This document shows, piece by piece, positions 1 to 64,000 of a DNA stretch of 64,000 nt. This stretch comes from an uncultured Chloroflexia bacterium (GTDB lineage Bacteria > Chloroflexota > Limnocylindria > Limnocylindrales > CSP1-4). The stretch covers positions 335,338-399,337 of the forward strand of contig CAVUZY010000007.1 in assembly GCA_963746075.1 (NCBI GenBank), written 5' to 3'. How positions within the stretch are numbered: position 1 is the stretch's first letter; the number at the start of each line of letters is the position of its first letter. A program made the position numbers and the translations under genes. The notes beneath the pieces are model-generated. The model did not search any database. It worked only from the letters and a program-made list of their open reading frames with translations, and had not been told where the DNA came from.

Positions 1-119
1 GCCGGTACGAATCGGAGTTCGGGTCGGCGCTCGGGTCGGCGTGCGGTCGGAGATCATCGAGGACGGGTCGCTCTCGAACGGCGTTGGTCGGCCGTGGGAC
101 GGGCCACCGGCAACCAGCG

Positions 120-3100
120 TTACGAAACCGGCGACGCGTCGGCGCGGCGTCGCGGCTTCCGCCGCTTGCCCGGCTTGACCGAAGCAGGGGTCGACGCCGA
201 GGGCTCGCCCGGCTCGAGCAGGTCCATGCCGGCACCGTCGCCCGACCCGATCGCATCGATCGGGGTCGGTGCCTTGAACGAGAAGTCGCTCGCGATCGCG
301 AGACCCTCGTCGGCCGTCGCGATGAGGCCCTGGCCCGTCCGCTTGGCGACGAAGCATGCCCGGTCGGCCGCCAGGAGGATCTCCTCGGCCGTCAGGCCGT
401 CGCGCGGGAACGTCGCCACGCCGATCGAGACGCTGACCTGCAGCCCGGCATCGGCCCAGCGCGTGCCCACGTCGCCGAGAGAGTGGACGGCGGTCCGGAC
501 GCGCTCCGCCACGCCGAGCGCGGCGGTCGCGTCGGCGCCTGGCAGGATCAGGGCGAACTCATCGCCGCCGTACCGGAAGACGCGGTCGGTGTCGCGCCCG
601 GCGGCCTCGATCGCCCGCGAGATCTCGGCCAGGAGCCGGTCGCCGGCCTGGTGGCCCAGGGCGTCGTTCACGCTCTTGAAGTCGTCGAGGTCGAGCATGA
701 TCATGCTGAACGGTTCGTGGGCGAGCACGCTCCGGGCCAGCCACTCCTGGAACGTCCCGTGGTTCAGGAGCGCGGTCAGGTCGTCGGTCTGGGCCCGGAT
801 CTCGACCTCGCGATGGACCTCCGCGTTCTGGAGTGCGATCGAGACCTGCGCGGCGAAGACCTTGACGAGCTCGAACTCCTCCTCGGTGTAGACCGTCTCG
901 AGGCCGATCCGCTCGAGCGTGAGGACGCCCGTCGCGCCGGCCCGGCCGCGGAGGGGAACGCAGATCAGGCTGCCGTCGACGAGGCCGGTCTCCTGGAACT
1001 GGAGGACCCGCGGGTCGTTCCGCTCGTCGGTCACGAGGGCCGGCTCGTTGCGGCCCACGACCCAGGTCGCAAGACCCTCCTCGTCCGGCAGCCAGGGAGC
1101 CATGTACTGCTCGACATGGATGCCCCGCGCCGTCAACGGCCGGAGGAGGCCGGTCGACCGGTCGAGGAGCTCGATCGAGAGGTTGTCGTAGCCGACGAGG
1201 TCGGACAGGCGCTCGGCGACCTGGTCGAGGATCGAGCGCGGGTCGAGCGTCGTCAGGATCGACTCGGTGACCTGGAGGAGCGCCCGCTGGTTCGCGAGCT
1301 GGCGGCCGAGTGCCTCCGACTGGGCACGCAGGAGCCCGGTCGCGTCGGCGTTCGCGAACGCCTGGGCGGCGAAGCTGGCATAGATGACGAGGAGCCGGAG
1401 GTCGTCGTCGCGGAACTGGTGCAGTCCGAGCTTCGAGAGGACGAGCACGCCGAGGACCTGGTCCTCGTAGAGCATCGGGGCGAGGAGCATCGACTCGTCG
1501 AGGTCGTCTTCCGTCCCCGGGATCGTGTTCGCCCGCGGATCGACGCCGGCATCGGGCAGGTTTTGGGCGACCCGGTGCTCGGCCACCCAGCCGGTGATCC
1601 CCTCGCCGTACTTCACCGCAAGCTGCTCCACGGTCTCGTCGACGTATTCGCCGACCTGGCCGCGCATCGCCACCGGCAGCAGGTCTTCGCCGCGGAGGCG
1701 GTAGACGCGCACGTTGTGGTAGTCGATGAGCTGGCGCAGTTCGGTCGCGATCGCCTCGCCGATCTCGCGCTCATCGGTCAGCCGCGACAGGCGGGCGCCG
1801 AGCTGCTGGATCGACTGGAGCTGGGCAGCCCAGGTCGCCATCTTCGCGAAGTTCTGGGCGTTCTTGATCGCGATCGCGGCCTGCTCGGCGAGCGCCCCCA
1901 TCGTCTCCAGCTCGTCGGTCGACCATTCGTACGGCCGGTCGTGGTAGACGTTGAGCAGGCCGAGCACCTCGTCGGCGTCGAGGAGCGGCGCCGTGCAGAG
2001 GGTGTCAAAGCCCTCCTGGACGACCGACGCCCGGACATCGGTCGCGCGCGGGTCGTCGCGGTAGTGGGTCGCATACATCGGACGACGCGCAGCAGCGGCG
2101 AGGGCCGGCAGCGACCGGCTCGGAAAGTCGACGACCGACTGGAGATAGCGGTGGGACAATCCGCGGCTGACCTCGGCCGTCGCGCGACCGTCGGCGCCGC
2201 GCAGGAACACGGCCGCGCGGTCGCCGTTGAAGAGAACCATCGCGTGCTCGACGAGACCGGTCAGGATCCGGTCGAGATCGAGTCGGCTGCCGATGTCCGA
2301 GGCGACCCGCCGAAGGGCGTCGGCCCGGTGGAGACGATGGGCGATCTCGTCCGCCCGACGGGCCGCGCCGACGATCGAGCCGATGCTCGCGCTGACCTCG
2401 ACGAGGAGCGTCGGATCGAGAGCCGTCCGATCGCCGTTCGGGTCGACGCCGATGACGAGGACCCCCCACGGCTTGCCCTCCACCGGAATCGCGATCGCGG
2501 TCTCGAGGAGACCGGGCGCGGCCTCGCCGAATCCGCTCAGCCCATCGCCTTCGACCGGTCCGGCTTCGTCGGCGAGCGCGCGATCGATGGCCAGGCCGAG
2601 GACGCCGGTCGAGCGCGGCAGGTCCGGCAGCCGAGTCGTCGGCGCCGCCGCCCGCGGGACGAAGCGCTCGCCGCGGAGCTCGTAGATGACGGTCGAGCGG
2701 AACTCTCCGCGCTGGCGAACGATCAGGACCGCCTCGCGCAGGACTTCCTCGAGCGATTCCGGGTCGGCGGCGATACGGCCCAGCGCGGCGACCGTGGCGA
2801 GATCCGCCCGATGGCGGACCCGATCGTGGCTGGAGGGCGGGAGCGCGGAGTCCGACGAGCGATCAACCGTCCCGCCGAAGCGCCCGTGACCCGACCGGGT
2901 CGGATGCTCGGTCGCGCCCTCGGCGGCGGCGAGGAACCGCTGGAGGTCGCCGAGCCGGTAGCGGCGGTCGCCGCGCGGGTTGATCCGGTAGTAGCGCAGG
3001 CGGCCGGCGTCGCTCCACGCACGGATCGTGTTCGGATGCACGCCGAGCAGGCGGGCAGCCTTCGTCACCGAGAGGGTGGCGTCGATCGGGCGGGTGGGGA

Positions 3101-3179
3101 GGGCGCTGGGCACCGAAGTCTCATGGGAGGAAATGTCAAGTCGACGGCCGCAGCCTACCAATCTCACAGTTCTTGCCAA
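120..3179 (-). CDS. Diguanylate cyclase with N-terminal MerR/excisionase-type HTH and tandem GAF domains (HTH-GAFn-GGDEF)
   Basis: 1019-aa ORF. N-terminus LSVTKAARLLGVHPNTIRAWSDAGRLRYYR is HTH_17-like. Several GAF-like blocks follow. C-terminal GGDEF domain has RYGGDEF active site and an RDTD I-site 5 residues upstream. The opposite-strand 1032-aa ORF is an Arg/Asp-rich antisense artefact. TTG start at 3179 unverified. Confidence 0.85.
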   Translation of the reverse strand: MARTVRLVGCGRRLDISSHETSVPSALPTRPIDATLSVTKAARLLGVHPNTIRAWSDAGRLRYYRINPRGDRRYRLGDLQRFLAAAEGATEHPTRSGHGRFGGTVDRSSDSALPPSSHDRVRHRADLATVAALGRIAADPESLEEVLREAVLIVRQRGEFRSTVIYELRGERFVPRAAAPTTRLPDLPRSTGVLGLAIDRALADEAGPVEGDGLSGFGEAAPGLLETAIAIPVEGKPWGVLVIGVDPNGDRTALDPTLLVEVSASIGSIVGAARRADEIAHRLHRADALRRVASDIGSRLDLDRILTGLVEHAMVLFNGDRAAVFLRGADGRATAEVSRGLSHRYLQSVVDFPSRSLPALAAAARRPMYATHYRDDPRATDVRASVVQEGFDTLCTAPLLDADEVLGLLNVYHDRPYEWSTDELETMGALAEQAAIAIKNAQNFAKMATWAAQLQSIQQLGARLSRLTDEREIGEAIATELRQLIDYHNVRVYRLRGEDLLPVAMRGQVGEYVDETVEQLAVKYGEGITGWVAEHRVAQNLPDAGVDPRANTIPGTEDDLDESMLLAPMLYEDQVLGVLVLSKLGLHQFRDDDLRLLVIYASFAAQAFANADATGLLRAQSEALGRQLANQRALLQVTESILTTLDPRSILDQVAERLSDLVGYDNLSIELLDRSTGLLRPLTARGIHVEQYMAPWLPDEEGLATWVVGRNEPALVTDERNDPRVLQFQETGLVDGSLICVPLRGRAGATGVLTLERIGLETVYTEEEFELVKVFAAQVSIALQNAEVHREVEIRAQTDDLTALLNHGTFQEWLARSVLAHEPFSMIMLDLDDFKSVNDALGHQAGDRLLAEISRAIEAAGRDTDRVFRYGGDEFALILPGADATAALGVAERVRTAVHSLGDVGTRWADAGLQVSVSIGVATFPRDGLTAEEILLAADRACFVAKRTGQGLIATADEGLAIASDFSFKAPTPIDAIGSGDGAGMDLLEPGEPSASTPASVKPGKRRKPRRRADASPVS

Positions 3180-3300
3180 TAGGACTTAGGTACCGGTCGC
3201 CCGTGCGGTGCCAGCCGGAGGTCGCTCCGCAGCGCGGCGTGAGGTCGCGGCCGTCGGATGACGCCGAATTCGCGCGCGGGCCATCGCGCGCCGGCGACGG

Positions 3301-4410
3301 TCAGCGGCGGCGGCTCGCGTCGTTGTTGGCGTCCGGCCGGCGACCGGAGACCGAGCGACCCGACGGTGCCGTCGGCGTCCCGGTCAGGCGGACGTAGATC
3401 GAGGTCACGACGATGGCCGTGACCGCGATCGCGACCACGCCGACGATCGCCAGGCCGGGCGTCCCGACGAGGCCCGGGCCCTGGCCGCTGCTCCGCGGAT
3501 CGCCGCCGCCGGCCGCGACGCTCGCCTCTGGGGAGGCGGCAAGCGCCGAGGCCACGAGATCGGCCGCGCCCGGAAACAGGGCTACCACGGCCGGCACGAG
3601 CGCGGTCACCCCGGCCCACACCAGCGCCCCGACGATGAGGATCGCTCCGGCGCCCAGCAGCCCGGCTGCCAGTCGCGTTCGCCCGGCGTCGCCACCGGCC
3701 AGGATTCGCATCGCCTCGTCCGGCTCGAGGACGGTGAGGATCAGCGGCCGGCCGTGCCCGGCGGTCATCTGGGCCGTGACGGTGGCGTCGGGGTCGTCCG
3801 TCGCCGACTCCGCCACGGCTCCGACGGCGACGGCGACCGGATAGCCGACGACAATCGCGTGCTCGACGGAGGAGATCTGCTCGATCCGGGCGCGGACCGG
3901 CGTGTCGGCCGGGTGCTGGTCCGGAACCCGATCGGGCATGTCCGCGGCGCGGCCCACCGACTCGCGTGGGACGACGATCAGGCCGGCGTCCAGCGCATCA
4001 ACGTCGATCGCGATCGAGTCGAGACCCTCGTTGACCGTGAACGGGACGGCCTGACGATGGTCCTCGAACGCCCGCCATGAGCGACCGACGCGGGCCTCGA
4101 GGCGCACGCGCCGGAAGACGAGCGGCCGATGGTCGGCATCCTCGAACTCGTCGTCGGCATCGATCCGACCGGCGACCCGGACATAGGCCCTGCGGCCCGT
4201 TGCCGCGAGCTCGTTCGCCTCGGCCACGCTGACCGACCGCGCCGTCGCGAGCAGCCGGCCGATCCGGTACGCGCCGCCGAACGAGCGCAGGATCATGCCG
4301 CCGACGACGAGGGCGACCAGACCCGCGGCACCGATCAGGAGGGGAGTCACGGGCCGGATGATAGCCGCACCACCGGTTCGGCCCGCCTGCGCGCGATCGT
4401 CGCCGGGCAT
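3301..4410 (-). CDS. Membrane protein: N-terminal TM anchor, soluble middle domain, C-terminal TM segments (possible GIDE-like domain, tentative)
   Basis: 369-aa ORF with ATG start. Hydrophobic segments LLIGAAGLVALVVGGMIL, LLGAGAILIVGALVWAGVTALVPAVVALF and LAIVGVVAIAVTAIVVTSIYV. No motif I can name with certainty. Confidence 0.6.
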   Translation of the reverse strand: MPGDDRAQAGRTGGAAIIRPVTPLLIGAAGLVALVVGGMILRSFGGAYRIGRLLATARSVSVAEANELAATGRRAYVRVAGRIDADDEFEDADHRPLVFRRVRLEARVGRSWRAFEDHRQAVPFTVNEGLDSIAIDVDALDAGLIVVPRESVGRAADMPDRVPDQHPADTPVRARIEQISSVEHAIVVGYPVAVAVGAVAESATDDPDATVTAQMTAGHGRPLILTVLEPDEAMRILAGGDAGRTRLAAGLLGAGAILIVGALVWAGVTALVPAVVALFPGAADLVASALAASPEASVAAGGGDPRSSGQGPGLVGTPGLAIVGVVAIAVTAIVVTSIYVRLTGTPTAPSGRSVSGRRPDANNDASRRR

Positions 4411-4593
4411 GGAAAGACCCGAAGGAACCTACTCGCGGCGTGGACGTTGATGTGATCGCTGCCGTTAGCCTGCGCTCGGCCCCTCCGGGCTGACATCCAC
4501 GCTACGGCCTCGCCAGGGCCGGGTCAATGCGGTTGTCCACGAACTTGCGGGCCAAGGGCGGGCTTGTCCACTGCCGATCCCCAGGCCCTGGAA

Positions 4594-4615
4594 GCCGCGC
4601 GTCCCGACGCGGGGC
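4594..4615 (-). terminator. Imperfect GC hairpin downstream of the gene ending at 4624
   Basis: GCCGCGCGTC-CC-GACGCGGGGC, arms 9/10 complementary, 9 nt past the minus-strand stop. No U-tract. Confidence 0.25.
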
Positions 4616-4623
4616 CGAGGCGG

Positions 4624-5212
4624 TCAGCCGTCGGTTGCGCGCCCGGTCGCCGGATCGATCGCCGAGACCAGACCGCCGAAGCTGGTCAGGACGAGCCGCC
4701 CGCCCACCATCGCGGCCTCGGACACGACGTCGCTGTGCGCGATCCGCCAGCCGACGGCGCCGTCCGGCTCGATCGCGAACGTCTCGATCTCCGACTGGAC
4801 GAGGAGGTGGGCGAGGCGCGGCGAGCCGAAGACCGCGATCAGCGGCGACGCCGAGCGGTGCGACCAGCGAAGCGCCCCGGTCCGGCTCTCGAGGCCGTAG
4901 CGTGTGGAAGCCGTACTTGACGACGAACAACCCGGCGTCATCCCAGACCAGGCCGGCAGGCTCGTCGTAGATCGTGGAGGCCAGGCGGACGGTCCAGGCG
5001 CCCCCCGGGCCATCGATCCGGAGCTCGGCCCGGCAGAGCTGCTCGAAGTCGGGCGACACGAGCGGCCCGAGGTCCTCGAGCGTTCCGCCGGCCTCGGTCA
5101 GGGCAAAGACCGCGGCACCCTGACCGCTGCCGGCCCAGCGCCAGCGGGCGCGCAGGCCGCCGGGATAGCCGATCGTCGCGTCGCGCGGTCCCGCCGCGGG
5201 TCCGGCCGTCAC
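4624..5212 (-). pseudogene. Small beta-propeller/PQQ-like repeat protein, reading frame interrupted near 4899-4907
   Basis: GTG at 5212 overlaps the upstream stop (GTGA). N-part VTAGPAAG...WDDAGLFVVKYGFH lies in the frame of ORF 4502..5620. C-part RYGLESRTGALRWSH...VSAIDPATGRATDG lies in the frame of ORF 4624..5013. The motif D/E..TG...W resembles PQQ-like blades. Confidence 0.55.
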
Positions 5213-5826
5213 GCCCTCGCGTTCGTTGCGGTTGCGCCGTCCTCGACTCGATCGCCGACGCCGTTCGCCGGCTCGTGCTCGGGCCGGGCGTGGGCCCGGG
5301 CTTCGGCTTCGATGTCGGCGGCGCGGCGCTCCTCGGTGATCGGAGCAACCATCGCGTTGGCGAGGATCCGCAGCGTCCCGGGCGGGACGGGGAAGACCGC
5401 TGTCGGGGTGCCGGCCGCGGCCCACACGACCTCGAACCGACCGAGGTCCGGGTCCATGATCGTCCGGACCGGCTTGGCGTGCCCGAACGGCGGGATCCCG
5501 CCGATGACGAAGCCGGTCAGCTCCTGGGCCTCGCGGGCGGTAGCCCGCCGGATGTCGCGCTCGGCGGTGACGGCGGCGAGGCGGGCCAGGTCGACGCGAT
5601 TCGGTCCCGACACGAGGCACAGGATCGGCTCGAGCGAGCCGTCGCCCGCGGGAGCGACGAAGACCAGCGACTTGACGATCTGACCGAGCTCGGCGTCGAC
5701 GGTTGCCGCGGCATCGGCGGCCGTGTGGGTGGATGCGTCGAACACCCGGATGTCGAGATCGACTCCCTTGCGAGCGGCGGCGTCGCGGACCCGTTGGATC
5801 CCTGCGTGGTCAGACGTCTCGGGCAC
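5209..5826 (-). CDS. YbaK/ProX-type aminoacyl-tRNA trans-editing deacylase
   Basis: 205 aa, GTG start. Blocks IVKSLVF, LVSGPNRVDL and TGFVIGGIPPFGH are typical of the YbaK/EbsC family. Confidence 0.8.
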   Translation of the reverse strand: MPETSDHAGIQRVRDAAARKGVDLDIRVFDASTHTAADAAATVDAELGQIVKSLVFVAPAGDGSLEPILCLVSGPNRVDLARLAAVTAERDIRRATAREAQELTGFVIGGIPPFGHAKPVRTIMDPDLGRFEVVWAAAGTPTAVFPVPPGTLRILANAMVAPITEERRAADIEAEARAHARPEHEPANGVGDRVEDGATATNARA

Positions 5827-5934
5827 GGCCGGAGTCTACGGCATCGGCTCGGTGGCAGGGGGGAACGACCGGGACCGCGTTGGCGGCTGCGCGCGCTCCG
5901 GGAGCGACCGCGGCCGGCGCGCTAGCATCGATCT

Positions 5935-6631
5935 GTGGAAGCGATCCTCTTCGACTGGGACGGGACCCTCGTCGATTCGCTCGGCATGTTCCATCGGGCG
6001 AACGCGTCCGTCATGGAGGCGTTCGGGCTGCCGTTCGATGTCGTTCGCTATCGCCGGCACTACACCGCCGACTGGCGGGAGATGTACCGCCGGCTCGGCG
6101 TGCCGGACGATCGGCTCGACGAGGCGAACAGCCTCTGGCAGACAACGTTCGGCGACGATGGCGACCGCGTCGATCCCGTTCCCGGGGACGCATGCCGCGC
6201 TCGAGCGCCTGCGCGACGCCGGTGCCGTGCTGGGAATCGTGACGGCCGGCCATCGCGCCATCGTCGAGCCCCAGCTCGCCCGGACCGGTCTCGGCGTGCT
6301 CCTCCCGGTTCGCGTGTTCGGCGACGACCTCCCGGTCCACAAGCCCGATCCGGAGCCGCTCCGTCTGGCCCTCCGGATCGCCGGCGACGGCCATCGGCCC
6401 GAGACGTCGGTGTACGTCGGCGACGCGCCGACCGACATGCAGATGGCCGTCGCCGTCGGCGCCCGCGCGGTCGGGATCGAGTCGGTGCTCGGCGATCCGT
6501 CGGAGCTGGTGGCGGCGGGCGCGGTCGATGTCGCGACGTCCGTGTCGGCCTGGACCGATCGCCACCTGGCGGACCAGGCGTCAGCGCCGACGCGCGCGCG
6601 CAGCGCCGCTCCCGACGGTTCCGACGGCTGA
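5935..6631 (+). pseudogene. HAD-superfamily phosphatase (phosphoglycolate phosphatase-like), frame interrupted near 6175
   Basis: N-part MEAILFDWDGTLVDS carries HAD motif I DxDGT in the frame of ORF 5935. C-part PFPGTHAALERLRDAGAVLGIVTAG, VHKPDPEP and YVGDAPTDMQMA (motifs II-IV) lies in the frame of ORF 5723..6631. The frames join at a CCC run. Confidence 0.8.
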
Positions 6632-6635
6632 CCCG

Positions 6636-7319
6636 GTGCCGTCGATTTCGGGCAACCACGCCCTGGTCCTCGCCGACGGCAGCCTGTCCCCGACGGCCGA
6701 CCTCGACGCTGCCTGGCCGGGCTGGTCCGACGGGGTCGATCTGGTCATCGCCGCCGACGGCGGCGCCCGCCACGCCACCGCCCTCGACCGCCGGCTCGGC
6801 CTGTGGGTCGGCGACGGCGACTCGATCGGTGCGGCGGAGCTGGCGGACCTTGCCGCCACCGGCGTTCCGATTCGACGGGCACCGGCCGACAAGGACGAGT
6901 CGGACGCGGAGCTCGCCCTGCTCGCCGCCCTCGACGCCGGAGCCCGCCGGATCACCGTCCTCGGCGCGCTCGGTGGGGAGCGGGTCGACCATGGGCTCGC
7001 CAATGTCTGGCTGCTCGGTCATCCGCGGTTGACCGGCTGCGACGTCCGGCTCCTCGACGGGTCCGTCAGGATCCGCCTCGTCGGCCCTGGCCGCACGGAC
7101 CTGGGCGGGCGTACGGGCGATCTCGTGTCGCTCTTCCCGTTCGGTGGCGACGCGGCCGGGCTGACGACGGACGGTCTGCGCTACCCGCTCCGTGACGAGG
7201 CGCTGCCGAGCGGTCCGTCGCGCGGCCTGTCGAATGTGCGTGAGTCCGGAGCCGCGGTCCTGATTGTCGGATCCGGTCGAATCCTCGTCGTCGAGACCCC
7301 TGCTACGCTCTCGCGGTGA
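6636..7319 (+). CDS. thiN: Thiamine pyrophosphokinase
   Basis: Motifs LVIAADGGARH, VGDGDSI and DKDESDAELAL, plus a C-terminal thiamin-binding-like domain. I chose GTG 6636 because the in-frame ORF upstream (from 6528) overlaps the HAD gene. Confidence 0.75.
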   Translation: MPSISGNHALVLADGSLSPTADLDAAWPGWSDGVDLVIAADGGARHATALDRRLGLWVGDGDSIGAAELADLAATGVPIRRAPADKDESDAELALLAALDAGARRITVLGALGGERVDHGLANVWLLGHPRLTGCDVRLLDGSVRIRLVGPGRTDLGGRTGDLVSLFPFGGDAAGLTTDGLRYPLRDEALPSGPSRGLSNVRESGAAVLIVGSGRILVVETPATLSR

Positions 7320-7810
7320 GCATTCCCGACGTGGGCGTTTCGGCTCCCGAGATCGCCCTCGCCGACGAGACCGGCGCGATCCATCGCCTGAGCGAGCAAC
7401 GCGGCCGCTGGACGATCGTCTACTTCTATCCGAAGGACGACTCGCCCGGCTGCACGGTCGAGGCCTGTGAGTTCCGCGACGCGAACGAGACGATCCATGA
7501 GAAGGGCGCCGACGTCTGGGGGATCAGCCCCCAGGGCGCCCCGAGCAAGCGCTCGTTCCGCGAGAAGTTCGGGCTGCCGTTCGTCCTGCTCGCCGACGTC
7601 GACCACGCCGTCGCCGAGGCCTACGGCTCGTGGGTCGAGAAGACGAACTACGGCAAGACCTACATGGGTGTTGCCCGGACCACGTTCCTCGTCGACCCCG
7701 ATGGCCAGATCGTCCGGACGTGGGCGAAGGTGAAGCCCGAGGGCCACGCCGCGGACGTGATCGCGGCGCTCGACGATGCCCAGGCCGCAACCCTGGGCAT
7801 CCCGCGCTGA
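7316..7810 (+). CDS. bcp: Thioredoxin-dependent peroxiredoxin Bcp
   Basis: 164 aa. FYPKDDSPGCTVEAC is the CxxxxC peroxidatic/resolving pair of Bcp-type AhpC/TSA proteins. GTG start overlaps the thiN stop (GTGA at 7316-7319). Confidence 0.9.
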   Translation: MSIPDVGVSAPEIALADETGAIHRLSEQRGRWTIVYFYPKDDSPGCTVEACEFRDANETIHEKGADVWGISPQGAPSKRSFREKFGLPFVLLADVDHAVAEAYGSWVEKTNYGKTYMGVARTTFLVDPDGQIVRTWAKVKPEGHAADVIAALDDAQAATLGIPR

Positions 7811-7889
7811 GCGTCCGCCCGACCAGCCCAGGGCGCCTCGACACCGTCGGCCGACGACGGTTCATCGCTCGCGTCGCCGGGCAGCGATT

Positions 7890-7925
7890 GAGGCTTCGCT
7901 CGTGGGGGGAGACGAGCGAAGCCTC
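7890..7925 (+). terminator. Perfect 14-bp stem / 8-nt loop hairpin after bcp
   Basis: GAGGCTTCGCTCGT-GGGGGGAG-ACGAGCGAAGCCTC, 80 nt after the bcp stop. No U-tract. Confidence 0.45.
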
Positions 7926-7982
7926 GGCCGGAATGATAAGCCTGCCGCACGTGGCGAAACAACAGGATCACAGGGCGGAACA

Positions 7983-8801
7983 GTGGCGCTGAACAACGAT
8001 TCCCAAGCGAGCAAGGCTCCCCATTCCTGGCGCCCGGATCGGTTCATGGTGATCGCCGGCCACCCCGACGACGCCGACTTCGGGCCGGCCGGGACCGCCG
8101 CGCGCTGGATCGACGCCGGGTCGGTCGGCTGGCTCGTGTGCTGCACGAGCGGCGACGCGGGTGGCGAGGACCCGGACGCCGATCCCCTCGAGCTCGCCGC
8201 CGTGCGCGAGCGCGAGCAGCGGGCTGCCGCCGGGATCATCGGCTATGCCGGCGTGTCGTTCCTCCACATGCCGGACGGCGCCCTCGTCAACGACCTGAGC
8301 CTGCGCGAGCATCTCGTCCGCGAGATCCGGACGTTCCGGCCCGACGCGGTCCTTGCGACCGACCCGAGCGTGATCTTCTACCGCGACGGCGGGATCAACC
8401 ACACCGACCACCGCGAGGCCGGCCTGGCCGCGGTCGACGCGGTCTATCCGGCCGCCCGCAACCCGATGGCCTTTCCGTCGCTCGCCCGATCCGGACTGGC
8501 CGCGCACAAGGTCCGCCGGGTATACCTGTTCTGGCCGAACGAGCCGACCGTGCACGTTGACATCACGACCACCCTCGAACGCAAGATCGCCGCTCTCACC
8601 GCTCACGCCAGCCAGATCAGGGAGCCGGCCAGGCTCGCGGAGCGGATCACGGCCTGGGCCGCTGAGGAGGGGGAGCCGATCGGCGTCGCGGCGGGCGAGG
8701 CGCTGCGGGTCATCGTGATCGACGACGACGAGGACGAAGGCCCGGATCGGGCTCTCCGGAACGCGGTCGCCGACGACGAGGGAGCGACGACTCCGGCTTG
8801 A
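7983..8801 (+). CDS. PIG-L/LmbE-family N-acetylglucosaminyl deacetylase
   Basis: Motifs VIAGHPDDADFG and INHTDH are typical of the LmbE/MshB/BshB family. GTG 7983 or ATG 8046 could be the start; the longer in-frame ORF from 7776 overlaps bcp. Confidence 0.8.
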   Translation: MALNNDSQASKAPHSWRPDRFMVIAGHPDDADFGPAGTAARWIDAGSVGWLVCCTSGDAGGEDPDADPLELAAVREREQRAAAGIIGYAGVSFLHMPDGALVNDLSLREHLVREIRTFRPDAVLATDPSVIFYRDGGINHTDHREAGLAAVDAVYPAARNPMAFPSLARSGLAAHKVRRVYLFWPNEPTVHVDITTTLERKIAALTAHASQIREPARLAERITAWAAEEGEPIGVAAGEALRVIVIDDDEDEGPDRALRNAVADDEGATTPA

Positions 8802-8813
8802 CGCGATCGAGGC

Positions 8814-10637
8814 TCAGCCGGCCTCGAGCAGGATCGGGCGGACGATCCCCCACGAGTTCCAGAGCTCGGTCAGGCCGTCGGCCCGCCGGCCGAGCAGCGT
8901 CACGAGCTCGCCGAGGGTCAGGCCGCCGGCCGCTCCGGCGACGTACTCGTCGGCGGCGACCCGGACGTCGCGCAGCAGCTCCTGCGTCTCGGCCTCGGTC
9001 GGCCAGCGCCGGACGCGCATCGGATCGAGGCCGGCGTACCCGACCGCGAGGGACAGGTCGCGCTGGCTCGGCAGGCGGTCGTCGACCCAGCCGCCGAACC
9101 CGTCGAACCGGAACCCGAGCGAGGAGAGACCGGCCGCGATGTCGCGGTTCTGGGCCTGGTTGAACGGACCCCAGAACGGGTGCTCGAGCGGGAAGTCGAA
9201 CGCCACCGCCTCGATCGAGCGGGCGATCAGGGCCTCGGCCAGGCCACCGAGCTGGGTCTGCCAGAGGCGCCGCGCATCGGCGTCGTCACCCGCCAGCCGG
9301 CCGACGGCCTGCTGGAGGGCGTCGTGTTCGCCACGCAGGATCCGGAGGATCAGGGCATCCTGGCCCGCCTGCGAGTGCATCCTCGTCGAGAACTCGAACT
9401 CGTCCTCCGGCTCGGGGGTCGCGGCTGCGATCCGGCCCTCGCCGGCGTCGCCGTCCTCGGTCGTGGCGTCCGGGTCGTTGGCGGATCGTTCGGCGGCCTC
9501 CTCGAGGGTCCGGGCCTCGTCGCAGTCCGCGACCGCGTCGCGCGCTGCGGTGCAGGCCTCGTCGGCCCGTTCCGACGTGATCCGGGCGGCATCCGCTTCG
9601 ACGGCCAGCCGCTCCAGGGCGGGCACGAGGGCGGCCGCGGCGGCGCGGTCCCGCTCGAGTGCCGAGCTCGCTTCGCGGGTCTCGTGGTTGATCCGGTTGA
9701 TCTCGGCCAGCCAGGCGCGTGCGCCGGCCTCGACGTCGTCGCGGGTCTTGGCCTGGTTGCGCGCTTCGCGGAACCGTTGCTGGGCCTGCTCCTTGGCCGA
9801 CCGGACGGCGCGCGGATCGGCCAGCTCGGAGACGGCCTCAGCTCGGGCGACGTGCTCGTCGTAGGTTCGCTGGGCCTGGCGCAGCGCGTCCGCGGCGGTC
9901 GCCGCACCCTCTCGCGCCCGGGTCGCGACGGCGCAGCGCTCGTCCGCGACGCGGCGCTCCTCGGCGCACGGACCGTTCGCCGCGGGAGTTGCCGCCGGGG
10001 TGGCTGGTGGTGCGGGTGGGGAGGCCGGGCCCGGGCCCGTACTCGTCGCGCCTCCCGCGGTTGCGCCTCCCCCAGTTGGACCTCCCGCCGGAGCGCCGCC
10101 ACTCGGCGAAGCGCCCGCGGCGGTCGGGCCCGCGGCGGGCGCCGCCCCCGTGGAACCACCCCGTCCGGTCGGTCGGTCGCCGATCGCAACGTTTGACCCG
10201 GAGGAGCGAGCGGCCGGGGTGCCGCCGGCTGCCGAGGCCGCGCTGCCGCTCGACGTCGCCATCGCGGCGGGACGGGCCGCGCTCGCCCGGAAGGCGGCGG
10301 TCAGCGGGTCGGGCTCCATCGACATCGGGACCGCGACCATCCGAACAGGTGTTCCAGGCGCAGCGGACCCGGCCTTCACGCGTCGGCCGGTCGCGGCCGG
10401 TTCACCGGTCAGGGCAATCTCGTCGGTCGTGCGGCGATCGCCCGGTCCGCCACGCGCCGGCCCGGATCCCTCGGCCAGGGTCGCGGCCATCCGGGAGTGG
10501 ATGGCGTTCGGCGAGACGGTCACGCGGACCTCGCGAGAGGCGGGGGGACGGGAGCGGAGGACCTCGATCAGCGCAGCGCCGCTCGCGACGCCGAGGACCA
10601 GCCCGAGCGCGAGAAACGCAAACTCACTGGCCGTCAA
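8814..10637 (-). CDS. Membrane-anchored coiled-coil protein of unknown function
   Basis: TTG 10637 is preceded by AAGGAGGA at 9-nt spacing. It has an N-terminal TM (FAFLALGLVLGVASGAALIEVL), a Pro/Ala/Gly-rich linker, about 180 aa of Ala/Arg/Glu-rich helical region and about 190 aa of C-terminal globular region. I recognise no family. Confidence 0.7.
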   Translation of the reverse strand: MTASEFAFLALGLVLGVASGAALIEVLRSRPPASREVRVTVSPNAIHSRMAATLAEGSGPARGGPGDRRTTDEIALTGEPAATGRRVKAGSAAPGTPVRMVAVPMSMEPDPLTAAFRASAARPAAMATSSGSAASAAGGTPAARSSGSNVAIGDRPTGRGGSTGAAPAAGPTAAGASPSGGAPAGGPTGGGATAGGATSTGPGPASPPAPPATPAATPAANGPCAEERRVADERCAVATRAREGAATAADALRQAQRTYDEHVARAEAVSELADPRAVRSAKEQAQQRFREARNQAKTRDDVEAGARAWLAEINRINHETREASSALERDRAAAAALVPALERLAVEADAARITSERADEACTAARDAVADCDEARTLEEAAERSANDPDATTEDGDAGEGRIAAATPEPEDEFEFSTRMHSQAGQDALILRILRGEHDALQQAVGRLAGDDADARRLWQTQLGGLAEALIARSIEAVAFDFPLEHPFWGPFNQAQNRDIAAGLSSLGFRFDGFGGWVDDRLPSQRDLSLAVGYAGLDPMRVRRWPTEAETQELLRDVRVAADEYVAGAAGGLTLGELVTLLGRRADGLTELWNSWGIVRPILLEAG

Positions 10638-10923
10638 AGCCCGCAGTCCTCCTTGGCCGCCACCTGCGACCGGCGCCACACCCCAGCGGAGCGTAGCTGC
10701 GCACTCGTCCGAGGTCAACTCGCCGGGACCCCGTCCGGACGGCCCATCCGGCCGGTGGCATGAGCGTGGGGCGGCCCGGCCGACGCGACCGTCGTGGCCC
10801 CCGGCCGGGCTTTGCGAAGGCCGAGGCGCGGATGGTAGATTGGGGGCACCGGCCGAGGCCCTCGGTTCGTGCCGGCTGCGCGCTTCCCGGATCGTCCACT
10901 CCACTGAAAGGCACGTCCTCGAC

Positions 10924-12759
10924 TTGGCGCTCGACTCCTCCCAGGAATTCCTCGTCCAGCCCGTCGATGCCTCCTGGCTCCAGTGCAACATCGAGTGCCA
11001 GGAGGCGTGTCCGGTCGGGACGAACTGCCGCGGCTACCTGAACCTCGCTGCCGAAGGGCGGTTCGAGGAGGGCTACATCCTGTCGCGCGAGCCGAACCCG
11101 GTCGCCGCCATGTGCTCGTACGTCTGCTCTGCGCCATGCGAGCGGGCCTGCCGCCGCGGTGACATCGATCGGCCGCTCGCGATCCGGGCGATGAAGCGGT
11201 TCCTCGTGGAGTGGCACGAGGCGTCGGGGATCCCCGACGTCATGCCCCAGATCACGCCCCGCGGCGAGAGCGTCGCGGTCGTGGGCGCCGGCCCGGCCGG
11301 GATCGCCGTCGCCCGTGAGCTGGCGATGAAGGGCATCCAGGTCTCCGTCTTCGACAGCCTGCCGTACGGCGGCGGGACGATGCTCATCGGGGTGCCGGCG
11401 TTCCGCCTCCCGCGCGAGGCGATCGAGATGGACGTCCGTCTCGTCGAGCGCCTCGGGGTCACGTTCCGCTTCAACACGACGATCGGCAAGGACATCACGA
11501 TGGAGGAGCTCCAGCGGGACTACGACGCCGTCGCGCTGACTGCCGGCGCGATGGATCCAGTCGCCCTCGACATCCCGGGCGGCGATCTCGACGGCGTCGA
11601 CTACGGGGTCGACTTCATGAAGAAGGCGAACCTCGGCCAGGAGCTGTACGTCGGCAAGGACGTGGTCGTGATCGGCGGCGGCTACACCGCGATGGACTGC
11701 TCGCGGACGAGTCTCCGCCACGGCGCGGAGCGGGTCTCGATCGTCTACCGCCGGACGCGGTCCGAGCTGGTCGTCGACGAGGAGGAGCTCGGCGAGACCG
11801 AGCGCGAGGGTGTCCGGATGGAGTTCCTCGCCAGCCCCGTCGAGGTCCTTGGCGAGGACGGCCACGTCACGGGCGTCAGGTTCATCCGCAACCGCCTGGG
11901 CGAGCCGGACGCGTCCGGTCGCCGATCGCCGGTCCCGATCGAGGGCAGCGAGTTCGTCATCGCGGCCGACGTCGTCATCCCGGCGGTGTCGCAGGCGGCG
12001 GACCTGACGTTCCTGCCGGTCGAGCCCGCGTTTGAGATCAACCGCGGCCGGGTCAAGGTCGACCCCGCGACGTACGCCACCAACACCCGCGGCGTGTTCG
12101 CCTGCGGCGACTTCGTGACCGGCCCCACGACCCTCATCGAGGCCGCCGGCCACGGCAAGAAGTGCGCCTACGCGATCGATCGCTATCTGTCGGGCCGGAC
12201 CGACGTGACGGTTACCCCCAACGTCAAGATCACGAGCTCGTGGCGCCACGACATGCCCGAGTTCTACGACGTCCTGCCGCGCCAGCACATCCCGATGGCG
12301 CCGCTCCAGGTCCGGATGCCGTCAACCGATCCGGAGGTCAACTTCAACACCCCGGTCGAGTACGGCTACGACGCCACGGCCGCGGTCGCGGAGTCGACGC
12401 GCTGCCTGATGTGCAACTTCAACATCTGGTTCGACCCGTTCCGGTGCGTCCTGTGCGGCGCCTGCGCCGACGTCTGCCCCGAGGGCGTCATCCACATGGT
12501 CGACGTCAACCAGCTCAAGACCGAGGGCCTCCTGCCCGAGATCGAGGAGTCGTACGGCTGGGAGAACGGGGCGGCGATGATCCTCGACGAGGAGCGCTGC
12601 ATCCGCTGCGCGTTGTGCGTCAAGCGTTGCCCGTTCGACGCCATTACGATGGAGCGGTTCGAGCTCCAGGAGATCTCGACCGACGGGCGGCTCTACAAGG
12701 AGTCGTACCGGGATGCGCAGCTTGCCGGGACCCCCGGCGTCGCAGGAGGAGCCCGGTGA
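10924..12759 (+). CDS. GltD/NfnB-like FAD/NAD(P)H oxidoreductase fused to a C-terminal 2x[4Fe-4S] ferredoxin domain
   Basis: N-terminal Cys clusters CQEACPVGTNC and CSYVCSAPCERAC. Dinucleotide folds VAVVGAGPAGIAVA and VVVIGGGYTAMDC, plus FACGDF. C-terminal CVLCGACADVCP and CIRCALCVKRCP. The stop overlaps the cyt b GTG. Start is uncertain (TTG 10924 proposed); the upstream part of the 919-aa ORF is antisense to the neighbouring gene. Confidence 0.8.
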   Translation: MALDSSQEFLVQPVDASWLQCNIECQEACPVGTNCRGYLNLAAEGRFEEGYILSREPNPVAAMCSYVCSAPCERACRRGDIDRPLAIRAMKRFLVEWHEASGIPDVMPQITPRGESVAVVGAGPAGIAVARELAMKGIQVSVFDSLPYGGGTMLIGVPAFRLPREAIEMDVRLVERLGVTFRFNTTIGKDITMEELQRDYDAVALTAGAMDPVALDIPGGDLDGVDYGVDFMKKANLGQELYVGKDVVVIGGGYTAMDCSRTSLRHGAERVSIVYRRTRSELVVDEEELGETEREGVRMEFLASPVEVLGEDGHVTGVRFIRNRLGEPDASGRRSPVPIEGSEFVIAADVVIPAVSQAADLTFLPVEPAFEINRGRVKVDPATYATNTRGVFACGDFVTGPTTLIEAAGHGKKCAYAIDRYLSGRTDVTVTPNVKITSSWRHDMPEFYDVLPRQHIPMAPLQVRMPSTDPEVNFNTPVEYGYDATAAVAESTRCLMCNFNIWFDPFRCVLCGACADVCPEGVIHMVDVNQLKTEGLLPEIEESYGWENGAAMILDEERCIRCALCVKRCPFDAITMERFELQEISTDGRLYKESYRDAQLAGTPGVAGGAR

Positions 12760-13484
12760 GTTTCCTCGAGCGGGTGGATCAGACCATCCGCCGGAGTCCC
12801 GTCTGGCGCTCGATCTTCCGTCAGCCGTACCCCAACGACGAGCGGTCGCGGGCGTACGCGGTGATGAACAACGTCTTCCTGCACATCCACCCGGTGCGCG
12901 TCCGGCAGCACGCGGTGAAGTTCGCCTACACCTTCTGCCTCGGTGGGCTGTCGTTCTTCCTGTTCCTCGTGCTGACGATCACCGGCGTCTACCTGATGTT
13001 CTTCTACGTCCCGTCCGCGACGCTCGCGTACACGAACATCCTCGACATCCAGAGCCAGGTGACATTCGGGCTGCTGACCCGGAACATCCATCGCTGGGGC
13101 GCCCACCTGATGGTGTTCTTCGTCTTCCTCCACATGATGCGGGTCTTCTACCACGGGGCCTACAAGCCGCCGCGCGAGTTCAACTGGGTCGTCGGCGTGG
13201 TGCTTCTGTTCCTGACGATCATGCTGAGCTTCACGGGCTACCTGCTGCCGTGGGACCAGATCGCGTACTGGGCGATCACGATCGGCACGAACATGGGTGG
13301 CTATGCGCCGCTCCTGAACGTCCCGGTCAACCGGCTGCTCCTGGGCGGCCTCGAGGTCGGCCAGAACACGCTCCTCCGCTTCTACGTGCTCCACATCATG
13401 GTGTTCCCGTTGGCAGCCGCGATCTTCCTGGCCGTCCACTTCTGGCGAATCAGAAAAGACGGAGGCATCAGCGGACCCCTGTGA
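12756..13484 (+). CDS. qcrB: Cytochrome b6-type subunit (4-helix N-terminal cytochrome b) of a Rieske/cyt b complex
   Basis: 242 aa. Haem His pairs sit in RNIHRWGAHLMVFFVFLHMMR and RFYVLHIMVFPLAAAIFLAVHFWRIRK. FCLGG Cys is at the haem ci position. It ends ...RKDGGISGPL as PetB/QcrB proteins do. GTGA overlap with the upstream gene. Confidence 0.92.
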   Translation: MSFLERVDQTIRRSPVWRSIFRQPYPNDERSRAYAVMNNVFLHIHPVRVRQHAVKFAYTFCLGGLSFFLFLVLTITGVYLMFFYVPSATLAYTNILDIQSQVTFGLLTRNIHRWGAHLMVFFVFLHMMRVFYHGAYKPPREFNWVVGVVLLFLTIMLSFTGYLLPWDQIAYWAITIGTNMGGYAPLLNVPVNRLLLGGLEVGQNTLLRFYVLHIMVFPLAAAIFLAVHFWRIRKDGGISGPL

Positions 13485-13575
13485 TGTCGGACCGATTCGC
13501 CCGATCACGCGCTCACCGAGGCCCGAGGAGGAGCTCCGCGACTCCATCGGCCCGAGGTGGAATCAGCGGTCCGCG

Positions 13576-13650
13576 ATGACCGACACGAAGCAACCTCGGA
13601 CCATTGGCCTCGGCGGAGCTCGGCCTTGGGCCTCGGTGAGCCATGACTGA
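13576..13650 (+). other. 24-codon upstream ORF whose first 7 codons (MTDTKQP) duplicate the start of the subunit IV gene
   Basis: ATGACCGACACGAAGCAACCT compared with ATGACTGATACGAAACAGCCC at 13643 gives the same peptide with 5 synonymous differences. The stop (13648-13650) overlaps the subunit IV start region. Translation is unproven. Confidence 0.3.
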
Positions 13651-14260
13651 TACGAAACAGCCCACCGACAAGCGGGTCGTCCTTCCTGTGGACCCGACTC
13701 GCAGGACGGAGATCGACAAGCAGCGGGTGCCGATGTCGGCTCGGCCGTACCGGCTCCTCGCGCTCGTCAAGCAGGACGCCGTCGTCCGGGTCCAGAAGGA
13801 ACCCGACGACACGGTCATGACCTGGCCGCACCTGCTCTCGATCGAGTTCCTCGCGGCCGGCATGATGAGCGTGTTCCTGCTCCTGATGGGCCTGTTCATC
13901 AACGCCCCGCTCGAGGAGCTTGCGAACAGCAACGTCACGCCGGCCGTGGCCAAGGCGCCGTGGTACTTCCTCGGGCTCCAGGAGTTGCTCGCCTACTTCC
14001 ACCCCACGGTGGCCGGCGTCCTGACCCCGTTGCTGGTGCTCGTCGGGGCCGCCCTGATCCCGTTCGTCGACCGCGGCAACCTGACCGCGACCCGGCCCTC
14101 GGAGCGCAAGACCGCGGTCATCCTGTTCACGCTGTTCTGCGCCCTGGGCCTGATCCTGACGTTCGTCGGGATCTTCTTCCGCGGCCCGGGCTACAGCTTC
14201 GTCATCCCGTACCTGCCGTTCTTCGAGAACACCTCCCCCGGCCTGCACTTCTCCCTGTGA
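13643..14260 (+). CDS. Cytochrome b C-terminal part / subunit IV (PetD-like) of the Rieske/cyt b complex
   Basis: 205 aa with three predicted TM helices. Qo-site block VAKAPWYFLGLQELL corresponds to the canonical PEWYF region. Confidence 0.88.
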   Translation: MTDTKQPTDKRVVLPVDPTRRTEIDKQRVPMSARPYRLLALVKQDAVVRVQKEPDDTVMTWPHLLSIEFLAAGMMSVFLLLMGLFINAPLEELANSNVTPAVAKAPWYFLGLQELLAYFHPTVAGVLTPLLVLVGAALIPFVDRGNLTATRPSERKTAVILFTLFCALGLILTFVGIFFRGPGYSFVIPYLPFFENTSPGLHFSL

Positions 14261-14312
14261 GCCCCTCCACCGAGAGACCGATGACTCCGAACCACGCCCC
14301 GAGCCACTTCGC

Positions 14313-14987
14313 ATGAGCAACTATCACGTCGAGCCGGTCGACCGGCCGAAGGCCCTCGCCCCCGAGGCGATCAAGGCGCTCCGCCGCGCCCAGGTCAAGG
14401 GCGTCTCGCGGCGCCAGCTTCTGCGCTACTCGATCGGCGGCGCGATCGGCCTCTGGCTCCTCGAGGTCACGGCAGGGACGATCGGCTTCATCTGGCCGAA
14501 CCTGACCGGCGGCTTCGGCAGCAAGGTCCGGATCGGCACTCTCGACGATCTCAAGCTCGCCAACAGCGCCCTCCCAATCAGCGATGGGTATCCGGCCTAC
14601 GTCCCCGACGCCCGGGCTTACATCGTCCTGATCGACACCGGCCAGCAGGGCTTCATCGCCGGCGAGGACACGACCGGCGACGGTCATCCCCTCAATGTCC
14701 GGGGCCTGTACCAGCGCTGTCCCCATCTCGGCTGCAAGCCGAACCCGTGCATCAGGAACTTCTGGCTGGAGTGCCCGTGCCACGGGTCGCGCTACGACCG
14801 GCTCGGCATCAAGGCCGAGGGCGCCCAGTACGGCCCGGCCGCGCGCGGGATGGACCGCTTCTCGGCCAGCGTCGACGGCGCGGGCGTCCTGACCCTCGAC
14901 ACCGGCAAGATCACCCTCGGCCCGCTGCCGGTTGCGGTCGGCCAGCCAGGCATCATCCCGCCGCGCACCCCGACCGGGTGCATCTGA
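14313..14987 (+). CDS. qcrA: Rieske [2Fe-2S] subunit with Tat signal
   Basis: Twin-arginine signal VSRRQLLRYSIGGAIG. Cluster boxes CPHLGC and CPCHGS. Confidence 0.92.
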   Translation: MSNYHVEPVDRPKALAPEAIKALRRAQVKGVSRRQLLRYSIGGAIGLWLLEVTAGTIGFIWPNLTGGFGSKVRIGTLDDLKLANSALPISDGYPAYVPDARAYIVLIDTGQQGFIAGEDTTGDGHPLNVRGLYQRCPHLGCKPNPCIRNFWLECPCHGSRYDRLGIKAEGAQYGPAARGMDRFSASVDGAGVLTLDTGKITLGPLPVAVGQPGIIPPRTPTGCI

Positions 14988-16150
14988 TGACCGACCAGAC
15001 GCCGGCGCCGATCCCCGAGGGGACCCCGGAGCCCGTGCCCGACGGAGGCGCCGAGGAGCAGCGCCTGCCGGCGACCGTTCCGCCCGCGACGCTGTCCGCC
15101 GACCGGTTCAGCGCGGTGCCGGCGATCAAGAACAACGCGGGCCTGACGCCCCAGCGCTCGGCCGGGATCGTGCGCCAGTCGGCGTCGGCCCGCTGGGTCG
15201 GCTTGCTGACCGTCATCTTCGTCAGCCTGTTCATCGTCGGCTACTGGTTCTACGAGCTCGGTGCGCCGGCGGGGATCTCGAAGGCGCGGCTCGCCGAGGA
15301 GATCGACGCCCAGCAGGTGACGGCCGTCGAGCGCGGCTACAACCTGTACGAGGCGAACTGCGCCCGCTGCCACGGGCCGGGCGGATTGGGGCCCGACGAG
15401 CCGGACGCCGCGGCCAAGGCGGCTGCCGGTCAGGGCTACATCGGGCCGCGGCTCAACGCCCAGGAGAAGCTGTTCGCCCACCTCAGCGAGGCGTATCTGA
15501 ACAACGTTCTGCTCGTCGGCGGCCGCTACGTCTGCGGCAACGCGACGTCGGCGATGCCGGTCTGGTCGGACCAGGGCAACCCGCCGGGTCCCCTGAACTA
15601 TCGCCAGATCGACGAGCTGATCGCGTTCCTGCGGGCGACCAACGAGCACGAGTACGAGGTCCGCGATCCCTCGACGAACGAGCCGATCATCGACCCGGCG
15701 ACGGGCAAGGTGAAGACGTTCACCGGCTGGCGCGATCCGAACTACAAGCCGGATCCGGCCGCGACGCCCTACCCGGCTTGCTACATTGATGCCCTGACCG
15801 GCGGCGCCGGCGGCTCGGCCGCTCCGGGTGCCTCCGTCGACCCGAACGCGCCCGTCGTCACGGTCGCGGCGCCCGATGGGTCCGCGACGACCGGCTTCAC
15901 CCCGACCACCCTCGAGGCCAAGGCCGACACCGCGTTCACCCTCGTCTTCGACAACCAGGACGCCACGACCGGTCCGCACAACGTGGTGATCAGCGACTCA
16001 TCCGGCACGGCGATCGCGATCGGCGACACGGCTTTCTTCACCGGTCCCGCGAAGCGGAGCTACGCGGTGCCGGCGCTCAAGGCCGGGTCGTATCCGTTCG
16101 TGTGCCAGGTCCACGTGTCGACGATGAAGGGCACCCTCGAAGTCAAGTAG
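14987..16150 (+). CDS. Membrane-anchored monohaem cytochrome c fused to a C-terminal type-1 copper (cupredoxin) domain
   Basis: The ATG shares one base with the Rieske TGA. TM WVGLLTVIFVSLFIVGYWFY. Haem motif CARCH with distal SAMPVW. C-terminal cupredoxin has ligand pattern GPHNV ... FVCQVHVSTM (H, C-x2-H-x3-M). Confidence 0.88.
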   Translation: MTDQTPAPIPEGTPEPVPDGGAEEQRLPATVPPATLSADRFSAVPAIKNNAGLTPQRSAGIVRQSASARWVGLLTVIFVSLFIVGYWFYELGAPAGISKARLAEEIDAQQVTAVERGYNLYEANCARCHGPGGLGPDEPDAAAKAAAGQGYIGPRLNAQEKLFAHLSEAYLNNVLLVGGRYVCGNATSAMPVWSDQGNPPGPLNYRQIDELIAFLRATNEHEYEVRDPSTNEPIIDPATGKVKTFTGWRDPNYKPDPAATPYPACYIDALTGGAGGSAAPGASVDPNAPVVTVAAPDGSATTGFTPTTLEAKADTAFTLVFDNQDATTGPHNVVISDSSGTAIAIGDTAFFTGPAKRSYAVPALKAGSYPFVCQVHVSTMKGTLEVK

Positions 16151-16193
16151 GCAGGAGCCGGGCGGACGAGACGCCCGGACCGGATGGAGGACG

Positions 16194-17656
16194 ATGGCGC
16201 AGCAGGCCCTGAACCCGGGAACCACACAGACGCGCGGACGGGCGATGTTCGGCCTGCTCGACGCGAACGGGTGGGGCTGGGCGTCGCTGAAGGCCGCGTT
16301 CTGGTTCGTCCTGCTGATCTTCATGCTCGGCTACGTCCCGGATCGGGCGTACTACTTCACGGTCAACAAGACGATCGACCTGGGGATCCTCGCCTGGAGC
16401 CCGCTCAACTTCTGCCCCGAGGGCAATCGGACGCTGCCGTGCCCGGCGCCGGTCGGAGCGATGGTGCCGTGGGAGGCCTCGCCCGCGGACATCTCGCTGC
16501 CCGGAGCCGCGGACCGACGGCGCGATGGTCCAGTCCGGGACGACGATCCTGTACGTCGGCGGGTCGGACGGGTCGGCGGCATCGGCCAAGACCTTCATCT
16601 CGAAGACGTCCGGCACCGGCAACTTCGACAAGTGGACCGCCGGCCCAGACCTGCCCGAGCCACGCTCGAACCTGTCGGTCATCTACTCCGGCGGCAAGAT
16701 CTACGCGATCGGCGGGAACGGCGCCGACGGCCAGCCAACCGCCACCGTGTACGTCCTGACGCCGGACTCGAAGACCGGCGCCTTGGGCGAGTGGCAGACG
16801 ACCGAGGAGGCCAAGCTCGACCTGGCCCTCCCCGAGCCGCGAGCCGGCACGGCCGTCGTTGCCGCGTCCGATGGCCTGCTCCTCGTCGGCGGCACGAACG
16901 GCACGGCCCCGGTCGATACCGTCTGGAAGACGACCTTCGATTCCAAGGGCGTGCCGAGCAAGTGGACGCCGCAGGCCGGCAAGCTCTTCACGCCGGTTAC
17001 GGATGCGTCGGCGGCGATCGTCGGCAGCTATCTGTGGGTCTATGGCGGGACGGCTCCCGGCGTCAACGCGATCCCGAGCGTCCAGCGCGGCGAGTTCGGT
17101 ACCGGCGCCGACGCGACGAAGATCACCCGGTTCGGCGTCCAGGGCGGCACGACGGACCTGCCGGCGCCGCGCACGAACCTGGTCGGGTTCGCCGCGAACG
17201 GCGCCCTCTACGCGGTCGGCGGGTCCGACGGGACGACGCCCCAGACCAGCGCGTACTGGGCAATCCCCAATGCCGTCGGAGAGCTCGGTGGCTGGAAGCA
17301 TCTCGACGTCAGCGACCTTCCGACGGGCCTGGCCGGCGGCGCGCCGATCATCCTCGGGCCGGATGCCATCGCGGTCGGCGGAACGACCGACCGCGGGCGT
17401 CACGAACGCCAGCCACCGGGCGAACATCGCCCCGGAGGCGCCGTTCTTCCAGCTCGGCCTCGTCGGTGCGACGGTTCCAGCCCTGAAGATCGACGGTGAG
17501 ATCGGCCAGCAGCTCGGCTATCTCAACGCCAACACGATCGGCATCGTGAACTTCGCGCTCTTCGTCGTCATCGGCTGGGCGTTCGCCCACCGCGCGCAGA
17601 TCAAGGAATGGCGCGACCGACGCCGGCGCGAATCGGAGCTCAAGAAGCGCGCCTGA
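16194..17656 (+). pseudogene. Kelch-repeat beta-propeller protein with N- and C-terminal TM helices; two frame interruptions (~16510 and ~17395)
   Basis: Three consecutive frames: 16194 (MAQQ...FWFVLLIFMLGYVP...ISLPGA), 16525 (TILYVGG, GKIYAIGG, GLLLVGG, SYLWVYGG, GALYAVGG Kelch blades) and 16859 (...APFFQLG...IGIVNFALFVVIGWAFAH...KKRA). Confidence 0.75.
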
Positions 17657-17795
17657 TCCCGGGACGGACGCGGCCGCGGCCCGAGCCGCGGTATCGCTTC
17701 CAGGATCCTGCCCGGCCAGCCGTTGTTGGCCAGGTATGCGCCCGAGGACTCGTGGGGTGGCTTCGCCTGTCCACCTGGCTGTCGAACCCGATGGA

Positions 17796-17815
17796 GTTAG
17801 CCGCCGGCGGCTAAC
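17796..17815. terminator. Perfect 20-bp palindrome between convergent genes
   Basis: GTTAGCCGCCGGCGGCTAAC. Lies between the Kelch-gene stop (17656) and the rhodanese stop (17903). It could be a bidirectional terminator stem or a protein-binding site. Confidence 0.3.
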
Positions 17816-17902
17816 GAACGTCCGGATCGGACGTCCCGGACGCCCCAACGAGGCTCGAGCCACGCCGACGAGTCCTCCGGTGACTGTTCGGCCGGGTGCG
17901 CT

Positions 17903-18286
17903 TCAGCCCGGGAGGTCGCCCTCGCCGGGGGCCGGCGTCCCGCTCCGGATCGGCAGGTTGGCCTGGCGCCAGCCGATCATCCCGCCGGTGATGTTCCGGA
18001 CGTCGGTCCAGCCCGCCTGCAGCAGAAACATCGTCGCCGACGTCGATCGGCTGCCGGCGGCGCACAGCATCAGCAGCGGGCGGTCCCTCGGCAGCTCCTG
18101 GTGACGGGCGACGAACTCCGAGATCGGCATGAGCGCGACGCCATCGACCCGCTCCTGCTCGAACTCGTAGGGTTCGCGGACATCGACGATCAGCGGCCGC
18201 GTCGCGGGATCCGTGGCGGTTGACGAATCCGTCGCCGCGGCCGCCTCCGCCGCCGTGATCGACGGCACGTTCGGAGACATCGTCAC
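17903..18286 (-). CDS. Rhodanese-domain sulfurtransferase
   Basis: 127 aa. LIVDVREPYEF plus active-site loop CAAGSRS. GTG start overlaps the upstream stop (GTGA). Confidence 0.85.
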   Translation of the reverse strand: MTMSPNVPSITAAEAAAATDSSTATDPATRPLIVDVREPYEFEQERVDGVALMPISEFVARHQELPRDRPLLMLCAAGSRSTSATMFLLQAGWTDVRNITGGMIGWRQANLPIRSGTPAPGEGDLPG

Positions 18287-18714
18287 GGGGCGCTCCTCGG
18301 CAGGGCAGGGGCCTCGATCGTCGCGTCGGTCGGGTCGGCGGCGAGGCGCGCGAGCCGCTCGTCGATGGCCGCGACCAGCCCCGGCAGATCCAGCCCGGAC
18401 GCCGCCTCCGGCGCGGTGCCGACCGCGGTCGCAAGATGCGCCCGGGCGCCCGCGAGGTTCTTGGCAATCCCCGCCGGGTTACCACGGACGCCGTGGACGA
18501 AGGCCGCCGCCAGCTTGATCAGGCCCTGGTGGAGGGCGCGCTCGGCGGCATCGTCGGTGCCCATCCAGGCCGGCTCGAGGAGCTCGTGGGTCTCGAAGAA
18601 GTCGCCCCGGTCATACGCCTCGAGGGCCGCGTCGTAGGCCCGCCGTCGCTCCTCGGCCGGCAGCGGCCGGTACGCCTTCGCCCGTCCGTTCTGGACGACG
18701 GTGGCGCCGCTCAC
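18283..18714 (-). CDS. DUF309-family protein
   Basis: Block YDRGDFFETHELLEPAWM...HQGLIKLAAAFVH is typical of DUF309. GTG 18714 overlaps the upstream stop. The rest of the 749-aa ORF is antisense to the aminotransferase gene. Confidence 0.7.
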   Translation of the reverse strand: MSGATVVQNGRAKAYRPLPAEERRRAYDAALEAYDRGDFFETHELLEPAWMGTDDAAERALHQGLIKLAAAFVHGVRGNPAGIAKNLAGARAHLATAVGTAPEAASGLDLPGLVAAIDERLARLAADPTDATIEAPALPRSAP

Positions 18715-19232
18715 GTCAGGTCGGCCAGGGCCCGTCGCCCGCCGAACCCGTCGCCGAGCTCGTGCCAGAACGCGATGTCGTCCTCGCCGAGCCGCCAGCA
18801 GAGCCAGATCTGACGGCCGCTGGCGAGCGCCGGGAAGTCGATCAGGCCGGTCTCGATCTCGCGCAGCGTGACCCCGATCTCGTCGATCCGGGCGACGCCC
18901 GCCTGCATCCGGTCGATCACGCCCTGCATCCGGAGGCGCAGGATCCGGACCTCCGGGTCGCCCGCGGCCGGGTCCTCGGTCGATCCGCCGCCGGGCCCGA
19001 CGGTGGTTCCGCTCTCGGAGCCCTCGCCCGAGTCGGTCGGACGCGACGAGCCGCCCACGTTGGCCTCGGTCGGGGCATTGGCCTCGGATGGGGCATTGGC
19101 CGGCGAGCGATGGAGCAGGACCTCGTCGCGCAGGCGGATCAGCTCGATCCGCTCGTCCCGCAGGGATTCGAGAATCGCGCGCACCTCCGGCAGCGCGGCG
19201 TTGGCCTCGTCGAGGTCGAAGAATGTGGTCAC
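18711..19232 (-). CDS. DUF2203-family protein with an inserted low-complexity loop
   Basis: 173 aa. N-terminus MTTFFDLDEANAALPEVRAILESL and C-terminus GLIDFPALASGRQIWLCWRLGEDDIAFWHE match my recollection of DUF2203. Confidence 0.7.
   Translation of the reverse strand: MTTFFDLDEANAALPEVRAILESLRDERIELIRLRDEVLLHRSPANAPSEANAPTEANVGGSSRPTDSGEGSESGTTVGPGGGSTEDPAAGDPEVRILRLRMQGVIDRMQAGVARIDEIGVTLREIETGLIDFPALASGRQIWLCWRLGEDDIAFWHELGDGFGGRRALADLT
19060..19101 (-). repeat. In-frame 18-bp tandem repeat (about 2.3 copies) encoding ANAPSE/ANAPTE
   Basis: TTGGCCTCGGTCGGGGCA / TTGGCCTCGGATGGGGCA / TTGGCC on the plus strand, inside the DUF2203 gene. Confidence 0.8.
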
Positions 19233-19326
19233 CGCACGATTCTAGCCCGTCGCGCCGCTCGCGCCCACCACGGGATCGGAGCAGGCCCGCAGTAGACTGC
19301 GCGAACCACGCCACAAGGAGCTCGAC

Positions 19327-20547
19327 ATGCGGGTCGCCCAGCGGATGAGCATGATCGGGACCGAGACCGCCTTCGAGGTCTCCGCCCGCGCCCGCGCCCT
19401 CGAGGCGGAGGGCAAGGACATCATCCATCTCCAGATCGGCGAGCCCGACTTCGACACGCCGGCCAACATCCGCGAGGCGGCCAAGCGAGCGCTCGACGAC
19501 GGGGCGACCCACTACGCGCCGTATCCCGGGATCCCGCCGCTCCGGGCGGCGATCGCCGAGGACGCCGAGGCCCGCAAGGGCTTCCCCGTGACCCCGGAAC
19601 GGGTGTTCGTCACGGTCGGCGGCAAGGGCGTGATGCTCTACGCGATCCTCGGCCTGATCGATCCGGGCGACGAGGTCCTCGTGCCGGACCCCGGCTACCC
19701 CATCTACGAGTCGCTCACCCGGTTCGTCGGCGGGATGCCGGTGCCGGTTCCGATCCGGATGGAGCACGACTTCCGGATCGACCTCGCCGAGCTGGCCTCG
19801 CTCGTCACGCCCAAGACCCGGATGCTCGTCATCAACTCCCCGGCCAACCCGACCGGCGGGGTCCTGACCCGAAGCGATCTCGAGGCGATCGCCGAGCTCG
19901 CGATCCGCCACGACCTGGTCGTCCTCGACGACGAGATCTATGGCCGGATCCTGTACGACGGCGAGGAGCACGTCTCGATCGCCTCGCTGCCGGGCATGGC
20001 CGAGCGGACGATCGTCCTCGACGGGTTCTCGAAGACGTTCGCGATGACCGGCTGGCGGCTGGGCTACGCGATCGTGCCGTCCTCGCTCGTCGCGATGTAT
20101 GGCCAGCTCGTCATCAACACGATCTCGTGCGCCCCGACGTTCGCCCAGATCGGCGCGGTCGAGGCCCTCAAGGGTCCGCAGGAGCCGATGGCCGAGATGG
20201 TCGAGGAGTTCCGGGCGCGGCGAGACCTTGTCGTGGATGGCCTGAACGCGATCCCGGGCATCCGCTGCCTGTCGCCGAAGGGGGCGTTCTACGCGTTCCC
20301 GGACATCGGCGGGACCGGGCTCGGCGGCAAGGAGCTGGCCGACCGGCTGCTCCTCGAGGCCGGCGTCTGCGTCCTCGCCGGGACGGCGTTCGGCGGCGTG
20401 GCGACGAACCACATCCGGGTGTCGTACGCAAACTCGCGCGAGAACCTGACGAAGGCGCTCGGGCGGATCGGAGATTTCGTGGCGGCGCTGCCGGCCGGGA
20501 ATGGCGTCGTGGGCGCGGCGAGCGGCGCCCACATGACGACGCGTTGA
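19327..20547 (+). CDS. Class I/II PLP-dependent (aspartate-type) aminotransferase
   Basis: 406 aa, AAGGAG Shine-Dalgarno. Blocks NSPANPTG and [14 protein letters not shown] (PLP lysine). Confidence 0.88.
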
Positions 20548-21539
20548 TGGCCGCCCGCCCGAAGGTCTTCGTCGCGCGGCTCCTCCCGGACGCAGGGATC
20601 GATCCGATCGTCGCCGTCACCGACGCCCGGGTCTGGGAGGACGAGCTCCCGCCGCCGCGCGCCGACCTCCTCGCTGCGATCAAGGGCTGCGACGGCGTCC
20701 TGACCCTCCTCACCGACAAGGTCGACGACGAGTTCCTCGATGCCGCCGGTCCGCAGCTCAAGGTCGTCTCGAACTACGCGGTCGGCTTCGACAACGTCGA
20801 CGTCGCGGCCTGCACGGCACGTGGCGTCGCCGTCGGCAACACGCCGGGCGTCCTGACGGAGACCACGGCCGACCTGGCGTGGGCGCTGCTCATGGCCGCC
20901 GCGCGCCGGCTTCCGGAAGGGGATCGCTACGTTCGCGGCGGCAAGTGGAAGACCTGGGGGCCGCTGCTGCTGCTCGGGCCGGACGTCCACGGCGCGACGA
21001 TCGGGATCGTCGGGTTCGGACGGATCGGCCAGGCGGTTGCTCGGCGGGCGATGGGGTTCGGGATGACGATTGTGTACCACGACGTCCATCGGGCCGAGCG
21101 CGCTGTCGAGGCGGCGTACGGTGCGACGTTCCTGCCGCTCGAGGAGCTGTTGCCGCGGGCCGACTTCGTGTCGCTCCACGTCAACCTGACGCCCGAGACG
21201 AAGGGCCTGATCAACGCCGAGAAGCTCTCGTGGATGAAGCCGACGGGCGTGCTCGTGAACACGTCGCGCGGGCCCGTCGTGGATCCGCTGGCCCTGGCGG
21301 ACGCGTTGCGGGACGGGACGATCTTCGGCGCGGCATTGGATGTCACCGACCCGGAGCCGATCCCAACCGACGATCCGTTGCTCTCGCTCGACAACTGCCT
21401 GGTTGTGCCGCACATCGCGTCGGCGTCGCGGGCAACGCGCTCGAAGATGGCCGAGATGGCGGCGGCGAACCTGCTGGCCGGCATCCGCGGCGAGCGGATC
21501 CCGACCCCGGTCAACCCCGAGGTCTACGACCGGGGCTGA
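20547..21539 (+). CDS. D-2-hydroxyacid dehydrogenase (glyoxylate/hydroxypyruvate reductase-like)
   Basis: The ATG shares a base with the upstream TGA. NAD fold [16 protein letters not shown], plus LVNTSRG and PHIASAS. Confidence 0.85.
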
Positions 21540-21635
21540 TCGCGCGGCCAGCGGGCCCCGGCCCCGGCTTGCGAATAGCCGCATGTTTCATGCCTGCCGC
21601 CGCACATGGACGCTGGGCGGGCGGACGAAGGGCGA

Positions 21636-22061
21636 TTAGCTCCGCGTCTCGCGCGGCGACGGGATCTCGACGATCACGTTCGTCGACTTCACGACGCAGA
21701 TCGCCTCGTCGCCGACTTTGAGGCCCATTTCCTCGACCGCCTCGGCCGTCATCAGGCTGACCATCCGGTGCGGCCCCGCGAGCACCTCCACGACGGCGGC
21801 GACCCGATCCTTCTCGATCCGGATGACGATGCCCGGGAAACGATTGCGCGCCGATTGAGCGACGATCGGCCGGTCGGTCGTGGCCTGACGACGCTCGGTG
21901 ATCACCCGCGTCACCTCCGCGATCGGCACGAGCCGCTGGCCGCCCTCGGATCGGACGACCTTGATGCGCCCGTCGTCCGACCAGCGCCGGAGCGTGTCGA
22001 CGGTCACGCCGATCATCTCGGCCGCGCGCCCGATCCGGATCCGGTCTGACGAATCGCTCAT
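21636..22061 (-). CDS. MerR/excisionase-type HTH fused to a TOBE (molybdate/Mop-like) domain
   Basis: 141 aa. IRIGRAAEMIGVTVDTLRRWSDDGRI is the HTH. NRFPGIVIRIEKDRVAAVVEVLAG...AICVVKSTNVIVE is the TOBE fold pattern. Confidence 0.8.
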   Translation of the reverse strand: MSDSSDRIRIGRAAEMIGVTVDTLRRWSDDGRIKVVRSEGGQRLVPIAEVTRVITERRQATTDRPIVAQSARNRFPGIVIRIEKDRVAAVVEVLAGPHRMVSLMTAEAVEEMGLKVGDEAICVVKSTNVIVEIPSPRETRS

Positions 22062-22121
22062 GTCGGCCGATTGTATGGGCGCGGGACTCGGTCGCCGTCT
22101 CGTCCGCTACGCTTGGAGCAG

Positions 22122-22193
22122 GGGCCGGTAGCTCAGTGGCAGAGCAGGGGACTTTTAATCCCTTGGTCGTGGGTTCGAATCCCACCCGGCTCG
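22122..22193 (+). tRNA. tRNA-Lys (anticodon UUU)
   Basis: Manual cloverleaf: acceptor GGGCCGG/CCGGCTC, D arm GCTC-AGTGGCA-GAGC, anticodon arm GGGGA-CTTTTAA-TCCCT, T arm GTGGG-TTCGAAT-CCCAC. CCA is not encoded. Confidence 0.93.
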
Positions 22194-22205
22194 CCTCAGA
22201 AATCG

Positions 22206-23036
22206 CTAGCCGGGCGGCCCGTCGTGCTCGGGCTTCTGGGCGAAGTGCTGTCGTTGCCACGCAAACACGTCGGGCAGCCACTCCTTGCCGAACGTCGCCG
22301 ACGGCCCGATGCGCGGGTCATCGGGGGTATGGCCGTCACGAAGCGCCTCCACGTATGCGCGATCCAGGTCGATCCGTGCCCGTACCTGATCAGCTCCGCC
22401 GACGGACCCGTGACCGGGGATGAGGACTTCCACGTCGTCCGCCACATCCTCGAGCAGACGCAGCCCGGCGAGGTAATCCTCGATGGGATCCGCGGCGTCC
22501 AGGTCGGGCATCGGCATCAGGATGTCGGAGAGCATGTCGCCGGCGATCAGAACGCCGCGGTCCTCGATCACCAGCGCCGCATGGCCCTGGGCATGCGCCG
22601 GATGTTCGATGACCCGGACTCCCGGGCCGTCCCAGGGAATCCGAGCAGTTCCGGCCGGCAGACCGGAGATGAGACCGAACAGGTCCAACGGGACCTCGTC
22701 GGCGATCTCCGGCGGCAACCCCTCGGCGACGCGGGCCTTCCAATCCGCGTTCGACAGCAGATCTCGCATCGAAGCCGCGCAGCGGGCTGTGCCGTATCGC
22801 GGCGCTTCGCCGAGCTCGACGTGCCAGAGCACGTGATCCCAATCAGGATGCGTCGCGAAGCCTGCGGCAACGGGCTGGCCCATCTCGCGGATGTCATTCG
22901 CGAGGCAGGCCAATTCGGAGCTCTGGATCCCGGGGTCGATGACCAACATGCCGGCCCGGCCTTGCACGACAACGGAGTTGTTCTGGAGTAACTCGCTCTG
23001 GTGGGTCAGCACACCGTCCGCGACCTGCCTCAGCAC
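22206..23036 (-). CDS. MBL-fold metallo-hydrolase
   Basis: GMLVIDPG, then THPDWDH (a variant of HxHxDH), then LIPGHG. GTG 23036 proposed; the ORF extends to 23165. Confidence 0.75.
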   Translation of the reverse strand: MLRQVADGVLTHQSELLQNNSVVVQGRAGMLVIDPGIQSSELACLANDIREMGQPVAAGFATHPDWDHVLWHVELGEAPRYGTARCAASMRDLLSNADWKARVAEGLPPEIADEVPLDLFGLISGLPAGTARIPWDGPGVRVIEHPAHAQGHAALVIEDRGVLIAGDMLSDILMPMPDLDAADPIEDYLAGLRLLEDVADDVEVLIPGHGSVGGADQVRARIDLDRAYVEALRDGHTPDDPRIGPSATFGKEWLPDVFAWQRQHFAQKPEHDGPPG

Positions 23037-23267
23037 GGGACTCCTTCCGCTCGTGGCTTCCAACCGCGTGGATGAGACGGTCGTACCGCGGCGGATTCTA
23101 GCCGCGCTCCGAGGCGCGGACGATGGGCCCTCGCGCCAGTTGGCGCAACGCGGGGTCCGTGCCAACGAGCGGCCGCCGCAACTTCACCCGACACAACCGC
23201 TCTCCACCCGACTACCCTGCACTCACCGCGCGCGCGTCAGCGGCCTGCCGTTGGGGAGAGCCAGAGC

Positions 23268-24122
23268 ATGAATCGTCCTCGTACCCTTGCCGACTTCGGC
23301 TTGCCGTCCAACACCTCCGTGCATCGCGGACGCCGACGGCTAAGCACCGTGCTGGGCACCGCGGCCGTCGTGGCCGGGCTCCTGCTCGTCGTGCCGAGCC
23401 AGGCGTTCGCGGGGGCCGCGTGCACGTTTCGCGTCACCGGCATCCAGGGCGAGCTCATCGTCGCGGCCGGCCAGGTCGCGTGCGGCGGAGCCGGCGACGA
23501 CGGCGTGGCCTTGGTCGAGGAGGGTGGCACGTTCCGCGGCGGGGCCGGCAATGACCGGGTCATCAGCAGCGTGTTCGAGGGCGGCTCGTTTGTCGGCGGC
23601 GACGGCGACGATCAGGTCGAGCGCGTGTTCGGGACGTTCGACGGCGGCGCCGGCGACGACTCGGTCGTCCGGCTCTTCGGCACGTTCAACGGCGGATCCG
23701 GCGACGACGAGACCTTCTCGGTGTTCGGCACCTTCAACGGCGGCGACGGCAACGACATGGTGTTCAACGTCGAGGGCACGTTCAACGGCGGGGACGGCAA
23801 CGACATCGCCGAGGTCGTGTTCGGCACCTTCAACGGCGGCGACGGCAACGACGACGCCGATGTCGGATTCGGCGGCACGTTCAACGGCGGCAACGACGAC
23901 GACAACGCGACCTTCGTCGACGCGGGCACGTTCAACGGCGGCAACGGGCAGGACACCGTGGGCTTCATGCGCGACCCGTTCGGGACCGAGCGTCAGCCGA
24001 TCGTCAACGGCGGCAACGGCAAGGACCGCGTGGGGGAGATGACCGCGGGCATGTTCAACGGCGGCAACGGCAAGGACTGGGTCGGGTCGGCGCTCGGCGG
24101 CTTGACGATCTCCGTTCCGTAG
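23268..24122 (+). CDS. Secreted repeat protein with about 12 GGxGxD-containing repeats (beta-roll/RTX-like, non-canonical period)
   Basis: Signal peptide LLLVVPSQAFAGA. Repeats follow the pattern FGTFNGGDGNDxxxxx with a 13-14-residue period. Confidence 0.8.
   Translation: MNRPRTLADFGLPSNTSVHRGRRRLSTVLGTAAVVAGLLLVVPSQAFAGAACTFRVTGIQGELIVAAGQVACGGAGDDGVALVEEGGTFRGGAGNDRVISSVFEGGSFVGGDGDDQVERVFGTFDGGAGDDSVVRLFGTFNGGSGDDETFSVFGTFNGGDGNDMVFNVEGTFNGGDGNDIAEVVFGTFNGGDGNDDADVGFGGTFNGGNDDDNATFVDAGTFNGGNGQDTVGFMRDPFGTERQPIVNGGNGKDRVGEMTAGMFNGGNGKDWVGSALGGLTISVP
23481..24077 (+). repeat. Coding tandem-repeat array (about 39-42-bp units) within the repeat-protein gene
   Basis: Recurrent ...TTCGGCACCTTCAACGGCGGCGACGGCAACGAC... 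units, in frame. Confidence 0.8.
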
Positions 24123-24171
24123 CGGCCCAGCCCGGCGGCGCCGCGGGGTCCGTGGCCGGCATGATCGCCCG

Positions 24172-24942
24172 GTGATCGATCCCGCTGTCCAGCCGCAGCT
24201 CGACGCCGTCCTCGGGGCTGTCGAGGCGGCAGTCGGCACCGCCGTCGTGGGCATCGATCTCCACGGCTCGGCCGTCGTCGGCGGGCTCAAGCCGCGGAGC
24301 GACCTGGACGTGCTCGTCGTCACCGCGCGGGCGACGACCCGTGCCGAGAAGCAGCGGCTCGTCGAGCGCCTCGCTGCGATCTCCAACCACGACGAGCTGC
24401 CGGGCTTCGAGCGACCGGTGGAGCTGACGATCGTCGCGCAGCCGGACATCCGGCCGTGGCGCTACCCGCCGACGACGGACTTCCAGTACGGCGAGTGGCT
24501 GCGCGATCGTTTCGAACGGGGTGAGCTCGATCCGGAGAAGCCGAAGAACCCGGACCTGGCCATCCTTCTCACGAGCGTGCTCGGGGCCAGCGTGCCGCTG
24601 GTCGGCCCGCCGGCGGCAGTCCTCATCGATCCGGTCCCAGCCGCTGACCTCCGCCGAGCGATGACCGACGAGCTGCCGTCGCTCCTCCAGGATCTCGCGA
24701 CGGACACCCGCAACGTCCTGCTGACGCTTGCCCGCATCTGGGTCACCGTCAGCTCCGGTGACATCCGCTCGAAGGACGCCGCCGCCGACTGGGCGCTCGA
24801 GCGTCTTCCCGAGGAGCATCGCCCGGTCCTGGCCCGGGCGCGAGCGATCTATCTCGGCGCCGAGGATGAGCGCTGGGGAGACCTTGCCGACCGCCTCCAG
24901 CCCTTCGCCGATCATCTCGTCACGGAGATCCGGAATGCCTGA
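24172..24942 (+). CDS. aadA: Aminoglycoside nucleotidyltransferase, ANT(3'')/AadA-like (nucleotidyltransferase + DUF4111)
   Basis: Collinear with AadA as I recall it: LHGSAVVGGLKPRSDLDVLVV, IRPWRYPP..FQYGEW, DLAILLT, LVGPPA, RNVLLTLARIW, KDAAADWALERLP. Roughly 40% identity by eye. Confidence 0.85.
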   Translation: MIDPAVQPQLDAVLGAVEAAVGTAVVGIDLHGSAVVGGLKPRSDLDVLVVTARATTRAEKQRLVERLAAISNHDELPGFERPVELTIVAQPDIRPWRYPPTTDFQYGEWLRDRFERGELDPEKPKNPDLAILLTSVLGASVPLVGPPAAVLIDPVPAADLRRAMTDELPSLLQDLATDTRNVLLTLARIWVTVSSGDIRSKDAAADWALERLPEEHRPVLARARAIYLGAEDERWGDLADRLQPFADHLVTEIRNA

Positions 24943-26320
24943 GCCCCGCCCCGCACGCAGGCCATGGACGATCACCACCTTCGCCGCTGACGTGACGATC
25001 CCGATCGGCCACCCGTGCATGGGCGGGGGTTGGCGGTCGACCTCTCTCGTCGACCCGCTCGATGCCATCGGGTTTGTCCTGGCCGGCGGCGATCTTGCTC
25101 GGCCCGTCGTCCTGGTGTCGGTCGACTGGTGCGAGATCCGCAACGAAGCGTTCGACGCCTGGCGCGACGTCCTTGCCGAGGCCGCGGGGACGGATCGAGA
25201 ACGGGTTCTGGTGACGGCCGTCCACCAGCACGAGGCCCCGGTCGTCGATCCGCACGCCCAGCGCATCCTGGAGGCCGGCGGCGCGGCCGGCGCCGTCTGC
25301 GATCTGGCCTTCGCGGATTCCGCACTGGGGTCGGTGGCGGCCGCCCTTCGTGCAGCCCTGGGCCGGCCAGCGACGACCGTGACCCACCTCGGAATCGGAC
25401 GTGCGAGGGTCGAGCGGGTGGCATCCAACCGTCGATTCGAGCGAGCGGACGGCTCGATCTCGTACCACCGGACGAGCGCCTCGCACACGCCCGATGCCCA
25501 CGCCGCCGGCGAAGGGACCATCGATCCATGGCTGACGACGCTCAGCTTCTGGAACGAGGACGAGCCGGTGCTGGCGCTCAGCCACTACGCCGTCCATCCG
25601 ATGAGCTACTACGGCGACGGCGCCATCTCCGCCGACTTCATCGGGCTCGCCCGTCGCGCGCGCCAGACTGCCCTGCCGGGCGTCGTCCAGATCTACGCCT
25701 CGGGCTGCAGCGGCAACGTCACGGCCGGCAAGTACAACGACGGCGCCCCGGCGAACCGTCCGGTCCTGGCGCGCCGGATCGAGGACGCGATGGCCGCCGC
25801 CTGGGATGCGACTGAGCGTCACCCGCTCGAGCGATCTTCGTTCCGATCGATCCCGCTCCGGTTCGAGGCTCGACAAGGCGAGGGATCCGGCGCAGACGAG
25901 CTCTCGGCTCGGATCGAGACGGACCCGGAGCCATTCGGCCAGTCGCTCGCCGCGCTCGGTCTCAGCTGGCGTATCCGGACCGAGACTGGCCCGCCCGTCG
26001 ACCTGCCGGTCCTCGATCTCGGACCGGCGATCCTGACGCTCCTCCCCGGCGAGGCTTACGTCGAGTATCAGCTACGGGCTCAGGCCCTGCGGCCCGACGT
26101 GGTCGTCGTTGCGATCGGCTACGGCGAGTCGGGCACGGGCTACATCCCGACGGCCCTCCAGCGCGCCGAAGGCGACGAGAATCTCGGCGACTGGTGCTGG
26201 GTCGCGGACACGGCCGAGTCGATTCTGATGGCCGGGCTGGAAGCCGCCCTGGCGCCCACAGAGCCGCCCACAGAGCCGCCCGCAGCGCCGCCCGACGCCT
26301 GGCCGACGCCCCGGAACTAG
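24935..26320 (+). CDS. Neutral ceramidase-like (N-terminal domain type) hydrolase, paralogue 1
   Basis: The ATG overlaps the aadA-like gene by 8 nt. DVTIPIGHPCMGG...VSVDWCEI...RERVLVTAVHQHEAP is collinear with the ORF at 32503. C-terminal PTEPPTEPP comes from a 15-bp tandem repeat. Confidence 0.6.
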   Translation: MPEPRPARRPWTITTFAADVTIPIGHPCMGGGWRSTSLVDPLDAIGFVLAGGDLARPVVLVSVDWCEIRNEAFDAWRDVLAEAAGTDRERVLVTAVHQHEAPVVDPHAQRILEAGGAAGAVCDLAFADSALGSVAAALRAALGRPATTVTHLGIGRARVERVASNRRFERADGSISYHRTSASHTPDAHAAGEGTIDPWLTTLSFWNEDEPVLALSHYAVHPMSYYGDGAISADFIGLARRARQTALPGVVQIYASGCSGNVTAGKYNDGAPANRPVLARRIEDAMAAAWDATERHPLERSSFRSIPLRFEARQGEGSGADELSARIETDPEPFGQSLAALGLSWRIRTETGPPVDLPVLDLGPAILTLLPGEAYVEYQLRAQALRPDVVVVAIGYGESGTGYIPTALQRAEGDENLGDWCWVADTAESILMAGLEAALAPTEPPTEPPAAPPDAWPTPRN

Positions 26321-27324
26321 CCCGTCGGCCGCGGGCGATCGCGCCGCTGGTCGAGATCGACCGGGTCGCCGAAGTCGACCGAGACGGGAACCTCGCCATC
26401 GGAGCCTGAGCCGCTCCGCAGGGCGATCAGGCCGCCGACCGAGATCGCGATCGCGCCGGCGACGGCCTGCGGCTGCATGGCCTCGCCAAAGATGATCGCG
26501 CCACTCAGGAACGACCAGACGAGACCGAGGTACCCAAGCGGAGCAAGATCGCTCGCCCGCCCCCAGCGGTACGCCCCCACGAGAAGGCGGTGCCCGGTGA
26601 GGGACGTCAGGCCGACGACGCCGATCCCGAGCCACTGGATCGGGCTGGGCAGCGGGTCGCGTGGAACGATGGCGAACAGGACCGCCGCGGCGATCATGCT
26701 GACGAGGCCCGAGTAAAACAGGGTTACCTCGGGCGGCTCCGCCTGGAGGACGCGGGTGAGCAGACTGAACAGGGCGTAGGACGTCGCAGCGCCGAGCGGC
26801 GCGAGGTGGGCAAGGTCGAAGTGACTCGGGTCGAGGCCGACAAGGATCACGACGCCCGCGAACCCGATCACCGCCCCGGCGACCGCCGTTCGAGCGACGC
26901 GCTCGCCGAGGATCGGGCTCGCCAGCCCGACGACGATGAGCGGCGTCGTCGAGGCCAGAGTGCTGACCTCGGCCAGGGGCAGCAGGGACAGCGACAGGAA
27001 GAACGACGCGGTCGACCCGAACATCACGATTCCCCGGACGACCTGGCTGCCGCGCCTGGCTGACACAAACAGCCGCCGTGGCGTCCGTCGCCCGGCGAGG
27101 ATCACCACGGCAACGAGATACGCGACGTGGCGACCGAAGATGACATCGACCACTGGCACGTTCGAGACCAGCGTCTTTGTCAGCGAATCGGTCGCGGTGA
27201 ACACGAGGCCCGCGACGATGAAGATCAGCGCGCCGCGACGCGCCGGCGAGAGGCGGTCCAGCCACGCCGAGCGCGCGTCGTCGGGTGGCCGGCGGGAGGC
27301 GTCGGCACGGTCGGTTGCGGTCAC
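26317..27324 (-). CDS. EamA/DMT-family transporter
   Basis: 335 aa with about 10 hydrophobic helices in two EamA-like halves. GTG start. Confidence 0.8.
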   Translation of the reverse strand: MTATDRADASRRPPDDARSAWLDRLSPARRGALIFIVAGLVFTATDSLTKTLVSNVPVVDVIFGRHVAYLVAVVILAGRRTPRRLFVSARRGSQVVRGIVMFGSTASFFLSLSLLPLAEVSTLASTTPLIVVGLASPILGERVARTAVAGAVIGFAGVVILVGLDPSHFDLAHLAPLGAATSYALFSLLTRVLQAEPPEVTLFYSGLVSMIAAAVLFAIVPRDPLPSPIQWLGIGVVGLTSLTGHRLLVGAYRWGRASDLAPLGYLGLVWSFLSGAIIFGEAMQPQAVAGAIAISVGGLIALRSGSGSDGEVPVSVDFGDPVDLDQRRDRPRPTG

Positions 27325-27331
27325 GCGCCGG

Positions 27332-28663
27332 TCAGATCGGCAACGGGTCGGTTAGCCCGTCGGCGTCGTCCAGTCCGATCGGCATCGGCTCGGCCACGAT
27401 CTCGCAGCGGCCGCCCGCGCGCAGCTCCGGAAGCAGCGCCTCGCTCGCGTAGAACCAGCCGAGGTGCTTGGTGTCCACGATCCGCACGATCCGCGCCTTC
27501 GGGACGGTGACGTTCAGGCAGCAGGCCACGGCCACGTCGATCGCCTGGCGGTCGGTGTCGACCATCAGGGCGATCCGGGCGCCTTCCGGCGTCTTGGCCG
27601 TGATGCAGTTCATGTAGGTCGACACGGCATCCATCCGGTCCACGGCGCGCCGGACCACAACGTCGGCCATGCCGATCCCGACGGCGTTGCCGTCCGTCTC
27701 GTCGCTCAGATCGCGGACGACGATCCGCTGGATCGCGGGACCTCGGCCGGTCGGCCCGGTGTAGTAGCGCCCGACGACATTCGAATCCATGCCCAGGCCG
27801 CTGATGTCTTTCCCGATCTGGTCGAGGACCAGCACGTCGAGGTCGGCGATGGGCAGCCGGGCGAGGAACTGATCGGCCTCGTCGCGCAGGACCCGCTCGC
27901 GCTCGTACATCGTCTCCGCCGGGACGGCCTCGATCCGCCGCAGCCGGGCGTGCCCGTTCTCGAGCAGGGCAAGCCCGAACGGGATGTTCACCGCGGCCAG
28001 GCTGGAAGCCGCAACCTTCGGAATCAGCTCGGCGAACTGGGCAAACCCGCGGCCGTGGAAGAGATCGGCTCCGACCTGCTTTGAGAGGCCGATCGCGATC
28101 ATCTTCAAGAGCCCGCTCTCGACCGGGCCGGTGAAGTCGGTATGCGGCTTCACGCGGTTGATCGGGACGATCACGTCCGCCTCCTCGACGGCGTGGCGGT
28201 CGAGGACGACCGGGATCCCGTCGACCTCGCCGATCCGGACGACCTCCATGCTTGAGCGGATCTCGGCCCCGATGCTCGCTTCGGTGACGCCGAGGGACGC
28301 CAGGACGGCAAGCTGACCTTCGGCCGTCGCCCCGCCGTGGCTGCCCATCGCCGGGACCACGAAGACCGTCGCGCCCGCTACCCGAGCGGCGGCTACGGCC
28401 GCCGCGGTGACCTCGCCGATCCGGTCGATCCCCCGGCTGCCGACCGCGAGGCAGACGCGTTGACCGGCCTGGATCCGGTCGGCGACCTGGCCGAACGCCG
28501 CGTGAACCGCCGCCGCGACGTCCTCGAGCTCCGCCGGATCGATCCGATTGCGGACGAGCGCCCAGCGCGGCAGGTCCGGATGGCGAAACAGCGCGAGTGG
28601 GTCTGAGGCGCCTGGATCGGCGCCCGCGAGCACGGGCAGGTCGTCGGGCTCGAAGGGGGCCAT
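27332..28663 (-). CDS. LarA-like / DUF2088-type protein (tentative)
   Basis: 443 aa from ATG 28663, 2 nt after the SDR stop. Blocks VGSRGI and VVPAMGSHGGATAEGQ. The family assignment is from memory only. Confidence 0.55.
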   Translation of the reverse strand: MAPFEPDDLPVLAGADPGASDPLALFRHPDLPRWALVRNRIDPAELEDVAAAVHAAFGQVADRIQAGQRVCLAVGSRGIDRIGEVTAAAVAAARVAGATVFVVPAMGSHGGATAEGQLAVLASLGVTEASIGAEIRSSMEVVRIGEVDGIPVVLDRHAVEEADVIVPINRVKPHTDFTGPVESGLLKMIAIGLSKQVGADLFHGRGFAQFAELIPKVAASSLAAVNIPFGLALLENGHARLRRIEAVPAETMYERERVLRDEADQFLARLPIADLDVLVLDQIGKDISGLGMDSNVVGRYYTGPTGRGPAIQRIVVRDLSDETDGNAVGIGMADVVVRRAVDRMDAVSTYMNCITAKTPEGARIALMVDTDRQAIDVAVACCLNVTVPKARIVRIVDTKHLGWFYASEALLPELRAGGRCEIVAEPMPIGLDDADGLTDPLPI

Positions 28664-28665
28664 CG

Positions 28666-29442
28666 TCAGATCGTCATCGCGCTGAACCCGCCGTCGACCC
28701 GGATGATCGCGCCCGTCACGAAGCCCGACGCCCGCTCGGAGGCCAGCCAGACCGCAGTCCCGACGAGCTCGTCCGGCTCGCCGAGCCGGCCGGCCGGCGT
28801 ATGGCCGAGGATCGAGCGGACGCGATCCTCGGACAGGAGCTTGCGGTTCTGTTCGGCTGGAAAGAAGCCCGGCGCGATCGCGTTGACCCGGATCCGATTC
28901 GGTGCGAGCTCGCGGGCCAGGAACTGGGTGAGGCTGTTCAGTCCGGCCTTCGCGACCGAGTAGGTCAGGACCCGCGAGAGGGGCGGACCCGACGACGCCG
29001 ACGAGAAGTTGATGATCGAGCCGCCGCGGCCGGCATCGACCATCGCCCGCCCGAAGATCTGGCAGGCCAGGAACACCGACGTGAGGTTCGCGTCGAGGAT
29101 CCGCCGCCATTCCTCGCCGTCGATGTCAAAGAACGGCGTCGCGCTGTTGAGGCCGGGTGCGTTGACCAGGATGTCAATCGGCCCGAGCCCGTCCATGATC
29201 ACTGTGCGGGCTTGCTCGAGCGAAGCCGCGTCGACCGCATCCGCCAGGACCGCGATCGCGCGATGGCCGTCGGCTTCGAGCGCCGTCACCCGCGCGTCTG
29301 ACCGCTCCGGCGAGCGGCCCACAACGGCGACCGCAGCACCTGCGTCGGCCAGGCCGTGGCAGATCGCCCCGCCGAGGACCCCGGTTCCACCGACCACGAC
29401 CGCGACGCGTCCCGTGAGATCGAACAGACCGCCCTCGGTCAT
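28666..29442 (-). CDS. Short-chain dehydrogenase/reductase (SDR)
   Basis: VVVGGTGVLGGAI (TGxxxGxG), NAPG, and the catalytic YSVAKAG (YxxxK). Confidence 0.88.
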   Translation of the reverse strand: MTEGGLFDLTGRVAVVVGGTGVLGGAICHGLADAGAAVAVVGRSPERSDARVTALEADGHRAIAVLADAVDAASLEQARTVIMDGLGPIDILVNAPGLNSATPFFDIDGEEWRRILDANLTSVFLACQIFGRAMVDAGRGGSIINFSSASSGPPLSRVLTYSVAKAGLNSLTQFLARELAPNRIRVNAIAPGFFPAEQNRKLLSEDRVRSILGHTPAGRLGEPDELVGTAVWLASERASGFVTGAIIRVDGGFSAMTI

Positions 29443-29546
29443 GGCACCTCCCTCTCGTCGGACCCGGTCATCGCGTTGTGGGCTGTCGGCGTCTGGCCTG
29501 GTCCGACGGAGCCGCCGGACCGGGCAATCTCACCTTGCGGGCCCCG

Positions 29547-29570
29547 TGTCCGAGGGTCTACTGTAGGACA
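29547..29570 (+). promoter_or_regulatory. Operator-like 24-bp dyad (site C) in the SDR/cupin divergent region
   Basis: TGTCCGAGGGTCTACTGTAGGACA. It shares 16/24 invariant positions with the two sites at 38442-38576. Confidence 0.5.
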
Positions 29571-29605
29571 ATCAACCACTGTTGGTGTCCGGAGGATGCA
29601 GGTCC

Positions 29606-30085
29606 GTGCCTCGCTACGTGTACGACACGCGCCAAGTGGTTCGCTACCGGTTTCCGACCCACACGAACGATCTCATCATGGATCGCCGCGACGGTGCTGC
29701 GTCGGAGGCGTTCTTCGTCATTCTGGAGCCTGGTGAGGCGCCCCCGCTCCACGTCCATGACGACGCCGAGCAGGTCTTCTACATCCTGGCCGGCACGGCC
29801 GAGTTGACGATCGGGCGCGAGGCCCAGGAGCGGTTTCGGGTCGCGGTGGGCGACGTTATCCGCACGCCGCCCGGGACGTGGCACTCCATCCGTTGCGACG
29901 GCCCGGAGCGCCTGGTCTACCTCAGCATCGACTGCTTCACCGCCGGGCCGCCGGCGGCCGAGCCCACGTGGGACAGCCACGTCCGGGCGATGTGCGAGCT
30001 CAACGGTTGGGACTTCGACGCCGTCCGCCTGGGCCCGATCGACAGCTCATCGAGTGCGCCGCGGAGCCCAGTGCCCCCTTCCTGA
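29606..30085 (+). CDS. Cupin-domain protein
   Basis: PLHVHDDAEQVFYILAGTAEL...PPGTWHSI (cupin motifs 1 and 2). GTG 29606 is preceded by GGAGGA. Confidence 0.7.
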   Translation: MPRYVYDTRQVVRYRFPTHTNDLIMDRRDGAASEAFFVILEPGEAPPLHVHDDAEQVFYILAGTAELTIGREAQERFRVAVGDVIRTPPGTWHSIRCDGPERLVYLSIDCFTAGPPAAEPTWDSHVRAMCELNGWDFDAVRLGPIDSSSSAPRSPVPPS

Positions 30086-30133
30086 TCCCATCTCCGAACG
30101 TCATCCAAGCGACCCGTCCAATCGAGGCAGAAC

Positions 30134-30460
30134 GTGATCATTCAACTCGACGGCGTCCTGCCGAATCCCGAGAGCTACGCGGACTATCGTCCGATCTTCG
30201 AGACCTCGCGGCTGAACGTGACCCACGTTCGGATCAAGCCGGGCGAAACCGTCCCGAGCCACGTCCACGACGACGAGGACCAGGTCTACTGGGTCGCCAG
30301 CGGCGAAGGGTACGTCGAGCTCGCTGGCGTCCGCACGCCCGTTGGCCCGGAGACCGGCGTGCTCATCCCGCTTGGCACGGAGCATGCGATCACGAACACC
30401 GGGGCGGGGCCGCTCGACTACGTGTTCTTTGTCGTGTTCATCCCGGAGCACGCAGGGTGA
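30134..30460 (+). CDS. Cupin-domain protein
   Basis: 108 aa. PSHVHDDEDQVYWVASGEGYV...PLGTEHAITN. Confidence 0.75.
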   Translation: MIIQLDGVLPNPESYADYRPIFETSRLNVTHVRIKPGETVPSHVHDDEDQVYWVASGEGYVELAGVRTPVGPETGVLIPLGTEHAITNTGAGPLDYVFFVVFIPEHAG

Positions 30461-31233
30461 GCACCGGCCCGTACGAGCTGCGGCGCGACCAGCTCCGCGT
30501 GGTGGTCAGCGACGACCGAGCAGCCCTCGGCGAGGCAGCGGCAACCTACGTCGCCGACCGGATGCGGGTACTGCTCCAATCCCAGGCCCGAGTCCGGGCG
30601 ATCTTCGCCGCGGCGGCATCGCAGCTCGAGTTCCTTGCGGCCTTGGCCCGGGCCGAGGGAATCGACTGGGCCCGGGTCGAGGCGTTCCACCTCGACGAGT
30701 ACGTCGGCCTTGCGCCCGGGGATCCACGGTCCTTCGGGCAGTGGCTCGACGACCACATCTTCTCCCTTGTCCACCCCGGTCGGGTGGAGCTGATGAACGG
30801 GGACGCCCCGGACCCCGCTGCCGAGAGCGCGCGGTACGGTGCGCTCCTCCGCGATGGCGGGCTCGACCTGGCCCTGATCGGGATCGGTGAGAACGGCCAC
30901 CTCGCCTTCAACGACCCGCACGTGGCCGAGTTCGACGACCCGGAGGCGGTCAAGCCCGTCGAGATCGACGACATGAGCCGCCATCAGCAGGTCCGCGACG
31001 GGGCCTTCCCGGCATTCGAGGCGGTGCCCCGCACGGCGCTGACTGTGACGATGTCGGCGATTCTCGCCAGCCGGGCGATCTCGGTCGTCGTCCCCGGCCC
31101 GCACAAGGCCTCCGCGGTCGCGCGCACCCTCGACGGTCCGATCGAGACGAACTGCCCCGCGTCGGCCCTGCGCCGGCACCGCGATGCCGTCCTGTTCGTG
31201 GATCGGGCGGCGATGGCGGCGGCGGCCGTCTGA
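30457..31233 (+). CDS. Glucosamine-6-phosphate deaminase/isomerase family (NagB/6-phosphogluconolactonase fold)
   Basis: GTGA overlap with the upstream cupin gene. Blocks FHLDEYVG and IGIGENGHLAFNDP. Confidence 0.8.
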   Translation: MSTGPYELRRDQLRVVVSDDRAALGEAAATYVADRMRVLLQSQARVRAIFAAAASQLEFLAALARAEGIDWARVEAFHLDEYVGLAPGDPRSFGQWLDDHIFSLVHPGRVELMNGDAPDPAAESARYGALLRDGGLDLALIGIGENGHLAFNDPHVAEFDDPEAVKPVEIDDMSRHQQVRDGAFPAFEAVPRTALTVTMSAILASRAISVVVPGPHKASAVARTLDGPIETNCPASALRRHRDAVLFVDRAAMAAAAV

Positions 31234-31288
31234 CCGGATCGTCCATGGCCGAGAGGTCGGCCGCACAGGTGATGGGAGGCAACGCTCG

Positions 31289-32506
31289 GTGACGAAGCTC
31301 GCGATCGACGGTGGGAGCCCGGTCCGGACCGCGCCGTTCGGCGGCTGGCCGGAGTTCGGTCCGGAAGAGGAGGAGATCGTCCTGGCGGCCCTCCGGTCCG
31401 GCCACTGGGGATCGCTCGATGGGACCTACGTCGACCAGCTCGAGGTCGAGTTCGCCGCCCTCCAGGACGCCCGCCACGGCGTCAGCACGGTCAACGCGAC
31501 GATGGGTCTCGCCGTCGCACTGCGCGCGCTCGGGATCGGGCCCGGCGACGAGGTCATCGTGCCGCCGTACACCTTCATCGCCACCGCCAGCGCCGCCCTG
31601 ATGCTCGGCGCGGTCCCGGTCTTCGTCGACGTCGATCGCGAGACGCTCCTGATCGATCCGGCCGGGATCGATGCGGCCGTGACGAGCCGGACGAAGGCGA
31701 TCATCCCCGTCCACCACGGCGGCTCGCCGGCCGACATGGACGGCGTCATGGCGGCCGCCCGGAGGCATGGCCTGCGCGTCGTCGAGGACGCGGCTCAGGC
31801 CCACGGTGCGGCCTGGCGAGGCCGGCCGGTCGGGGCGATCGGCGACATCGGCGTCTTCAGCTTCCAGTCGACGAAGCCGATCAACGCCGGTGAGGGCGGG
31901 ATGATGGTCACCGACGACGATGAGCTCGACGAGTTGCTGTGGTCGCTGCGCAACGTCGGCCGGCGCCGTGGCGGCGCCTGGTACGAGCACGTGCGTCTCG
32001 GCTGGAACCTCCGGCTGAGCGAGCTCCAGGGAGCCCTCCTGCTGGCCCAGATGCGCCGCATGCCGGCCCAGCAGGCACGCCGGACGGCGGCCGCGGCGTG
32101 GCTGGACACGACCCTCGCGGCGATCCCCGGCGTCGTGCCGTTGAAGGTCCCGGAAGGAGTCACCGCCCACAGCTGGTACACGTATCACTGGCGCTGGCTC
32201 GGTGCGGCCGAGGGCGGCCTGCCGAAGGCCGAGTTCGCCGACGCCCTGCGGGCCGAGGGCATCCCTCTCTTCAGCGGCTACACGCCGCTCAATCGGAACG
32301 AGGCCATCCGCGCGGAGATCCGGCAACTCGGCGGCGCCGAGCCCGCCCCCTGCCCGAACGCCGAGCGGGCGGAGGCCGACGAGATCCTGATGTTCGCCAT
32401 GCCGATCCTGCTCGGCGGGCCGGAAGACCTCGAGGATGTCGCCCGGGCCGTCGCCAAGGTGGCCGGCGTCCGGGTCGCTCCGGCCATGCCGGTGGCCCAC
32501 GGATGA
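31289..32506 (+). CDS. DegT/DnrJ/EryC1/StrS-family PLP aminotransferase
   Basis: GGGAGG Shine-Dalgarno before GTG 31289. Blocks VIVPPYTFIATA, EDAAQAHG and FSFQSTKPINAGEGG. Confidence 0.85.
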   Translation: MTKLAIDGGSPVRTAPFGGWPEFGPEEEEIVLAALRSGHWGSLDGTYVDQLEVEFAALQDARHGVSTVNATMGLAVALRALGIGPGDEVIVPPYTFIATASAALMLGAVPVFVDVDRETLLIDPAGIDAAVTSRTKAIIPVHHGGSPADMDGVMAAARRHGLRVVEDAAQAHGAAWRGRPVGAIGDIGVFSFQSTKPINAGEGGMMVTDDDELDELLWSLRNVGRRRGGAWYEHVRLGWNLRLSELQGALLLAQMRRMPAQQARRTAAAAWLDTTLAAIPGVVPLKVPEGVTAHSWYTYHWRWLGAAEGGLPKAEFADALRAEGIPLFSGYTPLNRNEAIRAEIRQLGGAEPAPCPNAERAEADEILMFAMPILLGGPEDLEDVARAVAKVAGVRVAPAMPVAHG

Positions 32507-33798
32507 AGGTCGGCGCGGCACGGGTCGAGATCACGCCGCCCCCCGGCCTGGCCATGGACGGCTACGGCATCCGGGCGGCCGGCGCGACCGACGCTCACGA
32601 CCCGCTCCACGTCCGCGCGATCGTCGCCGAGGGTGCGGATGGCACCGCGGTGGCCATCGTCGTCGCCGACCTTCTCCACGTCGGGCCGCGTCTCCAGGCG
32701 GACGTCGCCGAACACGTCCTGCGCACGACCGGGATCGCCCGTGAACGCCTCCAGCTCGTCGGGACCCACACCCACAGCGGGCCGGCGTTCGACGAGCCGT
32801 CGGACGCCGAGCGGGCGGTCGGCGAGCGGATCGGCGCGGCGGTCGAGACGGCCTGGCAGGACCGGCGATCGGCCCGCGCGGCGGTTGGGGTCGGCACCGT
32901 CCAGGGCATCGGTAAGAACCGCCGCCCGAGTGGCGGCCCGGTCGACGATCGGGTGACCGTGACCCGGTTCGACGACCACGCCGGCCAACCGATCGCGACC
33001 CTCGTGAACTACGGCTGTCATCCGACCACCCTGGGCCCGGACAATCTGCGCTACTCGGCCGACTACCCGGGGGTCGTCTGCCGCCTGCTCGACGAGGCCG
33101 TTGGCGGCGTCAGCGTGTTCACGACCGGTCCCCAGGGCGACGTCAACCCGGGCGGCTACTCGCCCGAGGGCAGCATGATCGGGATCGTCGTCCCGTGGCG
33201 GACGTTCGAATCGGCCGATCGCTACGGCCACCTGGTCGCCGACTGCGCCGCCGCGGTCCACGCCAGCCTCTCCCCGCGGGACGAGCCGCGCGACCGGGTG
33301 TGGGCAGCCGCGGAGACCCTCCAGCTGGCCCGCAAAGACCTGCCCGATGCGGCGGAGGCCCGTGCGGCGACGGCGCTGGCTCGGTCGGCCGAGGAGGCGA
33401 TCCGCGCCGCCGGACTGTCGCGCGATGCCATCGATCATGCGGCAACGGCCACGGCCTACGCCGACCTGCTGGCCGGTCAGGCCGGCGACCCCGAGCGCGA
33501 TCATCCGGTCGCCCTGCGGATCAGCGCCATCGGGATCGGGCCGCTCGTCCACGTCGGCGTCCAGGGCGAGCTCTTCGTCGCCCTCGGCCAGCGCATCCGC
33601 GAACGCCTGGACCCCGATCGGACCTGCATCGCCGCCCTGTGCGACGGGACCGTCGGCTACATCCCGACCGAGGCGGCCTTCGCCGAGGGCGGCTACGAGC
33701 CGAATGCGAGTGTCCTCCGGCCGGGCGAAGGCGAGCGTCTGGTCGACGCGGTCGTCGGGCTCGTCGAACGATCCGCCGCGCCGTCACCCGTCCATTGA
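32503..33798 (+). CDS. Neutral ceramidase-like (N-terminal domain type) hydrolase, paralogue 2
   Basis: ATGA overlap with the upstream gene. MKVGAARVEITPPPGLAMDGYG...HDPLHVRAIV...VGTHTHSGP. Confidence 0.7.
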   Translation: MKVGAARVEITPPPGLAMDGYGIRAAGATDAHDPLHVRAIVAEGADGTAVAIVVADLLHVGPRLQADVAEHVLRTTGIARERLQLVGTHTHSGPAFDEPSDAERAVGERIGAAVETAWQDRRSARAAVGVGTVQGIGKNRRPSGGPVDDRVTVTRFDDHAGQPIATLVNYGCHPTTLGPDNLRYSADYPGVVCRLLDEAVGGVSVFTTGPQGDVNPGGYSPEGSMIGIVVPWRTFESADRYGHLVADCAAAVHASLSPRDEPRDRVWAAAETLQLARKDLPDAAEARAATALARSAEEAIRAAGLSRDAIDHAATATAYADLLAGQAGDPERDHPVALRISAIGIGPLVHVGVQGELFVALGQRIRERLDPDRTCIAALCDGTVGYIPTEAAFAEGGYEPNASVLRPGEGERLVDAVVGLVERSAAPSPVH

Positions 33799-33827
33799 CC
33801 ACACCGCCCGCCATTGGAGAGCCAGCG

Positions 33828-34583
33828 ATGACCGCCATCCACCGGACGTACCTCGAGCGAGCCGTCGCGATCCTCACCCGCATCGCCGACGAGGAGGGCG
33901 ACGCGATCCTGAAGGCTGCAGCGGCCGTCGCGGACCGGATCGCGGAGGATCGCCTGATCTACGTGATCGGGCCGGGCGGCCACTCCCAGATCGGTGCCGA
34001 GGAGGTCTTCTCGCGGGCCGGCGGGCTGGCCGCGATCAGCGCCTTCATCGACGACGGGTTCTATCTCGGCCACGGCTCCGCCAGGTCGATGGCGATCGAG
34101 CGGACCCCCGGCTACGCCCGGGCGATCCTGGGCGACTCCGAGATGGGCGCCGGCGACGTGCTCTTCATCGTCAACGCCTACGGGATCAACGCGGCGACGA
34201 TCGACAGCGCGGACTACGCCCGGGAACACGGCGTGCTGTCCGTCGGGGTGACCTCGATCGAGAACCAGCGCGGGCTGCCGCAGGGTCACCCGAGCCGTCA
34301 TCCGACGAACCGCGACCTATGCGACATCGTCGACATCGTCATCGACACGAAGATGCCCTCGGGCGACGCGCTCATGAGCATCGACGGCGTCAGCGAGAAG
34401 GTGGGACCGGTCTCGACGATGGTCAACGCCTTTGCGATGAACTCGGTCATGGTCGAAGCGGTCGCCGAGCTTGCCAAGCGGGGCATCGAGCCGCCGGTCT
34501 GGCGGAGCTCGAACAGCCCGGGCGGCGACGAGGCCAACGTCGCGGTCACCGCGCGCTACAAGTCCCGGGTCAAAGGTCTCTAG
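33828..34583 (+). CDS. SIS-domain protein (UPF0309-like)
   Basis: AAAAVADRIAEDRLIYVIGPGGHSQIGAEEVFSRAGGL is collinear with the UPF0309 SIS proteins I recall. GGAGA Shine-Dalgarno. Confidence 0.75.
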   Translation: MTAIHRTYLERAVAILTRIADEEGDAILKAAAAVADRIAEDRLIYVIGPGGHSQIGAEEVFSRAGGLAAISAFIDDGFYLGHGSARSMAIERTPGYARAILGDSEMGAGDVLFIVNAYGINAATIDSADYAREHGVLSVGVTSIENQRGLPQGHPSRHPTNRDLCDIVDIVIDTKMPSGDALMSIDGVSEKVGPVSTMVNAFAMNSVMVEAVAELAKRGIEPPVWRSSNSPGGDEANVAVTARYKSRVKGL

Positions 34584-34605
34584 GTCAGCAGGAGCACCTC
34601 CCACC

Positions 34606-36286
34606 ATGGCAATGGACCAGCAGCTTCTCGGATCGTGGGACCTCGCGGTCGACGGTCGCGACGGCTCCGGCCACGACCGCCACGCGACGACGGTCGGAGA
34701 GGTCGCGTTCGGCGCGTCGAGCGACGCCACCCTCGGCGGCGCGGTGGCCCGGATTGAGCGCGGCCGGGGCAGCCTCGTGGTGCCGGACCTGCCGGCGCGC
34801 GGGACCGGCGACTTCACGATCGGAATGTGGGTCAACGCCAATCCTCGCCCGACCTCGGCGCTGGGCGACCTGGCGTCCGCCTTCGACCCGGCCGGACGAC
34901 GCGGCTTCACGCTCGGTTTCCAGCATGGCGCGGTCTGCGGCAGCCACCGCAACGATCGCAACCTGTTCTTCGGGATCGATTCCGGTACAACGCCGCGCTG
35001 GTCCGATCACGGTCGCCCGTCCGAGGCGGCGGTCATGATCTACGCCCTGGTCGTTCACGACGACGCCCTGTATGCCGCGACCTGGGAAGAGTCCGAGACG
35101 AGCCCGCCGCGCGGCCACGTCTACCGCTTCGACGACGGCGCGTGGGTCGACTGCGGCTCGCCCTGGGACTGCAACGCCGTCACCCGTCTCGCCGTCCACG
35201 AGGGCCACCTGTACGCCGGCGTGTCGCGGGTGAAGAGCGGCGGCTCGGGCCGGCCCGAGTCCACCAACCCGAACCCCGGCGGTCGAATCTTGCGCTACGA
35301 AGGTGGCACCGACTGGAGCGACTGCGGTCAGGTCGAGGGCGCCGACTCGATCGCGGGGCTCGTGCCGTTCGACGGTGCCCTGTACGCCACGCCGCTCTAT
35401 TCCCAGGGCGTGTACCGGATGGGATCCGGCGGGACGTGGGACTTCGTCGGAACGCCCGGCCGCCGGCTGCTCGCCCTGGGTGTCGTCGACGGCGCCCTGT
35501 ACGGCGCGGGCAACGACCACGTCAATGTCGAGTCGGCGATCCAGCAGACGGCGGCCGGCGTCGTCGTGCCGGCGGAATCGGGGGCGGGCGGTGGCGGCGT
35601 CTTCCGCTACGACGGCGGTCAGACGTGGACGAGCTGCGGCCTGCAGCGGGACACGACGCAGGTGTATTCCATCGAGACACACGCCGGCCGGATGCACATC
35701 AGCACCTGGCCGTCGGGCCTCGTCTTCCGGCGATCGGACGACGGCTCGTGGGACGACAGCGGCCGGCTCGGCGAGGAAACCGAGGTCATGGCCCTCGTCT
35801 CCTACAACGGCATGCTCTACGCCGGGACGCTGCCCCATGCCGAGGTCCACCGGCTCGACCATGACGGGTCGTGGACGAACCTGCGGTCCCTCGACCAGAC
35901 GCCGGACGTGCTCTACCGGCGGGCCCACGCGATGGGTGTCTACCGCGGCGAGCTGTTCTGCGGGACCCTGCCCGGGTGGGCGCGTCTTCTCGATGCAGAC
36001 GGGCCTCGCCACGTCCTTTGATCGAGCCCTCGCTCCCGGCTGGCGACACGTGGCCGCGGTCCGCGCTGGCGACCGCGTCAGCCTCTTTGCCGATGGCGCG
36101 CTCGTCGGCTCGCGCTCAGCCGTCGACGGCCAGGGCAGCGCGCTGGACCTCGGATCGGGGGCCGTGCTGCGCCTCGGCGGCGGACCGCACGCCGGCCTCG
36201 ACGGCGAGCTGGCCCGGGTCCGCCTTCACGGCCGGGCGCTCGAGCCCGCCGAGATCGCGGCCTGGGCCGGCCGGACGGCGAGCTGA
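34606..36286 (+). pseudogene. LamG (concanavalin-like) domain split by a 7-bladed propeller-like insert; frame interrupted ~35977
   Basis: N-part LLGSWDL...DFTIGMWVNA. Seven xLYAx blades (DALYAA, GHLYAG, GALYAT, GALYGA, GRMHIS, GMLYAG, GELFCG). C-part, in the frame of ORF 35303..36286, reads WRHVAAVRAGDRVSLFADGALVG...LDGELARVRLHGRALEPAEI. Confidence 0.7.
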
Positions 36287-36291
36287 CGGTT

Positions 36292-36312
36292 GGTCCGGCC
36301 GGGCGCCGGACC
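36292..36312 (+). terminator. 8-bp stem / 5-nt loop GC hairpin just after the LamG-gene stop
   Basis: GGTCCGGC-CGGGC-GCCGGACC. Confidence 0.35.
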
Positions 36313-36333
36313 GCGCGCAACGCGAACGACGAG

Positions 36334-36367
36334 TGCCCGGCCCCCGGGAAGAGTCAGGGGCCGGGCA
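36334..36367. terminator. 11-bp stem / 12-nt loop hairpin between convergent genes
   Basis: TGCCCGGCCCC-CGGGAAGAGTCA-GGGGCCGGGCA. Confidence 0.4.
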
Positions 36368-36486
36368 TCGCGCGTGCTCGGGCCTGGGGTCCCCGAGCGG
36401 GTGTCTACGGAGGCAGGTGGCCGTTCTTGGCCAGGATCTCGTTCGTCTCGGCCGCCCAGGTGTCGAGCAGTGGCGACGCGGGGCGG

Positions 36487-37557
36487 TCAGCTGGTGCGCA
36501 CTGCCTGCATTGCGCCTCCCTCCAGGGCGACGGCCCGGCCCGTCCGATCCGATTCGTAGGCGGCATTGACGACCGCGACGGCCCGTCGGGCGTCCTCGCC
36601 GCTGACCGACGGCTGGCGGCCCGTCCGGATCGCGTCGACGAAGTCGGCGTACTGGCGCATGTGGCCGATCGAGTCGGTGCCCCAGGTCGCGGCGGCGAGC
36701 GTGCTCGGGTCGACTTCGGGCACGAGGGCCTCCGGCGCGGGCGCCGGAATGCCGGGCACGACCCACGCGACGGGCTCCTCGCCGACGATCCGGATGTGTC
36801 CGGCGGCGCCGTAGATCCGAAGCTCCTGATCGAAGCCCGGCGTGGCGCAGGTCGTGGCCACGATCTCTCCCAGCCCACCGCCCGCGAACCGAAGGGACAC
36901 GGTGGCGGTGTCCTCGGCTTCCATCTCGTGGCCAACGGTCGCGATGTGGGCCGCCACGGACGCCACGGGGCCGCCGAACCAGCAGACAAGATCGATTTCG
37001 TGGATTGCCTGGTTCATCAGCACACCGCCGTCGAGCGCGCGCGTTCCGCGCCAGGCTGCGCTGTCGTAGTAGGACTGCGGCCGGTAGTTCAGGCTCTCGG
37101 CGATGATCAGCGAGATCGGGCCGAGCGCGCCGCTCTGGATGGCCGCCCGCGCCGCGCTGACAGCCGGCTCGAAGCGGCGCTGCGAGACCGCCGAGATCAG
37201 GCGATCCGCACGTCGACCCTCAGCAATCAGGGCATCGGCATCGGCGACGGTCAGGGCCAGGGGCTTCTCGACGATGACGTGCTTGCCATGGCGCAGGGCC
37301 GCGAGCGCGACCTCGGCGTGGAAGCCGGACGGCGTGGTCACGGCGACAGCGTCGATGTCATCGCGGGCGAGCAGCTCGTCGACGGTCGCGGTCCACTCGA
37401 CGCCCCATCGTTCCGCCGCGCTGCGAGCCTTCTCGGCGGACGCGCTCGTGACGGCCACGAGGCTGGCGCCATCGGTGGCACGCATCGCTTCGATGTGTTG
37501 GGTCGAGATCCCACCGGTGCCGACGAGGCCGAACCGCACGATCGGGTCGGCGGTCAT
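36487..37557 (-). CDS. Gfo/Idh/MocA-family NAD(P)-dependent oxidoreductase
   Basis: 356 aa. N-terminal Rossmann fold FGLVGTGGIS and the EKP motif in HVIVEKPLA. Confidence 0.88.
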   Translation of the reverse strand: MTADPIVRFGLVGTGGISTQHIEAMRATDGASLVAVTSASAEKARSAAERWGVEWTATVDELLARDDIDAVAVTTPSGFHAEVALAALRHGKHVIVEKPLALTVADADALIAEGRRADRLISAVSQRRFEPAVSAARAAIQSGALGPISLIIAESLNYRPQSYYDSAAWRGTRALDGGVLMNQAIHEIDLVCWFGGPVASVAAHIATVGHEMEAEDTATVSLRFAGGGLGEIVATTCATPGFDQELRIYGAAGHIRIVGEEPVAWVVPGIPAPAPEALVPEVDPSTLAAATWGTDSIGHMRQYADFVDAIRTGRQPSVSGEDARRAVAVVNAAYESDRTGRAVALEGGAMQAVRTS

Positions 37558-37632
37558 GGTCGCCCCGAGTGGTCTGGGCCGGTGAGACGGCGTCGCGACT
37601 GCATCGATCCCTCGCTCTCGTCCTGTCCGGCG

Positions 37633-38415
37633 TCAGACATCCGGCGTTCCGACAATGGACGTCACGACCGCCGGCGCGGCGGTCGCCGGAATGGTTGCGC
37701 TCGGCCAGCTACCCGGCTGGAATGCCTCGACTTTCGAGCGCCGCGATCGGCTTGGCTGGCGGGCCGCCATCTGGCTCATGAGGATCTGTCCCGCCTCGAT
37801 CACGTGCCCGCGGACGGCCTGCTCGAGCTCGGCCGGCCGGCCGGCCCGAATGGCCGCGACGATCGGGGCGTGCTGACGGACGACCGCCGGCCCATCCGAG
37901 GCGTAAATCTCGGCCAGGAGGACGAGCCGCCGCGACAGCACCTGGAGCGCTTCGAGCCGGCTCAGCAGCATCTGGTGGTCGCACCGGATGAACACGGCGC
38001 GGTGGAAGCCGATGTCGGCATCGGCGACCAGGACCGGGTCACCGCTCCGCACGGCGCCCTTCAGCAGCTCGAATGCGTCCTCCACCTCCTGGAGGAGCAC
38101 CTTCCGATCCTCCGTCGCCTCGAGGGCGAGGCGGGCGCCATACGGTTCGAGGATCGCCCGCAGGCTCGTGATCTCCCACGTCGCCCGAACCGACAGCTGC
38201 GAGACGAAGACGCCGCGGTGGGGGATGATCTCGACGAGGCCTCCCGCCGCCAGCGTCCGGAGCGCTTCCCGGACGGTGCCCCGCGAAGTGTCGAGCTCGC
38301 GGGCGAGAGCGATCTCCGGGAGGTTCGAACCCGGTGGGTAGTCGCCCCGCACGATTGCGTCGCTGATGTGCCGGGCGACGGCACCGGTCAACGTTTCCGG
38401 CCTGCGGAGCGTCAT
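37633..38415 (-). CDS. GntR-family (FadR/FCD-type) transcriptional regulator
   Basis: LPEIALARELDTSRGTVREALRTLAAGGLVEIIPHRGVFV is the winged HTH, followed by a helical FCD-like C-terminal domain. Confidence 0.88.
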   Translation of the reverse strand: MTLRRPETLTGAVARHISDAIVRGDYPPGSNLPEIALARELDTSRGTVREALRTLAAGGLVEIIPHRGVFVSQLSVRATWEITSLRAILEPYGARLALEATEDRKVLLQEVEDAFELLKGAVRSGDPVLVADADIGFHRAVFIRCDHQMLLSRLEALQVLSRRLVLLAEIYASDGPAVVRQHAPIVAAIRAGRPAELEQAVRGHVIEAGQILMSQMAARQPSRSRRSKVEAFQPGSWPSATIPATAAPAVVTSIVGTPDV

Positions 38416-38441
38416 GCGAATGGACTCCGATCACGCTAAGT

Positions 38442-38465
38442 TGTCCGACAATAGATGACCGGACA
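38442..38465 (-). promoter_or_regulatory. Operator-like 24-bp dyad (site A), 27 nt upstream of the GntR gene start
   Basis: Read on the minus strand: TGTCCGGTCATCTATTGTCGGACA (TGTCCG...CGGACA inverted arms). Confidence 0.5.
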
Positions 38466-38552
38466 GAGGAAGGCAACCCCCGATGATCCAGAGAGTGTCG
38501 CAGGTGGGACCGCCGCCTGCGCATCCGTTGTTGACGTGTCTTGCAGGCGTGA

Positions 38553-38576
38553 TGTCCGATGGTCTATTGTCCGGCA
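38553..38576 (+). promoter_or_regulatory. Operator-like 24-bp dyad (site B) upstream of the ABC transporter operon
   Basis: TGTCCGATGGTCTATTGTCCGGCA. It overlaps a weak TTGCAG-N16-TCTATT promoter-like element. Confidence 0.45.
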
Positions 38577-38790
38577 GTCAACACTGGGGTGGGGCCGCCA
38601 GAGGAGTGCTCAGGGGTCGAGTCTCGCCACCGGGAGGTCGCCTCAAGCCGCACGACCGCCCGTCGAAGCAGCCCTGGTCGCCTGATCGGCGCCGCGCCGG
38701 TCTCCCGGCGGTTTCCGGACAGAAGCAACCAGAGCCTGTTCGTCCGGTGATTCACCGGTGCGGCTGTTGACCAGGCGGAGGAGGAGCAGC

Positions 38791-40179
38791 ATGACGACCC
38801 ACTCCCGGTGGCTCAAGCCACTCGGCGCCATCGCGGCGATCGCGATCATCGTCGGCGCCTGCGGAAACGCCGCGACGCCGACCCCTGCCGCTTCGAGCGG
38901 AACGACGCCCAGCACGGCGGCGACCGCCGGAACGAGCGCCGCGCCCTCCGCCGTCGCAAACGCGTGCGGCGACGCTGCCGTGACGTTGAACGTGTGGGGC
39001 GGCTATCCCGAGCTCGATCCGGTGTACACGAAGGCCGGAGCGGCGTACAAGGCCCTCCATCCGAACGTCGACTTCACGGTCTTCAGCACGGACCTCCGCG
39101 GCTTCGAGCAGAAGCTCACGACCGCGCTGCCGTCGAAGACCGCCGGTGACGTCATCGTGCGAACCACGAACTTCCTCGCCCGGTTCATCGACCAGGACCT
39201 GATCGCGCCACCGCCCGACGATCTGAAGACGTTCGTGAAGAGCGGCTCGTTCGTGCAGGCCGTCGTCGATGACGCGACCTACAAGAACGAGGTCTGGGGC
39301 GTGCCGATCTTCAACGGCGGAACCGCTCTGTTCTACAACACCGACATGCTGGCCGAGGCCGGTCTGTCCGGGCCTCCGACCTCGATGGACATGATCATCG
39401 ACTACGCGAAGAAGCTCGCGAAGGTCGATGCCAGCGGCAACGTCGAGCGCGCCGGCCTCAGCCTTCGCCTCAGCGGCCAGGGCAGCGGCGTGGCCGAGAA
39501 GTTCTGGATCCTGCTCCTTCAGTACGGCAAGACCATCGTCGCCCAGACTGCCGACGGCAAATGGGCCGCGGAGTACAACGGTCCCGAGGGCCAGAAGCTC
39601 CTCGGCATGTACATGGACTTCCTCAAGAACAAGGTCGACTCGCCGAACATCGAGCACGATGCCAAGGCGTTCGAGACCAAGGCAGCCGCGATGTTCGCCC
39701 GCGAGTCGTGGGTCGTGGCCGACATCGCCCTCAACGCGCCCGACCTCGTCGGCCACTACGGCACCGTCTCGCTGCCGGTCGGCGACCTCGGCGGCGGTGA
39801 GTACGCCCACGTTCCGAAGGCGTCGCCGAACCAGGCGTGCGCCTGGGACTTCGTCAAGTTCCTGACGGACCAGGAGCAGCAGCTCGACCTCGTCACGACC
39901 GCCGGCTGGCTGCCGGCCCGGGCCGATCTCGACCTGACTGCATTCCTTGCCGCCAATCCCGGCTACGAGGGCTTCCTGAAGAAGCCGGCCGGCCTGAAGA
40001 CGACGCTCGCCCCGGCGATCCCCGAGTGGGACGAGATCGAGACCAAGCTGGCGACCCACCTCGTGGACGCCTACGCCGACTACGAGAACATCGCCGGCAA
40101 CGCCGACAAGATCAAGTCGCTGCTTGACACGTGGGCTGCCGAGACGAACGACATCCTCAAGGCCAACGGCCACCAGTAG
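38791..40179 (+). CDS. ABC transporter extracellular solute-binding lipoprotein (sugar family 1)
   Basis: GGAGGAGGAG Shine-Dalgarno before ATG 38791. Lipobox IIVGAC. The remaining ~440 aa looks like a carbohydrate SBP. Confidence 0.85.
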   Translation: MTTHSRWLKPLGAIAAIAIIVGACGNAATPTPAASSGTTPSTAATAGTSAAPSAVANACGDAAVTLNVWGGYPELDPVYTKAGAAYKALHPNVDFTVFSTDLRGFEQKLTTALPSKTAGDVIVRTTNFLARFIDQDLIAPPPDDLKTFVKSGSFVQAVVDDATYKNEVWGVPIFNGGTALFYNTDMLAEAGLSGPPTSMDMIIDYAKKLAKVDASGNVERAGLSLRLSGQGSGVAEKFWILLLQYGKTIVAQTADGKWAAEYNGPEGQKLLGMYMDFLKNKVDSPNIEHDAKAFETKAAAMFARESWVVADIALNAPDLVGHYGTVSLPVGDLGGGEYAHVPKASPNQACAWDFVKFLTDQEQQLDLVTTAGWLPARADLDLTAFLAANPGYEGFLKKPAGLKTTLAPAIPEWDEIETKLATHLVDAYADYENIAGNADKIKSLLDTWAAETNDILKANGHQ

Positions 40180-40265
40180 TCCATCGGTTGTGCGGGCGGG
40201 CGTCGCGGGGAGACCTGCGGCGCCCGACCCGTGACCCGGAGCAGGTTGACCGACCCGGAGATCGA

Positions 40266-41186
40266 TTGATCAGTCCGCTGGCCGCCGCCCGCCGCATCCC
40301 GCACCGGACCTGGCTTCGCTACCGGTTCGTGTTCCTCGTGCTCGCCCCGATCCTGGCCCTGTTCGTCTACCTCCGCGTCATCCCGACCGGGCAGGCGATC
40401 GTCATGAGCCTGTTCGACTGGGAGCTGATCGCCCCGGCCAAGGACTTCGTCGGCCTCGACAACTACGCCCGGCTGTTGAGCGACAACAACTTCCGCCTCG
40501 CGATGACGAACACCGCGATCTTCGCGGTCGCGACGACGATCATCTCGGTCCTGCTCGCGCTGGGCCTCGCCGCGATCCTGTCGCGGACGGTCAGCGGCCG
40601 GCTCGGCGGGGCGATCGAGCTCCTGTACTTCGCGCCGGTGCTCGTCTCGATGGTCCCGGTCACCCTGGGCTGGCGCGAGATCTTCAACTACCAGCACGGC
40701 GTCCTGAACCAGGCGCTGGGCGCCTTCGGGATCGGCAAGCAGGCCTGGCTCAGTGATCCGGGGCTGACCCTCGTCGCAGTGATCATCCTGTCCGTCTGGA
40801 AGCAGCTCGGCTACAACCTGATCATCCTGATCGTCGGCATGCGGGCGATCCCGCGCGTCTACAACGAGGCCGCCGCCGTCGACGGTGCCGGTGCGTGGCA
40901 GCAATTCCGCCACATCACCCTGCCGCTGCTCGCCCCGGTCACGCTGTTCGTCGTCGTGATCACGACGATCACCGCCTTCAACGTCTTCACCCAGGTGTAC
41001 GTCCTGGCGTCGGACGTTCAGGGCGCGCCGGGCAAGCTGGTGCGGGTCCTCGTCTACGACATCTTCGAGAACGGATTCCGGTTCTTCAACATGGGCTATG
41101 CCGCGGCGGAGGCGGTCTATCTTCTGCTGATCATCCTGGTCCTCTCGATCATCCAGTTCCGGTTCCTGCGGGGGGCACAGACGTGA
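40266..41186 (+). CDS. Sugar ABC transporter permease (MalF/UgpA-like)
   Basis: Six TM helices. EAA-type loop AAAVDGAGAWQQFRHITLPLL. TTG start is approximate. Confidence 0.85.
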   Translation: MISPLAAARRIPHRTWLRYRFVFLVLAPILALFVYLRVIPTGQAIVMSLFDWELIAPAKDFVGLDNYARLLSDNNFRLAMTNTAIFAVATTIISVLLALGLAAILSRTVSGRLGGAIELLYFAPVLVSMVPVTLGWREIFNYQHGVLNQALGAFGIGKQAWLSDPGLTLVAVIILSVWKQLGYNLIILIVGMRAIPRVYNEAAAVDGAGAWQQFRHITLPLLAPVTLFVVVITTITAFNVFTQVYVLASDVQGAPGKLVRVLVYDIFENGFRFFNMGYAAAEAVYLLLIILVLSIIQFRFLRGAQT

Positions 41187-42028
41187 CAGTGAGCGCTTCC
41201 AGGATCGTCGGGTGGTTCGGCCACTGGCTGCTCGTCCTGCTCCTGATCGGGGGCGGGCTGATCATGATCTTTCCGCTGTTCTGGCTGTTCAGCACCTCGT
41301 TCCGGCCGGCCCCGGAGCTGCTGATCGTTCCGCCCCAGCTCCTCCCCGTGAAATGGACGATCGCCAACTACATCACGGTGTTCCAGCGCGCGCCGATGCT
41401 CCAGTACTTCTGGAACAGCCTGTGGTTCGCCACCCTCTCGACCGCATTCATCGTCCTGACGTCGACCGCGGCGGGTTACATCTTCGGCAAATTCCGCTTT
41501 CCGGGGAACGGCTTCCTGTTCGCCCTGATCCTTGCCACGGCCATCGTCCCGTTCGAGGTGTACATGGTCCCGCTGTTCCTCCAGATGAACAGCCTCCACC
41601 TCGTGAACACCGGGATCGGCCTGCTGCTCCCGTTCCTGATCCTCAGCTACGGGATCTTCTTCATGCGCCAGAACACGATCACGAGCGTGCCCGACGAGCT
41701 GCTCGACGCAGCCCGCATCGACGGCATGTCGGAGTGGGGCGTCATGCTCCGGCTCGTGCCGCGCCTGCTGGCGCCGGCCATCAGCGCCCTCGCGATCCTG
41801 GCATTCATCCAGGCCTGGACGGCGTTCATCTGGCCGCTGCTCATCCTCAACGAGCCGAAGAACTTCCCGATGGAGCTGGGCCTGTCCCAGTTCGCGAACA
41901 GCCTGTCCGTCAACTTCGGCGTCACAAGCGCCGGAGCGGTGATCGCGATGCTCCCCTCCCTGCTCGTATTCCTTATCCTCCGCCGGCGGATCGTCGACGG
42001 GATCACGCTGACCGGGCTGAAGGGCTAG
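41183..42028 (+). CDS. Sugar ABC transporter permease (MalG/UgpE-like)
   Basis: GTGA overlap with the upstream permease gene. EAA loop DAARIDGMSEWGVMLRLVPRLL. Confidence 0.88.
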   Translation: MTVSASRIVGWFGHWLLVLLLIGGGLIMIFPLFWLFSTSFRPAPELLIVPPQLLPVKWTIANYITVFQRAPMLQYFWNSLWFATLSTAFIVLTSTAAGYIFGKFRFPGNGFLFALILATAIVPFEVYMVPLFLQMNSLHLVNTGIGLLLPFLILSYGIFFMRQNTITSVPDELLDAARIDGMSEWGVMLRLVPRLLAPAISALAILAFIQAWTAFIWPLLILNEPKNFPMELGLSQFANSLSVNFGVTSAGAVIAMLPSLLVFLILRRRIVDGITLTGLKG

Positions 42029-42035
42029 GGCATCG

Positions 42036-43250
42036 ATGGCAACCCAGGCGCGCCCGGTCGTCGGGGGGACGACCGAGCGCCCGGGTGACGAGCTGATCGT
42101 CGAGGGCCGCCTCGTCGAGGGCGGCGCCGCCGTCCGGATCACGGTGCGGGACGGGATCGTCGCGGCGATGGACCGGATCGACGCGGCGCCCGGCGACCGC
42201 TGGATCGGGCCCGGCTGGATCGACCTCCAGATCAACGGCTTCGACGGCCACGACCCGAACGGCGCCGATGCGTCGCCCGACGTCGTCGAGGCGATGGTCC
42301 GCTCGATGTGGCGGACCGGGGTCGCGGCAGCGGCGATCACGATCTGCACGGAGTCGGAGCAGCGAATGATCGCCTCGCTGCGTGCCGTCGCCGGAGCGTG
42401 CGAGCGGGATGCGCTCATCGCCGCGTCGGTCGTGGGCATCCACGTCGAGGGGCCGCACATCGCTCGCGAGGATGGCCCGCGCGGCGCGCACCCGCTCGAG
42501 TTCATCCGCCCGCCGGACATCGCGGAGTACCGCAGCTGGCAGGACGCGGCCGGCGGCCGCATCCGGATCGTCACCGTGTCCCCGGAGTACGACGAGGCGA
42601 TCCCGTACATCCGGGCCATCGTTGCCGATGGGGTCGTCGCGTCGATCGGCCACACAGCCGCGACCGGCGACCAGATCCGGGCGGCGGTCGATGCCGGGGC
42701 TCGCTGGTCGACGCACCTCGGCAACGGGGCGCACGCCATGCTGCCGCGCCACCCGAACTACGTCTGGGACCAGCTGTCCGAGGATCGCCTCAGCGCCGGG
42801 TTCATCTTCGACGGCCACCACTTGCCGGCGTCGGTGATGCGCCCGTTCGTGCGAGCCAAGGGGGTCGAGCGGACGATCCTCGTCAGCGACGCGGTCTCGT
42901 TCGCCGGGCTTCCACCGGGAATCTACGACGCGTTCAGCGGGGCCCAGGTCGAGCTGACGGCCGGGGGCCGGCTCCAGCTGTACGGCACGCCCTACCTGGC
43001 CGGAGCCGTGGCGGCGCTGCCGGTGTGCGTCGCGAATGCCGTACGTCACGCCGGTGTGACGCTCAGCGACGCCGTCCGGATGGTCACGGCCAACCCGGCC
43101 CGTCTGCTCGGCCTGCCGGCCACCGACGGCCGCGAGATCGTTCGAGTGGGCGCTGCCGCCAATCTGACCGTCTTCCGCCAGTCCGCCGCCACCCTCGAGA
43201 TCGAGATCGCCCAGACGGTTGTCGCGGGCCACCAGGTCTTCGTCGCCTGA
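42036..43250 (+). CDS. nagA: N-acetylglucosamine-6-phosphate deacetylase family amidohydrolase
   Basis: WIDLQINGFDG, GIHVEGPHI, SIGHTAA, STHLGNG and FDGHH are the metal and substrate motifs of NagA. Confidence 0.85.
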   Translation: MATQARPVVGGTTERPGDELIVEGRLVEGGAAVRITVRDGIVAAMDRIDAAPGDRWIGPGWIDLQINGFDGHDPNGADASPDVVEAMVRSMWRTGVAAAAITICTESEQRMIASLRAVAGACERDALIAASVVGIHVEGPHIAREDGPRGAHPLEFIRPPDIAEYRSWQDAAGGRIRIVTVSPEYDEAIPYIRAIVADGVVASIGHTAATGDQIRAAVDAGARWSTHLGNGAHAMLPRHPNYVWDQLSEDRLSAGFIFDGHHLPASVMRPFVRAKGVERTILVSDAVSFAGLPPGIYDAFSGAQVELTAGGRLQLYGTPYLAGAVAALPVCVANAVRHAGVTLSDAVRMVTANPARLLGLPATDGREIVRVGAAANLTVFRQSAATLEIEIAQTVVAGHQVFVA

Positions 43251-43270
43251 ACCTGGTCGCGCCGCCCCAG

Positions 43271-44197
43271 ATGTCACCGGTGCAGGAAATGACCGCCGCT
43301 TCAGAGCTGCACGAAGCCCCGGACTGGCTGACTCAGTTGTGGCCGGGCGAACCCGTCGCGGTCGCCCGCCTCCGGTGGGGGTTCACGAACGAGTCCTGGG
43401 CCGTGACGCTCGCCGACGGCAGCCGCCTTGCCGTGACGCGGGTCGCCGACCCGATCACCGAGGAGACCGCAGCGCGCTCCCTGGTCGTCCTTCGGCCCCG
43501 GCTCGTCGCCGCAGGTCTTCCGCTCGCCATGCCCGTCGCCGGGTCGGGCGCGCGGCGCTGGCCGTCGGACATCCGCGTGAGCGAGTTGATCGAGGGGGTC
43601 GTCGGCGCGAGCCTGCTCGATGACCCGGGCGGCGGTCAGCTGGTCGGGCGGTTGTGCGGGCTGGCCGGCCGGCGGATCGCCGCGGTCGATCCCAGCAATG
43701 CGGGATTGCCCGACCTGTGGGCGACGGGCCGGCGCCTCGCGGAGGCCGCCCGGAGCTGGGCGGACGCCGTCGCGGCGGACCTTGAGCTGACCGAGCGAGC
43801 CGACCTTGCCGATGCGATTGCGGTCCTGCCGGATCGCCTCGCCGGAAGGCCGGTCGTGCTCGTTCACGGCGATCTGGTGCCCGTCAACATCGTCGTCCGC
43901 GACGGCCGGCTCGTCGGCGTCCTCGACCTCGAGACGCTCCGTCTCGCGGACCCACTGTACGATGTGGCCTGGTTCCGCCACATCCTCGGGTTCCACCATC
44001 CCGACGTCCTTGACGCCGCCTCGGACGGGTTCGTCGAAGCGGCCGGCAGCGACCCGCTGAATGCGGCCCATCTGGCGCTGATGGCACTGCTGCCGGTCAT
44101 CCGGATTCTCGAAATTCTGGCCGCGTTGTCCGCCGACGATCCTCGTCGAGCGGCATGGCTTCGCCAGCTGCGGGCCGCCCTCGGCCGTCCGCGCTAG
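43271..44197 (+). CDS. APH/choline-kinase-fold phosphotransferase
   Basis: Brenner motif VLVHGDLVPVNIVV and VLDLETL (catalytic loop and DxE/D). Confidence 0.75.
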   Translation: MSPVQEMTAASELHEAPDWLTQLWPGEPVAVARLRWGFTNESWAVTLADGSRLAVTRVADPITEETAARSLVVLRPRLVAAGLPLAMPVAGSGARRWPSDIRVSELIEGVVGASLLDDPGGGQLVGRLCGLAGRRIAAVDPSNAGLPDLWATGRRLAEAARSWADAVAADLELTERADLADAIAVLPDRLAGRPVVLVHGDLVPVNIVVRDGRLVGVLDLETLRLADPLYDVAWFRHILGFHHPDVLDAASDGFVEAAGSDPLNAAHLALMALLPVIRILEILAALSADDPRRAAWLRQLRAALGRPR

Positions 44198-44374
44198 GGG
44201 CCTTCGCGGATCTCCCGACGTCACCGGTTCGCATCCTTTTCGGGCCCCGCCCGGCGACGACCGCAACGCAGCCGTGCGCCCATTCTCGGGTCGGAGCGGG
44301 CCTCTGCGTGGGGCTCGCACCGCCAGCCCATGTTGCGGACCACCGCGACGCCCCTGGCGAGGAGGAGCGCATCG

Positions 44375-45604
44375 ATGGACTCTGGAGATACCGCGTGGAT
44401 GCTGATGTCCACGGCCCTGGTCATGATCATGCTGCCGGGGCTGGCGCTGTTCTATGGCGGCCTCGTTCGCCGCAAGAACGTGCTCTCCACGATCATGCAC
44501 AGCTTCTTCGGCCTGGCCATCGTGTCGGTGGTCTGGGTGCTGGTTGGCTTCTCGCTCGCGTTCGGGCCTGACGCCAACCTGTTCGGCGTCCCGGGCCTGA
44601 TCGGGAACCTCGACTTCGTCGGGTTCATGAACGTCGGGCTCGAGCCGAGCACGACCTATGCCACGACGATCCCCTTCGTCCTGTTCGCCGGCTTCCAGCT
44701 CATGTTCGCGGCGATCACGCCGGCCCTGATCACGGGCGCATTCGCCGAGCGGAAGCGGTTCGCCGCCTTCGTCCTCTTCACGATCCTCTGGTCGGTCGTC
44801 GTGTACTCGCCGGTCGCACATTGGGTCTGGGCCACCGACGGCTGGCTGTTCCAGCTCGGCGCCCTCGACTTCGCCGGCGGCACGGTCGTCCATGCCTCGT
44901 CCGGGGTGTCCGCCCTGATCGTGGCCCTCCTGATCGGCAAGCGCGTTGCGAGCGCCGAGAAGATCGAGCCCCACGACATCCCGATGACCGTCCTCGGCGC
45001 GGGCCTCCTGTGGTTCGGCTGGTTCGGCTTCAACGCCGGCTCGGCGGTCACGGCCGGCGGCCTTGCCGCGAGCGCGTTCATCGTCACGAACACGGCTGCC
45101 GCGGCGGCGACCCTCACCTGGGTCGGCGCGAGCTACCTGATGCACCGCAAGGTCAGCGTCGTGGGTGCGGCCTGCGGCGCCGTGGCCGGCCTCGTCGCGA
45201 TCACCCCGGCGTCGGGCTTCGTCACGCCGGGTGGCGCGATCCTCATCGGCCTCGCGGCCGGCGGCCTGTGCTACAGCGCGACCCTCCTCCGCGAGCGGCT
45301 CAAGATCGACGACGCGCTCGATGTGTTCGCGGTCCACGGCGTCGGCGGCGTCTTCGGGGCGGTCGCGACCGGCGTCCTCGCGACGGGTGCGATCCAGGCG
45401 AACTACCGCGGCCTGATCGACGGCAACGCCGGCCAGGTCGTCATCCAGCTGGCTGCGGTCGGCGCCGTTGTCGCCTACGCCGTCGTCGCGACCTTCGGGA
45501 TCATCAAGCTCGTCGACGCGATCCTCGGGATCCGGATCTCGGCTCGCGACGAGGAGCTCGGGATCGACCTCTCGACCCACGGCGAGGTTGCCTACCAGTC
45601 GTAG
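44375..45604 (+). CDS. amt: Ammonium transporter
   Basis: GGAGGAG Shine-Dalgarno. MDSGDTAWMLMSTALVMIMLPGLALFYGG, DFAGGTVVHASSG and VHGVGGVFGAV are Amt signatures. Confidence 0.93.
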   Translation: MDSGDTAWMLMSTALVMIMLPGLALFYGGLVRRKNVLSTIMHSFFGLAIVSVVWVLVGFSLAFGPDANLFGVPGLIGNLDFVGFMNVGLEPSTTYATTIPFVLFAGFQLMFAAITPALITGAFAERKRFAAFVLFTILWSVVVYSPVAHWVWATDGWLFQLGALDFAGGTVVHASSGVSALIVALLIGKRVASAEKIEPHDIPMTVLGAGLLWFGWFGFNAGSAVTAGGLAASAFIVTNTAAAAATLTWVGASYLMHRKVSVVGAACGAVAGLVAITPASGFVTPGGAILIGLAAGGLCYSATLLRERLKIDDALDVFAVHGVGGVFGAVATGVLATGAIQANYRGLIDGNAGQVVIQLAAVGAVVAYAVVATFGIIKLVDAILGIRISARDEELGIDLSTHGEVAYQS

Positions 45605-45662
45605 GCCGGCGCGGCGACGCCCTCCCGAGGCCAGCCGCTTCCGACCCGCGATCAACACCTCG

Positions 45663-45694
45663 ACCGACCGCCCGGCTCCTCCCGGGCGGTCGGT
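45663..45694 (+). terminator. 13-bp stem / 6-nt loop hairpin after amt
   Basis: ACCGACCGCCCGG-CTCCTC-CCGGGCGGTCGGT. No U-tract. Confidence 0.4.
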
Positions 45695-45738
45695 TCGACT
45701 CCCTCCCGATCCTCCGACCCAGCGACGGAGACCCAGCA

Positions 45739-48700
45739 ATGTCCCTCGAGCCACCACAGGAGTCCCGCCGCCGACGGCCTTCCGGAGCCCGGACGGGCGA
45801 TGCGCTCGCGCCGCTCTACGACCCCGCGTTCGAGCACGATGCCTGCGGGATCGGGTTCGTCGCCGACGCCGGCGGCCGCCGCCTGGCCGAGGTCCTGCCG
45901 CTCGGGCTCGGCGGCCTGGCGGCCCTCGCTCACCGCGGCGCGTTCGGAGCCGACGGTGCGTCGTCCGACGGCGCCGGCGTGTCGATCCCGCTCGATTCGA
46001 CCGTCGTCGAGGCGCTCGCGCCCCGCTCCGGCCTCGCCGCCGAGCGGCCGGCGATCCTCCAGCTCTTCCTGCCCCGCACCGGTCCGGGCAACCGGGGCGG
46101 GGCGGCTCGCCGGCTCGTCGCCGAGACGTTCGCCGCGGCGGGCCTCGAGATCGTCCGCTGGCGGACCGTCCCGACCGATCCGTCGGCGCTCGGTGGCGCC
46201 GCCCGTGCGTCCCGGCCCGCCTTCGTCCAGGCCTTCGTCCGGCGCCCCGTCCCGGCGGACGGCGCGCCGCTGGCCGACGCCGCCTTCGAGCGACGCCTCG
46301 TGATCGCCCGCCGCCGGCTCGAGACCGCGGCCCGTGCGACGACCTTCGGTGACGCGATCGCGATCCCTCGGCATCGTGCCGGACCATCGTGTACAAGGGG
46401 CTCGTCGCGGGCGGCCGTCTCGCCGACCTGTACCCGGATCTCCGGTTGCCCGGAATCCGCGTCCGCTACGCGCTCTTCCACCAGCGCTACGCCACGAACA
46501 CGCAGCCGACCTGGCGTCTCGCCCAGCCGTTCCGCGCGATCGCCCACAACGGCGAGATCAACACGGTCCGCGGCAACCGCTCGCAGGTCCGCGGCCGTGC
46601 CGGCGACCCGGCCGGCGTCGCTGCCGCCGAGCTCGCGGCGGCGGGGCCGCTCGTGAGCGACGCCGGCTCGGACTCACAGTCGCTCGACGAGCTGCTCGAG
46701 GTCCTCGTGACGACCGGCTGGGACCTCGGCACGGCGCTCCTGACGGCGATGCCGGAGGCGCTGGCCCTGCGCCGCGCGCCACATCCCCAGGTTGCGGCCC
46801 TCCGACGCCGGACGGCCGGCTACCTCGCGCCGTGGGACGGCCCGGCGGCGATCGTGTTCGGCGACGGCAAGCGGGTCGGCGCGATCGCCGACCGCAACGG
46901 CCTGCGCCCGACCGCCTTCGCCGTGGCGCGCGACGGCCTGGTGGCGGTCTGCTCCGAGGCCGGCGCCATCCCGCTGCCGCCCGAGGACACGATCCGGCGC
47001 GGCCGGCTCGGGCCGGGCGAGCTGTTCCTCGTCGATCCGGCTCGCGGGCTCGTCCTCGAGGACGTCGAGGCGAAGGCCCATCTCCTGCGCCGCCTCCCGA
47101 TCCACGATGCGCCGCGGACAGCCCACGTCGACCCGGCAGCCGGCGACGACGAATCCTCGATCGTGCTCGGCGGGCCACCGACCGGCGCGGATCTGCGGTT
47201 CCTGGCCGGCCTCCACGCCGAGAACGCCCGGCTCGACATCAAGACGATGGCGCTCGAGGGCCACGAGCCGCTCTGGAGCATGGGCGACGACACGCCGATC
47301 CCGGGCCTCGGCCGGATCGACCGGCCCGTCGCCGACCACCTCCGCCAGTCGTTCGCCCAGGTCACGAATCCGCCGATCGATCCGGAGCGCGAGCGGGCGG
47401 TCATGGACCTCCGGGTCGAGCTCGGCCGGCGGCCGGCGCTGCTCGGCGGACCGCCGGCGGGCTCGCGGACGATCCGGCTGGAGCGGCCGTTCCTCGCCGA
47501 CCTGCCAGCGCTCCTGCGTGCGTTCGGCGGACCGGTTCGGCGGCTCGATGCGACCTGGCCGGCGGCCGACGGCCCGGGCGGATTGTCCGCGGCCCTCGAT
47601 CGTCTCGCTGCGGAAGCCGTCGCCGCCGCCCGCGGCCGGACCGAGCTGATCGTCGTGAGCGATCGGGCGTTCTCGTTCGACCGGCTGCCGATCCCGTCCG
47701 TCCTGGCTGCCGGCGCCATCGATGCCGCGCTGAGCGCCGCGGGCCTGCGCGGCCGGGCCGACGTCGTCGTCGAGGCGTCCGACGTCCTCGATGTCCACGC
47801 GTCGGCGATGGTCCTGGCGGTCGGTGCCACCGGCCTCGTCCCGTGGCTGGCGATCGAGATGGCGGCCGAGCTCGCCGGCACGCGCGGCGCCGAGGAGCTC
47901 GACGCGGCAGCGACCGTCGCGAACCTCCTTGCCGCGTTCGACGCCGGCCTGCGCAAGACCCTCGCCCGGATGGGGATCAGCACCGCGTCGTCGTACATCG
48001 GCGGCAAGCTGTTCGAGACGCTCGAGCTCGACGAGGCGGTCCGCGCGCGCTGCTTCCCGGCGGCGCCGGCGTGGCCTGGCCGGGTCGGCTTCGCGGACCT
48101 CGCCGAGCGCCAGCTCCGGCGTCGCGCGGCCGCGATCGCGGTCGCCCCGGCGACGACCTCGAACAAGCTCCAGGACCCGGGGTTCGCCCGGTTCCGGGCC
48201 GACGGCGAGGTCCACCGCTACGCCCCGAAGATCGTCACCGAGATCCAGGCCCAGTCGGGGTTCGCGCCGCTCGACGTCGTGCCGGCTGCGCCCACGACCC
48301 CCGCGTCGGGCGGCCCGACGGTCGTTCGGGACGCCCTCCGCGTCCGGCGACCGCGCGGCGCTGCGCCGATCGCCCTCCACGAGGTCGAATCCGCGCGCTC
48401 GATCGTCCGGCGCTTCGTCGTCTCGGCGATGTCCGTCGGCGCCCTGTCGCCCGAGGCCCACCAGGCGCTCACGATCGGGATCCAGCGAGCCGGCGGCGCG
48501 GCCAACACCGGCGAGGGCGGCGAGGACCCGTCGTGGTACGTGCCGGGCGCCGACGGCGAGCGCCACGACGCCCGGATCAAGCAGGTCGCCTCGGCCCGGT
48601 TCGGGGTCACCGCCACGTATCTCGCCCGCGGCGAGCAGCTCGAGATCAAGATCGCCCAGGGCTCGAAGCCCGGCGAGGGCGGCCAGCTGCCGGCGAAGAA

Positions 48701-50339
48701 GGCGACGGCCTGGATCGCGGCGCTGCGTCGCGGCCAGCCGGGGATGAGCTACATCAGCCCGCCGCCGCACCACGACATCTACTCGATCGAGGACCTCGCC
48801 CAGCTGATCGCCGATCTCCGGGCGATCAACCCGGCCGCCCGGATCGGGGTCAAGCTCGTCGCGTCGCGCGGGGTGGGCACGATCGCGGCCGGCGTCGCCA
48901 AGGCCGGCGCGACGTACGTCCATCTCGCCGGCCACAGCGGCGGCACCGGCGCGTCACCGCTCAGCTCGATCAAGCACGTCGGCGCGCCGTGGGAGCTGGG
49001 CCTCGCCGAGGTCCACCAGACGCTGCTCCGGAACGATCTCCGCGACCGGGTCGCGTTGCGCACGGACGGCGGCCTGCGGACCGGGCGCGACCTGCTGATC
49101 GCCGCCCTCCTCGGGGCGGAGGAGTTCGCGTTCGGGACGGCGATGCTCGTCGCGGTCGGCTGCGACATGGCGCGCCAGTGCCACCTCGACACCTGTCCGA
49201 CCGGGATCGCGACCCAGCGCGAGGACCTCCGCGCCAAGTTCGCCGGAACGCCCGAGCAGGTCGAGCGGTTCGCTCTTGCCCTCGCCGAGAGCCTGCGCCT
49301 GGAGATGGCGGCGGTCGGCGCGCGGTCCGTGGGCGAGCTGGTCGGCGAGTCGCGCCGCTACCTCACGGTCGATCGCCGCGCCGCGACGCTCGATCTTGCC
49401 GCGGTCATCGGCGCCGGCCATTGGGCGGCGTCGACGGCCCGCCGCGCCGAGCCGGCGTCGGCCGGTCACGCCATCGATCGCGGTCACGCGAGCTCGCTCG
49501 AGCACCGGCTCGCCGGCGCGCTCCGCGGCCAGGCCGGCTTCCGGGCGGACGGCCTCGCGCTCTCGACGGCCGATCGCTCGTTCGGGGCAGGCCTGACCGG
49601 CGCGATCGAGCGGAACGAGCTCGCGGGACCGATCCATCTCGGCCTGCGCGGGGCCGCCGGCCAGTCGTTCGGCGCGTTCGCCGGTTCCGGCGTGGAGCTG
49701 CGACTGGTCGGACAGGCCAACGACTACGTGGCCAAGGGCCTCTCGGGCGGCGTCATCGTCGTTGCGCCGGAGCCTGGTCTCGCGGCCGAGCCGCATCGCC
49801 AGGCGATCGCCGGCAACACCTGTCTCTACGGCGCAACGGGCGGCCGGCTCCATGTCATCGGCCGTGCCGGGATGCGGTTTGCCGTCCGAAACTCCGGGGC
49901 ACGGGCGGTCGTCGAGGGCCTCGGGCCGCATGGCTGCGAGTACATGACCGGCGGCGCGGTCGTTGTGCTCGGACCCGTCGGCGCGAACTTCGGGGCGGGG
50001 ATGACCGGTGGCCGGGCCTACCTCTACGACCCCGACGGCCGCCATCTCGCGGCCCTCGATGCGCGCAGCGTCCAGGGAGCCCGAGTCTCGGCCGCGATCG
50101 CACAACGCGAGAACGGGGCCGCGCTCGGTGCGGAGCTGCGGGAGCTGCTCGAGGCCCATCGCGAGGCCGGCTCGGCGTTGGCGGCGCGTCTCCTCGCCGA
50201 TCGGGCGATCCTCGAGTCGAACGTCTGGCTGATCGAGCCACTGGCGGTCGCGGCGATCGCCCTGCCTGTGCCGGCAGAGCGCCCGATCGACGCCGCCCGA
50301 GCCGCCGTCCAGCCGGCGGAGGTTGCCGCCGCCGGCTGA
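45739..50339 (+). pseudogene. gltB: Glutamate synthase large subunit, frame interrupted at ~46366
   Basis: N-part FEHDACGIGFVAD (amidotransferase Cys) lies in the frame of ORF 44821..46656. The continuation SASCRTIVYKGLV... through the FMN, Fe-S and GXGXG domains lies in the frame of ORF 46389..50339. One base appears to be missing in a CCC run. Confidence 0.9.
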
Positions 50340-50356
50340 CGCCGTACCATCCGGGC

Positions 50357-50992
50357 GTGGGCGTCCTGGCGCTGGTCCTGCTCGTGGCCTGGCTCGCGAT
50401 CGTCGCCGTCTACCGCGGCGCCGTCCTGCACCGCCGGACGGGACGTGTCGCGCTCCGAGCCGGCGTCGCCGCGGGCACGCCCCAATGGTGGTCTCGGGTG
50501 CTGGGAACCATCGGACTCGGGCTCGGCGTGGCAGCGGCCCTCGCGGAGATCGCCGGGCTCGCGTCGTTCGGCCCGCTCGATCAGCCGGCGGTCGTCGCCG
50601 TCGGGGTCGCCCTGGTCGCGATCGGCACCGCCGGCACGATCGTCAGCCAGGTGGCGATGGGCGATGCGTGGCGTGGCGATGTGGATCCGACCGCTCGGAC
50701 CGATCTCGTCACCCAGGGACCCTTTCGTCTCGTCCGCAACCCGATCCTGACGATGACCTTCATCACCGTTCTCGGGATCGCCCTCATTGTCCCGAACGTC
50801 CTCTCCGCGTCGATGCTGCTCGCGTCCCTGGCCGCGCAGCAGATCCAGGTGCGCCTCGTCGAGGAGCCCTGGCTCCGGGAGGCGCACGGCGACGCCTGGC
50901 GACGATATGCCGCGTCGACGGGCCGCTTCGTGCCGGGGATCGGCCGGATCGCCGATCCCAAGTCAGCGGCTGGCTCCGTCCGGGACGGCTAG
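50357..50992 (+). CDS. Isoprenylcysteine carboxyl methyltransferase (ICMT)/PEMT-family membrane methyltransferase
   Basis: Four to five TM helices and the block LVTQGPFRLVRNPILT. GTG start 18 nt after the gltB stop. Confidence 0.7.
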   Translation: MGVLALVLLVAWLAIVAVYRGAVLHRRTGRVALRAGVAAGTPQWWSRVLGTIGLGLGVAAALAEIAGLASFGPLDQPAVVAVGVALVAIGTAGTIVSQVAMGDAWRGDVDPTARTDLVTQGPFRLVRNPILTMTFITVLGIALIVPNVLSASMLLASLAAQQIQVRLVEEPWLREAHGDAWRRYAASTGRFVPGIGRIADPKSAAGSVRDG

Positions 50993-51125
50993 ATCCGCAA
51001 CCCGAGCGCAACCGAGGCGAAACGCATTCGGTGCCCCTCACACCCGACCTCGGGGCGGATCATTGGTCGACCGCGCCGCGAGCGCGGTCTCGTCGTCTCC
51101 AATCCCGGAAAGCGAAGGCCGCCCG

Positions 51126-51365
51126 ATGATCCACCCGTCCGATCCCGAGACCCGGCGCCCGGTTGCTGTCCGCGACGGCCACGGCGCCCCCGTCACCTGT
51201 TCGACGTGCGGCTGTCGCCTGCACGCCGGAACAGCTGACAACGACATCGCCTGGTTCCACTTCAACCCGCTCGGCGGGCGCGACGCGCGCGGCTGTCGGG
51301 TCGACTGCGTCGACGCTCCGCATGATGTCGCGGGCTACCGCGCCGTGAGCCTCGCTCTCGCCTGA
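51126..51365 (+). CDS. Small Cys-rich hypothetical protein (79 aa)
   Basis: ATG is preceded by GAAGG. CSTCGC and CRVDC pairs suggest a zinc ribbon. High GC3. Confidence 0.4.
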   Translation: MIHPSDPETRRPVAVRDGHGAPVTCSTCGCRLHAGTADNDIAWFHFNPLGGRDARGCRVDCVDAPHDVAGYRAVSLALA

Positions 51366-51522
51366 CCGGGTCGTTCCCGACTGAACCGCGTTCGTCGCGC
51401 ATGCGTGGTCGAGCGCACGGCGGCCGCGAGCACCGGAGCGAGTGCACGCCTACGTGCGTGAGCGAGGAGCGCAGCGGCCAACGCCGCGATCGGCCGCGAA
51501 GGCGCGACAGCCGTTGGTGGCG

Positions 51523-52221
51523 CTACGCCCCTGCTTCGATGCGGTAGCCCACGCCCCGGACGGCCAGGATCTGGGGACCGCCGGCCGACTCGACCTTGGC
51601 CCGCAGGCGGGCGAGATGCGGCTTCAGCCAGAGCAGATCTGGGTCGGTCTCGGCCGGCCAGCCGGACCGGGCGAGGAGATGGTGCGGAACGATGTCGCCC
51701 GACGCCCGGACCAGCGCCTCGAGCAGGCGGAACTCGGTCGGGGTGAGGGTCAGCGCCGTCTCGCCCACGCGCGCCTCGTGCCGCGCCGGCTCGAGGATCA
51801 GGTCGCCGGCCGACACCGGCCCCGTCGACGCCCCCGCGGTCGAGCGATCGACCCGCCGCATCACGGCCGCGATCCGGGCCATCAGCTCGGCCTTGCCGAA
51901 CGGCTTGACGAGGTAGTCGTCGGCGCCCAGCCCGAGCGCCCGGACCTTCGCCTCCTCCGAGCTCTCGCCCGACACGACGAGGATCGGTGCCGCCCCGGCG
52001 GCCCGCATCTGGCCCGCCACCGTGAAGCCATCGGGCCCGGGCATCGCCAGGTCGAGCAGGACGAGGTCGGGCGACTCCTCGCGGAAGCGCTTGACGGCGG
52101 TCAGACCGTCGTAGGCCGTGATCACCTGGTGGCCCTCGGTCCCGACGAGGGCCGTGATGGCTCCGACCATCGCGGGATCGTCGTCCACGACGAGGATTCG
52201 GAGCGGGCGGGCGGCGATCAT
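51523..52221 (-). CDS. OmpR-family response regulator
   Basis: Receiver domain ILVVDDD...LVLLDLAMPG...ADDYLVKPF, plus a winged-helix C-terminus LTPTEFRLLEAL...VRGVGYR. Confidence 0.92.
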   Translation of the reverse strand: MIAARPLRILVVDDDPAMVGAITALVGTEGHQVITAYDGLTAVKRFREESPDLVLLDLAMPGPDGFTVAGQMRAAGAAPILVVSGESSEEAKVRALGLGADDYLVKPFGKAELMARIAAVMRRVDRSTAGASTGPVSAGDLILEPARHEARVGETALTLTPTEFRLLEALVRASGDIVPHHLLARSGWPAETDPDLLWLKPHLARLRAKVESAGGPQILAVRGVGYRIEAGA

Positions 52222-52272
52222 GACGACCTCATCGTGGCGGGCGGGCGCAAGGGGATGGCAGGAAGGGATGCA

Positions 52273-53550
52273 TCAGACGGCCGCCACGGCGGGCAGCGCG
52301 ACGACGAAGCGGGCGCCGGTCGGCTCGGCCGGCTCGACCCACAGCCGGGCGCCCATCGACTCGCCGAGGCGCTTGGCCGCGTACAGGCCGATCCCGGAGC
52401 CGCGCGCGGTGTGCGTCTCGCGCCGGGCGTACGGCTCGAAGATCCGCTCGCGCCACTCCTCCGGGACGCCCGGGCCCTGGTCGGTGACGCCGATCCGGAC
52501 GGAGCCTTCGACGAGGGCGTGGTCGATCGTGATCGTCGTGTCCGGCGGGGCGTACTTCACGGCGTTCTCGATCAGGTGCTCGAGAATCTGACGGAGACGC
52601 GGCGCATCGGCGAGGGCGTGGTGCCGGAGGCTCGTCCGGACATCGAGGTGATGGCCGCGGACGATCGGCCGGATCGACGCCACCACCTCCGCGATCGCCG
52701 CTTCGACGTCGGTCGGGGTCACCTCGGCGGCCTCGGCCGGGACGATCCGGACCGACGCCAGGATCGAGTCGACGAGGCGGTCGAGCCGCTCGACCTGGTC
52801 CATCGCGGCGTCGTGCCAGGCCTGGCGCTGGGCACGCCGGTCCGGGTCGCGCGACGGTCGGCCCTCGAGCGGCGGATCGTCGCCGAGGAGCTCGGTGTAG
52901 GCCCGGACGACGGCCAGCGGCGTCCGCAGCTCGTGGGTCACGAGGGCGATCAGCTCCGAGCGGGCCTCGTCGATCTGGCGGAGCTGCTCCAGCCGCTCCT
53001 CGGCCTCGGTCTGCTGGCGACCCTTCTCGACGATCCCGGCCAGGAGGTCGGCGATCGCCTGGAGCTGGGCGACGTCGGCGTCGGTGAAGTTCCGCTCGCG
53101 CTCGGTCTGGGCGTTGAGAACGCCGACGATCTGGTCGTTCCAGCGAAGCGGCACGCTCAGCATCGAGGCGATGAACCGGCGCTGGTCGATGCCGCGGACC
53201 CACAGGAAGCGCGGATCCGAGCGGACGTCGACGATGACCAGGGGCTCCCGGCCGGCGGCGACGCGACCGGTCACACCCTCCCCGAACGGTACCCGCGCCC
53301 GGCCGATCTGGTAGCGATCCAGGCCGTTCGTCGCCGCGAGGGTCAGGTAGGCTCCGTCCCGATCGAGCAGATAGAGCGAGGTGACGTCGGCGTGGAGCGC
53401 ATCGCGGGTCCCGTCCACCACGGTCTCGAGGAGCTCGTCCCAGGTCCGGGCCGTCGTCGCCAGGCGCGCGACCTGATGCAGGAACCGGAGCTGCTCGAGC
53501 TGATCCGGTCCGCTCCGATCGTCGATCTCGGGCGCCGCCATGGCGATCAC
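52273..53550 (-). CDS. GAF-domain sensor histidine kinase
   Basis: GAF domain (GEGVTGRVAAGREPL...), H-box LVTHELRTPL, and N/G boxes (ENAVKY, DQGPGV, GSGIGL). The start is GTG 53550 or ATG 53541. Confidence 0.9.
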   Translation of the reverse strand: MIAMAAPEIDDRSGPDQLEQLRFLHQVARLATTARTWDELLETVVDGTRDALHADVTSLYLLDRDGAYLTLAATNGLDRYQIGRARVPFGEGVTGRVAAGREPLVIVDVRSDPRFLWVRGIDQRRFIASMLSVPLRWNDQIVGVLNAQTERERNFTDADVAQLQAIADLLAGIVEKGRQQTEAEERLEQLRQIDEARSELIALVTHELRTPLAVVRAYTELLGDDPPLEGRPSRDPDRRAQRQAWHDAAMDQVERLDRLVDSILASVRIVPAEAAEVTPTDVEAAIAEVVASIRPIVRGHHLDVRTSLRHHALADAPRLRQILEHLIENAVKYAPPDTTITIDHALVEGSVRIGVTDQGPGVPEEWRERIFEPYARRETHTARGSGIGLYAAKRLGESMGARLWVEPAEPTGARFVVALPAVAAV

Positions 53551-53651
53551 GATACAAGCCTACGAGCGACCGGAGCCGCCGAAGGTTGCGGCCGCGGGCC
53601 GGGCGGGCTGCGGAACGGTCGCGTCGCAACCTTCGCCGGGGCGCGTCCGCC

Positions 53652-56636
53652 ATGACGTCGCCGTCCGCGGGCCGATCGCCCAGTGTCGCCCCCGCCGGCC
53701 GCCGGAGCCGTCGCGGCCCGAACGACCGAGGCGCCCGCGGCCCGAACGAGGCCGTCCGCGCCGAGCCCCTGACCGTCGGCACCGGCCGCGCCCGGGATCC
53801 GCTCGCCCTCGAGATCCGGCTCCTCGGCTCGCTCCTCGGCCAGGTGATCGCGGAGCAGGCCGGGCGGCCGCTGCTCGATCTCGTCGAGCGCGTCCGGCGA
53901 ACGACCATCCGGCTCCGGCGCGGGGACGATCCGTCCTTGCGGGCCGGACTCGTCGAGGAGCTCGCCGCTCTCGATCCCGACCGGGCGGAGGTCGTGGTCC
54001 GGGCGTTCAGCCTCTACTTCCGGCTCGTCAACCTCGCCGAGGAGCGCGAGCTCGTGCGCGAGGCCCGTCGGGCGGAGCGGGCCGCCCAGCGCTCGGCCGG
54101 CCGCCGGTCGACGATGACCGATGGTGGCCATGCGCCGGACGACTCGCTCGCGGCCGCGATCGACTGGCTCCGCCGATCTGGCGAGGACGAGGCGGGCATC
54201 GAGGCGGCGCTCGGGCGCCTCCGGATCAGCCCGGTCCTGACCGCCCACCCCACCGAGGCTCGCCGGCGGACGGTCCTGATCGCCCTGCGCCGAATCGATC
54301 GCCTCCTCCACCGGCTGGCCGATCGCGAGATCGTGGCCGACGAGGATCGCGACGTGCGGCGCCGGCTCCGCGAGGAGATCACGCTGCTCTGGCGGACCGC
54401 CGACCTCCGGGCGAGCGCGGTGTCCCCGCTGGACGAGGTCCGGACGGCCCTCGCCTTCTTCGATGAGACGCTGTTCAGCGTCGTGCCGCGGGTCTATCGC
54501 GCGGCGGACGCGGCCCTCGATGGCGGGCCGGGTGGGCGGTCGGCTGGCGGCGAGCCGGCCGAGGCCGTCGACACGGGACGGACCGGCACGCGCCCGTCGC
54601 GGGTCCCGCCGTTCCTGGCCTGGGAGTCGTGGATCGGCGGCGACCGAGACGGCAATCCGGCCGTGACGGCCGAGATCACCGAGCGGACGCTCCGGATCCA
54701 CGCCGATCACGTGCTGCGCGGCTACGAGGCGGTCGCGACCCGGCTTGCCCAGACGATCGCGGCAGCGACGCCCACCGAGCATGCGTCACGGGCACTCGGC
54801 CGGCGGCTCGCCCGCGATGCCGATCTCCTGCCGGACCTCGACCGCCAGCTCCGGCGGCGCTATCCGGATGAGCCCTACCGCCAGCGCTTCGGGTTCGTCG
54901 CCGAGCGGCTCCGCCGGACCCGCGCCTTCCTGACGGGCCAGGCCGCGCCCCTGACGGGTCGCTATGCCGGACCCGATGAGCTCGATAGCGAGCTGGCCGA
55001 GCTCCAGGACGCGCTGGTGGCCAACGGCCTGGCTCGAGTGGCCTGGGGCGAGGTCGCCGATCTCCGCGCCCAGCTCGCCACGTTCGGGTTCCACCTCGCC
55101 GCGCTCGAAGTCCGTCAGCACAGCGCCGCCCACCGCGAGGCGGAGTCGGCGATTCACGCCCGTCGCCTCGACCGCGAGGTCGTGCCGGGCGTGACCGCGG
55201 CCGAGGTCGTCGAGACGCTCCGGACCGTGGCCGCGGCGCAGGCCCGCTTCGGCCCCGGGGCGGCGGGCCGCTACGTGATCTCGTTCACCGCCGGAGCCGA
55301 CGACGTCAGCCGCCTGCTCCGGCTCGCCTCAGCCGCGGCGGACGACCACACCGGCGCCGACGGTCACGGCGCGATCGATGGCGCGCCGCCCGCCGCGCCC
55401 ACGCTCGACGTGGTGCCGCTGTTCGAGGACGCGGCGACCCTCGAATCGGCCGGCTCCATCCTCGACGCGATCCTCCGCGAACCGGCCTACCGGGCCCACC
55501 TCCGGAGCCGGGGCGATCGCCAGGAGGTCATGCTCGGCTACTCCGACTCGAACAAGGAATCGGGCTACCTCGCCGCGAACTGGCTCCTCCATCGCGCGCA
55601 GGCGGCGCTGGCCGCGGCGGCGCAGGCGCACGACATCGAGCTGACGCTGTTCCATGGACGCGGCGGTGCGATCGGGCGGGGTGGGGGACCGGCAAACCGG
55701 GCGATCCTCGGCCTCGCCTCCGGCTCGCTCGACGGCCGGCTGAAGCTGACCGAGCAGGGCGAGGTGATCGCTGCCAACTACGCCGATCGCGGGATCGCCC
55801 GGCGCCACCTCGAGCGGCTGGCAGCGGCGACGCTCGTCGCGTCGTCGGCGGCCCACACGGCAGCGCTGGCTCCCGTCGAGGCGGCCGGCGGCGCCCTGCT
55901 CGATGAGCTCGCGGCGGCCTCCCGGTCGGCCTACCGCAGCCTCGTCGAGGCGCCTGGGTTCGTGGCCTTCTTCCGGCTGGCCACCCCGATCGACGAGATC
56001 GCGACCCTCCGCCTCGGCTCGCGACCAGCCGCCCGCGGACGATCGGCCTCGAAGGTGTCGGGCAGCGGCCCAGCAATCAGCGCCTCGGCCCCCGAACCCG
56101 GCTCGATCGCCGACCTGCGCGCGATCCCGTGGGTCTTCGCCTGGTCGCAGGCGCGGATCGAGCTGCCCGGCTGGTACGGGCTCGGGGCGGCGCTCGAGGC
56201 CCACGCGGCGACGCACGGAGGGGCCGGGCTCGCGTCCCTCGGCCGGCTGTATGCCCGGTGGCCATTCTTTGCGAGCCTCGTCGACAACGCAGAGCTCGCC
56301 CTCGCCCGGGCGGATCTCGGGGTCGCCCGGCAATACGCGGCGCTGGCGGGCGACACGGCGACCGGGCCGTGGGCCGCCATCGAGGCCGAATACGCCCGAA
56401 CCGTCGGCTGGCTGGCCCGCCTGACCGGCCGCGACCGGCTGCTCGACCGTGACCCCGAGCTGCGCCGACGAATGGGGCTCCGCGACCCCTACGTCGACTC
56501 GCTGTCCGAGATGCAGGTGACCCTGCTTGCGCGGCTGCGCGCCCGCGAGCCGGACGACCCGGAGCGGACGCGCCTGCTGCGTCTCGTCCAGCTGACCGTC
56601 AACGGGATCGCTGCCGGCCTCCAGCGGACCGGCTGA
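53652..56636 (+). CDS. ppc: Phosphoenolpyruvate carboxylase
   Basis: Blocks VLTAHPTE, MLGYSDSNKESGYL and FHGRGGAIGRGGGP, with C-terminus VNGIAAGLQRTG. Confidence 0.93.
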   Translation: MTSPSAGRSPSVAPAGRRSRRGPNDRGARGPNEAVRAEPLTVGTGRARDPLALEIRLLGSLLGQVIAEQAGRPLLDLVERVRRTTIRLRRGDDPSLRAGLVEELAALDPDRAEVVVRAFSLYFRLVNLAEERELVREARRAERAAQRSAGRRSTMTDGGHAPDDSLAAAIDWLRRSGEDEAGIEAALGRLRISPVLTAHPTEARRRTVLIALRRIDRLLHRLADREIVADEDRDVRRRLREEITLLWRTADLRASAVSPLDEVRTALAFFDETLFSVVPRVYRAADAALDGGPGGRSAGGEPAEAVDTGRTGTRPSRVPPFLAWESWIGGDRDGNPAVTAEITERTLRIHADHVLRGYEAVATRLAQTIAAATPTEHASRALGRRLARDADLLPDLDRQLRRRYPDEPYRQRFGFVAERLRRTRAFLTGQAAPLTGRYAGPDELDSELAELQDALVANGLARVAWGEVADLRAQLATFGFHLAALEVRQHSAAHREAESAIHARRLDREVVPGVTAAEVVETLRTVAAAQARFGPGAAGRYVISFTAGADDVSRLLRLASAAADDHTGADGHGAIDGAPPAAPTLDVVPLFEDAATLESAGSILDAILREPAYRAHLRSRGDRQEVMLGYSDSNKESGYLAANWLLHRAQAALAAAAQAHDIELTLFHGRGGAIGRGGGPANRAILGLASGSLDGRLKLTEQGEVIAANYADRGIARRHLERLAAATLVASSAAHTAALAPVEAAGGALLDELAAASRSAYRSLVEAPGFVAFFRLATPIDEIATLRLGSRPAARGRSASKVSGSGPAISASAPEPGSIADLRAIPWVFAWSQARIELPGWYGLGAALEAHAATHGGAGLASLGRLYARWPFFASLVDNAELALARADLGVARQYAALAGDTATGPWAAIEAEYARTVGWLARLTGRDRLLDRDPELRRRMGLRDPYVDSLSEMQVTLLARLRAREPDDPERTRLLRLVQLTVNGIAAGLQRTG

Positions 56637-56649
56637 TCGTGGTCTCGCG

Positions 56650-57228
56650 TCAGCGCCGCGGCACGACGACCAGGTAGGCGCCGGTCCCGCCGGCCTCGAC
56701 CTTGCTCATGACGAAGACCGCGTCGCCCGTCTTCAGGGCGGCGATCGCGGCCTTCCCGCCGTCCCGCCGGACCCGGGTCTCGTCGCCGAGCTGGACGGTG
56801 ACCGAGCCGCCGCCCGCCTCCGCGATCGTCAGCGACGTGGCAGAGACTGCGGAAATCGTGCCGCGGTCGAGCTGAACGGTGGTCAGACCGCCCTTCTTGA
56901 GGTCGACCACGACCGTCGCGTGGACGAGGCGGCCCCATGCGGCCAGACGGCGGAGCTGGCCGCGCGGGCCGGCGCGATCGGCCGGGGCGGCGTTCGTCTC
57001 GGCGGCAAGGATCGCATCGAGCTCCAGGGCGAGGTCGCCGCTGTCGGCGGCGCCGGGTGCCGCGACACCGGTGTCGGCCGCTGGGTCGCTCGGGGTGACC
57101 GCGCCGATCGTCGCGCCGAGCTGTACCGACTCGGCCGGCGCGCCGGCCCGAACGAGGGCGATCGCGGCCGCCGCAACGAGAACCGCGATGGCGGCCGTGA
57201 CGACGATCCGGCGCAGGAAAACGGTCAT
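56650..57228 (-). CDS. Membrane-anchored hypothetical protein
   Basis: ATG 57228. N-terminal TM IVVTAAIAVLVAAAAIALV, then a beta-rich C-terminal region. No recognised family. Confidence 0.55.
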   Translation of the reverse strand: MTVFLRRIVVTAAIAVLVAAAAIALVRAGAPAESVQLGATIGAVTPSDPAADTGVAAPGAADSGDLALELDAILAAETNAAPADRAGPRGQLRRLAAWGRLVHATVVVDLKKGGLTTVQLDRGTISAVSATSLTIAEAGGGSVTVQLGDETRVRRDGGKAAIAALKTGDAVFVMSKVEAGGTGAYLVVVPRR

Positions 57229-57379
57229 GGTCGGGACTCCGTGGCAGACCTGGTCGAGCGGCGCGGGACGCGTCATCGCCGGACGATCGGGCCCGCGGAT
57301 GATCCCATGCGCGCCCCGATGTAAGCGCTCGGTAAGGCCGCAGTCGCCGGGCGCGCCGCGACGGGGCCTCGGCGCACCG

Positions 57380-58237
57380 TCAGGCCGGGAGCCGGAGCAC
57401 GTCGCCGTGGCGTCCGATGATCGGCTCCACGGCGCCCCGCGCAAACCAGTAGACCGCGCCGTCTCCGGCGACCCGCCAGTCGTGGCCGTCAGGCCCGTTC
57501 GGCACCGAGATTACGCCGGTCCGCTCATCGAGCCCGAGGTAGCCCATGCCGCCGGGAGCGAGCTCGTCGAGCGTCGCCTGCCACGACGTCCGTCGCACCT
57601 CGTCGTAGTGCGGGACGACGGCGATGCCCCGGACGAGCCCGAGGCCGCGGATCCCGCCGCCCGACGTCCAGGTCCACTCGGCGAGGGCCATCGCCCCGGC
57701 GCTGGCGCCGGCGATTACCGCCCCAGCCTCCCAGGCAGCGACGAGCGCGGCGAATGCCGGGCTGCCGGCCAGGATCGCCGGCACGAGGTCCGGATCGCCC
57801 CCGGGAAGGTGGATCAGGTCGGCCGCTTCGATGCGCTCGACCTCGGCCGGACCCGCCGCGCTCGCCGCGTCGACGACCCGTGCCACGTTGACGGTGATCT
57901 GCCGGGCCGTCGCGGCTGCGCGCCGGGCGAATGCCGCCTGGCCGGTCGCCGCCGCTAGGTCGGGCCGGCCGCGCGCGGCCGCGGTCGGCAGGATCACCAC
58001 GCGCAGCGTCGCGACGGCGGTCTCGAGCGCGTGGCCGCTGACGTCGAGGTCGGGCCTTGCGAGGTCGGCTCCCCGGCCGGCGTCGGCGCCAGGGCCAGCG
58101 ACGGGGTCGCCCGCCGGCCGCGCCCGATCGCGTCGCCGCAGCGCGGCCTCGGTTGCCGCGTCCAGGAGGGCATCGAGGAACGGCTCATCGCCCGCGACGT
58201 ACTCGCCGCCGCCGTGCAGACCGATCGGACCGCTCAT
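57380..58237 (-). CDS. Peptidase S51 / cyanophycinase-like (class I glutamine amidotransferase-like fold)
   Basis: ATG 58237. HLPGGDP and IAGASAGAMAL suggest a Ser nucleophile context. The upstream part of the 551-aa ORF is Arg-rich artefact. Confidence 0.6.
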   Translation of the reverse strand: MSGPIGLHGGGEYVAGDEPFLDALLDAATEAALRRRDRARPAGDPVAGPGADAGRGADLARPDLDVSGHALETAVATLRVVILPTAAARGRPDLAAATGQAAFARRAAATARQITVNVARVVDAASAAGPAEVERIEAADLIHLPGGDPDLVPAILAGSPAFAALVAAWEAGAVIAGASAGAMALAEWTWTSGGGIRGLGLVRGIAVVPHYDEVRRTSWQATLDELAPGGMGYLGLDERTGVISVPNGPDGHDWRVAGDGAVYWFARGAVEPIIGRHGDVLRLPA

Positions 58238-58360
58238 GGATTCCCCCCGGCGCTCGGCCCCGTCGGGACCGCCCGCTCTCCATCCAGCACGGTCTGGCCA
58301 GGCACCGCGCGATGATACGGGCCCGGCGTCTGCCATCCGTCGCGCTACGATCCGGGGCCG

Positions 58361-59704
58361 ATGTCCCTCCGCCCCGGCGACGTCGTCGCCCGGATCGTCG
58401 CCTGGACCCGCCGCTGGGACGCGATCCTTCCGCTCCTGGCCGCCGAGCTGATCGTCTGGCTCGGGTTCGGCGCGCTGCTCCCGATCATGCCGATCTACTT
58501 CACCGAGAACGGCATCGACCTGGCGACGCTCGGCGTCGTCGTCGCGGCGTGGCCGGCTGCCCGCCTGGTGGGCGAGCCGATCTTCGGCTGGGTGGCCGAT
58601 CGGACCCGACGCGTGCCGCTGATGGTCGCCGGCAACATCGGCGCGGGGATCTTCCTGTTCCTGCCGCTGATCTTCGTCGGAGCCGCACCGTTCATCGCGC
58701 TCCGCGCCCTGGCCGGGCTGGCGACCTCGATCTACGACCCCGCCGCCCGCGGCTACATCAGCGACGCGACGCCGGTCGACCGACGCGGTGAGGCGTTCGG
58801 GCTGTACGGGGCCGCACAGATGGGCGGGCTCCTCCTCGGGCCGGCGATCGGCGGCCTCGGCTCGGCACTGTTCGGCGGATTCGGCTTCATCTTCATCTTC
58901 GGCGGGCTGAGCTCGTTCGTGGCGGCGGCCGCGATCGCGATCCGGGTTCGCGAGCTGTCGCCGGTCGCGGGAGCGACCCGCGAGCACCATCCGGCGTCGG
59001 TCGACCTGACGGCGTTTCCCCATGAGCCGGACCACCTCGTCGGGCGGACCAGCCGGATCGCCGGCCCGGACGACGGCGGGTCCGGTGCCGAGAGCGAAAC
59101 CGGCGGGCCGGCCAGGCTCGCCAATCGGATCCTCGTTGCGGCGATCCTGTTCAACATCGGGGGCAACTTCGCCGCCGGGACGTACGAGGTGATCTGGTCG
59201 CTGTTCCTGACGGGGCTCGGCGGCAGCATCCAGCTCGTGGGCCTCACGTTCGCAATGTTCGGCCTGCCGGTGCTCGTCCTGTCACCGGCGTTCGGCCGGC
59301 GGGTCGATCGTGGCGGCATGACGATCTTCCTCGTCGCGGGGACCGTCCTGCCTGTGGCGGCAGCGCTCCTCTACACGGTGATCAAGGATCCGCTCCTGTC
59401 GGTTCCGCTGATCCTCGTCGAGGCGACCGGGTTCGCGATGTTCAACCCGGCCCTCTTCTCGATCGTCGCCGCGGGCAGCCCGCCGGGGCGGTCGTCGACG
59501 GCACAGGGGGTGTTCGGGGCGGCGGGGACGCTCGGCTTCGTGATCGGCTCGCTCCTGGCGGGCTCGCTTGCCGAGATCGACATCCGGGTGCCGTTCTTCG
59601 TGTTCGCCACGGTGATGGCCGGGTTCACGGTGGCCGCGTTCATCGTGGGCGGTCGGACGCTACGGCAGGGCTGGGCGGTTCGCGGCGAGGCTCGGGCCGC
59701 CTGA
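58361..59704 (+). CDS. MFS transporter
   Basis: 447 aa, about 12 TM helices, with the MFS loop GWVADRTRRVP between TM2 and TM3. Confidence 0.88.
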   Translation: MSLRPGDVVARIVAWTRRWDAILPLLAAELIVWLGFGALLPIMPIYFTENGIDLATLGVVVAAWPAARLVGEPIFGWVADRTRRVPLMVAGNIGAGIFLFLPLIFVGAAPFIALRALAGLATSIYDPAARGYISDATPVDRRGEAFGLYGAAQMGGLLLGPAIGGLGSALFGGFGFIFIFGGLSSFVAAAAIAIRVRELSPVAGATREHHPASVDLTAFPHEPDHLVGRTSRIAGPDDGGSGAESETGGPARLANRILVAAILFNIGGNFAAGTYEVIWSLFLTGLGGSIQLVGLTFAMFGLPVLVLSPAFGRRVDRGGMTIFLVAGTVLPVAAALLYTVIKDPLLSVPLILVEATGFAMFNPALFSIVAAGSPPGRSSTAQGVFGAAGTLGFVIGSLLAGSLAEIDIRVPFFVFATVMAGFTVAAFIVGGRTLRQGWAVRGEARAA

Positions 59705-59768
59705 CGACGGGCGGTGTCGTGAGCGTGGCCGCGGCGACGCGGCGGGGCACTCGGGGTGAACGCGCAGG

Positions 59769-59987
59769 TCAGGCGGTGCGGAGCCTGCGACCGGGCTGCT
59801 CGCGCCGGCGGTCGAGCCGAGCGCGCAACCCCACGGTCGGCGCCCCGAGCCTGCCGCGCAGATCGCGCGGATCGATCCGTGGCGGATCCGTCCGCGCCGT
59901 CACGAGCGATCCGGCGAGTCGATCGTGGAAGGCGCTGACAACCGACGCGACCTCGCGGTCAAGATCGGTGCGGTGGCGTCTGAACAT
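59769..59987 (-). CDS. Small hypothetical protein (72 aa; could extend to 60125)
   Basis: ATG 59987 and GC3 about 80%. No recognisable motif. The opposite-strand 206-aa ORF is Arg/Ser-rich. Confidence 0.3.
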   Translation of the reverse strand: MFRRHRTDLDREVASVVSAFHDRLAGSLVTARTDPPRIDPRDLRGRLGAPTVGLRARLDRRREQPGRRLRTA

Positions 59988-60096
59988 GTCGGCGACACTG
60001 CGCCGGCCGGTGCGTCGGGGCAACCCCGCCGTTCTGACCAGACGCGACGGGACCTTCGTACCAGGACTCGAGCCGGCGATGATGCCTGCGTCGGTC

Positions 60097-60321
60097 TCAG
60101 GTTGGATCGACGTCGGCCGCCGCATCCTTCAGGAGGAGCTTCGCCTCGGCAGCCGACAACGCGTCCGCCACGCCCGAATGCGTGAGCTCCTGGTACGCGT
60201 CCCGCAGGCGGTCACACGCTCGTTGCGCCGCGTCATGCTCGAGACTCTCGGGTGGGAGCGTCAACGCCAGCCGTTCGGCGCGTCGCCAGGCGGCCATGAT
60301 CTCCGCGACCAGCTTCTGCAA
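60097..60321 (-). CDS. Small helical hypothetical protein (74 aa)
   Basis: ATG start, GC3 about 84%, predicted all-helical. No recognisable family. Confidence 0.45.
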   Translation of the reverse strand: MQKLVAEIMAAWRRAERLALTLPPESLEHDAAQRACDRLRDAYQELTHSGVADALSAAEAKLLLKDAAADVDPT

Positions 60322-60405
60322 GGATCCCTCGATCTGTGACGGGGGTCGATCAGCCTGTGGCCCATCGAGTGTACCCGGCCCGAGACACCATTCGCCCTTC
60401 TTCGT

Positions 60406-60434
60406 TTGACCCGGGTGCGATCAGTCGCTACAGT
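60406..60434 (+). promoter_or_regulatory. Sigma70-like promoter of the initiator tRNA
   Basis: TTGACC - 17 nt - TACAGT. The -10 element ends 7 nt before tRNA position 1. Confidence 0.6.
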
Positions 60435-60441
60435 TGGCAGT

Positions 60442-60516
60442 CGCGGGGTGGAGCAGCGGCAGCTCGTCGGGCTCATAACCCGAAGGTCGGCGGTTCGAAT
60501 CCGTCCCCCGCAACCA
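60442..60516 (+). tRNA. Initiator tRNA-fMet (anticodon CAU), CCA encoded
   Basis: C1xA72 mismatch (CGCGGGG/CCCCGCA), A11:U24, three G:C pairs in the anticodon stem (TCGGG-CTCATAA-CCCGA), T arm GGCGG-TTCGAAT-CCGTC. Confidence 0.95.
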
Positions 60517-60581
60517 ATGCCTGCACCTGAACCCCGGGTCCGACCGCCCGGGGTTCTTCTTTGCCCGGAACGGGCTCGCGG

Positions 60582-61361
60582 CTACTCCCAGCGGAAGGTC
60601 GCCGCTGCCAGCCCGCTTGCGACGAAGGCCCACGCCGCCAGGAGTACCACGGGGCTCATGACGTCCGCGCCGGGCGGGGCGCTCCCGAGCGCCACGCGAA
60701 GCAGCTCCGACAACGGCGCCGCCGGCAGGCCCGCCGCGATGCCGACCAGCGGTCCCGGCAGCCGTTCGATCGGGACGATGACGCCACCGACGACGAGGAA
60801 CGCGAGGAAGAGGACGTTCGCGACGGCCAGGACGGTCTCGGCCCGAAGCGTGCCGGCGAGCAGCAGCCCGAGTCCGGCAAACGCCACCGTTCCGAGCACG
60901 ACCGCCACGACGAGCAGCGCCGGCGAGGCGGCTCCCGCCGCGCCGGCTCCGGCCGCGCCACCGGTCCAGCCGAGCGCGATGGTCGCGGTGCCGACAAGCA
61001 GCGCAACCTGGACCGCCTCGACCACGAGCACCGTCAGCAGCCGCGCCACCACGAGCTCTACTCGGCTGAGCGGCGACCCACCGAGTCGTTTCAGGACCCC
61101 GTACGAGCGGTCGTAGGCCGTCGTGATCCCGAGGCTGACCAGGCTCGTCGCGACGATCCCAAGGGCGATCGCGCCGGGCAACACGAAGTCCACGGGTCGG
61201 CCAGCGCCGGTGGGCAGGATCGAGATCGACGAGAAGAGGAGGAGCACGATCGTCGGGATGACGATCGTCGCGAACAGGTTCTCGCCGCGACGGAGGACGA
61301 GCCGGAGCTCCATCGCGGTGATCGCCGCGATGGCCTGGATCGGCGAAGCCGGCCGGCTCAC
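60582..61361 (-). CDS. ABC-2-type transporter permease
   Basis: 259 aa, six TM helices. Start overlaps the ATPase stop. Confidence 0.8.
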   Translation of the reverse strand: MSRPASPIQAIAAITAMELRLVLRRGENLFATIVIPTIVLLLFSSISILPTGAGRPVDFVLPGAIALGIVATSLVSLGITTAYDRSYGVLKRLGGSPLSRVELVVARLLTVLVVEAVQVALLVGTATIALGWTGGAAGAGAAGAASPALLVVAVVLGTVAFAGLGLLLAGTLRAETVLAVANVLFLAFLVVGGVIVPIERLPGPLVGIAAGLPAAPLSELLRVALGSAPPGADVMSPVVLLAAWAFVASGLAAATFRWE

Positions 61362-62356
61362 GACGAGCCGCCACGACGGCGAGAGGCCGCGACCGGAGCC
61401 GCCTGATCGTCGAGCGCCTCGTCGCCCGCCGCCCCGATCAGCTCGAGATAGCGCTCCTCGAGGGAGCTGCCGCCCGTCTGCAGCTCAACGATCTGGGCAC
61501 CCCGCTCCCCGCACCACGCCGCGACCTGGGCAACAACCGCGGGCGAGGGAACCAAGCCATCGACGCGGTGGCGGCCGGCGCCCTCATCAACGACGGAGGC
61601 CGATAGCGCTTCGCCCAGAGTCACCCGATCCGCCTCGGACAAGGGCGCCTCGAGCCGGAATCGGAGGATCGGCGCGGCCTCCGCCGTGAGCTCGTCGGGC
61701 GACCCGATGGCGACGATCCGGCCGCGATCGAGGATCGCGAGGCGGTCGACGAGCCGCTCGACGTCGGCCAGGTCGTGGCTCGTGAGCAGGATCGTCACGC
61801 CGCTCGCGCGGAGTCCCGCAAGGACGGCACGCGTCGCGGCGCGCGCCTCGACGTCCAGACCGGCGGTCGGCTCGTCGAGGATCGCGATCTCCGGAGTGCC
61901 GACCAGCGCCAGCGCCAGCCCGACCCGCTGGCGCTCGCCGCCGGACAGCCGTCGATAGCGGGTCCGCACCGTCGCGCCGGTCAGGCCGACGAGCTCGAGC
62001 AGCGCGTCGACCGGCCGCGGATCGGCGTGGAATCGGGCGTGGAGCCCGACGACCTCGCGCGCCGTCATCCGCGGGTCGATCCCGCCGCCGCCCTGGAGCA
62101 TCAGCCCCACCCGCGCCCGATGCGCCCGCCCCGCCCCGCCCGGATCGATGCCGCGGACCCGGACGTCGCCGCGGTCGGGCCTCCGATAGCCCTCGATGAT
62201 CTCGACGGTGGTCGTCTTGCCGGCGCCGTTCGGTCCGAGCAGGGCGAAGATCTCGCCGGCGCCGACCTCGAACGAGAGGCCGCGCAGGACGGGACGACCG
62301 CCGTACGCCTTGCCGAGATCGCGGACCGCGATCGCGGGAGCGGCCCCGCCGCTCAC
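61358..62356 (-). CDS. ABC transporter ATP-binding protein (DrrA/NatA-like)
   Basis: Walker A GPNGAGKTT, signature LSGGERQR, Walker B ILDEPTAGLD, and a C-terminal extension. Confidence 0.9.
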   Translation of the reverse strand: MSGGAAPAIAVRDLGKAYGGRPVLRGLSFEVGAGEIFALLGPNGAGKTTTVEIIEGYRRPDRGDVRVRGIDPGGAGRAHRARVGLMLQGGGGIDPRMTAREVVGLHARFHADPRPVDALLELVGLTGATVRTRYRRLSGGERQRVGLALALVGTPEIAILDEPTAGLDVEARAATRAVLAGLRASGVTILLTSHDLADVERLVDRLAILDRGRIVAIGSPDELTAEAAPILRFRLEAPLSEADRVTLGEALSASVVDEGAGRHRVDGLVPSPAVVAQVAAWCGERGAQIVELQTGGSSLEERYLELIGAAGDEALDDQAAPVAASRRRGGSS

Positions 62357-62365
62357 TGCCGCCGC

Positions 62366-62902
62366 TCATTGCCCGCCGGCGATGGCCGCGTATTGGCGCT
62401 CGAAATCGGTGTCGACGACCTCGCCGATCTGGATCGACTGGAGGATCCCGTTTCGGTCGACGAAATAGGTCTGCGGCCGGCCGAGCACCCGGTAGGCCGC
62501 CTTGATGCGGGCGCCCGGATCGATGACCGTCGCCCACGTCCCGCCGTTCGCCGCCGCGAACGCCCGGGCGGGCTCGACCGGATCGTCGGTCAGGACGCCG
62601 ACGATCACCAGGCCGTCGGCTCCGTGCTCGGCGGCCTTGCGAGCCAGGAGCGGGAACTCGGTCCGGCACGGGACGCACGTCGGGCCCCAGAAGTTGATGA
62701 TCACCGGCTTGCCGCGGAGTGTCGCGAGGTCGAATGGCGCCCCGTCGAGCGTCGTTCCCGTGATGTTCGGAACCGGCTTGCCCTTGCCGATCTCGATGGT
62801 CGTCGCCGGGCCGCACGCAACGACGCCGAGGGCGACAATCGCGGCGACGATGAGGCGGAGCAGGGCGCCAACGAGCCGGGTCGACCGGCGCGGTGAGGTC
62901 AT
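62366..62902 (-). CDS. TlpA/ResA-like thiol:disulfide oxidoreductase lipoprotein
   Basis: Lipobox GVVAC and thioredoxin motif FWGPTCVPC. Confidence 0.88.
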   Translation of the reverse strand: MTSPRRSTRLVGALLRLIVAAIVALGVVACGPATTIEIGKGKPVPNITGTTLDGAPFDLATLRGKPVIINFWGPTCVPCRTEFPLLARKAAEHGADGLVIVGVLTDDPVEPARAFAAANGGTWATVIDPGARIKAAYRVLGRPQTYFVDRNGILQSIQIGEVVDTDFERQYAAIAGGQ

Positions 62903-62918
62903 TTGCGCGCGGTGCGGC

Positions 62919-64000
62919 TCAGCCGCCGACGGTCAGCGTGCCGGTCATCAGGGATGGATGGATCGAGCACTCGAACTTGTACGCGCCGGCCTTCAAGGGC
63001 GGCACGTCGAACGTCTTCACGGCGATGCCGGGGAAGTCCTTCATGTCGTAGACCTTCGCCCCGCCGTCGTCGAGGAAGTCGACGTCGTGGGGCGTCGAGG
63101 CGTCCTTGTTGTCGAGCGTGATCTTGAACGGCGCGTCCGCCGGGGCTGCGAGGGTTGCCTGGTCGAACTTCACGCCCGAGGCGATGATCGAGATCCCGCC
63201 CGGACCCGGTCCACCGGATCCCGGCGGCCCACCCGACGGGGCCGCGGAGCCGCCAGGCTCGCCCGAGCCACCGGCCGCGGAGCGCGGCGGGAACCAGCCG
63301 GCGTTGAGGGCGACGGACACAACGAGAAGGAAGGCGAACACCGACACGACGGTCTTCGGCCAGCCGGGCGCCGGGTCGTTCTCGAGATGGCCGGTCGAGT
63401 CGGCCCGGACGACCTGCTTGTACTCCTTGCGGGCGTCGCTGAGCCAGCCGAGCAGGGCGGCGATCGTGAACAGCACGCCGACCGCCAGGATCCAGCCGCC
63501 GAAGACGAGGCCCGCGAACAGGACGAACAGCCCGAGCGAGGCGAGGATCGGGCGGAACGACGGACCGGGCATGTGGACGCCGGGCGGGGGTCCGGGATGC
63601 TCGATCGGCGCCAGCTGCGGATGATCGCCGGCGACGTGGTCGTAGTCGACGAGGGCCTCGCGACCCCAGTAGAGCAGGCTCAGGACCAGGACGACCAGCC
63701 CGATGACGAGGGTCGGTCCGCCGAAGACGAGCCCCAGGACGAGAAGGAACGTTCCGATCGCTCCGTAGAGGGGGGCGTAGGTCGGGCCCGGCATGTGGAT
63801 CCCGGGCGGGGTCACCGGCTCGATCCGGCCCGGCCGGCGGCGGCGCGGACCGAGCCGCGCGTACTGGTAGACGACCCGGATGAAGAAGAGGACCACCACG
63901 ACGCCCATGAACACGGGCAGGAGCGAGATCAGGGCGCCCCAGTCCGGGATGACGAGGAGCTTGGTGAGATCGAGGATCCCGTTCCAGATCTGCTCGAGGA
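62919..64000 (-). CDS. Polytopic membrane protein with duplicated CtaF-like (oxidase subunit IV-like) module fused to a C-terminal cupredoxin; 5' end lies outside the window
   Basis: The frame stays open to position 64000 (...LEQIWNGILDLTKLLVIPDWGALISLLPVFMGVVVV...). Two copies of PPG[IV]HMPGP[ST][YF]xP, each followed by a TM hairpin. C-terminal PHDV...FECSIHPSLM gives type-1 Cu ligands. Confidence 0.7.
   Translation of the reverse strand, partial: LEQIWNGILDLTKLLVIPDWGALISLLPVFMGVVVVLFFIRVVYQYARLGPRRRRPGRIEPVTPPGIHMPGPTYAPLYGAIGTFLLVLGLVFGGPTLVIGLVVLVLSLLYWGREALVDYDHVAGDHPQLAPIEHPGPPPGVHMPGPSFRPILASLGLFVLFAGLVFGGWILAVGVLFTIAALLGWLSDARKEYKQVVRADSTGHLENDPAPGWPKTVVSVFAFLLVVSVALNAGWFPPRSAAGGSGEPGGSAAPSGGPPGSGGPGPGGISIIASGVKFDQATLAAPADAPFKITLDNKDASTPHDVDFLDDGGAKVYDMKDFPGIAVKTFDVPPLKAGAYKFECSIHPSLMTGTLTVGG

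Follow-up and report, generated by a model that had tools for sequence, protein, structure and literature searches.

One operon encodes a predicted quinol-oxidising Rieske/cytochrome b6 complex together with an iron-sulfur flavoprotein that binds NADP(H), a pairing known from the literature, in a Limnocylindria-type soil Chloroflexota that apparently is aerobic. The operon lies in a stretch of 64,000 nucleotides (the window), and the pairing is visible in its gene content, cofactor motifs, conserved synteny and a linkage specific to the architecture of the flavoprotein. The chances that the five gene products form one membrane complex in which quinol bifurcation reduces NADP+, as proposed for Kuenenia, appear about even. 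All five same-strand genes of the initial annotation were recovered at the same coordinates by open reading frame and Pfam checks, and a Kelch-repeat gene was located behind them by tblastn with the protein of locus L001:

10924..12759, + strand: NADP(H)-FAD iron-sulfur flavoprotein, TTG start, 611 aa
12756..13484, + strand: cytochrome b6-type subunit, GTG start, 242 aa
13485..13642, + strand: spacer of 158 nt, read directly from the sequence
13643..14260, + strand: subunit IV, 205 aa
14313..14987, + strand: Rieske [2Fe-2S] protein, 224 aa
14987..16150, + strand: membrane-anchored monohaem cytochrome c-cupredoxin fusion (gene 5), 387 aa
16194..17656, + strand: Kelch-repeat membrane protein gene, split over three frames

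The two overlapping junctions read as originally described, i.e. the GTGA at 12756-12759 shared by the flavoprotein stop and the cytochrome b6 start, and the TGATG at 14985-14989, in which the Rieske stop and the ATG of gene 5 share a base. Minimal spacing had been claimed for the whole cluster; this holds for both overlaps but not for the gaps between cytochrome b6 and subunit IV (158 nt) and between subunit IV and the Rieske gene (52 nt). The former spacer is shorter in L001 (46 nt) and L002 (93 nt), and in the window it contains an open reading frame of 24 codons (13577-13651), the first seven of which are the same as at the start of subunit IV. No terminator-like site was found on the + strand inside the five-gene cluster. 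In L001, L003, L016 and L064, too, the stop of the flavoprotein gene overlaps the start of the next gene, and the 611-aa start is supported by the existence of 611-aa orthologues.

The assignment of the first gene to a GltD/NfnB-like flavoprotein with a ferredoxin domain was corroborated by Pfam domains (Fer4_20 at residues 19-101, Pyr_redox_2 at 116-411, plus Fer4) and by the best PDB matches, namely NfnA of Caldicellulosiruptor saccharolyticus (9bov) and T. sibiricus (9n5u), StnC of StnABC (8oh5_C) and NfnB (4ylf_B), with 9bp5, 5t5i_F and NfnSL (4ylf, 5jca) also among the matches. NfnA and StnC are the closest in sequence (E = 1e-110 to 1e-95) as well as in fold (AF2 model with pLDDT 86.5; Foldseek TMq 0.71). 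The dinucleotide-fold motifs GAGPAG (121-126) and GGGYTAMD (251-258) are followed by the C-terminal cluster motifs CVLCGACADVCP (508-519) and CIRCALCVKRCP (559-570). The protein is predicted to combine an NfnL/GltD-type module for NADP(H) and FAD with four clusters, two of them N-terminal and two in a C-terminal 2x[4Fe-4S] domain. One N-terminal cluster is predicted to be ligated by three Cys and a Lys: the C. saccharolyticus NfnA ligands Cys108/147/151 and Lys170 correspond in a gap-free alignment to C29, C68, C72 and K91, all four of them invariant in A2. Databases annotate the protein only generically as 'glutamate synthase beta subunit-like' or 'formate dehydrogenase beta subunit'.

What NfnA and StnC have in common with the window flavoprotein is an NfnL module that binds NADPH and FAD, a first cluster ligated by 3 Cys + Lys, and further [4Fe-4S] clusters, arranged as a linear wire. 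At 950-1180 aa they are larger and additionally carry a domain at the N-terminus and one that resembles formate dehydrogenase; they dock on soluble BfuBC flavin modules. The 611-aa flavoprotein, in contrast, ends after the ferredoxin domain with its two clusters, and its gene neighbours code for membrane cytochromes. In NfnSL (4ylf, 5jca), an NfnL fold harbours an FAD that bifurcates, and the flavoprotein of the window has separate N-terminal and C-terminal cluster sets. Conceivably, its FAD could likewise bifurcate and split electrons from NADPH, sending the low-potential branch to ferredoxin via the N-terminal clusters and the high-potential branch to membrane quinone via the C-terminal clusters and cytochrome b, comparable to FixABCX. 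This appears very improbable, as the operon has no gene for an NfnS-type partner, the FAD of NfnA in NfnABC, the closest homologue with extra clusters, ends one linear, non-bifurcating NADPH→FAD→FeS chain with a 3 Cys + Lys first cluster (PMC11829005), and all four clusters stand in one line in the Kuenenia models (PMC12954380).

The core of the preferred quinol-bifurcating complex would include the cytochrome b6, which matches PF00033 (E = 3e-46) and narrowly exceeds the NCBIfam ExtP cutoff (292.2 bits, cutoff 290). It carries the haem cn motif CLGG (61-64) and the four haem-b His as the pairs 112/126 and 213/228. Subunit IV, with three helices, matches PF00032 (E = 7e-8), is ExtQ-like in NCBIfam and bears the Qo motif APWY at residues 105-108. 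By these motifs, the pair is assigned to the uncharacterised APWY Qo-motif clade, which has been defined with Chloroflexi among its members (Kao & Hunte 2014, PMC4122944). The Geobacter ExtO/ExtP/ExtQ (Cbc-type) complexes belong to the same clade and agree in cytochrome b, subunit IV and Qo motif; the ext cluster, however, lacks the flavoprotein and lies amid multihaem cytochromes, a porin and a rhodanese (PMC5877670), a context that is absent from the window. With the chloroplast and cyanobacterial b6f complex and its bound ferredoxin:NADP+ reductase (FNR), the window shares the split cytochrome b6/subunit IV, haem cn and a peripheral n-side NADP-linked flavoenzyme. Yet FNR, which lacks FeS clusters, is unrelated in fold and encoded apart from the complex, the Qo motif of b6f is PEWY, and the alignment to canonical b6 structures starts only at residue 59 of the window cytochrome, so that its N-terminal 58 residues have no counterpart there. 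This N-terminus contains the FLHIHP motif typical of the clade. In the Kuenenia models, an N-terminal His of cytochrome b is predicted to ligate an additional haem between the monomers, but the corresponding His43 lends no specific support to a complex, because it is present in 80/80 clade members, flavoprotein-linked or not.

On the p side, the Rieske protein (PF00355) combines an SRRQLL twin-arginine signal/anchor with CPHLGC and CPCHGSRY, the latter representing the Ser/Tyr high-potential signature CPCHGS-x-Y. Its Ser is found in 13/13 flavoprotein-linked Rieske proteins, and the Kuenenia counterparts were measured at +303 and +335 mV in a menaquinone organism. Gene 5 scores above cutoff for Cupredoxin_1 (43 bits), Cytochrome_CBB3 and Cytochrom_C, and encodes a hydrophobic helix (residues 70-89), the haem c motif CARCH (125-129) and a His/Cys/His/Met ligand pattern in GPHN (329-332) and CQVHVSTM (373-380) that predicts a type-1 copper site.

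In a species-level scan with one genome per species, the architecture was defined as an NfnL module with exactly two CxxCxxCxxxC motifs and a length of ~600-655 aa. All ten complete flavoproteins of this ~610-aa architecture, from six phyla, are followed by same-strand Rieske, cytochrome b and subunit IV genes, compared with 0/40 homologues of other architectures that had 2 kb or more of flanking sequence on either side (Fisher p ~ 1e-10). The synteny with cytochrome b, on which the initial annotation had staked its reading, thus holds within Limnocylindria and, with the same flavoprotein architecture, in Acidobacteriota, Nitrospirota, Verrucomicrobiota, Eisenbacteria and Abyssobacteria, so that the pairing spans at least six phyla and two gene orders. 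The arrangement of the window recurs in L001-L004 and in six of seven informative near-identical metagenome contigs and is therefore not a chance juxtaposition.

The loci of the other five phyla (L005-L025 and L064, of the Dibrova subfamily G type) encode the same flavoprotein architecture at 33-36 % identity and share with the window APWY in subunit IV, CPCHGS in the Rieske protein, the N-terminal LH of cytochrome b, and tight or overlapping gene junctions. They differ in the order flavoprotein-Rieske-cytochrome b, in a cytochrome b that often forms one polypeptide with subunit IV and in most cases no longer has CxGG, and in a c subunit with 4-9 haems instead of one. A candidate terminal redox enzyme follows in every case: the multihaem c subunit is succeeded by a cbb3 oxidase (L025), NosZ (L020) or a Tat-signal molybdoenzyme of ~1150 aa (L005, L006, L009).

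Among metagenome operons of the same cytochrome b clade with enough upstream sequence, only 5/38 carry the flavoprotein, which therefore is an optional accessory and not a core subunit. Further points that count against a complex are contig L124, which has a near-identical cytochrome b6 alone, the disorder of the last 19 residues in the AF2 model, and the lack of any predicted membrane segment in the flavoprotein; no natural fusion to cytochrome b or the Rieske protein was found among ten long homologues. The flavoprotein could be a soluble NADPH:ferredoxin-type oxidoreductase that is co-transcribed, for example for redox balancing, but stays outside the complex. Its lack of a membrane segment, its absence from most clade operons, its generic annotation and relatives in soluble contexts, such as L014 adjoining a 2-oxoacid:ferredoxin oxidoreductase, would suit this explanation. 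It is nevertheless unlikely given the confinement of the exact architecture to Rieske/cytochrome b loci across phyla and gene orders, the conserved start/stop overlaps, and a sequence conservation that equals that of cytochrome b (window versus L001: flavoprotein 90.8 %, cytochrome b 90.5 %, Rieske 64.7 %, gene 5 50.3 %). Moreover, the Kuenenia homologues co-migrate with all other subunits of their complex (de Almeida 2016, as cited in PMC12954380).

Comparison with Kuenenia stuttgartiensis is based on published descriptions. In its 'bc-2/bc-3' clusters (Kuste4569-4574, Kustd1480-1485), the flavoprotein gene likewise lies directly upstream of a split cytochrome b. For Kuste4570, 9bp5 and 5t5i are the closest structures, and its four clusters, one of them Lys-adjacent, are lined up (PMC12954380); the window flavoprotein agrees with the described proximity to NfnABC (9bp5/9bov) and FwdF (5t5i), the Lys-adjacent first cluster and the four clusters. 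The Ser(/Tyr) high-potential Rieske signature, CxGG haem cn motif and N-terminal His of cytochrome b are also common to both. In contrast, the Rieske gene lies downstream in the window and upstream in Kuenenia, subunit IV has three helices versus five, the p-side partner contains one haem c and a type-1 copper instead of multihaem c and an HAO-like enzyme, and the host is an apparently aerobic soil Chloroflexota instead of an anaerobic planctomycete.

Taken together, the module, its APWY-clade cytochrome b and the high-potential Rieske protein match the Kuenenia complexes proposed for quinol-bifurcating NAD(P)+ reduction, and by analogy their mode of operation would be the most likely one here. 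We infer that the flavoprotein physically binds the membrane complex and that electrons flow from quinol to NADP+. The core would be an APWY-clade quinol oxidase of the b6f type, with Rieske protein and cytochrome b, from which electrons may exit on the outer (p) side via haem c and the type-1 copper centre, while on the cytoplasmic (n) side the dedicated flavoprotein could join NADP(H), FAD and four [4Fe-4S]-type clusters to the bP, bN and cn haems. Quinol would be oxidised at the Qo site; one electron would run downhill into the high-potential Rieske/c/Cu branch and then towards O2, and the other could cross the membrane and follow the FeS wire to reduce NADP+, paid for by the downhill step. 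A point against this mode is that an aerobic heterotroph would not obviously need to reduce NADP+ uphill.

The same complex might also run in reverse: NADPH would feed electrons via FAD and along the FeS wire into the haems of the n side (cn/bN), from where they would reduce quinone at Qi. The complex would then be an NADPH:cytochrome c/copper oxidoreductase with a Q cycle of its own, comparable to what is proposed for FNR bound to chloroplast b6f. NADPH is the electron donor to the module in all solved homologues (PMC11829005), its oxidation by menaquinone is strongly downhill, FNR co-purifies with b6f (Zhang 2001, as cited in PMC5600118), and the retained CLGG motif, the aerobic-looking host and the high-potential c/Cu p side fit this direction as well. 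We nonetheless regard it as doubtful: it would offer no gain over a type-2 NAD(P)H dehydrogenase and waste ~250 mV, an argument raised against this mode in Kuenenia (PMC12954380), and it leaves the uniformly high-potential Rieske signature unexplained. In addition, CxGG is lost in most linked homologues of other phyla, so that cn-dependent entry is not a general mechanism.

The bifurcation or reverse-electron-transport reading is hypothetical here as it is in Kuenenia. Clusters with an NAD(P) subunit had been thought to be discussed only for anammox bacteria, which is contradicted by Dibrova et al. (2013, 2017), who already noted the association outside this group; the cluster is therefore not new in kind. 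The label of a candidate novel respiratory module falls with this precedent and with the earlier listing of Chloroflexi in the APWY clade. What is new is the cytochrome c-cupredoxin p side and the aerobic soil lineage, not the association of flavoprotein and Rieske/cytochrome b itself. The Kelch-repeat gene occupies the position after gene 5 in the close relatives L001 and L002 as well and is a possible sixth gene of the operon; the intact 476-aa protein of L001 matches the window successively in frames 3, 1 and 2.

At window positions 10924-16150, five + strand genes were found, as the initial annotation had stated, with the content described there:

10924 (TTG) to 12759 (TGA), +: flavoprotein, 611 aa
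12756 (GTG) to 13484, +: cytochrome b6
13643-14260, +: subunit IV
14313-14987, +: Rieske protein with Tat motif
14987-16150, +: gene 5, a membrane-anchored monohaem cytochrome c fused to a type-1-copper cupredoxin

The GTGA junction between the flavoprotein and cytochrome b6 genes and the TGATG junction between the Rieske gene and gene 5 also read as claimed, and four-nucleotide start/stop overlaps recur at the homologous loci L001, L003, L016 and L064. The minimal spacing proposed for the cluster needs one correction, a 158-nt gap between cytochrome b6 and subunit IV. No terminator-like site was found on the + strand inside the cluster. In L001 and L002, two near relatives with the same arrangement, the corresponding spacers measure 46 and 93 nt, respectively. 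In the window, this spacer (13485-13642) holds a 24-codon ORF (13577-13651; MTDTKQPRTIGLGGARPWASVSHD and a stop), whose first seven residues equal the start of subunit IV (MTDTKQP) with nucleotide differences solely at third codon positions, and whose 3' end overlaps the subunit IV ATG. It could have arisen by a small 5' duplication, act as a leader ORF or stem from an assembly error.

The identification of the first gene product as a GltD/NfnB-like protein fused to a ferredoxin is corroborated by HMM and structure searches alike. Pfam returned Fer4_20 (61 bits), Pyr_redox_2 (97 bits) and two Fer4 motifs. NfnL/GltD proteins are defined by Fer4_20, an FAD Rossmann fold with GxGxxG and a second, NADPH-binding fold ending in YRR; the flavoprotein has the two-cluster Fer4_20 domain, GAGPAG in the FAD Rossmann fold, GGGYTAMD and YRRTR, and from homology it is predicted to prefer NADPH over NADH. 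Its top NCBIfam match is PRK12771 (431.8 bits over residues 22-577, below the cutoff of 516). Among solved structures, NfnA of NfnABC (9n5u, 9bov/9bp5) and StnC (8oh5) are the best relatives by sequence, followed by NfnB/NfnL, GltD and DPD. A fold search with the AF2 monomer model (pLDDT 86.5, pTM 0.86; last 19 C-terminal residues disordered) gave the same ranking with a TMq of 0.71. More than 120 cluster representatives share 87-97 % identity with the flavoprotein, the named ones belonging to 'Candidatus Limnocylindrales' or 'Chloroflexi' (genomic G+C is ~71 %), which identifies the host as a Limnocylindria-type Chloroflexota; existing labels read only 'glutamate synthase beta subunit-like oxidoreductase/ferredoxin' or 'formate dehydrogenase beta subunit'.

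In NfnA of C. saccharolyticus, FAD terminates a linear path from NADPH via FAD to the clusters A7, A6 and beyond, and A7 is ligated by Cys108, Cys147, Cys151 and Lys170 (PMC11829005). These ligands map in an ungapped alignment to C29, C68, C72 and K91 of the flavoprotein, while Cys100/104/114/155 correspond to C21, C25, C35 and C76; across the family alignment, C25, C29, C68, C72, C76 and K91 do not vary. Together with two CxxCxxCxxxCP motifs on the C-terminal side, the N-terminal ligands predict four clusters in series, the FAD-proximal one bound by three Cys and a Lys, as in the complexes of the anammox bacterium Kuenenia. Given this series and the linear NfnA chain, the most fitting reading of the flavoprotein module is an FeS wire linked to NADP(H), not a bifurcating flavin. 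Flavin-based bifurcation at the FAD, which the NfnL-like fold might recall, is unlikely: the NfnABC structures disfavour it, and an NfnS partner with its [2Fe-2S] cluster and second FAD, as needed for bifurcation of the NfnSL type, was not found in or beside the operon. Ahead of the two ferredoxin motifs lies an invariant RCxxC pair (C494/C497; residues 493-497, window 12400-12414), which brings the C-terminal domain to 10 Cys although 8 would suffice; in NfnA, the first Cys of a further cluster motif aligns with this pair.

The membrane part is a split complex of b6f type, with a four-helix cytochrome b carrying two His pairs (His112/126 and His213/228, spaced x13 and x14), a separate subunit IV that bears the Qo motif, and a Rieske protein whose CPHLGC and CPCHGS match the CxHxGC and CxCHGS boxes; PF00033, PF00032 and PF00355 were all matched. 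Spinach and cyanobacterial b6 align to residues 59-242 of cytochrome b6, which is closer to linked cytochromes b of other phyla (46-56 % identity) than to canonical b6; linked here means that a flavoprotein gene is followed by Rieske/cytochrome b genes. The haem cn motif CxGG occurs as CLGG at residues 61-64 and is missing from most linked homologues of other phyla. With respect to the Geobacter operon for selenite/tellurite reduction, cytochrome b6 passes the NCBIfam cutoff for ExtP (292.2 bits; cutoff 290), subunit IV stays below that for ExtQ (54.4; cutoff 150), and the ext operon context of porin, rhodanese and multihaem c was not found at the locus. Subunit IV has APWY at residues 105-108 and the Rieske motif reads CPCHGSRY. 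By these motifs, the complex falls into the APWY clade described by Kao & Hunte in 2014, which is defined by APWY instead of PEWY/PDWY at Qo and by S-Y or S-F in a mid+ to high-potential Rieske protein (PMC4122944), and which corresponds roughly to subfamily G of Dibrova et al. [quoted passage not shown] The Rieske Ser is present in 13/13 linked homologues, with Tyr or Phe two residues on. Gene 5 has one CxxCH motif and, in a domain recognised as Cupredoxin_1 (43 bits; cutoff 27), the His...Cys-x2-His-xn-Met set of type-1 copper within GPHN (329-332) and CQVHVSTM (373-380); a PDB sequence search with gene 5 gave no significant match.

The link between flavoprotein and cytochrome b was examined by a pattern search over one genome per species, for which the family alignment A2 was taken, since alignment A1 (33 sequences) was too divergent for a genome scan. 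Among the 80 loci returned, a cytochrome b gene follows the flavoprotein gene in L002-L004 (Limnocylindria/'Chloroflexia'), in L005, L009, L020 and L064 (Acidobacteriota), and in L006 (Abyssobacteria), L008 (Eisenbacteria), L016 (Nitrospirae) and L025 (Verrucomicrobia). In this species-level scan, all ten complete flavoproteins that measure 600-655 aa and carry exactly two CxxCxxCxxxC motifs at the C-terminal end were linked to cytochrome b, as against 0/40 homologues of other architectures with >=2 kb on both sides (Fisher p ~ 1e-10), i. e. NfnL/GltD types of ~500 aa, one-motif types of 560-590 aa and NfnA-like types of 850-1350 aa. Hence, synteny of the flavoprotein with cytochrome b6, on which the proposal of a respiratory module had depended, holds in relatives of the same architecture from several phyla. 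An NAD(P)-binding FeS flavoprotein gene within a Rieske/cytochrome b operon and kept in relatives is also a feature of the Kuenenia type. Between the window and L001, identity amounts to 90.8 % for the flavoprotein, 90.5 % for cytochrome b, 82 % for subunit IV, 64.7 % for the Rieske protein and 50.3 % for gene 5, and the flavoprotein is constrained at the level of a core subunit.

A first NJ tree set the unlinked homologues L014 and L032 beside the Limnocylindria flavoprotein and suggested a separate recruitment. However, both proteins are without the two-motif C-terminal domain, and an NJ tree of architecture-complete proteins, built with no outgroup, contains linked members only, in two deep groups. 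These trees are compatible with one origin as well as with repeated recruitment. In ten long homologues, Pfam detected no fusion to cytochrome b or Rieske domains; the extra parts matched a response regulator, a rubredoxin or Fer2_4, or had no match. In an Alphaproteobacteria MAG (L014:9515-13509), a one-motif relative adjoins a second Pyr_redox_2 protein and a 2-oxoacid:ferredoxin oxidoreductase; as this locus shows, the wider family also serves soluble ferredoxin-linked contexts, and a purely soluble role may be envisaged for the window flavoprotein as well.

In the opposite direction, a scan of metagenomes with a cytochrome b alignment gave 80 clade members, and only 5/38 of those with >=2.6 kb of upstream sequence have the flavoprotein. 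On contigs near-identical to the window, it is present in 6/7 informative cases. In this cytochrome b clade, the flavoprotein is hence optional, an accessory specific to certain lineages and fixed in that of the window. In the exception, a cytochrome b6 gene 89 % identical to that of the window stands alone between ComEC/ComEA-like genes and a LuxR-type AAA regulator (L124:5034-5777), and G+C falls from 0.73 to 0.65 exactly at this gene; the contig may be chimeric or carry an orphan paralogue. An N-terminal His of cytochrome b, His43, is invariant in 13/13 linked proteins. It was dropped as a marker of flavoprotein-linked complexes because it also occurs in all 80 metagenome clade members, of which at least 33 have no flavoprotein in the available upstream flank (2.7-7 kb).

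The closest counterparts are the Kuenenia complexes Kuste4569-4573 and Kustd1480-1485, whose models contain one NAD(P) reductase on the n-side, four FeS clusters with an FAD-proximal one that has no fourth Cys and touches a Lys, and a predicted extra haem b ligated by His43 of both cytochrome b monomers (PMC12954380). By analogy, the flavoprotein would physically bind the membrane subunits. The two systems differ in several respects. Subunit IV has five helices in Kuenenia, whereas a crude hydropathy count gave three for the near-identical subunit IV of L001 and L002; the multihaem c subunit is replaced on the p-side by a monohaem c and copper; the Rieske gene lies downstream of cytochrome b in the window; and the window host looks aerobic.

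Contrary to the initial annotation, such NAD(P)-linked clusters have not been discussed solely for anammox planctomycetes, as PMC5600118 already reports this cytochrome b subfamily together with NAD(P)-binding FeS proteins in bacteria other than anammox ones; Dibrova et al. 2013 is cited here through this 2017 paper. The flavoprotein-bearing complex is thus a known though uncharacterised type. New are the Limnocylindria variant with its haem c-cupredoxin p-side and the order flavoprotein-b6-IV-Rieske, for which a literature search found no describing paper, the genome-scan result that one flavoprotein architecture is exclusive to Rieske/cytochrome b operons, and the recurring adjacency of the module to terminal oxidoreductases. 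The latter follow flavoprotein-Rieske-cytochrome b-multihaem c at these loci:

L005:13980-17411, L006:14214-17714, L009:13620-17099: Tat-signal molybdopterin oxidoreductase of ~1150 aa
L020:12161-14944: NosZ
L025:13307-15269: cbb3 oxidase CcoN and CcoO

From these downstream genes, each module is co-encoded with a candidate terminal redox enzyme, like kuste4574 in Kuenenia. The pattern is predicted if a favourable p-side reduction drives an unfavourable n-side one; it fits ordinary dedicated quinol:acceptor chains, too.

Beyond the cofactor motifs, the homology to a linear wire and the conserved, architecture-specific linkage, a mechanism can be proposed in which the flavoprotein docks on the n-side and would exchange electrons with haems bN/cn. 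In the most likely mode, which we hold with moderate confidence, quinol oxidation at Qo would deliver one electron via Rieske and haem c/Cu to an oxidase, and the second would travel through bP, bN and the FeS wire to reach NADP+ by way of FAD. Transfer from menaquinone (~ -70 mV) to NADP+ (-320 mV) needs a high-potential first acceptor; the Ser/Tyr and Ser/Phe Rieske proteins of Kuenenia, a menaquinone organism, titrate at +303 and +335 mV (PMC12954380). The complex may also run in reverse, with NADPH feeding the Qi side. In its broadest form, the forward mechanism would make the Rieske/cytochrome b complex a quinol-bifurcating NADPH generator in a lineage that ranks among the most abundant aerobic bacteria of soil, and the ~610-aa flavoprotein a portable 'plug' on the n-side by which APWY-clade complexes, in six phyla or more, become NADP+ reductases driven by respiration; this generalisation is put forward tentatively, as a possibility we consider rather improbable. 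If it were true, the two electrons of each quinol oxidised at Qo would part, one going via haem c and copper to O2 and the other crossing the membrane to NADP+, and the NADP+ reductases would be linked to O2, N2O or the substrates of molybdoenzymes.

Whether Qo bifurcation in Rieske/cytochrome b complexes reduces NAD(P)+ has been a question since its proposal for anammox bacteria, and tests have been hindered by the size and many haems of the Kuenenia complexes and by the slow growth of their anaerobic host. Of the versions compared, the window operon is the simplest: its five genes provide a single haem c, a single copper centre and a subunit IV of three helices. As its host lineage is also aerobic, it lends itself better to heterologous expression, to cryo-EM and to assays of activity. 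For annotation, proteins now labelled 'glutamate synthase beta-like' or 'formate dehydrogenase beta' become recognisable by the architecture exclusive to Rieske/cytochrome b operons.

Among ten further window ORFs scanned, no other respiratory genes were found. Directly after gene 5, as in L001 and L002, lies a gene for a Kelch-repeat membrane protein (16194-17656, +). It is intact in L001 (476 aa) and split over three reading frames in the window, with shifts near 16500 and 17400, reflecting either a pseudogene or assembly indel errors; L002 has a similar frame break within gene 5. Upstream, a divergent long ORF (8814-10991, -) has a low-complexity product rich in Ala, Pro and Glu, which contains one hydrophobic segment and matches nothing in Pfam. 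The ORF is found at the corresponding place in L001 (617 aa), and its true start is probably internal, as the longest reading would overlap the flavoprotein start. At the far end, a second cupredoxin-domain protein (62919-63998, -), whose C-terminal domain shares 44 % identity with the one in gene 5, runs off the window and adjoins an AhpC/TSA-Redoxin (TlpA-like) thiol-disulfide protein (62366-62932, -); it may be a paralogous copper carrier, or the two may form a maturation pair.

Follow-up and report, generated by a model that had tools for sequence, protein, structure and literature searches.

Fixed or tethered electron carriers between complexes III and IV are known as haem domains, as in dihaem QcrC, cytochrome cy, and the caa3 oxidases. 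Blue-copper links, in turn, are known as separate proteins, such as sulfocyanin, halocyanin, and auracyanin. In the SoxM supercomplex of Sulfolobus, the connection between a Rieske/cytochrome b module and a haem-copper oxidase is made by a blue-copper protein, the sulfocyanin SoxE, in place of cytochrome c, as it is by the halocyanins in haloarchaea. Auracyanins are stand-alone proteins that have Alternative Complex III as their partner, and QcrC is held in the membrane by a C-terminal anchor.

Several of these systems resemble the locus described here. Within the actinobacterial bcc-aa3 supercomplex (6hwh, 7q21, 6adq, 7rh5, 8ovc), QcrC is the membrane-anchored c-subunit of a Rieske/cytochrome b complex and has two tandem redox domains; the distal one takes the place of a soluble carrier and passes electrons to CuA of the aa3 oxidase. 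The auracyanins A and B of Chloroflexus and Roseiflexus (2aan, 1qhq, 6kol) are membrane-tethered periplasmic carriers, and caa3-type CoxB carries a cytochrome c at its C-terminus as a carrier domain before CuA. Two further systems are related more loosely: (i) three-domain copper nitrite reductases, in which a tethered cytochrome c or cupredoxin is linker-fused to the enzyme as its redox partner (PMC13324648; 2dv6, 6tfd), and (ii) those Rieske/cytochrome b complexes of anammox bacteria that include an NAD(P) oxidoreductase subunit, in which a short CxGG cytochrome b is joined by a large Fe-S flavoprotein that binds NAD(P) (PMC5600118). A full-text literature search turned up neither a cytochrome c-cupredoxin subunit nor a CoxB-cupredoxin fusion; the one feature with a published account is the association with an NAD(P) flavoprotein (PMC5600118).

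The operon and its c-cupredoxin subunit

The locus belongs to an uncultured Limnocylindria (Chloroflexota) soil bacterium (GCA_963746075.1, contig CAVUZY010000007.1, positions 335,338 to 399,337, forward strand), whose assembly comprises 3.55 Mb and is 76% complete as judged by marker genes. Coordinates refer to the window, the whole 64,000-nt stretch of DNA that was analysed, and to its forward (+) strand unless stated otherwise. The operon is headed by a gene for a GltD-like NAD(P)/FAD flavoprotein with Fe-S domains (10900..12759, start coordinate approximate), followed by the genes for cytochrome b6 (12756..13484, with the CxGG motif FCLGG), for subunit IV, the C-terminal part of cytochrome b (13643..14260), and for the Rieske iron-sulfur subunit (14313..14987). 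The fifth gene, that of the c-cupredoxin subunit (14987..16150), is an unbroken ORF of 387 amino acids plus stop, running from an ATG at 14987 to a TAG at 16148-16150. This ATG shares one base with the TGA of the Rieske gene (14985-14987) in the string TGATG, and the two genes are translationally coupled through the 1-base overlap. The next gene (16194..17656, with two frame breaks here) encodes a Kelch-propeller protein anchored in the membrane at both ends and is also the constant 3' neighbor of the c-subunit gene in related loci. The order of these six genes is identical in every sufficiently long related locus, and the gene order of the operon is also kept in more distant relatives.

The c-subunit gene thus lies within a conserved b/Rieske operon, and both a membrane anchor and an outer-face location can be read from the genes. 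We predict that the protein serves a quinol-oxidising Rieske/cytochrome b complex of the b6 type as its high-potential ("c") subunit, and the operon position bears out the original prediction of such a subunit gene in a Rieske/cytochrome b6 operon.

The polypeptide begins with a conserved cytoplasmic extension (residues 1-69; 14987..15193), in which RLP 26-28, RF 40-41, and VRQS..ARW 62-70 are invariant in an alignment of 38 sequences and which is missing from the dihaem forms of a sister family (L047 and L048). A single transmembrane anchor follows (~residues 70-89, WVGLLTVIFVSLFIVGYWFY; 15194..15253), read from the sequence and placed by AlphaFold2 in a helix of residues 55-91. Since several Arg residues precede this helix, the predicted topology is N-in, C-out, matching what the haem c and copper sites require. 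The soluble part of the protein is small, at ~290 residues.

The first redox domain (residues 114-217; 15326..15637) contains CARCH at 125-129 (CxxCH, 15359-15373) and Met190 within SAMPVW (codon 15554-15556). It matches Cytochrom_C (PF00034) over residues 114-217 at 28.2 bits (cut-off 21.3) and Cytochrome_CBB3 (PF13442) at 29.2 bits (cut-off 27), and among the Pfam hits at E <= 0.01, there was no match to the cytochrome c1 or cytochrome f profiles. We assign it as a class I c-type cytochrome with predicted haem binding. A conserved post-haem extension (residues 218-265; 15638..15781) ends at the invariant Cys265, which may form a disulfide with the likewise invariant Cys183. Beyond it lie a flexible Gly/Ala/Pro/Ser linker of ~24 residues (~residues 266-289; 15782..15853), whose length varies among homologues through indels, and a type-1 cupredoxin domain (residues 290-387; 15854..16147) delimited from Pfam, alignment, AlphaFold2, and Foldseek. 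By Pfam and motifs, this architecture matches exactly the single ORF originally predicted, with a membrane anchor, a CxxCH haem c domain, a Gly/Ala/Pro linker, and a cupredoxin.

Recurrence and conservation of the fusion

The genome is rich in indels, and both the nearby Kelch gene and coxA contain frame breaks; an assembly indel might therefore have joined two adjacent genes into an artefactual fusion. However, the same architecture recurs widely, in more than 2000 metagenomic homologues. Searches returned 2257 metagenomic homologues at E <= 0.001, and the best 120 of these, from independent JGI, ENA, NCBI, and Logan assemblies, are 374-394 aa long, cover 94-100% of the query, and contain both Pfam domains in every case. 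Among the genome loci, the C-terminal Cys-His-Met loop is present in the same single ORF in 40 of 45 monohaem c-subunit ORFs from independent genomes, and all 45 loci have one CxxCH each. Two of the five loop-less ORFs (L028 and L031) end at a contig end, and the remaining three are partial matches in long-read MAGs, where the loss of the loop is attributed to putative frame breaks. The recurrence of one ORF across independent assemblies rules out an assembly artefact, to which we assign next to no probability, and it answers the proposal in the original prediction that the same fusion be sought in other genomes.

Across the 38 aligned sequences, which are 56-92% identical to the query, C125, C128, H129, M190, H331, N332, C373, H376, and M380 are all invariant. 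The invariance of the copper ligands indicates that the copper centre is under selection.

The predicted copper site

Over residues 289-384, the protein matches Cupredoxin_1 (PF13473) at 43 bits (cut-off 27), and the Copper-bind profile (PF00127) falls slightly below its cut-off of 21.2 with 20.4 bits. AlphaFold2 modelled residues 290-387 as seven strands at a pLDDT of 80-96, with values of 42-77 in the cytochrome c domain and below 50 in the linker region (252-284), and a pTM of 0.36 for the whole protein. Foldseek matched the C-terminal domain to auracyanin B, cupredoxin_1, plastocyanins, and amicyanin, with E values down to 8e-8, a probability of 1.00, and target-normalised TM scores of 0.56-0.85. 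The ligand set comprises His331 in GPHNV (codon 15977-15979) and, in FVCQVHVSTM, Cys373-x2-His376-x3-Met380 (codons 16103-16105, 16112-16114, and 16124-16126). We judged ligand superposition from sequence and profile alignments, and in the profile alignment with plastocyanin 7zqe_M, PHN, Cys, His, and Met fall on the PHN, Cys, His, and Met of that protein. From its fold, canonical ligands, and predicted copper site, the C-terminal domain is assigned as a type-1 cupredoxin. The full type-1 ligand set of the original prediction is thus upheld, all four residues being invariant and on plastocyanin positions, and the profile search and structure prediction that it had suggested agree, with Cupredoxin_1 above its cut-off, a cupredoxin fold, and aligned ligands.

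Cupredoxin folds also occur in proteins with other tasks, and the Foldseek matches include the non-redox cupredoxin-like CupA (4f2e) and FtrB (8vuk). Together with a TlpA-like thioredoxin in the oxidase operon, these would suit a non-redox role in which the domain acts as a Cupredoxin_1-type copper chaperone or delivery domain for assembling copper sites. We consider this very unlikely, since the full His/Cys/His/Met set, the His-Asn pair, the canonical spacing, and the alignment on plastocyanin ligands all argue against it, as does the exchange of the domain in relatives for a second cytochrome c or an auracyanin-type cupredoxin, both of which are electron carriers.

Among solved structures, the best matches are auracyanins (2aan, E 8e-5 by sequence profile; 1qhq, E 8e-8 by fold), which come from the same phylum and share fold and ligand set with the present domain. 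Although this similarity in fold and sequence is real, we do not class the domain as an auracyanin: it is fused, and its predicted ligand loop is C-x2-H-x3-M, whereas that of auracyanins is C-x4-H-x3-M, a spacing visible in the alignments with 2aan and the type found in one relative (G365).

Exchange of the C-terminal module among relatives

The sister family (L047, L048) has the same operon, with a terminal subunit that consists of an N-terminal membrane helix and two cytochrome c domains. The first of these aligns with the haem domain of the query, and the second occupies the position of the cupredoxin; this is a true dihaem form at the same operon position. In G365, from the same family, the C-terminal position holds an auracyanin-A-type cupredoxin (E 7.7e-9 to 2aan), and one metagenomic homologue carries two auracyanin-type cupredoxins in tandem. 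Many 50%-identity cluster representatives were fragmentary or frame-shifted and were useful only for these auracyanin-type and two-cupredoxin variants. Because haem c and auracyanin-type cupredoxin fill this position in relatives, the C-terminal position of the c-subunit is read here as an exchangeable carrier module.

The haem region of the query gives weak sequence matches to the QcrC chains of the structures cited above (6hwh, 7q21, 6adq, 7rh5, 8ovc), but the NCBIfam QcrC model NF050122 scores 22.2 bits against a cut-off of 200, and only one CxxCH is present. In place of the second haem c of QcrC, the query has a type-1 copper cupredoxin, and its anchor is N-terminal rather than C-terminal. 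Therefore, we place the c-cupredoxin subunit, as predicted from its gene, outside the QcrC family, although its proposed working is QcrC-like, a likeness of role that is drawn from the genes. The archaeal SoxE and halocyanins, for their part, are separate polypeptides with no haem c domain, whereas here the cupredoxin is fused with haem c.

The oxidase side

The genome encodes one haem-copper oxidase, just past the window end, and one cytochrome bd. The oxidase operon lies 48 kb from the c-subunit gene, and its coxA carries frame breaks. CoxB consists of COX2_TM, COX2 (CuA motif CAELCGIGHRIM), and a C-terminal type-1 Cupredoxin_1 domain; it has the layout of caa3-type CoxB, with a type-1 cupredoxin where the latter has cytochrome c. 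The final large gene of the cox operon (62919..64000, reverse strand, start 7 nt past the window end) encodes a CtaF-like membrane protein, also with a C-terminal type-1 cupredoxin (PHDV...CSIHPSLM). The fused bc cupredoxin is 44-45% identical to the domains on CoxB and the CtaF-like protein, and the second, paralogous cupredoxin that the original prediction saw on the latter is confirmed at 45% identity within the cox operon. The name CtaF-like is based on a Pfam score of 20 bits, below the cut-off of 26.9, together with operon context.

The c-cupredoxin subunit is the sole Pfam cytochrome c match in the 3.55-Mb assembly and holds its sole CxxCH in a cytochrome-like context; it is again the sole such match in three of five well-assembled relatives. 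For haem attachment, the genome contains ccsA (PF01578; 75 bits, one frame break). A protein of the Cu-oxidase_3 (NirK/multicopper-oxidase) type was not found in the assembly, 76% complete, and both this result and that of a single cytochrome c hold for the assembled part of the genome. As other electron acceptors, copper nitrite reductase and multicopper oxidase were rejected, since neither was found in the assembly. The three-domain copper nitrite reductases are a different enzyme.

Sixteen genomes of the family have both the fusion and CoxB, and seven genomes, from two genera, have neither. Only this joint presence or absence was used as a partnership signal. The module types themselves do not vary strictly together at the bc exit and on CoxB, as three mismatched pairings in relatives show: dihaem c goes with a CoxB-cupredoxin in the sister family, the fusion goes with a plain CoxB in a small-genome family from the same order, and a haem-copper subunit goes with a caa3-type CoxB (CoxB-cytochrome c) in one genome (G385). 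A true caa3-type CoxB next to a haem-copper c-subunit in the genome is also recorded for L055, from a Chloroflexota genome other than the query's.

Proposed electron route

From these data, we infer a route that starts at Rieske, runs through haem c and the tethered copper, and ends at the oxidase; we regard its transfer steps and their order as likely. A single N-terminal helix would hold both redox domains at the outer membrane face, with the monohaem class I cytochrome c adjoining the membrane and the type-1 cupredoxin distal to it on the ~24-residue flexible linker. Electrons from quinol would pass through the Rieske [2Fe-2S] cluster and haem c to the tethered type-1 copper and from there to the cell's only haem-copper oxidase, where the tethered cupredoxins of CoxB and the CtaF-like protein would precede CuA. 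With copper as the exit, the copper domain would take the role of the second haem domain in dihaem QcrC and thus be its functional stand-in. The complex and the oxidase are probably wired by tethered copper and not by a free carrier.

The order within the subunit is not fixed by sequence alone, and the potential ranges of haem c and type-1 copper centres usually overlap. Copper could accept electrons from Rieske with haem c as the exit, or it could be an off-path buffer while haem c delivers straight to the oxidase-side cupredoxins, as haem c can in the sister family, where a CoxB-cupredoxin is present without a bc-side copper domain. Such arrangements appear improbable to us for the following reasons: (i) the haem domain lies beside the anchor and corresponds in alignments to the first domain of the dihaem relatives; (ii) the copper domain sits on a disordered, length-variable linker, as would a distal mobile element; and (iii) its ligands are invariant, indicating a centre under selection.

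A reversed direction must also be weighed. In Acidithiobacillus, a reversed bc1 is fed through rusticyanin, and the tethered cupredoxin could similarly take up electrons from a periplasmic or external donor, which the complex, with its GltD-like NAD(P) flavoprotein, would drive "uphill" to quinone or NAD(P)+. The head of the operon would suit this mode, as the NAD(P)/FAD Fe-S flavoprotein is very strongly conserved, at 89-99% identity among related loci, while their c-subunits are only 52-91% identical to the query. A complex of this kind has been discussed for anammox bacteria, where its direction is unresolved (PMC5600118). The high-potential side there consists of multihaem cytochromes, whereas here it has one haem c and one copper within an aerobic inventory. 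However, no outer-membrane or periplasmic donor system was seen beside the operon, and the c-cupredoxin subunit is the only c-type cytochrome of the assembled genome. The joint presence or absence of c-subunit and CoxB across the family and the cupredoxins on the oxidase fit a forward route to oxygen. The uphill mode is therefore highly improbable, more so than another order within the subunit.

For the forward route with tethered copper as the exit, electrons could make the last hop directly, in a collision or inside a supercomplex, or via a long-tethered lipoprotein cupredoxin paralogue. Stand-alone lipoprotein cupredoxins are encoded in the genome, and one of them, which is 60% identical to the fused domain and has a tether of ~65 residues, may shuttle electrons between the fused domains; therefore, the route need not be wholly built in. 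The built-in mobile carrier of the original prediction thus stands insofar as a tethered cupredoxin is fused into the subunit, but with these stand-alone proteins, it may be incomplete. The relay from haem to copper to copper, also part of that prediction, is strengthened by the CoxB cupredoxin, by the lack of another c-type cytochrome in the assembled genome, and by the second haem of the sister family, and its transfer steps are ones that we infer. More tentatively, and with doubt prevailing, Limnocylindria may respire through a chain with a single c-haem, its complex III and aa3 oxidase joined possibly as an obligate supercomplex, in which electrons would pass from haem c through the bc copper and the CoxB/CtaF-like copper to CuA with no diffusing carrier needed, and in which the exit modules (haem c, amicyanin-like cupredoxin, and auracyanin-like cupredoxin in one or two copies) would have been swapped like cassettes in the course of evolution.

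Implications

The lineage is widespread and abundant in soil and freshwater and has, to our knowledge, no cultured model. Its c-cupredoxin subunit, as predicted here, unites a tethered carrier and a blue-copper link in one polypeptide, with matching copper domains on the oxidase. In relatives, a second haem or another cupredoxin takes up this position, a series of natural swaps through which the interchangeability of haem c and type-1 copper as built-in carriers can be tested directly and which is relevant to the influence of copper and iron availability on respiratory chains. If the wire proves to be wholly tethered, bacteria would have a copper-based equivalent of the bcc-aa3 supercomplex of actinobacteria.

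Proposed electron path and domain structure of the c-subunit

The most likely electron path through the complex would run from quinol to the Rieske cluster, on to haem c and the tethered type-1 copper of the cytochrome c-cupredoxin protein (hereafter the c-subunit), then to the tethered cupredoxins of the oxidase and finally to CuA, each transfer step being a prediction. The c-subunit gene (14987-16150, plus strand) is an intact ORF of 387 residues, and its ATG shares one base with the Rieske stop codon (TGATG). The domain layout of the original prediction was borne out, with all named motifs present and the curated Pfam cut-offs exceeded by Cytochrom_C over residues 114-217 (28.2 bits, cut-off 21.3), Cytochrome_CBB3 (29.2 bits, cut-off 27), and Cupredoxin_1 over residues 289-384 (43 bits, cut-off 27). 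The haem motifs are CARCH (125-129) and Met190 within SAMPVW, and the copper motifs are His331 within GPHNV and Cys373-x2-His376-x3-Met380. A hydrophobic helix spans about residues 70-89 with several arginines N-terminal to it, and the predicted topology is N-in, C-out, which would place both redox domains on the outer membrane face.

In the AlphaFold2 model, built with a 38-sequence alignment, residues 290-387 form a seven-strand beta-sandwich (pLDDT 80-96), while the linker region 252-284 scores below 50 and the haem domain just 42-77. Foldseek matched the C-terminal domain to auracyanin B in the PDB (1qhq, E 8e-8), and also to a Nitrosopumilus cupredoxin (5fc9), a Roseiflexus auracyanin (6kol), a copper-bound cupredoxin_1 protein from Bacillus (4hcf), and numerous plastocyanins. 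When PDB sequences were searched with a profile, auracyanin A ranked first (2aan, E 8e-5), and in the profile alignment to plastocyanin 7zqe_M, the query's PHN, Cys, His, and Met fall on the corresponding ligand residues. Because of these cupredoxin matches and this ligand alignment, neither a non-copper fold nor misplaced ligands, which the original prediction had named as grounds for abandoning it, is indicated at the level of predicted fold and profile alignment. By sequence and model, auracyanin and plastocyanin are the nearest relatives of the copper domain, which is a true cupredoxin.

Cupredoxin-bearing c-subunits also share a conserved 70-residue cytoplasmic N-terminal extension (14987-15193) and two invariant cysteines, Cys183 and Cys265 (codons 15533-15535 and 15779-15781), all of which the sister family's dihaem forms lack. 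Cys183 lies seven residues ahead of the Met ligand and Cys265 is the final residue ahead of the linker, and a disulfide between them may pin the linker root beside the haem.

Conservation of the fusion

The window's assembly is rich in single-base indels, with frame breaks in coxA and in the Kelch gene adjoining the c-subunit gene, and we considered whether the fusion was itself an indel artefact. This was rejected. A search of 5.8 billion proteins (E <= 0.001) returned 2257 c-subunit homologues, and the best 120 of these, from independent JGI, ENA, NCBI, and Logan assemblies, all contain both domains (374-394 residues, coverage 94-100%). Where the source names homologues, they are merely called "cupredoxin domain-containing protein", with organism labels of Candidatus Limnocylindrales or Chloroflexota. 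Among genome loci, the copper loop occurs in 40 of the 45 monohaem c-subunit ORFs; two of the other five end at a contig end, and three match partially in long-read MAGs, which we attribute to frame breaks. Other genomes, in which the original prediction proposed to seek the fusion, do carry it.

C125, C128, H129, M190, H331, N332, C373, H376, and M380 are invariant across the 38-sequence alignment. The invariance of the copper ligands argues for the proposed path, as does the disordered, length-variable linker.

Exchange of the distal module among Chloroflexota

Among 400 sampled Chloroflexota genomes, the full-length fusion was found in 16 of the 23 genomes of the window's family and in all four from another family of its order (the small-genome family). 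In a third family, belonging to the same class (16/16 genomes), the two parts, cytochrome c and cupredoxin, give separate matches. In the two genomes of this third family that were inspected (loci L047 and L048), the last subunit of the same operon has 267-269 residues and consists of two cytochrome c domains behind an N-terminal helix; the first haem domain aligns with that of the c-subunit, and the second occupies the cupredoxin position. This homology, and the fact that the haem domain adjoins the membrane anchor, favor the order haem c to copper; a reversed order of the two centres, or copper as a side branch, is less likely.

The distal module varies further. In G365, a genome of the window's family, it is an auracyanin-A-type cupredoxin (CTLPGHYATM; 2aan, E 7.7e-9) with only local similarity to the window's domain, and one metagenomic homologue carries two such modules in tandem. 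In G385, from an unrelated Chloroflexota family, a b6/subunit IV/Rieske operon without flavoprotein ends in a subunit with a two-helix anchor, then cytochrome c, then a plastocyanin-type cupredoxin, and the CoxB is caa3-type. Such exchange for other carrier domains points to electron transfer through the distal module, and a non-redox, copper-handling role for the copper domain is accordingly the less likely reading.

Operon of the c-subunit

The operon encodes, in order, a GltD-like NAD(P)/FAD Fe-S flavoprotein, cytochrome b6, subunit IV, Rieske protein, c-subunit, and a Kelch-propeller protein, and this order is unchanged in every sufficiently long related locus of species-representative genomes. 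The flavoprotein gene (about 10900-12759, plus strand) overlaps the start of the b6 gene (12756-13484, plus strand; GTG at 12756), whose product bears an FCLGG (CxGG) motif. Across related loci, flavoprotein and b6 are 89-100% identical (flavoprotein alone, 89-99%), whereas the c-subunit is just 52-91% identical; the outer-face subunit therefore evolves much faster than the core.

Short CxGG cytochromes b paired with NAD(P)-binding Fe-S flavoproteins have already been described, chiefly in anammox bacteria (PMC5600118), and a complex with a GltD-like flavoprotein, such as heads the operon here, is of the type discussed for those organisms. Uphill operation coupled to the NAD(P) flavoprotein is an alternative, which we consider less likely than the path from quinol to CuA.

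By a narrow margin (292 against 290 bits), b6 exceeds the cut-off of the NCBIfam equivalog "ExtP, selenite/tellurite reduction operon b-type cytochrome", so automatic annotation could misname it. The Kelch gene (16194-17656, plus strand), directly downstream of the c-subunit gene, encodes a membrane anchor at each end and has two frame breaks in the window (about 16474-16502 and 17396); it is intact in related locus L030 (484 residues), and in every related locus that extends far enough it comes after the c-subunit gene. Between the c-subunit stop and the Kelch GGAGG/ATG lies a 7-bp G+C stem (CCGGGCG...CGCCCGG; 16158-16178, plus strand) with no T-run after it.

Oxidase and genome inventory

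The window covers 335338-399337 of contig C7 in a 3.55-Mb assembly (7 contigs, 71% G+C) encoding one haem-copper oxidase and one cytochrome bd. The haem-copper oxidase operon begins just beyond the window end on the minus strand, in the order coxB, coxA, coxC, a 64-residue ORF, a CtaF-like cupredoxin protein that extends into the window (62919-64000), and a TlpA-like thioredoxin. In CoxB (C7:401891-403009, minus strand, about 2.5-3.7 kb past the window end; Pfam COX2_TM, COX2, and Cupredoxin_1), two membrane helices and the CuA motif CAELCGIGHRIM are followed by a Pro/Gly linker that leads to a type-1 cupredoxin at the C-terminus (TPHDV...CSIHPTLM). The c-subunit cupredoxin shares 44% identity with the CoxB domain and 45% with the CtaF-like domain, the latter in agreement with the paralogy originally predicted; these two are 64% identical to one another. 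Two breaks, near 401348 and 401643, divide coxA (C7:400451-401796, minus strand) among three reading frames, and the System II haem-attachment gene ccsA (contig C4:672297-672891) is split as well; in both cases the most likely cause is assembly indels rather than pseudogene formation.

The CoxB-cupredoxin fusion is found throughout the third family and in the majority of genomes from the window's family; the small-genome family lacks it, and in the phylum sample it is seldom seen outside the class. Seven genomes of the window's family (G151, G169, G178, G187, G205, G237, and G389; 91-95% complete) gave neither a c-subunit nor a CoxB match, which suggests a joint loss of the two enzymes; as these genomes represent two genera only, at most two independent events are involved.

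In the whole assembly, the two general cytochrome c profiles match the c-subunit gene only, and of the 47 stop-to-stop ORFs containing at least one CxxCH it alone has a cytochrome-like context. Cupredoxin_1 gave 14 matches, and no Cu-oxidase_3 protein (nitrite-reductase or multicopper-oxidase type) was found. The proposed path is favored because the assembly offers no other c-type cytochrome or alternative copper enzyme, and because its only haem-copper oxidase bears copper domains. The last hop to the oxidase would be either direct or via a lipoprotein paralogue. In each of three stand-alone lipoprotein cupredoxins (C7:279665-280345, plus; C4:577043-577939, minus; C4:73812-74219, plus), an Ala/Pro/Ser tether follows the lipobox Cys; the first, whose tether is about 65 residues long and which is 60% identical to the c-subunit cupredoxin, is a candidate mobile shuttle. 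A heavy-metal P-type ATPase (C7:445132-447945, plus strand) combines an N-terminal GMTCASC metal-binding domain with a C-terminal cupredoxin-like domain (CSVEGHAEAGM; Cupredoxin_1, 50.6 bits).

Relation to known systems

The c-subunit would work like QcrC, the dihaem cytochrome cc subunit of the actinobacterial bcc-aa3 supercomplex, but it falls outside that family, having a single haem and a score of 22 bits where the cut-off is 200. In the CoxB-cupredoxin fusion, caa3-type subunit II has a copper analogue. In archaea, separate blue-copper proteins are known to link Rieske/cytochrome b modules to oxidases, and copper nitrite reductases and caa3 oxidases offer examples of tethered partner domains. 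The full-text literature searched yielded no description of either the c-subunit fusion or the CoxB-cupredoxin fusion. The c-subunit fusion, undescribed in that literature, is ordinary within its clade, and the protein is well suited to a simple biochemical test.

What the first reader, a model, noticed from the sequence alone, without database searches (positions are those of the whole stretch)
62919..64000. Duplicated CtaF-like membrane module fused to a cupredoxin paralogous to the one on the cytochrome c subunit
Seen in sequence: the ORF is open to the window edge. It holds two tandem copies of PPG[IV]HMPGP[ST][YF]xP, each followed by a two-helix hairpin and a W/Y…EA/KEY tail. A further TM helix, a Gly/Pro/Ser linker and a cupredoxin follow (PHDV…FECSIHPSLM). 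The cupredoxin aligns collinearly with the C-terminus of the 14987-16150 protein (TL.A.AD..F…DN.DA..PH.V…VP.LKAG.Y.F.C..H…M.GTL.V). Established: actinobacterial CtaF (aa3 oxidase subunit IV) has a similar xPHSxWP-plus-hairpin layout. I know of no cupredoxin fusion to it. Inference: the bc-side and oxidase-side cupredoxins could form a dedicated Cu-Cu electron bridge, a possible alternative to a dihaem-c supercomplex link.
Basis: partly seen in the sequence, partly recalled or inferred. Interest (0 to 1): 0.6.

Follow-up and report, generated by a model that had tools for sequence, protein, structure and literature searches.

The report
Oxidase subunit with tethered blue-copper domain
This gene sits in the cytochrome oxidase operon of an uncultured soil Chloroflexota bacterium and encodes a membrane subunit built from two copies of the helix pair missing from the enzyme's shortened subunit III, plus a blue-copper electron-carrier domain on a flexible leash outside the membrane, which suggests (untested) that copper domains do the job of cytochrome c between respiratory complexes III and IV.

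Summary
The ORF lies on the minus strand (window 62919 to 64007; its start is 7 nt beyond the window) and encodes 362 aa. In order it has an N-terminal helix, TM1, two tandem HxPGPS-plus-hairpin units, TM6, a Gly/Pro/Ser linker and a type-1 copper cupredoxin.

The repeat unit is the detached TM1-2 hairpin of oxidase subunit III, which is also the C-terminal half of actinobacterial CtaF. The 64-aa gene just upstream matches the N-terminal half of CtaF. The local ctaE is the short 5-TM form.

The operon ctaC(+cupredoxin)-ctaD-ctaE-s64-X-tlpA is conserved in about 80 loci examined. The protein was found in 303 species-level genomes, almost all titled Chloroflexota or Limnocylindrales.

In this genome the closest paralog of the cupredoxin is the one fused to CoxII (about 65% aa), not the cytochrome c one (about 46%). 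Across the order, however, the three cupredoxins group by lineage rather than by host protein. In one genome they are 98-99% identical at the DNA level, which points to repeated domain conversion.

Most likely reading: an oxidase subunit that carries a tethered copper electron-entry domain. A Cu-Cu relay from the bc complex is plausible but untested. I found no published description. This scan has met the family many times before on other DNA. I rate it a new variant of a known kind.

The parts
62919..64000 (-). Gene X: 362-aa oxidase-operon membrane protein. The start ATG lies at window-equivalent 64005-64007, just outside the window; the stop is at 62919-62921.
   Evidence: single open frame, 362 aa in L004 757-1845(-). 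2406 homologs with E<=1e-3 among the 8000 candidates scored; the 120 best listed are 64-99% identical.
63855..63941 (-). TM1 (residues 23-51). It is preceded by an amphipathic N-terminal helix (2-18) and the invariant VIPDW motif, and followed by the RRRRPGR loop, which is predicted to be cytoplasmic.
   Evidence: AF2 secondary structure; invariant columns V19 I20 P21 D22 W23 R56-R58. The topology is inferred from the positive-inside rule.
63630..63821 (-). Repeat 1 (residues 63-126): the PPGIHMPGPTYAP motif plus hairpin helices 78-95 and 98-123.
   Evidence: Translation; self-alignment; helices. The combined repeat profile hits COX3 TM1-2. Repeat 1 alone has no Pfam hit.
63408..63602 (-). Repeat 2 (residues 136-200): the PPPGVHMPGPSFRP motif plus hairpin helices 152-169 and 172-197, ending in DARKEY.
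   Evidence: Translation. Pfam Cyt_c_ox_IV 27.3 bits (cut-off 26.9) on profile positions 80-125 of 132. Profile hits to COX3 residues 10-65.
63303..63362 (-). TM6 (residues 216-235), which carries the chain back to the outer face of the membrane.
   Evidence: AF2 helix 216-235. An even number of TM helices with the N-terminus outside places the cupredoxin outside (inference).
63198..63302 (-). Gly/Pro/Ser-rich linker (residues 236-270), a presumed flexible tether.
   Evidence: pLDDT 30-45. Length varies and the region is rich in indels among homologs.
62922..63197 (-). Type-1 copper cupredoxin domain (residues 271-362); ligands H307, C347, H350, M354.
   Evidence: Translation. Pfam PF13473 41.5 bits. 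Foldseek probability 1.0 to plastocyanin, amicyanin, auracyanin and the N. maritimus cupredoxin. Ligand conservation. The domain has a single Cys.
62366..62902 (-). TlpA/ResA-like thioredoxin-fold lipoprotein (WGPTCVPC), 16 nt downstream of X and a conserved last gene of the operon.
   Evidence: Pfam AhpC-TSA 4.7e-21 and Redoxin 4e-16. Present after X in nearly all loci examined.
14987..16150 (+). bc-complex subunit: N-terminal TM, mono-haem cytochrome c (CARCH), linker and a paralogous cupredoxin (about 15851-16147).
   Evidence: Pfam Cytochrom_C and Cupredoxin_1 4.8e-11. 44.6% identical to X's cupredoxin. Follows the Rieske gene 14313-14987.

Best explanation
Gene X encodes an accessory subunit of the A-family (aa3-type) haem-copper oxidase of Limnocylindrales (Chloroflexota).

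Its membrane part supplies, in two copies, the TM1-2 hairpin that the local 5-helix subunit III (CtaE) lacks. Together with the upstream 64-aa protein (s64) it is a split, expanded version of actinobacterial CtaF.

After a sixth helix, a roughly 35-residue flexible linker holds a type-1 copper cupredoxin on the outer face of the membrane, in the same compartment as the CuA domain of CoxII.

Inferred mechanism: this tethered blue-copper domain, together with the sister domain fused to the C-terminus of CoxII, takes electrons from the cupredoxin fused to the cytochrome c subunit of the b6-type bc complex (or from lipoprotein cupredoxins) and passes them to CuA. It thereby replaces soluble or fused cytochrome c. 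One hairpin probably docks on CtaE. The other may contact the bc complex or a second oxidase.

Shown here: the domain anatomy, the homologies, the conserved operon and the shared exchange history of the three cupredoxins. Inferred: physical membership of the oxidase, the topology, copper binding and the electron route.
For: 1. Operon. ctaC(COX2_TM+COX2+Cupredoxin_1)-ctaD-ctaE-s64-X-tlpA, with a divergent ctaG. The same order holds in 11 relatives and in essentially all of 80 further loci whose contig reaches far enough.

2. Hairpin identity. The repeat profile's best solved-structure hits are COX3 residues 10-65 (1m56_C, E 3e-4; 7o37_c, E 1.2e-3), the C-terminal helices of B. subtilis QoxB, and the Thermus I+III fusion junction. 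Repeat 2 passes the Pfam CtaF cut-off on the C-terminal hairpin. More distant homologs carry PSPWP or PSWWP motifs.

3. ctaE matches only COX3 profile positions 78-255 of 258, so it lacks TM1-2.

4. The s64 profile hits mycobacterial CtaF (8hcr_H) residues 6-51, E 1.1e-4.

5. The review PMC8361435 states that CtaE plus CtaF make up subunit III in M. smegmatis, that CtaF supplies TM1-2, and that the two mediate the III-IV contact.

6. The cupredoxin has a conserved H/C/H/M ligand set and a confident fold.

7. Phyletic pattern. The three same-family genomes tested without COX1 include G151 (genus g5) and G187 (g6). Genomes of g5 and g6 also gave no match to X at E<=1e-5 or to the cytochrome c-cupredoxin at E<=1e-20.

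8. The three cupredoxins share an exchange history: lineage-wise clustering, 98-99% nt identity in G253, and AU rejection of monophyly by host protein.
Against: - There is no biochemical, proteomic or transcript evidence.
- No multimer modelling was possible. The full-length AF2 model has pTM 0.30 and the TM-only model 0.53. Foldseek on the TM-only model gave no significant hit (best E 0.11), although COX3 and CtaF chains rank at the top.
- Repeat 1 alone has no Pfam hit, and the whole protein is below the CtaF cut-off.
- In family f2, X is not next to ctaCDE. It lies beside ctaG and about 4 kb from the bc operon.
- The genome also encodes at least three lipoprotein cupredoxins that could be the real mobile carriers.
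- Why there are two hairpins and two oxidase-side cupredoxins is unexplained.
Confidence: 0.6

Rival explanations
1. X is an oxidase subunit, but its cupredoxin is an entry port for other donors (the lipoprotein cupredoxins, or another dehydrogenase branch). It is not a partner of the bc-complex cupredoxin, and there is no dedicated Cu-Cu bridge or supercomplex.
For: The genome encodes three lipobox cupredoxins, one of them closest to the cytochrome c-fused domain. They resemble the lipid-anchored auracyanins of Chloroflexus (my knowledge). In this genome X's cupredoxin is only about 46% identical to the cytochrome c one. The bc operon and the cta operon lie 47 kb apart in the window.
Against: The cytochrome c subunit already carries its own tethered cupredoxin, so an additional mobile carrier is not needed. 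The three fused domains repeatedly exchange sequence. In f2, X sits about 4 kb from the bc operon. The two genera sampled without the oxidase (g5, g6) gave no match to X or to the cytochrome c-cupredoxin.
Confidence: 0.2
2. The cupredoxin of X is a copper chaperone or assembly factor for CuA (or for the other blue-copper sites), working with the downstream TlpA-like reductase. It is not an electron carrier.
For: The TlpA-type thioredoxin is always the next gene, and ctaG lies nearby. Cupredoxin-fold chaperones exist; CupA (4f2e) appears among the fold hits.
Against: The domain has the canonical type-1 redox ligand set H...C-x2-H-x3-M and a single Cys, conserved across homologs. There is no CupA-like two-Cys/Met site. 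The same domain sits on a cytochrome c and on CoxII, where an electron-transfer role is the natural one. X keeps strongly conserved structural hairpins typical of a stoichiometric subunit.
Confidence: 0.07
3. X is mainly a structural or bridging subunit (subunit III complement, III-IV contact). Its cupredoxin is a redundant copy of the CoxII domain with no separate role.
For: X's cupredoxin is the closest paralog of the CoxII domain in this genus. In M. smegmatis, CtaE and CtaF make the III-IV contact.
Against: The ligands and the domain are conserved in hundreds of species. In G124 and L084, CoxII lacks the cupredoxin while X keeps it, so X's copy can be the only one on the oxidase.
Confidence: 0.08

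Closest known systems
Actinobacterial CtaF (cytochrome c oxidase polypeptide 4; Pfam PF12270; PDB 8HCR chain H, 6HWH chain S, 7Q21 chain F)
   Same: It is encoded after ctaE. Its C-terminal hairpin, with an HxxPSxWP-type motif, is homologous to X's repeats. Its N-terminal half is homologous to the s64 gene just upstream of X. Together with the 5-TM CtaE it rebuilds subunit III (PMC8361435).
   Different: CtaF is one 4-TM protein of about 140 aa with no extracytoplasmic domain. Here the N-terminal half is a separate gene. The C-terminal hairpin is duplicated, flanked by two extra TM helices and fused to a cupredoxin. The whole protein scores below the Pfam cut-off.
TM1-2 of canonical 7-helix subunit III (COX3), and its relocated copies at the C-terminus of subunit I in quinol oxidases (B. 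subtilis QoxB, PDB 6KOC) and in the Thermus caa3 I+III fusion (2YEV)
   Same: The same HxxxPSxxP motif plus helix pair; these are the best solved-structure sequence matches of the repeat profile. This shows that the hairpin is a mobile module among oxidase subunits. Other Chloroflexota carry it at or after the end of CoxI.
   Different: It has not been described in tandem duplicate or joined to a redox domain.
caa3-type (A2) oxidases with cytochrome c fused to subunit II (Thermus thermophilus 2YEV; Bacillus CtaC)
   Same: The same logic: the electron donor is built into the oxidase, as a C-terminal extension of CoxII in the sister gene.
   Different: The fused carrier here is a type-1 copper cupredoxin, not a CxxCH haem domain. 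A second copy sits on a different subunit (X).
AcoP of Acidithiobacillus ferrooxidans
   Same: A membrane-anchored single-domain cupredoxin, encoded in a cytochrome oxidase gene cluster, tightly bound to the oxidase and interacting with its donor (PMC4059628).
   Different: AcoP has one TM anchor and no subunit III/CtaF module. It has a green copper site, belongs to an acidophile iron-oxidation chain and is a different cupredoxin subfamily.
Sulfocyanin (SoxE) in the SoxM supercomplex of Sulfolobus acidocaldarius
   Same: A blue-copper protein takes the place of cytochrome c between a Rieske/cytochrome b module and a haem-copper oxidase inside one supercomplex (as summarised in PMC3750248).
   Different: It is archaeal, a separate protein with a single anchor, and there is one copper carrier rather than three fused paralogous domains.
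Auracyanins of Chloroflexus/Roseiflexus (PDB 2AAN, 1QHQ, 6KOL)
   Same: Chloroflexota blue-copper carriers with Gly/Ser-rich tethers. 2AAN is the best solved-structure profile match, on the linker plus the start of the domain, and they also appear among the fold matches.
   Different: They are free-standing lipid- or TM-anchored proteins that serve alternative complex III (my knowledge), not domains of oxidase or bc subunits.

Membership tests
Actinobacterial CtaF / Pfam PF12270 Cyt_c_ox_IV | Whole-protein score at or above the Pfam gathering cut-off (26.9 bits) | tested here: not met
   20.0 bits, E 7.4e-4 for the full protein. Repeat 2 scanned alone gives 27.3 bits. Many homologs carry a precomputed PF12270 hit.
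Actinobacterial CtaF / Pfam PF12270 Cyt_c_ox_IV | C-terminal hairpin (profile positions about 78-125) with the HxxPSxWP-type motif | tested here: met
   Residues 140-187 align to profile positions 78-124 and 80-125. The unit is present twice.
Actinobacterial CtaF / Pfam PF12270 Cyt_c_ox_IV | N-terminal two helices in the same polypeptide (a 4-TM protein of about 140 aa) | tested here: not met
   X has no match to profile positions 1-77. The separate upstream 64-aa protein matches CtaF 8hcr_H residues 6-51, E 1.1e-4. It is not another hairpin copy (hhalign probability 39%).
Actinobacterial CtaF / Pfam PF12270 Cyt_c_ox_IV | Encoded with ctaC/D/E and physically part of the oxidase | tested here: inconclusive
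   The gene position after ctaE is conserved in about 90 loci. Physical association cannot be tested with these tools. In f2 the gene lies apart from ctaD.
COX3 (PF00510), N-terminal TM1-2 module | HxxxPSxxP motif followed by two TM helices, homologous to COX3 residues about 5-65 | tested here: met
   Profile A2 against solved structures: 1m56_C residues 10-65, E 3e-4; 7o37_c residues 9-64, E 1.2e-3. Foldseek on the TM-only model ranks COX3 and CtaF chains first, but not significantly (E 0.1-2.6).
COX3 (PF00510), N-terminal TM1-2 module | Continuity with TM3-7 in one subunit | tested here: not met
   TM3-7 are in the separate ctaE gene (COX3 profile 78-255).
Type-1 (blue) copper proteins / cupredoxins (PF13473, PF00127) | Cupredoxin beta-sandwich fold | tested here: met
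   PF13473 41.5 bits against a cut-off of 27. AF2 pLDDT 80-89 with eight strands. Foldseek probability 1.0 to plastocyanin, amicyanin and auracyanin.
Type-1 (blue) copper proteins / cupredoxins (PF13473, PF00127) | His, Cys, His, Met ligand set (H...C-x2-H-x(2-3)-M) | tested here: met
   H307, C347 and H350 are invariant and M354 is kept in at least 90% of 39 homologs.
Type-1 (blue) copper proteins / cupredoxins (PF13473, PF00127) | Binds one Cu with the blue 600-nm band and reversible redox | not testable with these tools
   Needs expression and spectroscopy.
caa3-type oxidase (carrier fused to the enzyme) | A c-type haem domain (CxxCH) fused to subunit II | tested here: not met
   CoxII here ends in Cupredoxin_1 (33.9 bits) and has no cytochrome c domain. 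X has no CxxCH.

The most novel reading that the evidence does not exclude
Limnocylindrales run an obligate complex III-IV supercomplex with no diffusible carrier. Electrons go haem c -> type-1 Cu on the bc subunit -> type-1 Cu on X and/or CoxII -> CuA, entirely through tethered cupredoxin domains. Recurrent gene conversion among the three domain copies keeps their potentials and docking faces matched, giving a self-exchange copper wire. The duplicated subunit III hairpin of X is the physical bridge between the two complexes.
Probability: 0.3. Interest if true: 0.8.

Novelty: new variant of a known kind. Interest (0 to 1): 0.6.

Why it matters
If the reading is right, a widespread group of uncultured soil and freshwater bacteria has replaced cytochrome c between complexes III and IV with copper domains built into the enzymes. 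The group spans 303 species-level genomes in one scan.

That would be a bacterial counterpart of the archaeal SoxM/sulfocyanin design and of the actinobacterial dihaem bridge. It would show a third fate for the mobile TM1-2 hairpin of subunit III: tandem duplication and use as the anchor of a redox domain.

The repeated sequence exchange among three partner domains would be a rare, testable case of concerted evolution inside one electron-transfer chain. It also makes the respiration of these organisms copper-dependent, which matters for how they are cultivated and for soil ecology.

For annotation: the labels 'plastocyanin' and 'cytochrome c oxidase subunit 4' are each only half right.

Tried and rejected
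- A single-sequence search of X against solved structures found only weak cupredoxin hits and no CtaF or COX3. A profile of the repeats was needed.
- Pfam on repeat 1, on s64 and on the 115-aa single-hairpin proteins of sister family f3 gave nothing meaningful.
- Foldseek on the full model returned only cupredoxins. On the TM-only model nothing was significant, with a best E of 0.11. The relative packing of the six helices is therefore not established (pTM 0.30 and 0.53).
- I considered that s64 might be a third hairpin copy and rejected it (hhalign probability 39% over 19 columns).
- I considered continuous concerted evolution of the X and CoxII cupredoxins and rejected it. Among 59 closer genomes the two sets are mostly separate (6 label changes over 118 rows), so exchange is episodic.
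- I considered that the broken ctaD means a dead operon and rejected that as the likelier reading. The breaks are two 1-nt insertions, relatives are intact, and another frame break in this window was noted earlier.
- Literature searches found no description of the fusion. The library is limited to open-access papers and preprints.
Full report
WHAT IS THERE. The finding's coordinates hold one open frame on the minus strand (window 62919 to the window edge). The window is G000:C7:335338-399337. In the genome the frame begins at an ATG 7 nt beyond the window and encodes 362 aa, starting MELLEQIWNG (L004 757-1845 minus). I call it X. Names attached to close homologs, and the titles of 80 related genome loci, place the organism in Chloroflexota, Candidatus Limnocylindrales/Limnocylindria. 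All are uncultured MAGs, mostly from soil.

ANATOMY. Two AlphaFold2 models were made: full length (pLDDT 64.7, pTM 0.30) and the membrane part with a deeper alignment (pLDDT 77.6, pTM 0.53). They agree on the following order:
- an amphipathic helix, residues 2-18;
- TM1, residues 23-51;
- an Arg-rich loop;
- helix pair 78-95 / 98-123;
- a loop;
- helix pair 152-169 / 172-197;
- TM6, residues 216-235;
- a low-confidence Gly/Pro/Ser linker, residues 236-270;
- an eight-stranded beta domain, residues 271-360.

The two motif-plus-hairpin units align without gaps. The score is 155, against 28 +/- 5 for shuffles. Both are strongly conserved in 39 and 58 homologs. By the positive-inside rule, the RRRR loop and the DARKEY tail are cytoplasmic, so the N-terminus and the cupredoxin are outside. 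This topology is an inference. It agrees with the known matrix-side or cytoplasmic position of the N-terminal HxxxPSPWP segment of COX3 (my knowledge).

WHAT THE REPEAT IS.
- The whole protein scores 20.0 bits on Pfam Cyt_c_ox_IV, below the 26.9 cut-off.
- Repeat 2 alone scores 27.3 bits, on profile positions 80-125 of 132, which is the C-terminal hairpin of CtaF. Repeat 1 alone has no hit.
- A profile of both repeats (A2) searched against all solved structures gives its best hits on the first two helices of subunit III: R. sphaeroides 1m56_C residues 10-65 (E 3e-4) and mouse 7o37_c residues 9-64 (E 1.2e-3). Next come the C-terminal extra helices of B. subtilis quinol oxidase subunit I (6koc_A 579-622) and the junction of the Thermus caa3 I+III fusion.
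- More distant homologs of X carry PGPSPWPF or PPSWWP in the motif, even closer to COX3 and CtaF.
- The local ctaE matches only COX3 profile positions 78-255 of 258, so it is the 5-helix form that lacks TM1-2.
- A profile of the conserved 64-aa gene between ctaE and X (s64) has as its one clear hit mycobacterial CtaF, 8hcr_H residues 6-51 (E 1.1e-4). That is the N-terminal half of CtaF. s64 is not a further hairpin copy.

The review PMC8361435 states that in M. smegmatis CtaE plus CtaF together equal subunit III, that CtaF provides TM1-2, and that CtaE and CtaF make the main contact with complex III. So s64 plus X is a split and expanded CtaF. The N-terminal half stays as a small protein. The C-terminal hairpin is duplicated, framed by two new helices and fused to a cupredoxin. 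In the sister family f3 the same operon slot holds a 115-aa TM-plus-single-hairpin protein without a cupredoxin.

THE CUPREDOXIN.
- Pfam Cupredoxin_1 scores 41.5 bits against a cut-off of 27.
- Foldseek gives probability 1.0 to plastocyanin, amicyanin, auracyanin and the Nitrosopumilus cupredoxin.
- Ligands H307, C347 and H350 are invariant and M354 is nearly so.
- The domain has a single Cys. I therefore read it as a type-1 redox site, not a chaperone site.

CONTEXT AND DISTRIBUTION. Beyond the window, on the same strand, the order is:
- ctaC (COX2_TM + COX2 + a C-terminal Cupredoxin_1);
- ctaD;
- ctaE;
- s64;
- X;
- a TlpA-like thioredoxin lipoprotein, which lies inside the window at 62366-62902.

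A Caa3_CtaG assembly gene lies divergent to this operon. The same order holds in relatives from five further genera of the family. It also holds in essentially every one of 80 further loci whose contig reaches far enough. One scan of species-representative genomes found 303 loci. The 80 listed carry Chloroflexota or Limnocylindrales titles, apart from one titled Verrucomicrobiia.

The large protein database holds more than 2400 homologs, auto-named 'plastocyanin', 'cupredoxin domain-containing protein' or 'cytochrome c oxidase subunit 4'. A library of representatives clustered at 50% identity gives about 100 clusters at E<=1e-30, including single-hairpin forms.

Within the family, three genomes tested have no COX1: G151 (genus g5), G187 (g6) and G327 (g176). 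Genomes of g5 and g6 also gave no match to X or to the cytochrome c-cupredoxin. These genomes are related to one another, so this is a pattern and not a statistical test.

In family f2 (genomes of about 1.1 Mb), X lies beside ctaG, s64 and tlpA, and about 4 kb from the Rieske / cytochrome c-cupredoxin genes, while ctaD is elsewhere. One f2 genome has an additional single-hairpin-cupredoxin ORF shortly downstream of ctaD.

THE PARALOGY QUESTION. In this genome X's cupredoxin is closest to the CoxII one (64-65% aa; 76% nt over 260 nt). It is about 46% identical to the cytochrome c one.

A tree of 40 domains from 18 genomes of the order gives a different picture. The domains group by lineage, not by host protein:
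- genus g1: X with CoxII (support 100/96);
- genus g7: all three together (99/94);
- family f2: X with cytochrome c (95/82);
- genome G253: all three 99-100% identical in protein and 98.2-99.5% identical in DNA over 331-386 bp, confined to the domain.

A short-read assembly of the same genus (G088) has three contig ends sharing 118-127 identical bases of the 3' end of the cupredoxin. That is what a near-identical repeat does to an assembly. AU tests reject monophyly of the X domains (p 0.0016) and of the cytochrome c domains (p 9e-5).

Among 59 closer genomes the X and CoxII sets are mostly separate (6 label changes in 118 rows). The exchange is therefore episodic, not continuous. I read this as repeated domain conversion or replacement among three copies that must stay compatible. 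It is indirect support for a functional link, not proof of one.

MECHANISM. Shown here:
- X is a conserved cta-operon product.
- Its membrane module is the subunit III TM1-2 / CtaF C-terminal-half hairpin, in two copies.
- It carries a canonical type-1 copper domain on a long linker.

Inferred:
- It is a stoichiometric oxidase subunit.
- One hairpin sits against the 5-helix CtaE as CtaF does.
- The cupredoxin is outside and delivers electrons to CuA, in concert with the CoxII-fused copy.
- The donor is the cupredoxin on the bc complex's cytochrome c.

Overall confidence is 0.6. It is higher, about 0.8, for 'oxidase subunit with an outward type-1 copper domain', and lower, about 0.4, for the specific bc-to-oxidase copper relay.

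Three rivals remain:
- The cupredoxin is an entry port for the genome's three lipoprotein cupredoxins or for other donors.
- It has a copper-chaperone role together with TlpA.
- It is a redundant copy on a purely structural subunit.

G124 and L084, where CoxII lacks the domain but X keeps it, argue against redundancy.

COMPARISON AND NOVELTY. The nearest families are:
- CtaF, of which X is partly a member;
- COX3 TM1-2 and its relocated copies;
- caa3 oxidases, which follow the same logic with haem instead of copper;
- AcoP, an oxidase-bound anchored cupredoxin (PMC4059628);
- sulfocyanin in SoxM (PMC3750248);
- auracyanins.

I found no paper describing this fusion. A 2026 genomics paper on these lineages does not mention the oxidase or cupredoxins. 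The search library is open-access only.

This scan has met the same family many times on other DNA: 73 notes in at least 58 genomes. Earlier follow-ups include e1-3536417, e1-4817005, e1-1499896 and e1-1166369, and they reached the same core reading. I looked those notes up only after reaching that reading myself.

- s64 as the N-terminal half of CtaF;
- the lineage-wise exchange of all three domains, with AU tests and the G253/G088 cases;
- the f2 arrangement next to the bc operon;
- the pattern that the two genera sampled without COX1 also gave no match to X.

My verdict is a new variant of a known kind.

LIMITS. There is no expression, proteomic or structural evidence. Helix packing is not reliable. 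Foldseek on the membrane part was not significant.

Noticed in passing
L004 about 3849 and about 4144 (G000:C7:401348 and 401643), outside the window: ctaD of this genome is split into three frames by two single-base insertions (TCG-G-ATC and ACG-C-GTG). Relatives have an intact ctaD of 542-571 aa. With the gltB frame break noted earlier in this window, and 76% completeness in only 7 contigs, assembly indels are the likelier cause, not a dead gene.
   Followed up: partly
L010 4246-4579 and 7947-8277; L030 2219-2604 (genome G253); L139-L141 (genome G088): In one genus the cupredoxin domains of X, CoxII and the bc cytochrome c are 98-99.5% identical at the DNA level over 331-386 bp. In a second assembly of that genus, three contigs end in the same 118-127 bp of that domain. 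This points to recent three-way gene conversion.
   Followed up: yes
G000:C4:673648-673764 (L003 1117-1611, minus): A paralog of X's N-terminal module (amphipathic helix, VIPDW, TM helix; 46% over 39 aa) heads a different small protein next to a CcsA/ResC-like cytochrome c biogenesis gene. The module may be a reusable membrane anchor.
   Followed up: no
G000:C7:279665-280348; C4:73812-74222; C4:577040-577939: Three lipobox (lipoprotein) cupredoxins with Ala/Pro/Ser tethers. The first groups with the cytochrome c-fused domain in the tree. They are possible mobile copper carriers, in the style of auracyanin.
   Followed up: partly
L011 (G133:C6:45000-58000); G269:C6:7060-7800: In the 1.1-Mb genomes of family f2, X lies next to ctaG and about 4 kb from the Rieske / cytochrome c-cupredoxin genes, with ctaD elsewhere. 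One genome has a second, single-hairpin-plus-cupredoxin ORF (287 aa) shortly downstream of ctaD.
   Followed up: partly
L006 2152-3063 (G124) and L084: CoxII in these genomes lacks the C-terminal cupredoxin while X keeps its own. The two oxidase-side copper domains are therefore not always both present.
   Followed up: no
other Chloroflexota families, e.g. G206:C1:402547-402702, G116:C1:806739-806894: The same hairpin lies inside stop-free open frames of 625-628 aa in some genomes. In others it lies inside frames of 614-669 aa that are interrupted by one TGA. Those sizes would fit a hairpin fused to, or placed just after, subunit I, but I did not inspect the ORFs.
   Followed up: no
window 10000-12759 (+): The ORF upstream of the cytochrome b6-type genes is a GltD/NfnB-like flavo-iron-sulfur protein, with FAD/NAD(P)-binding and 4Fe-4S ferredoxin motifs visible in the translation. 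Earlier scan notes discuss this as an NADPH-linked Rieske/cytochrome b complex.
   Followed up: no
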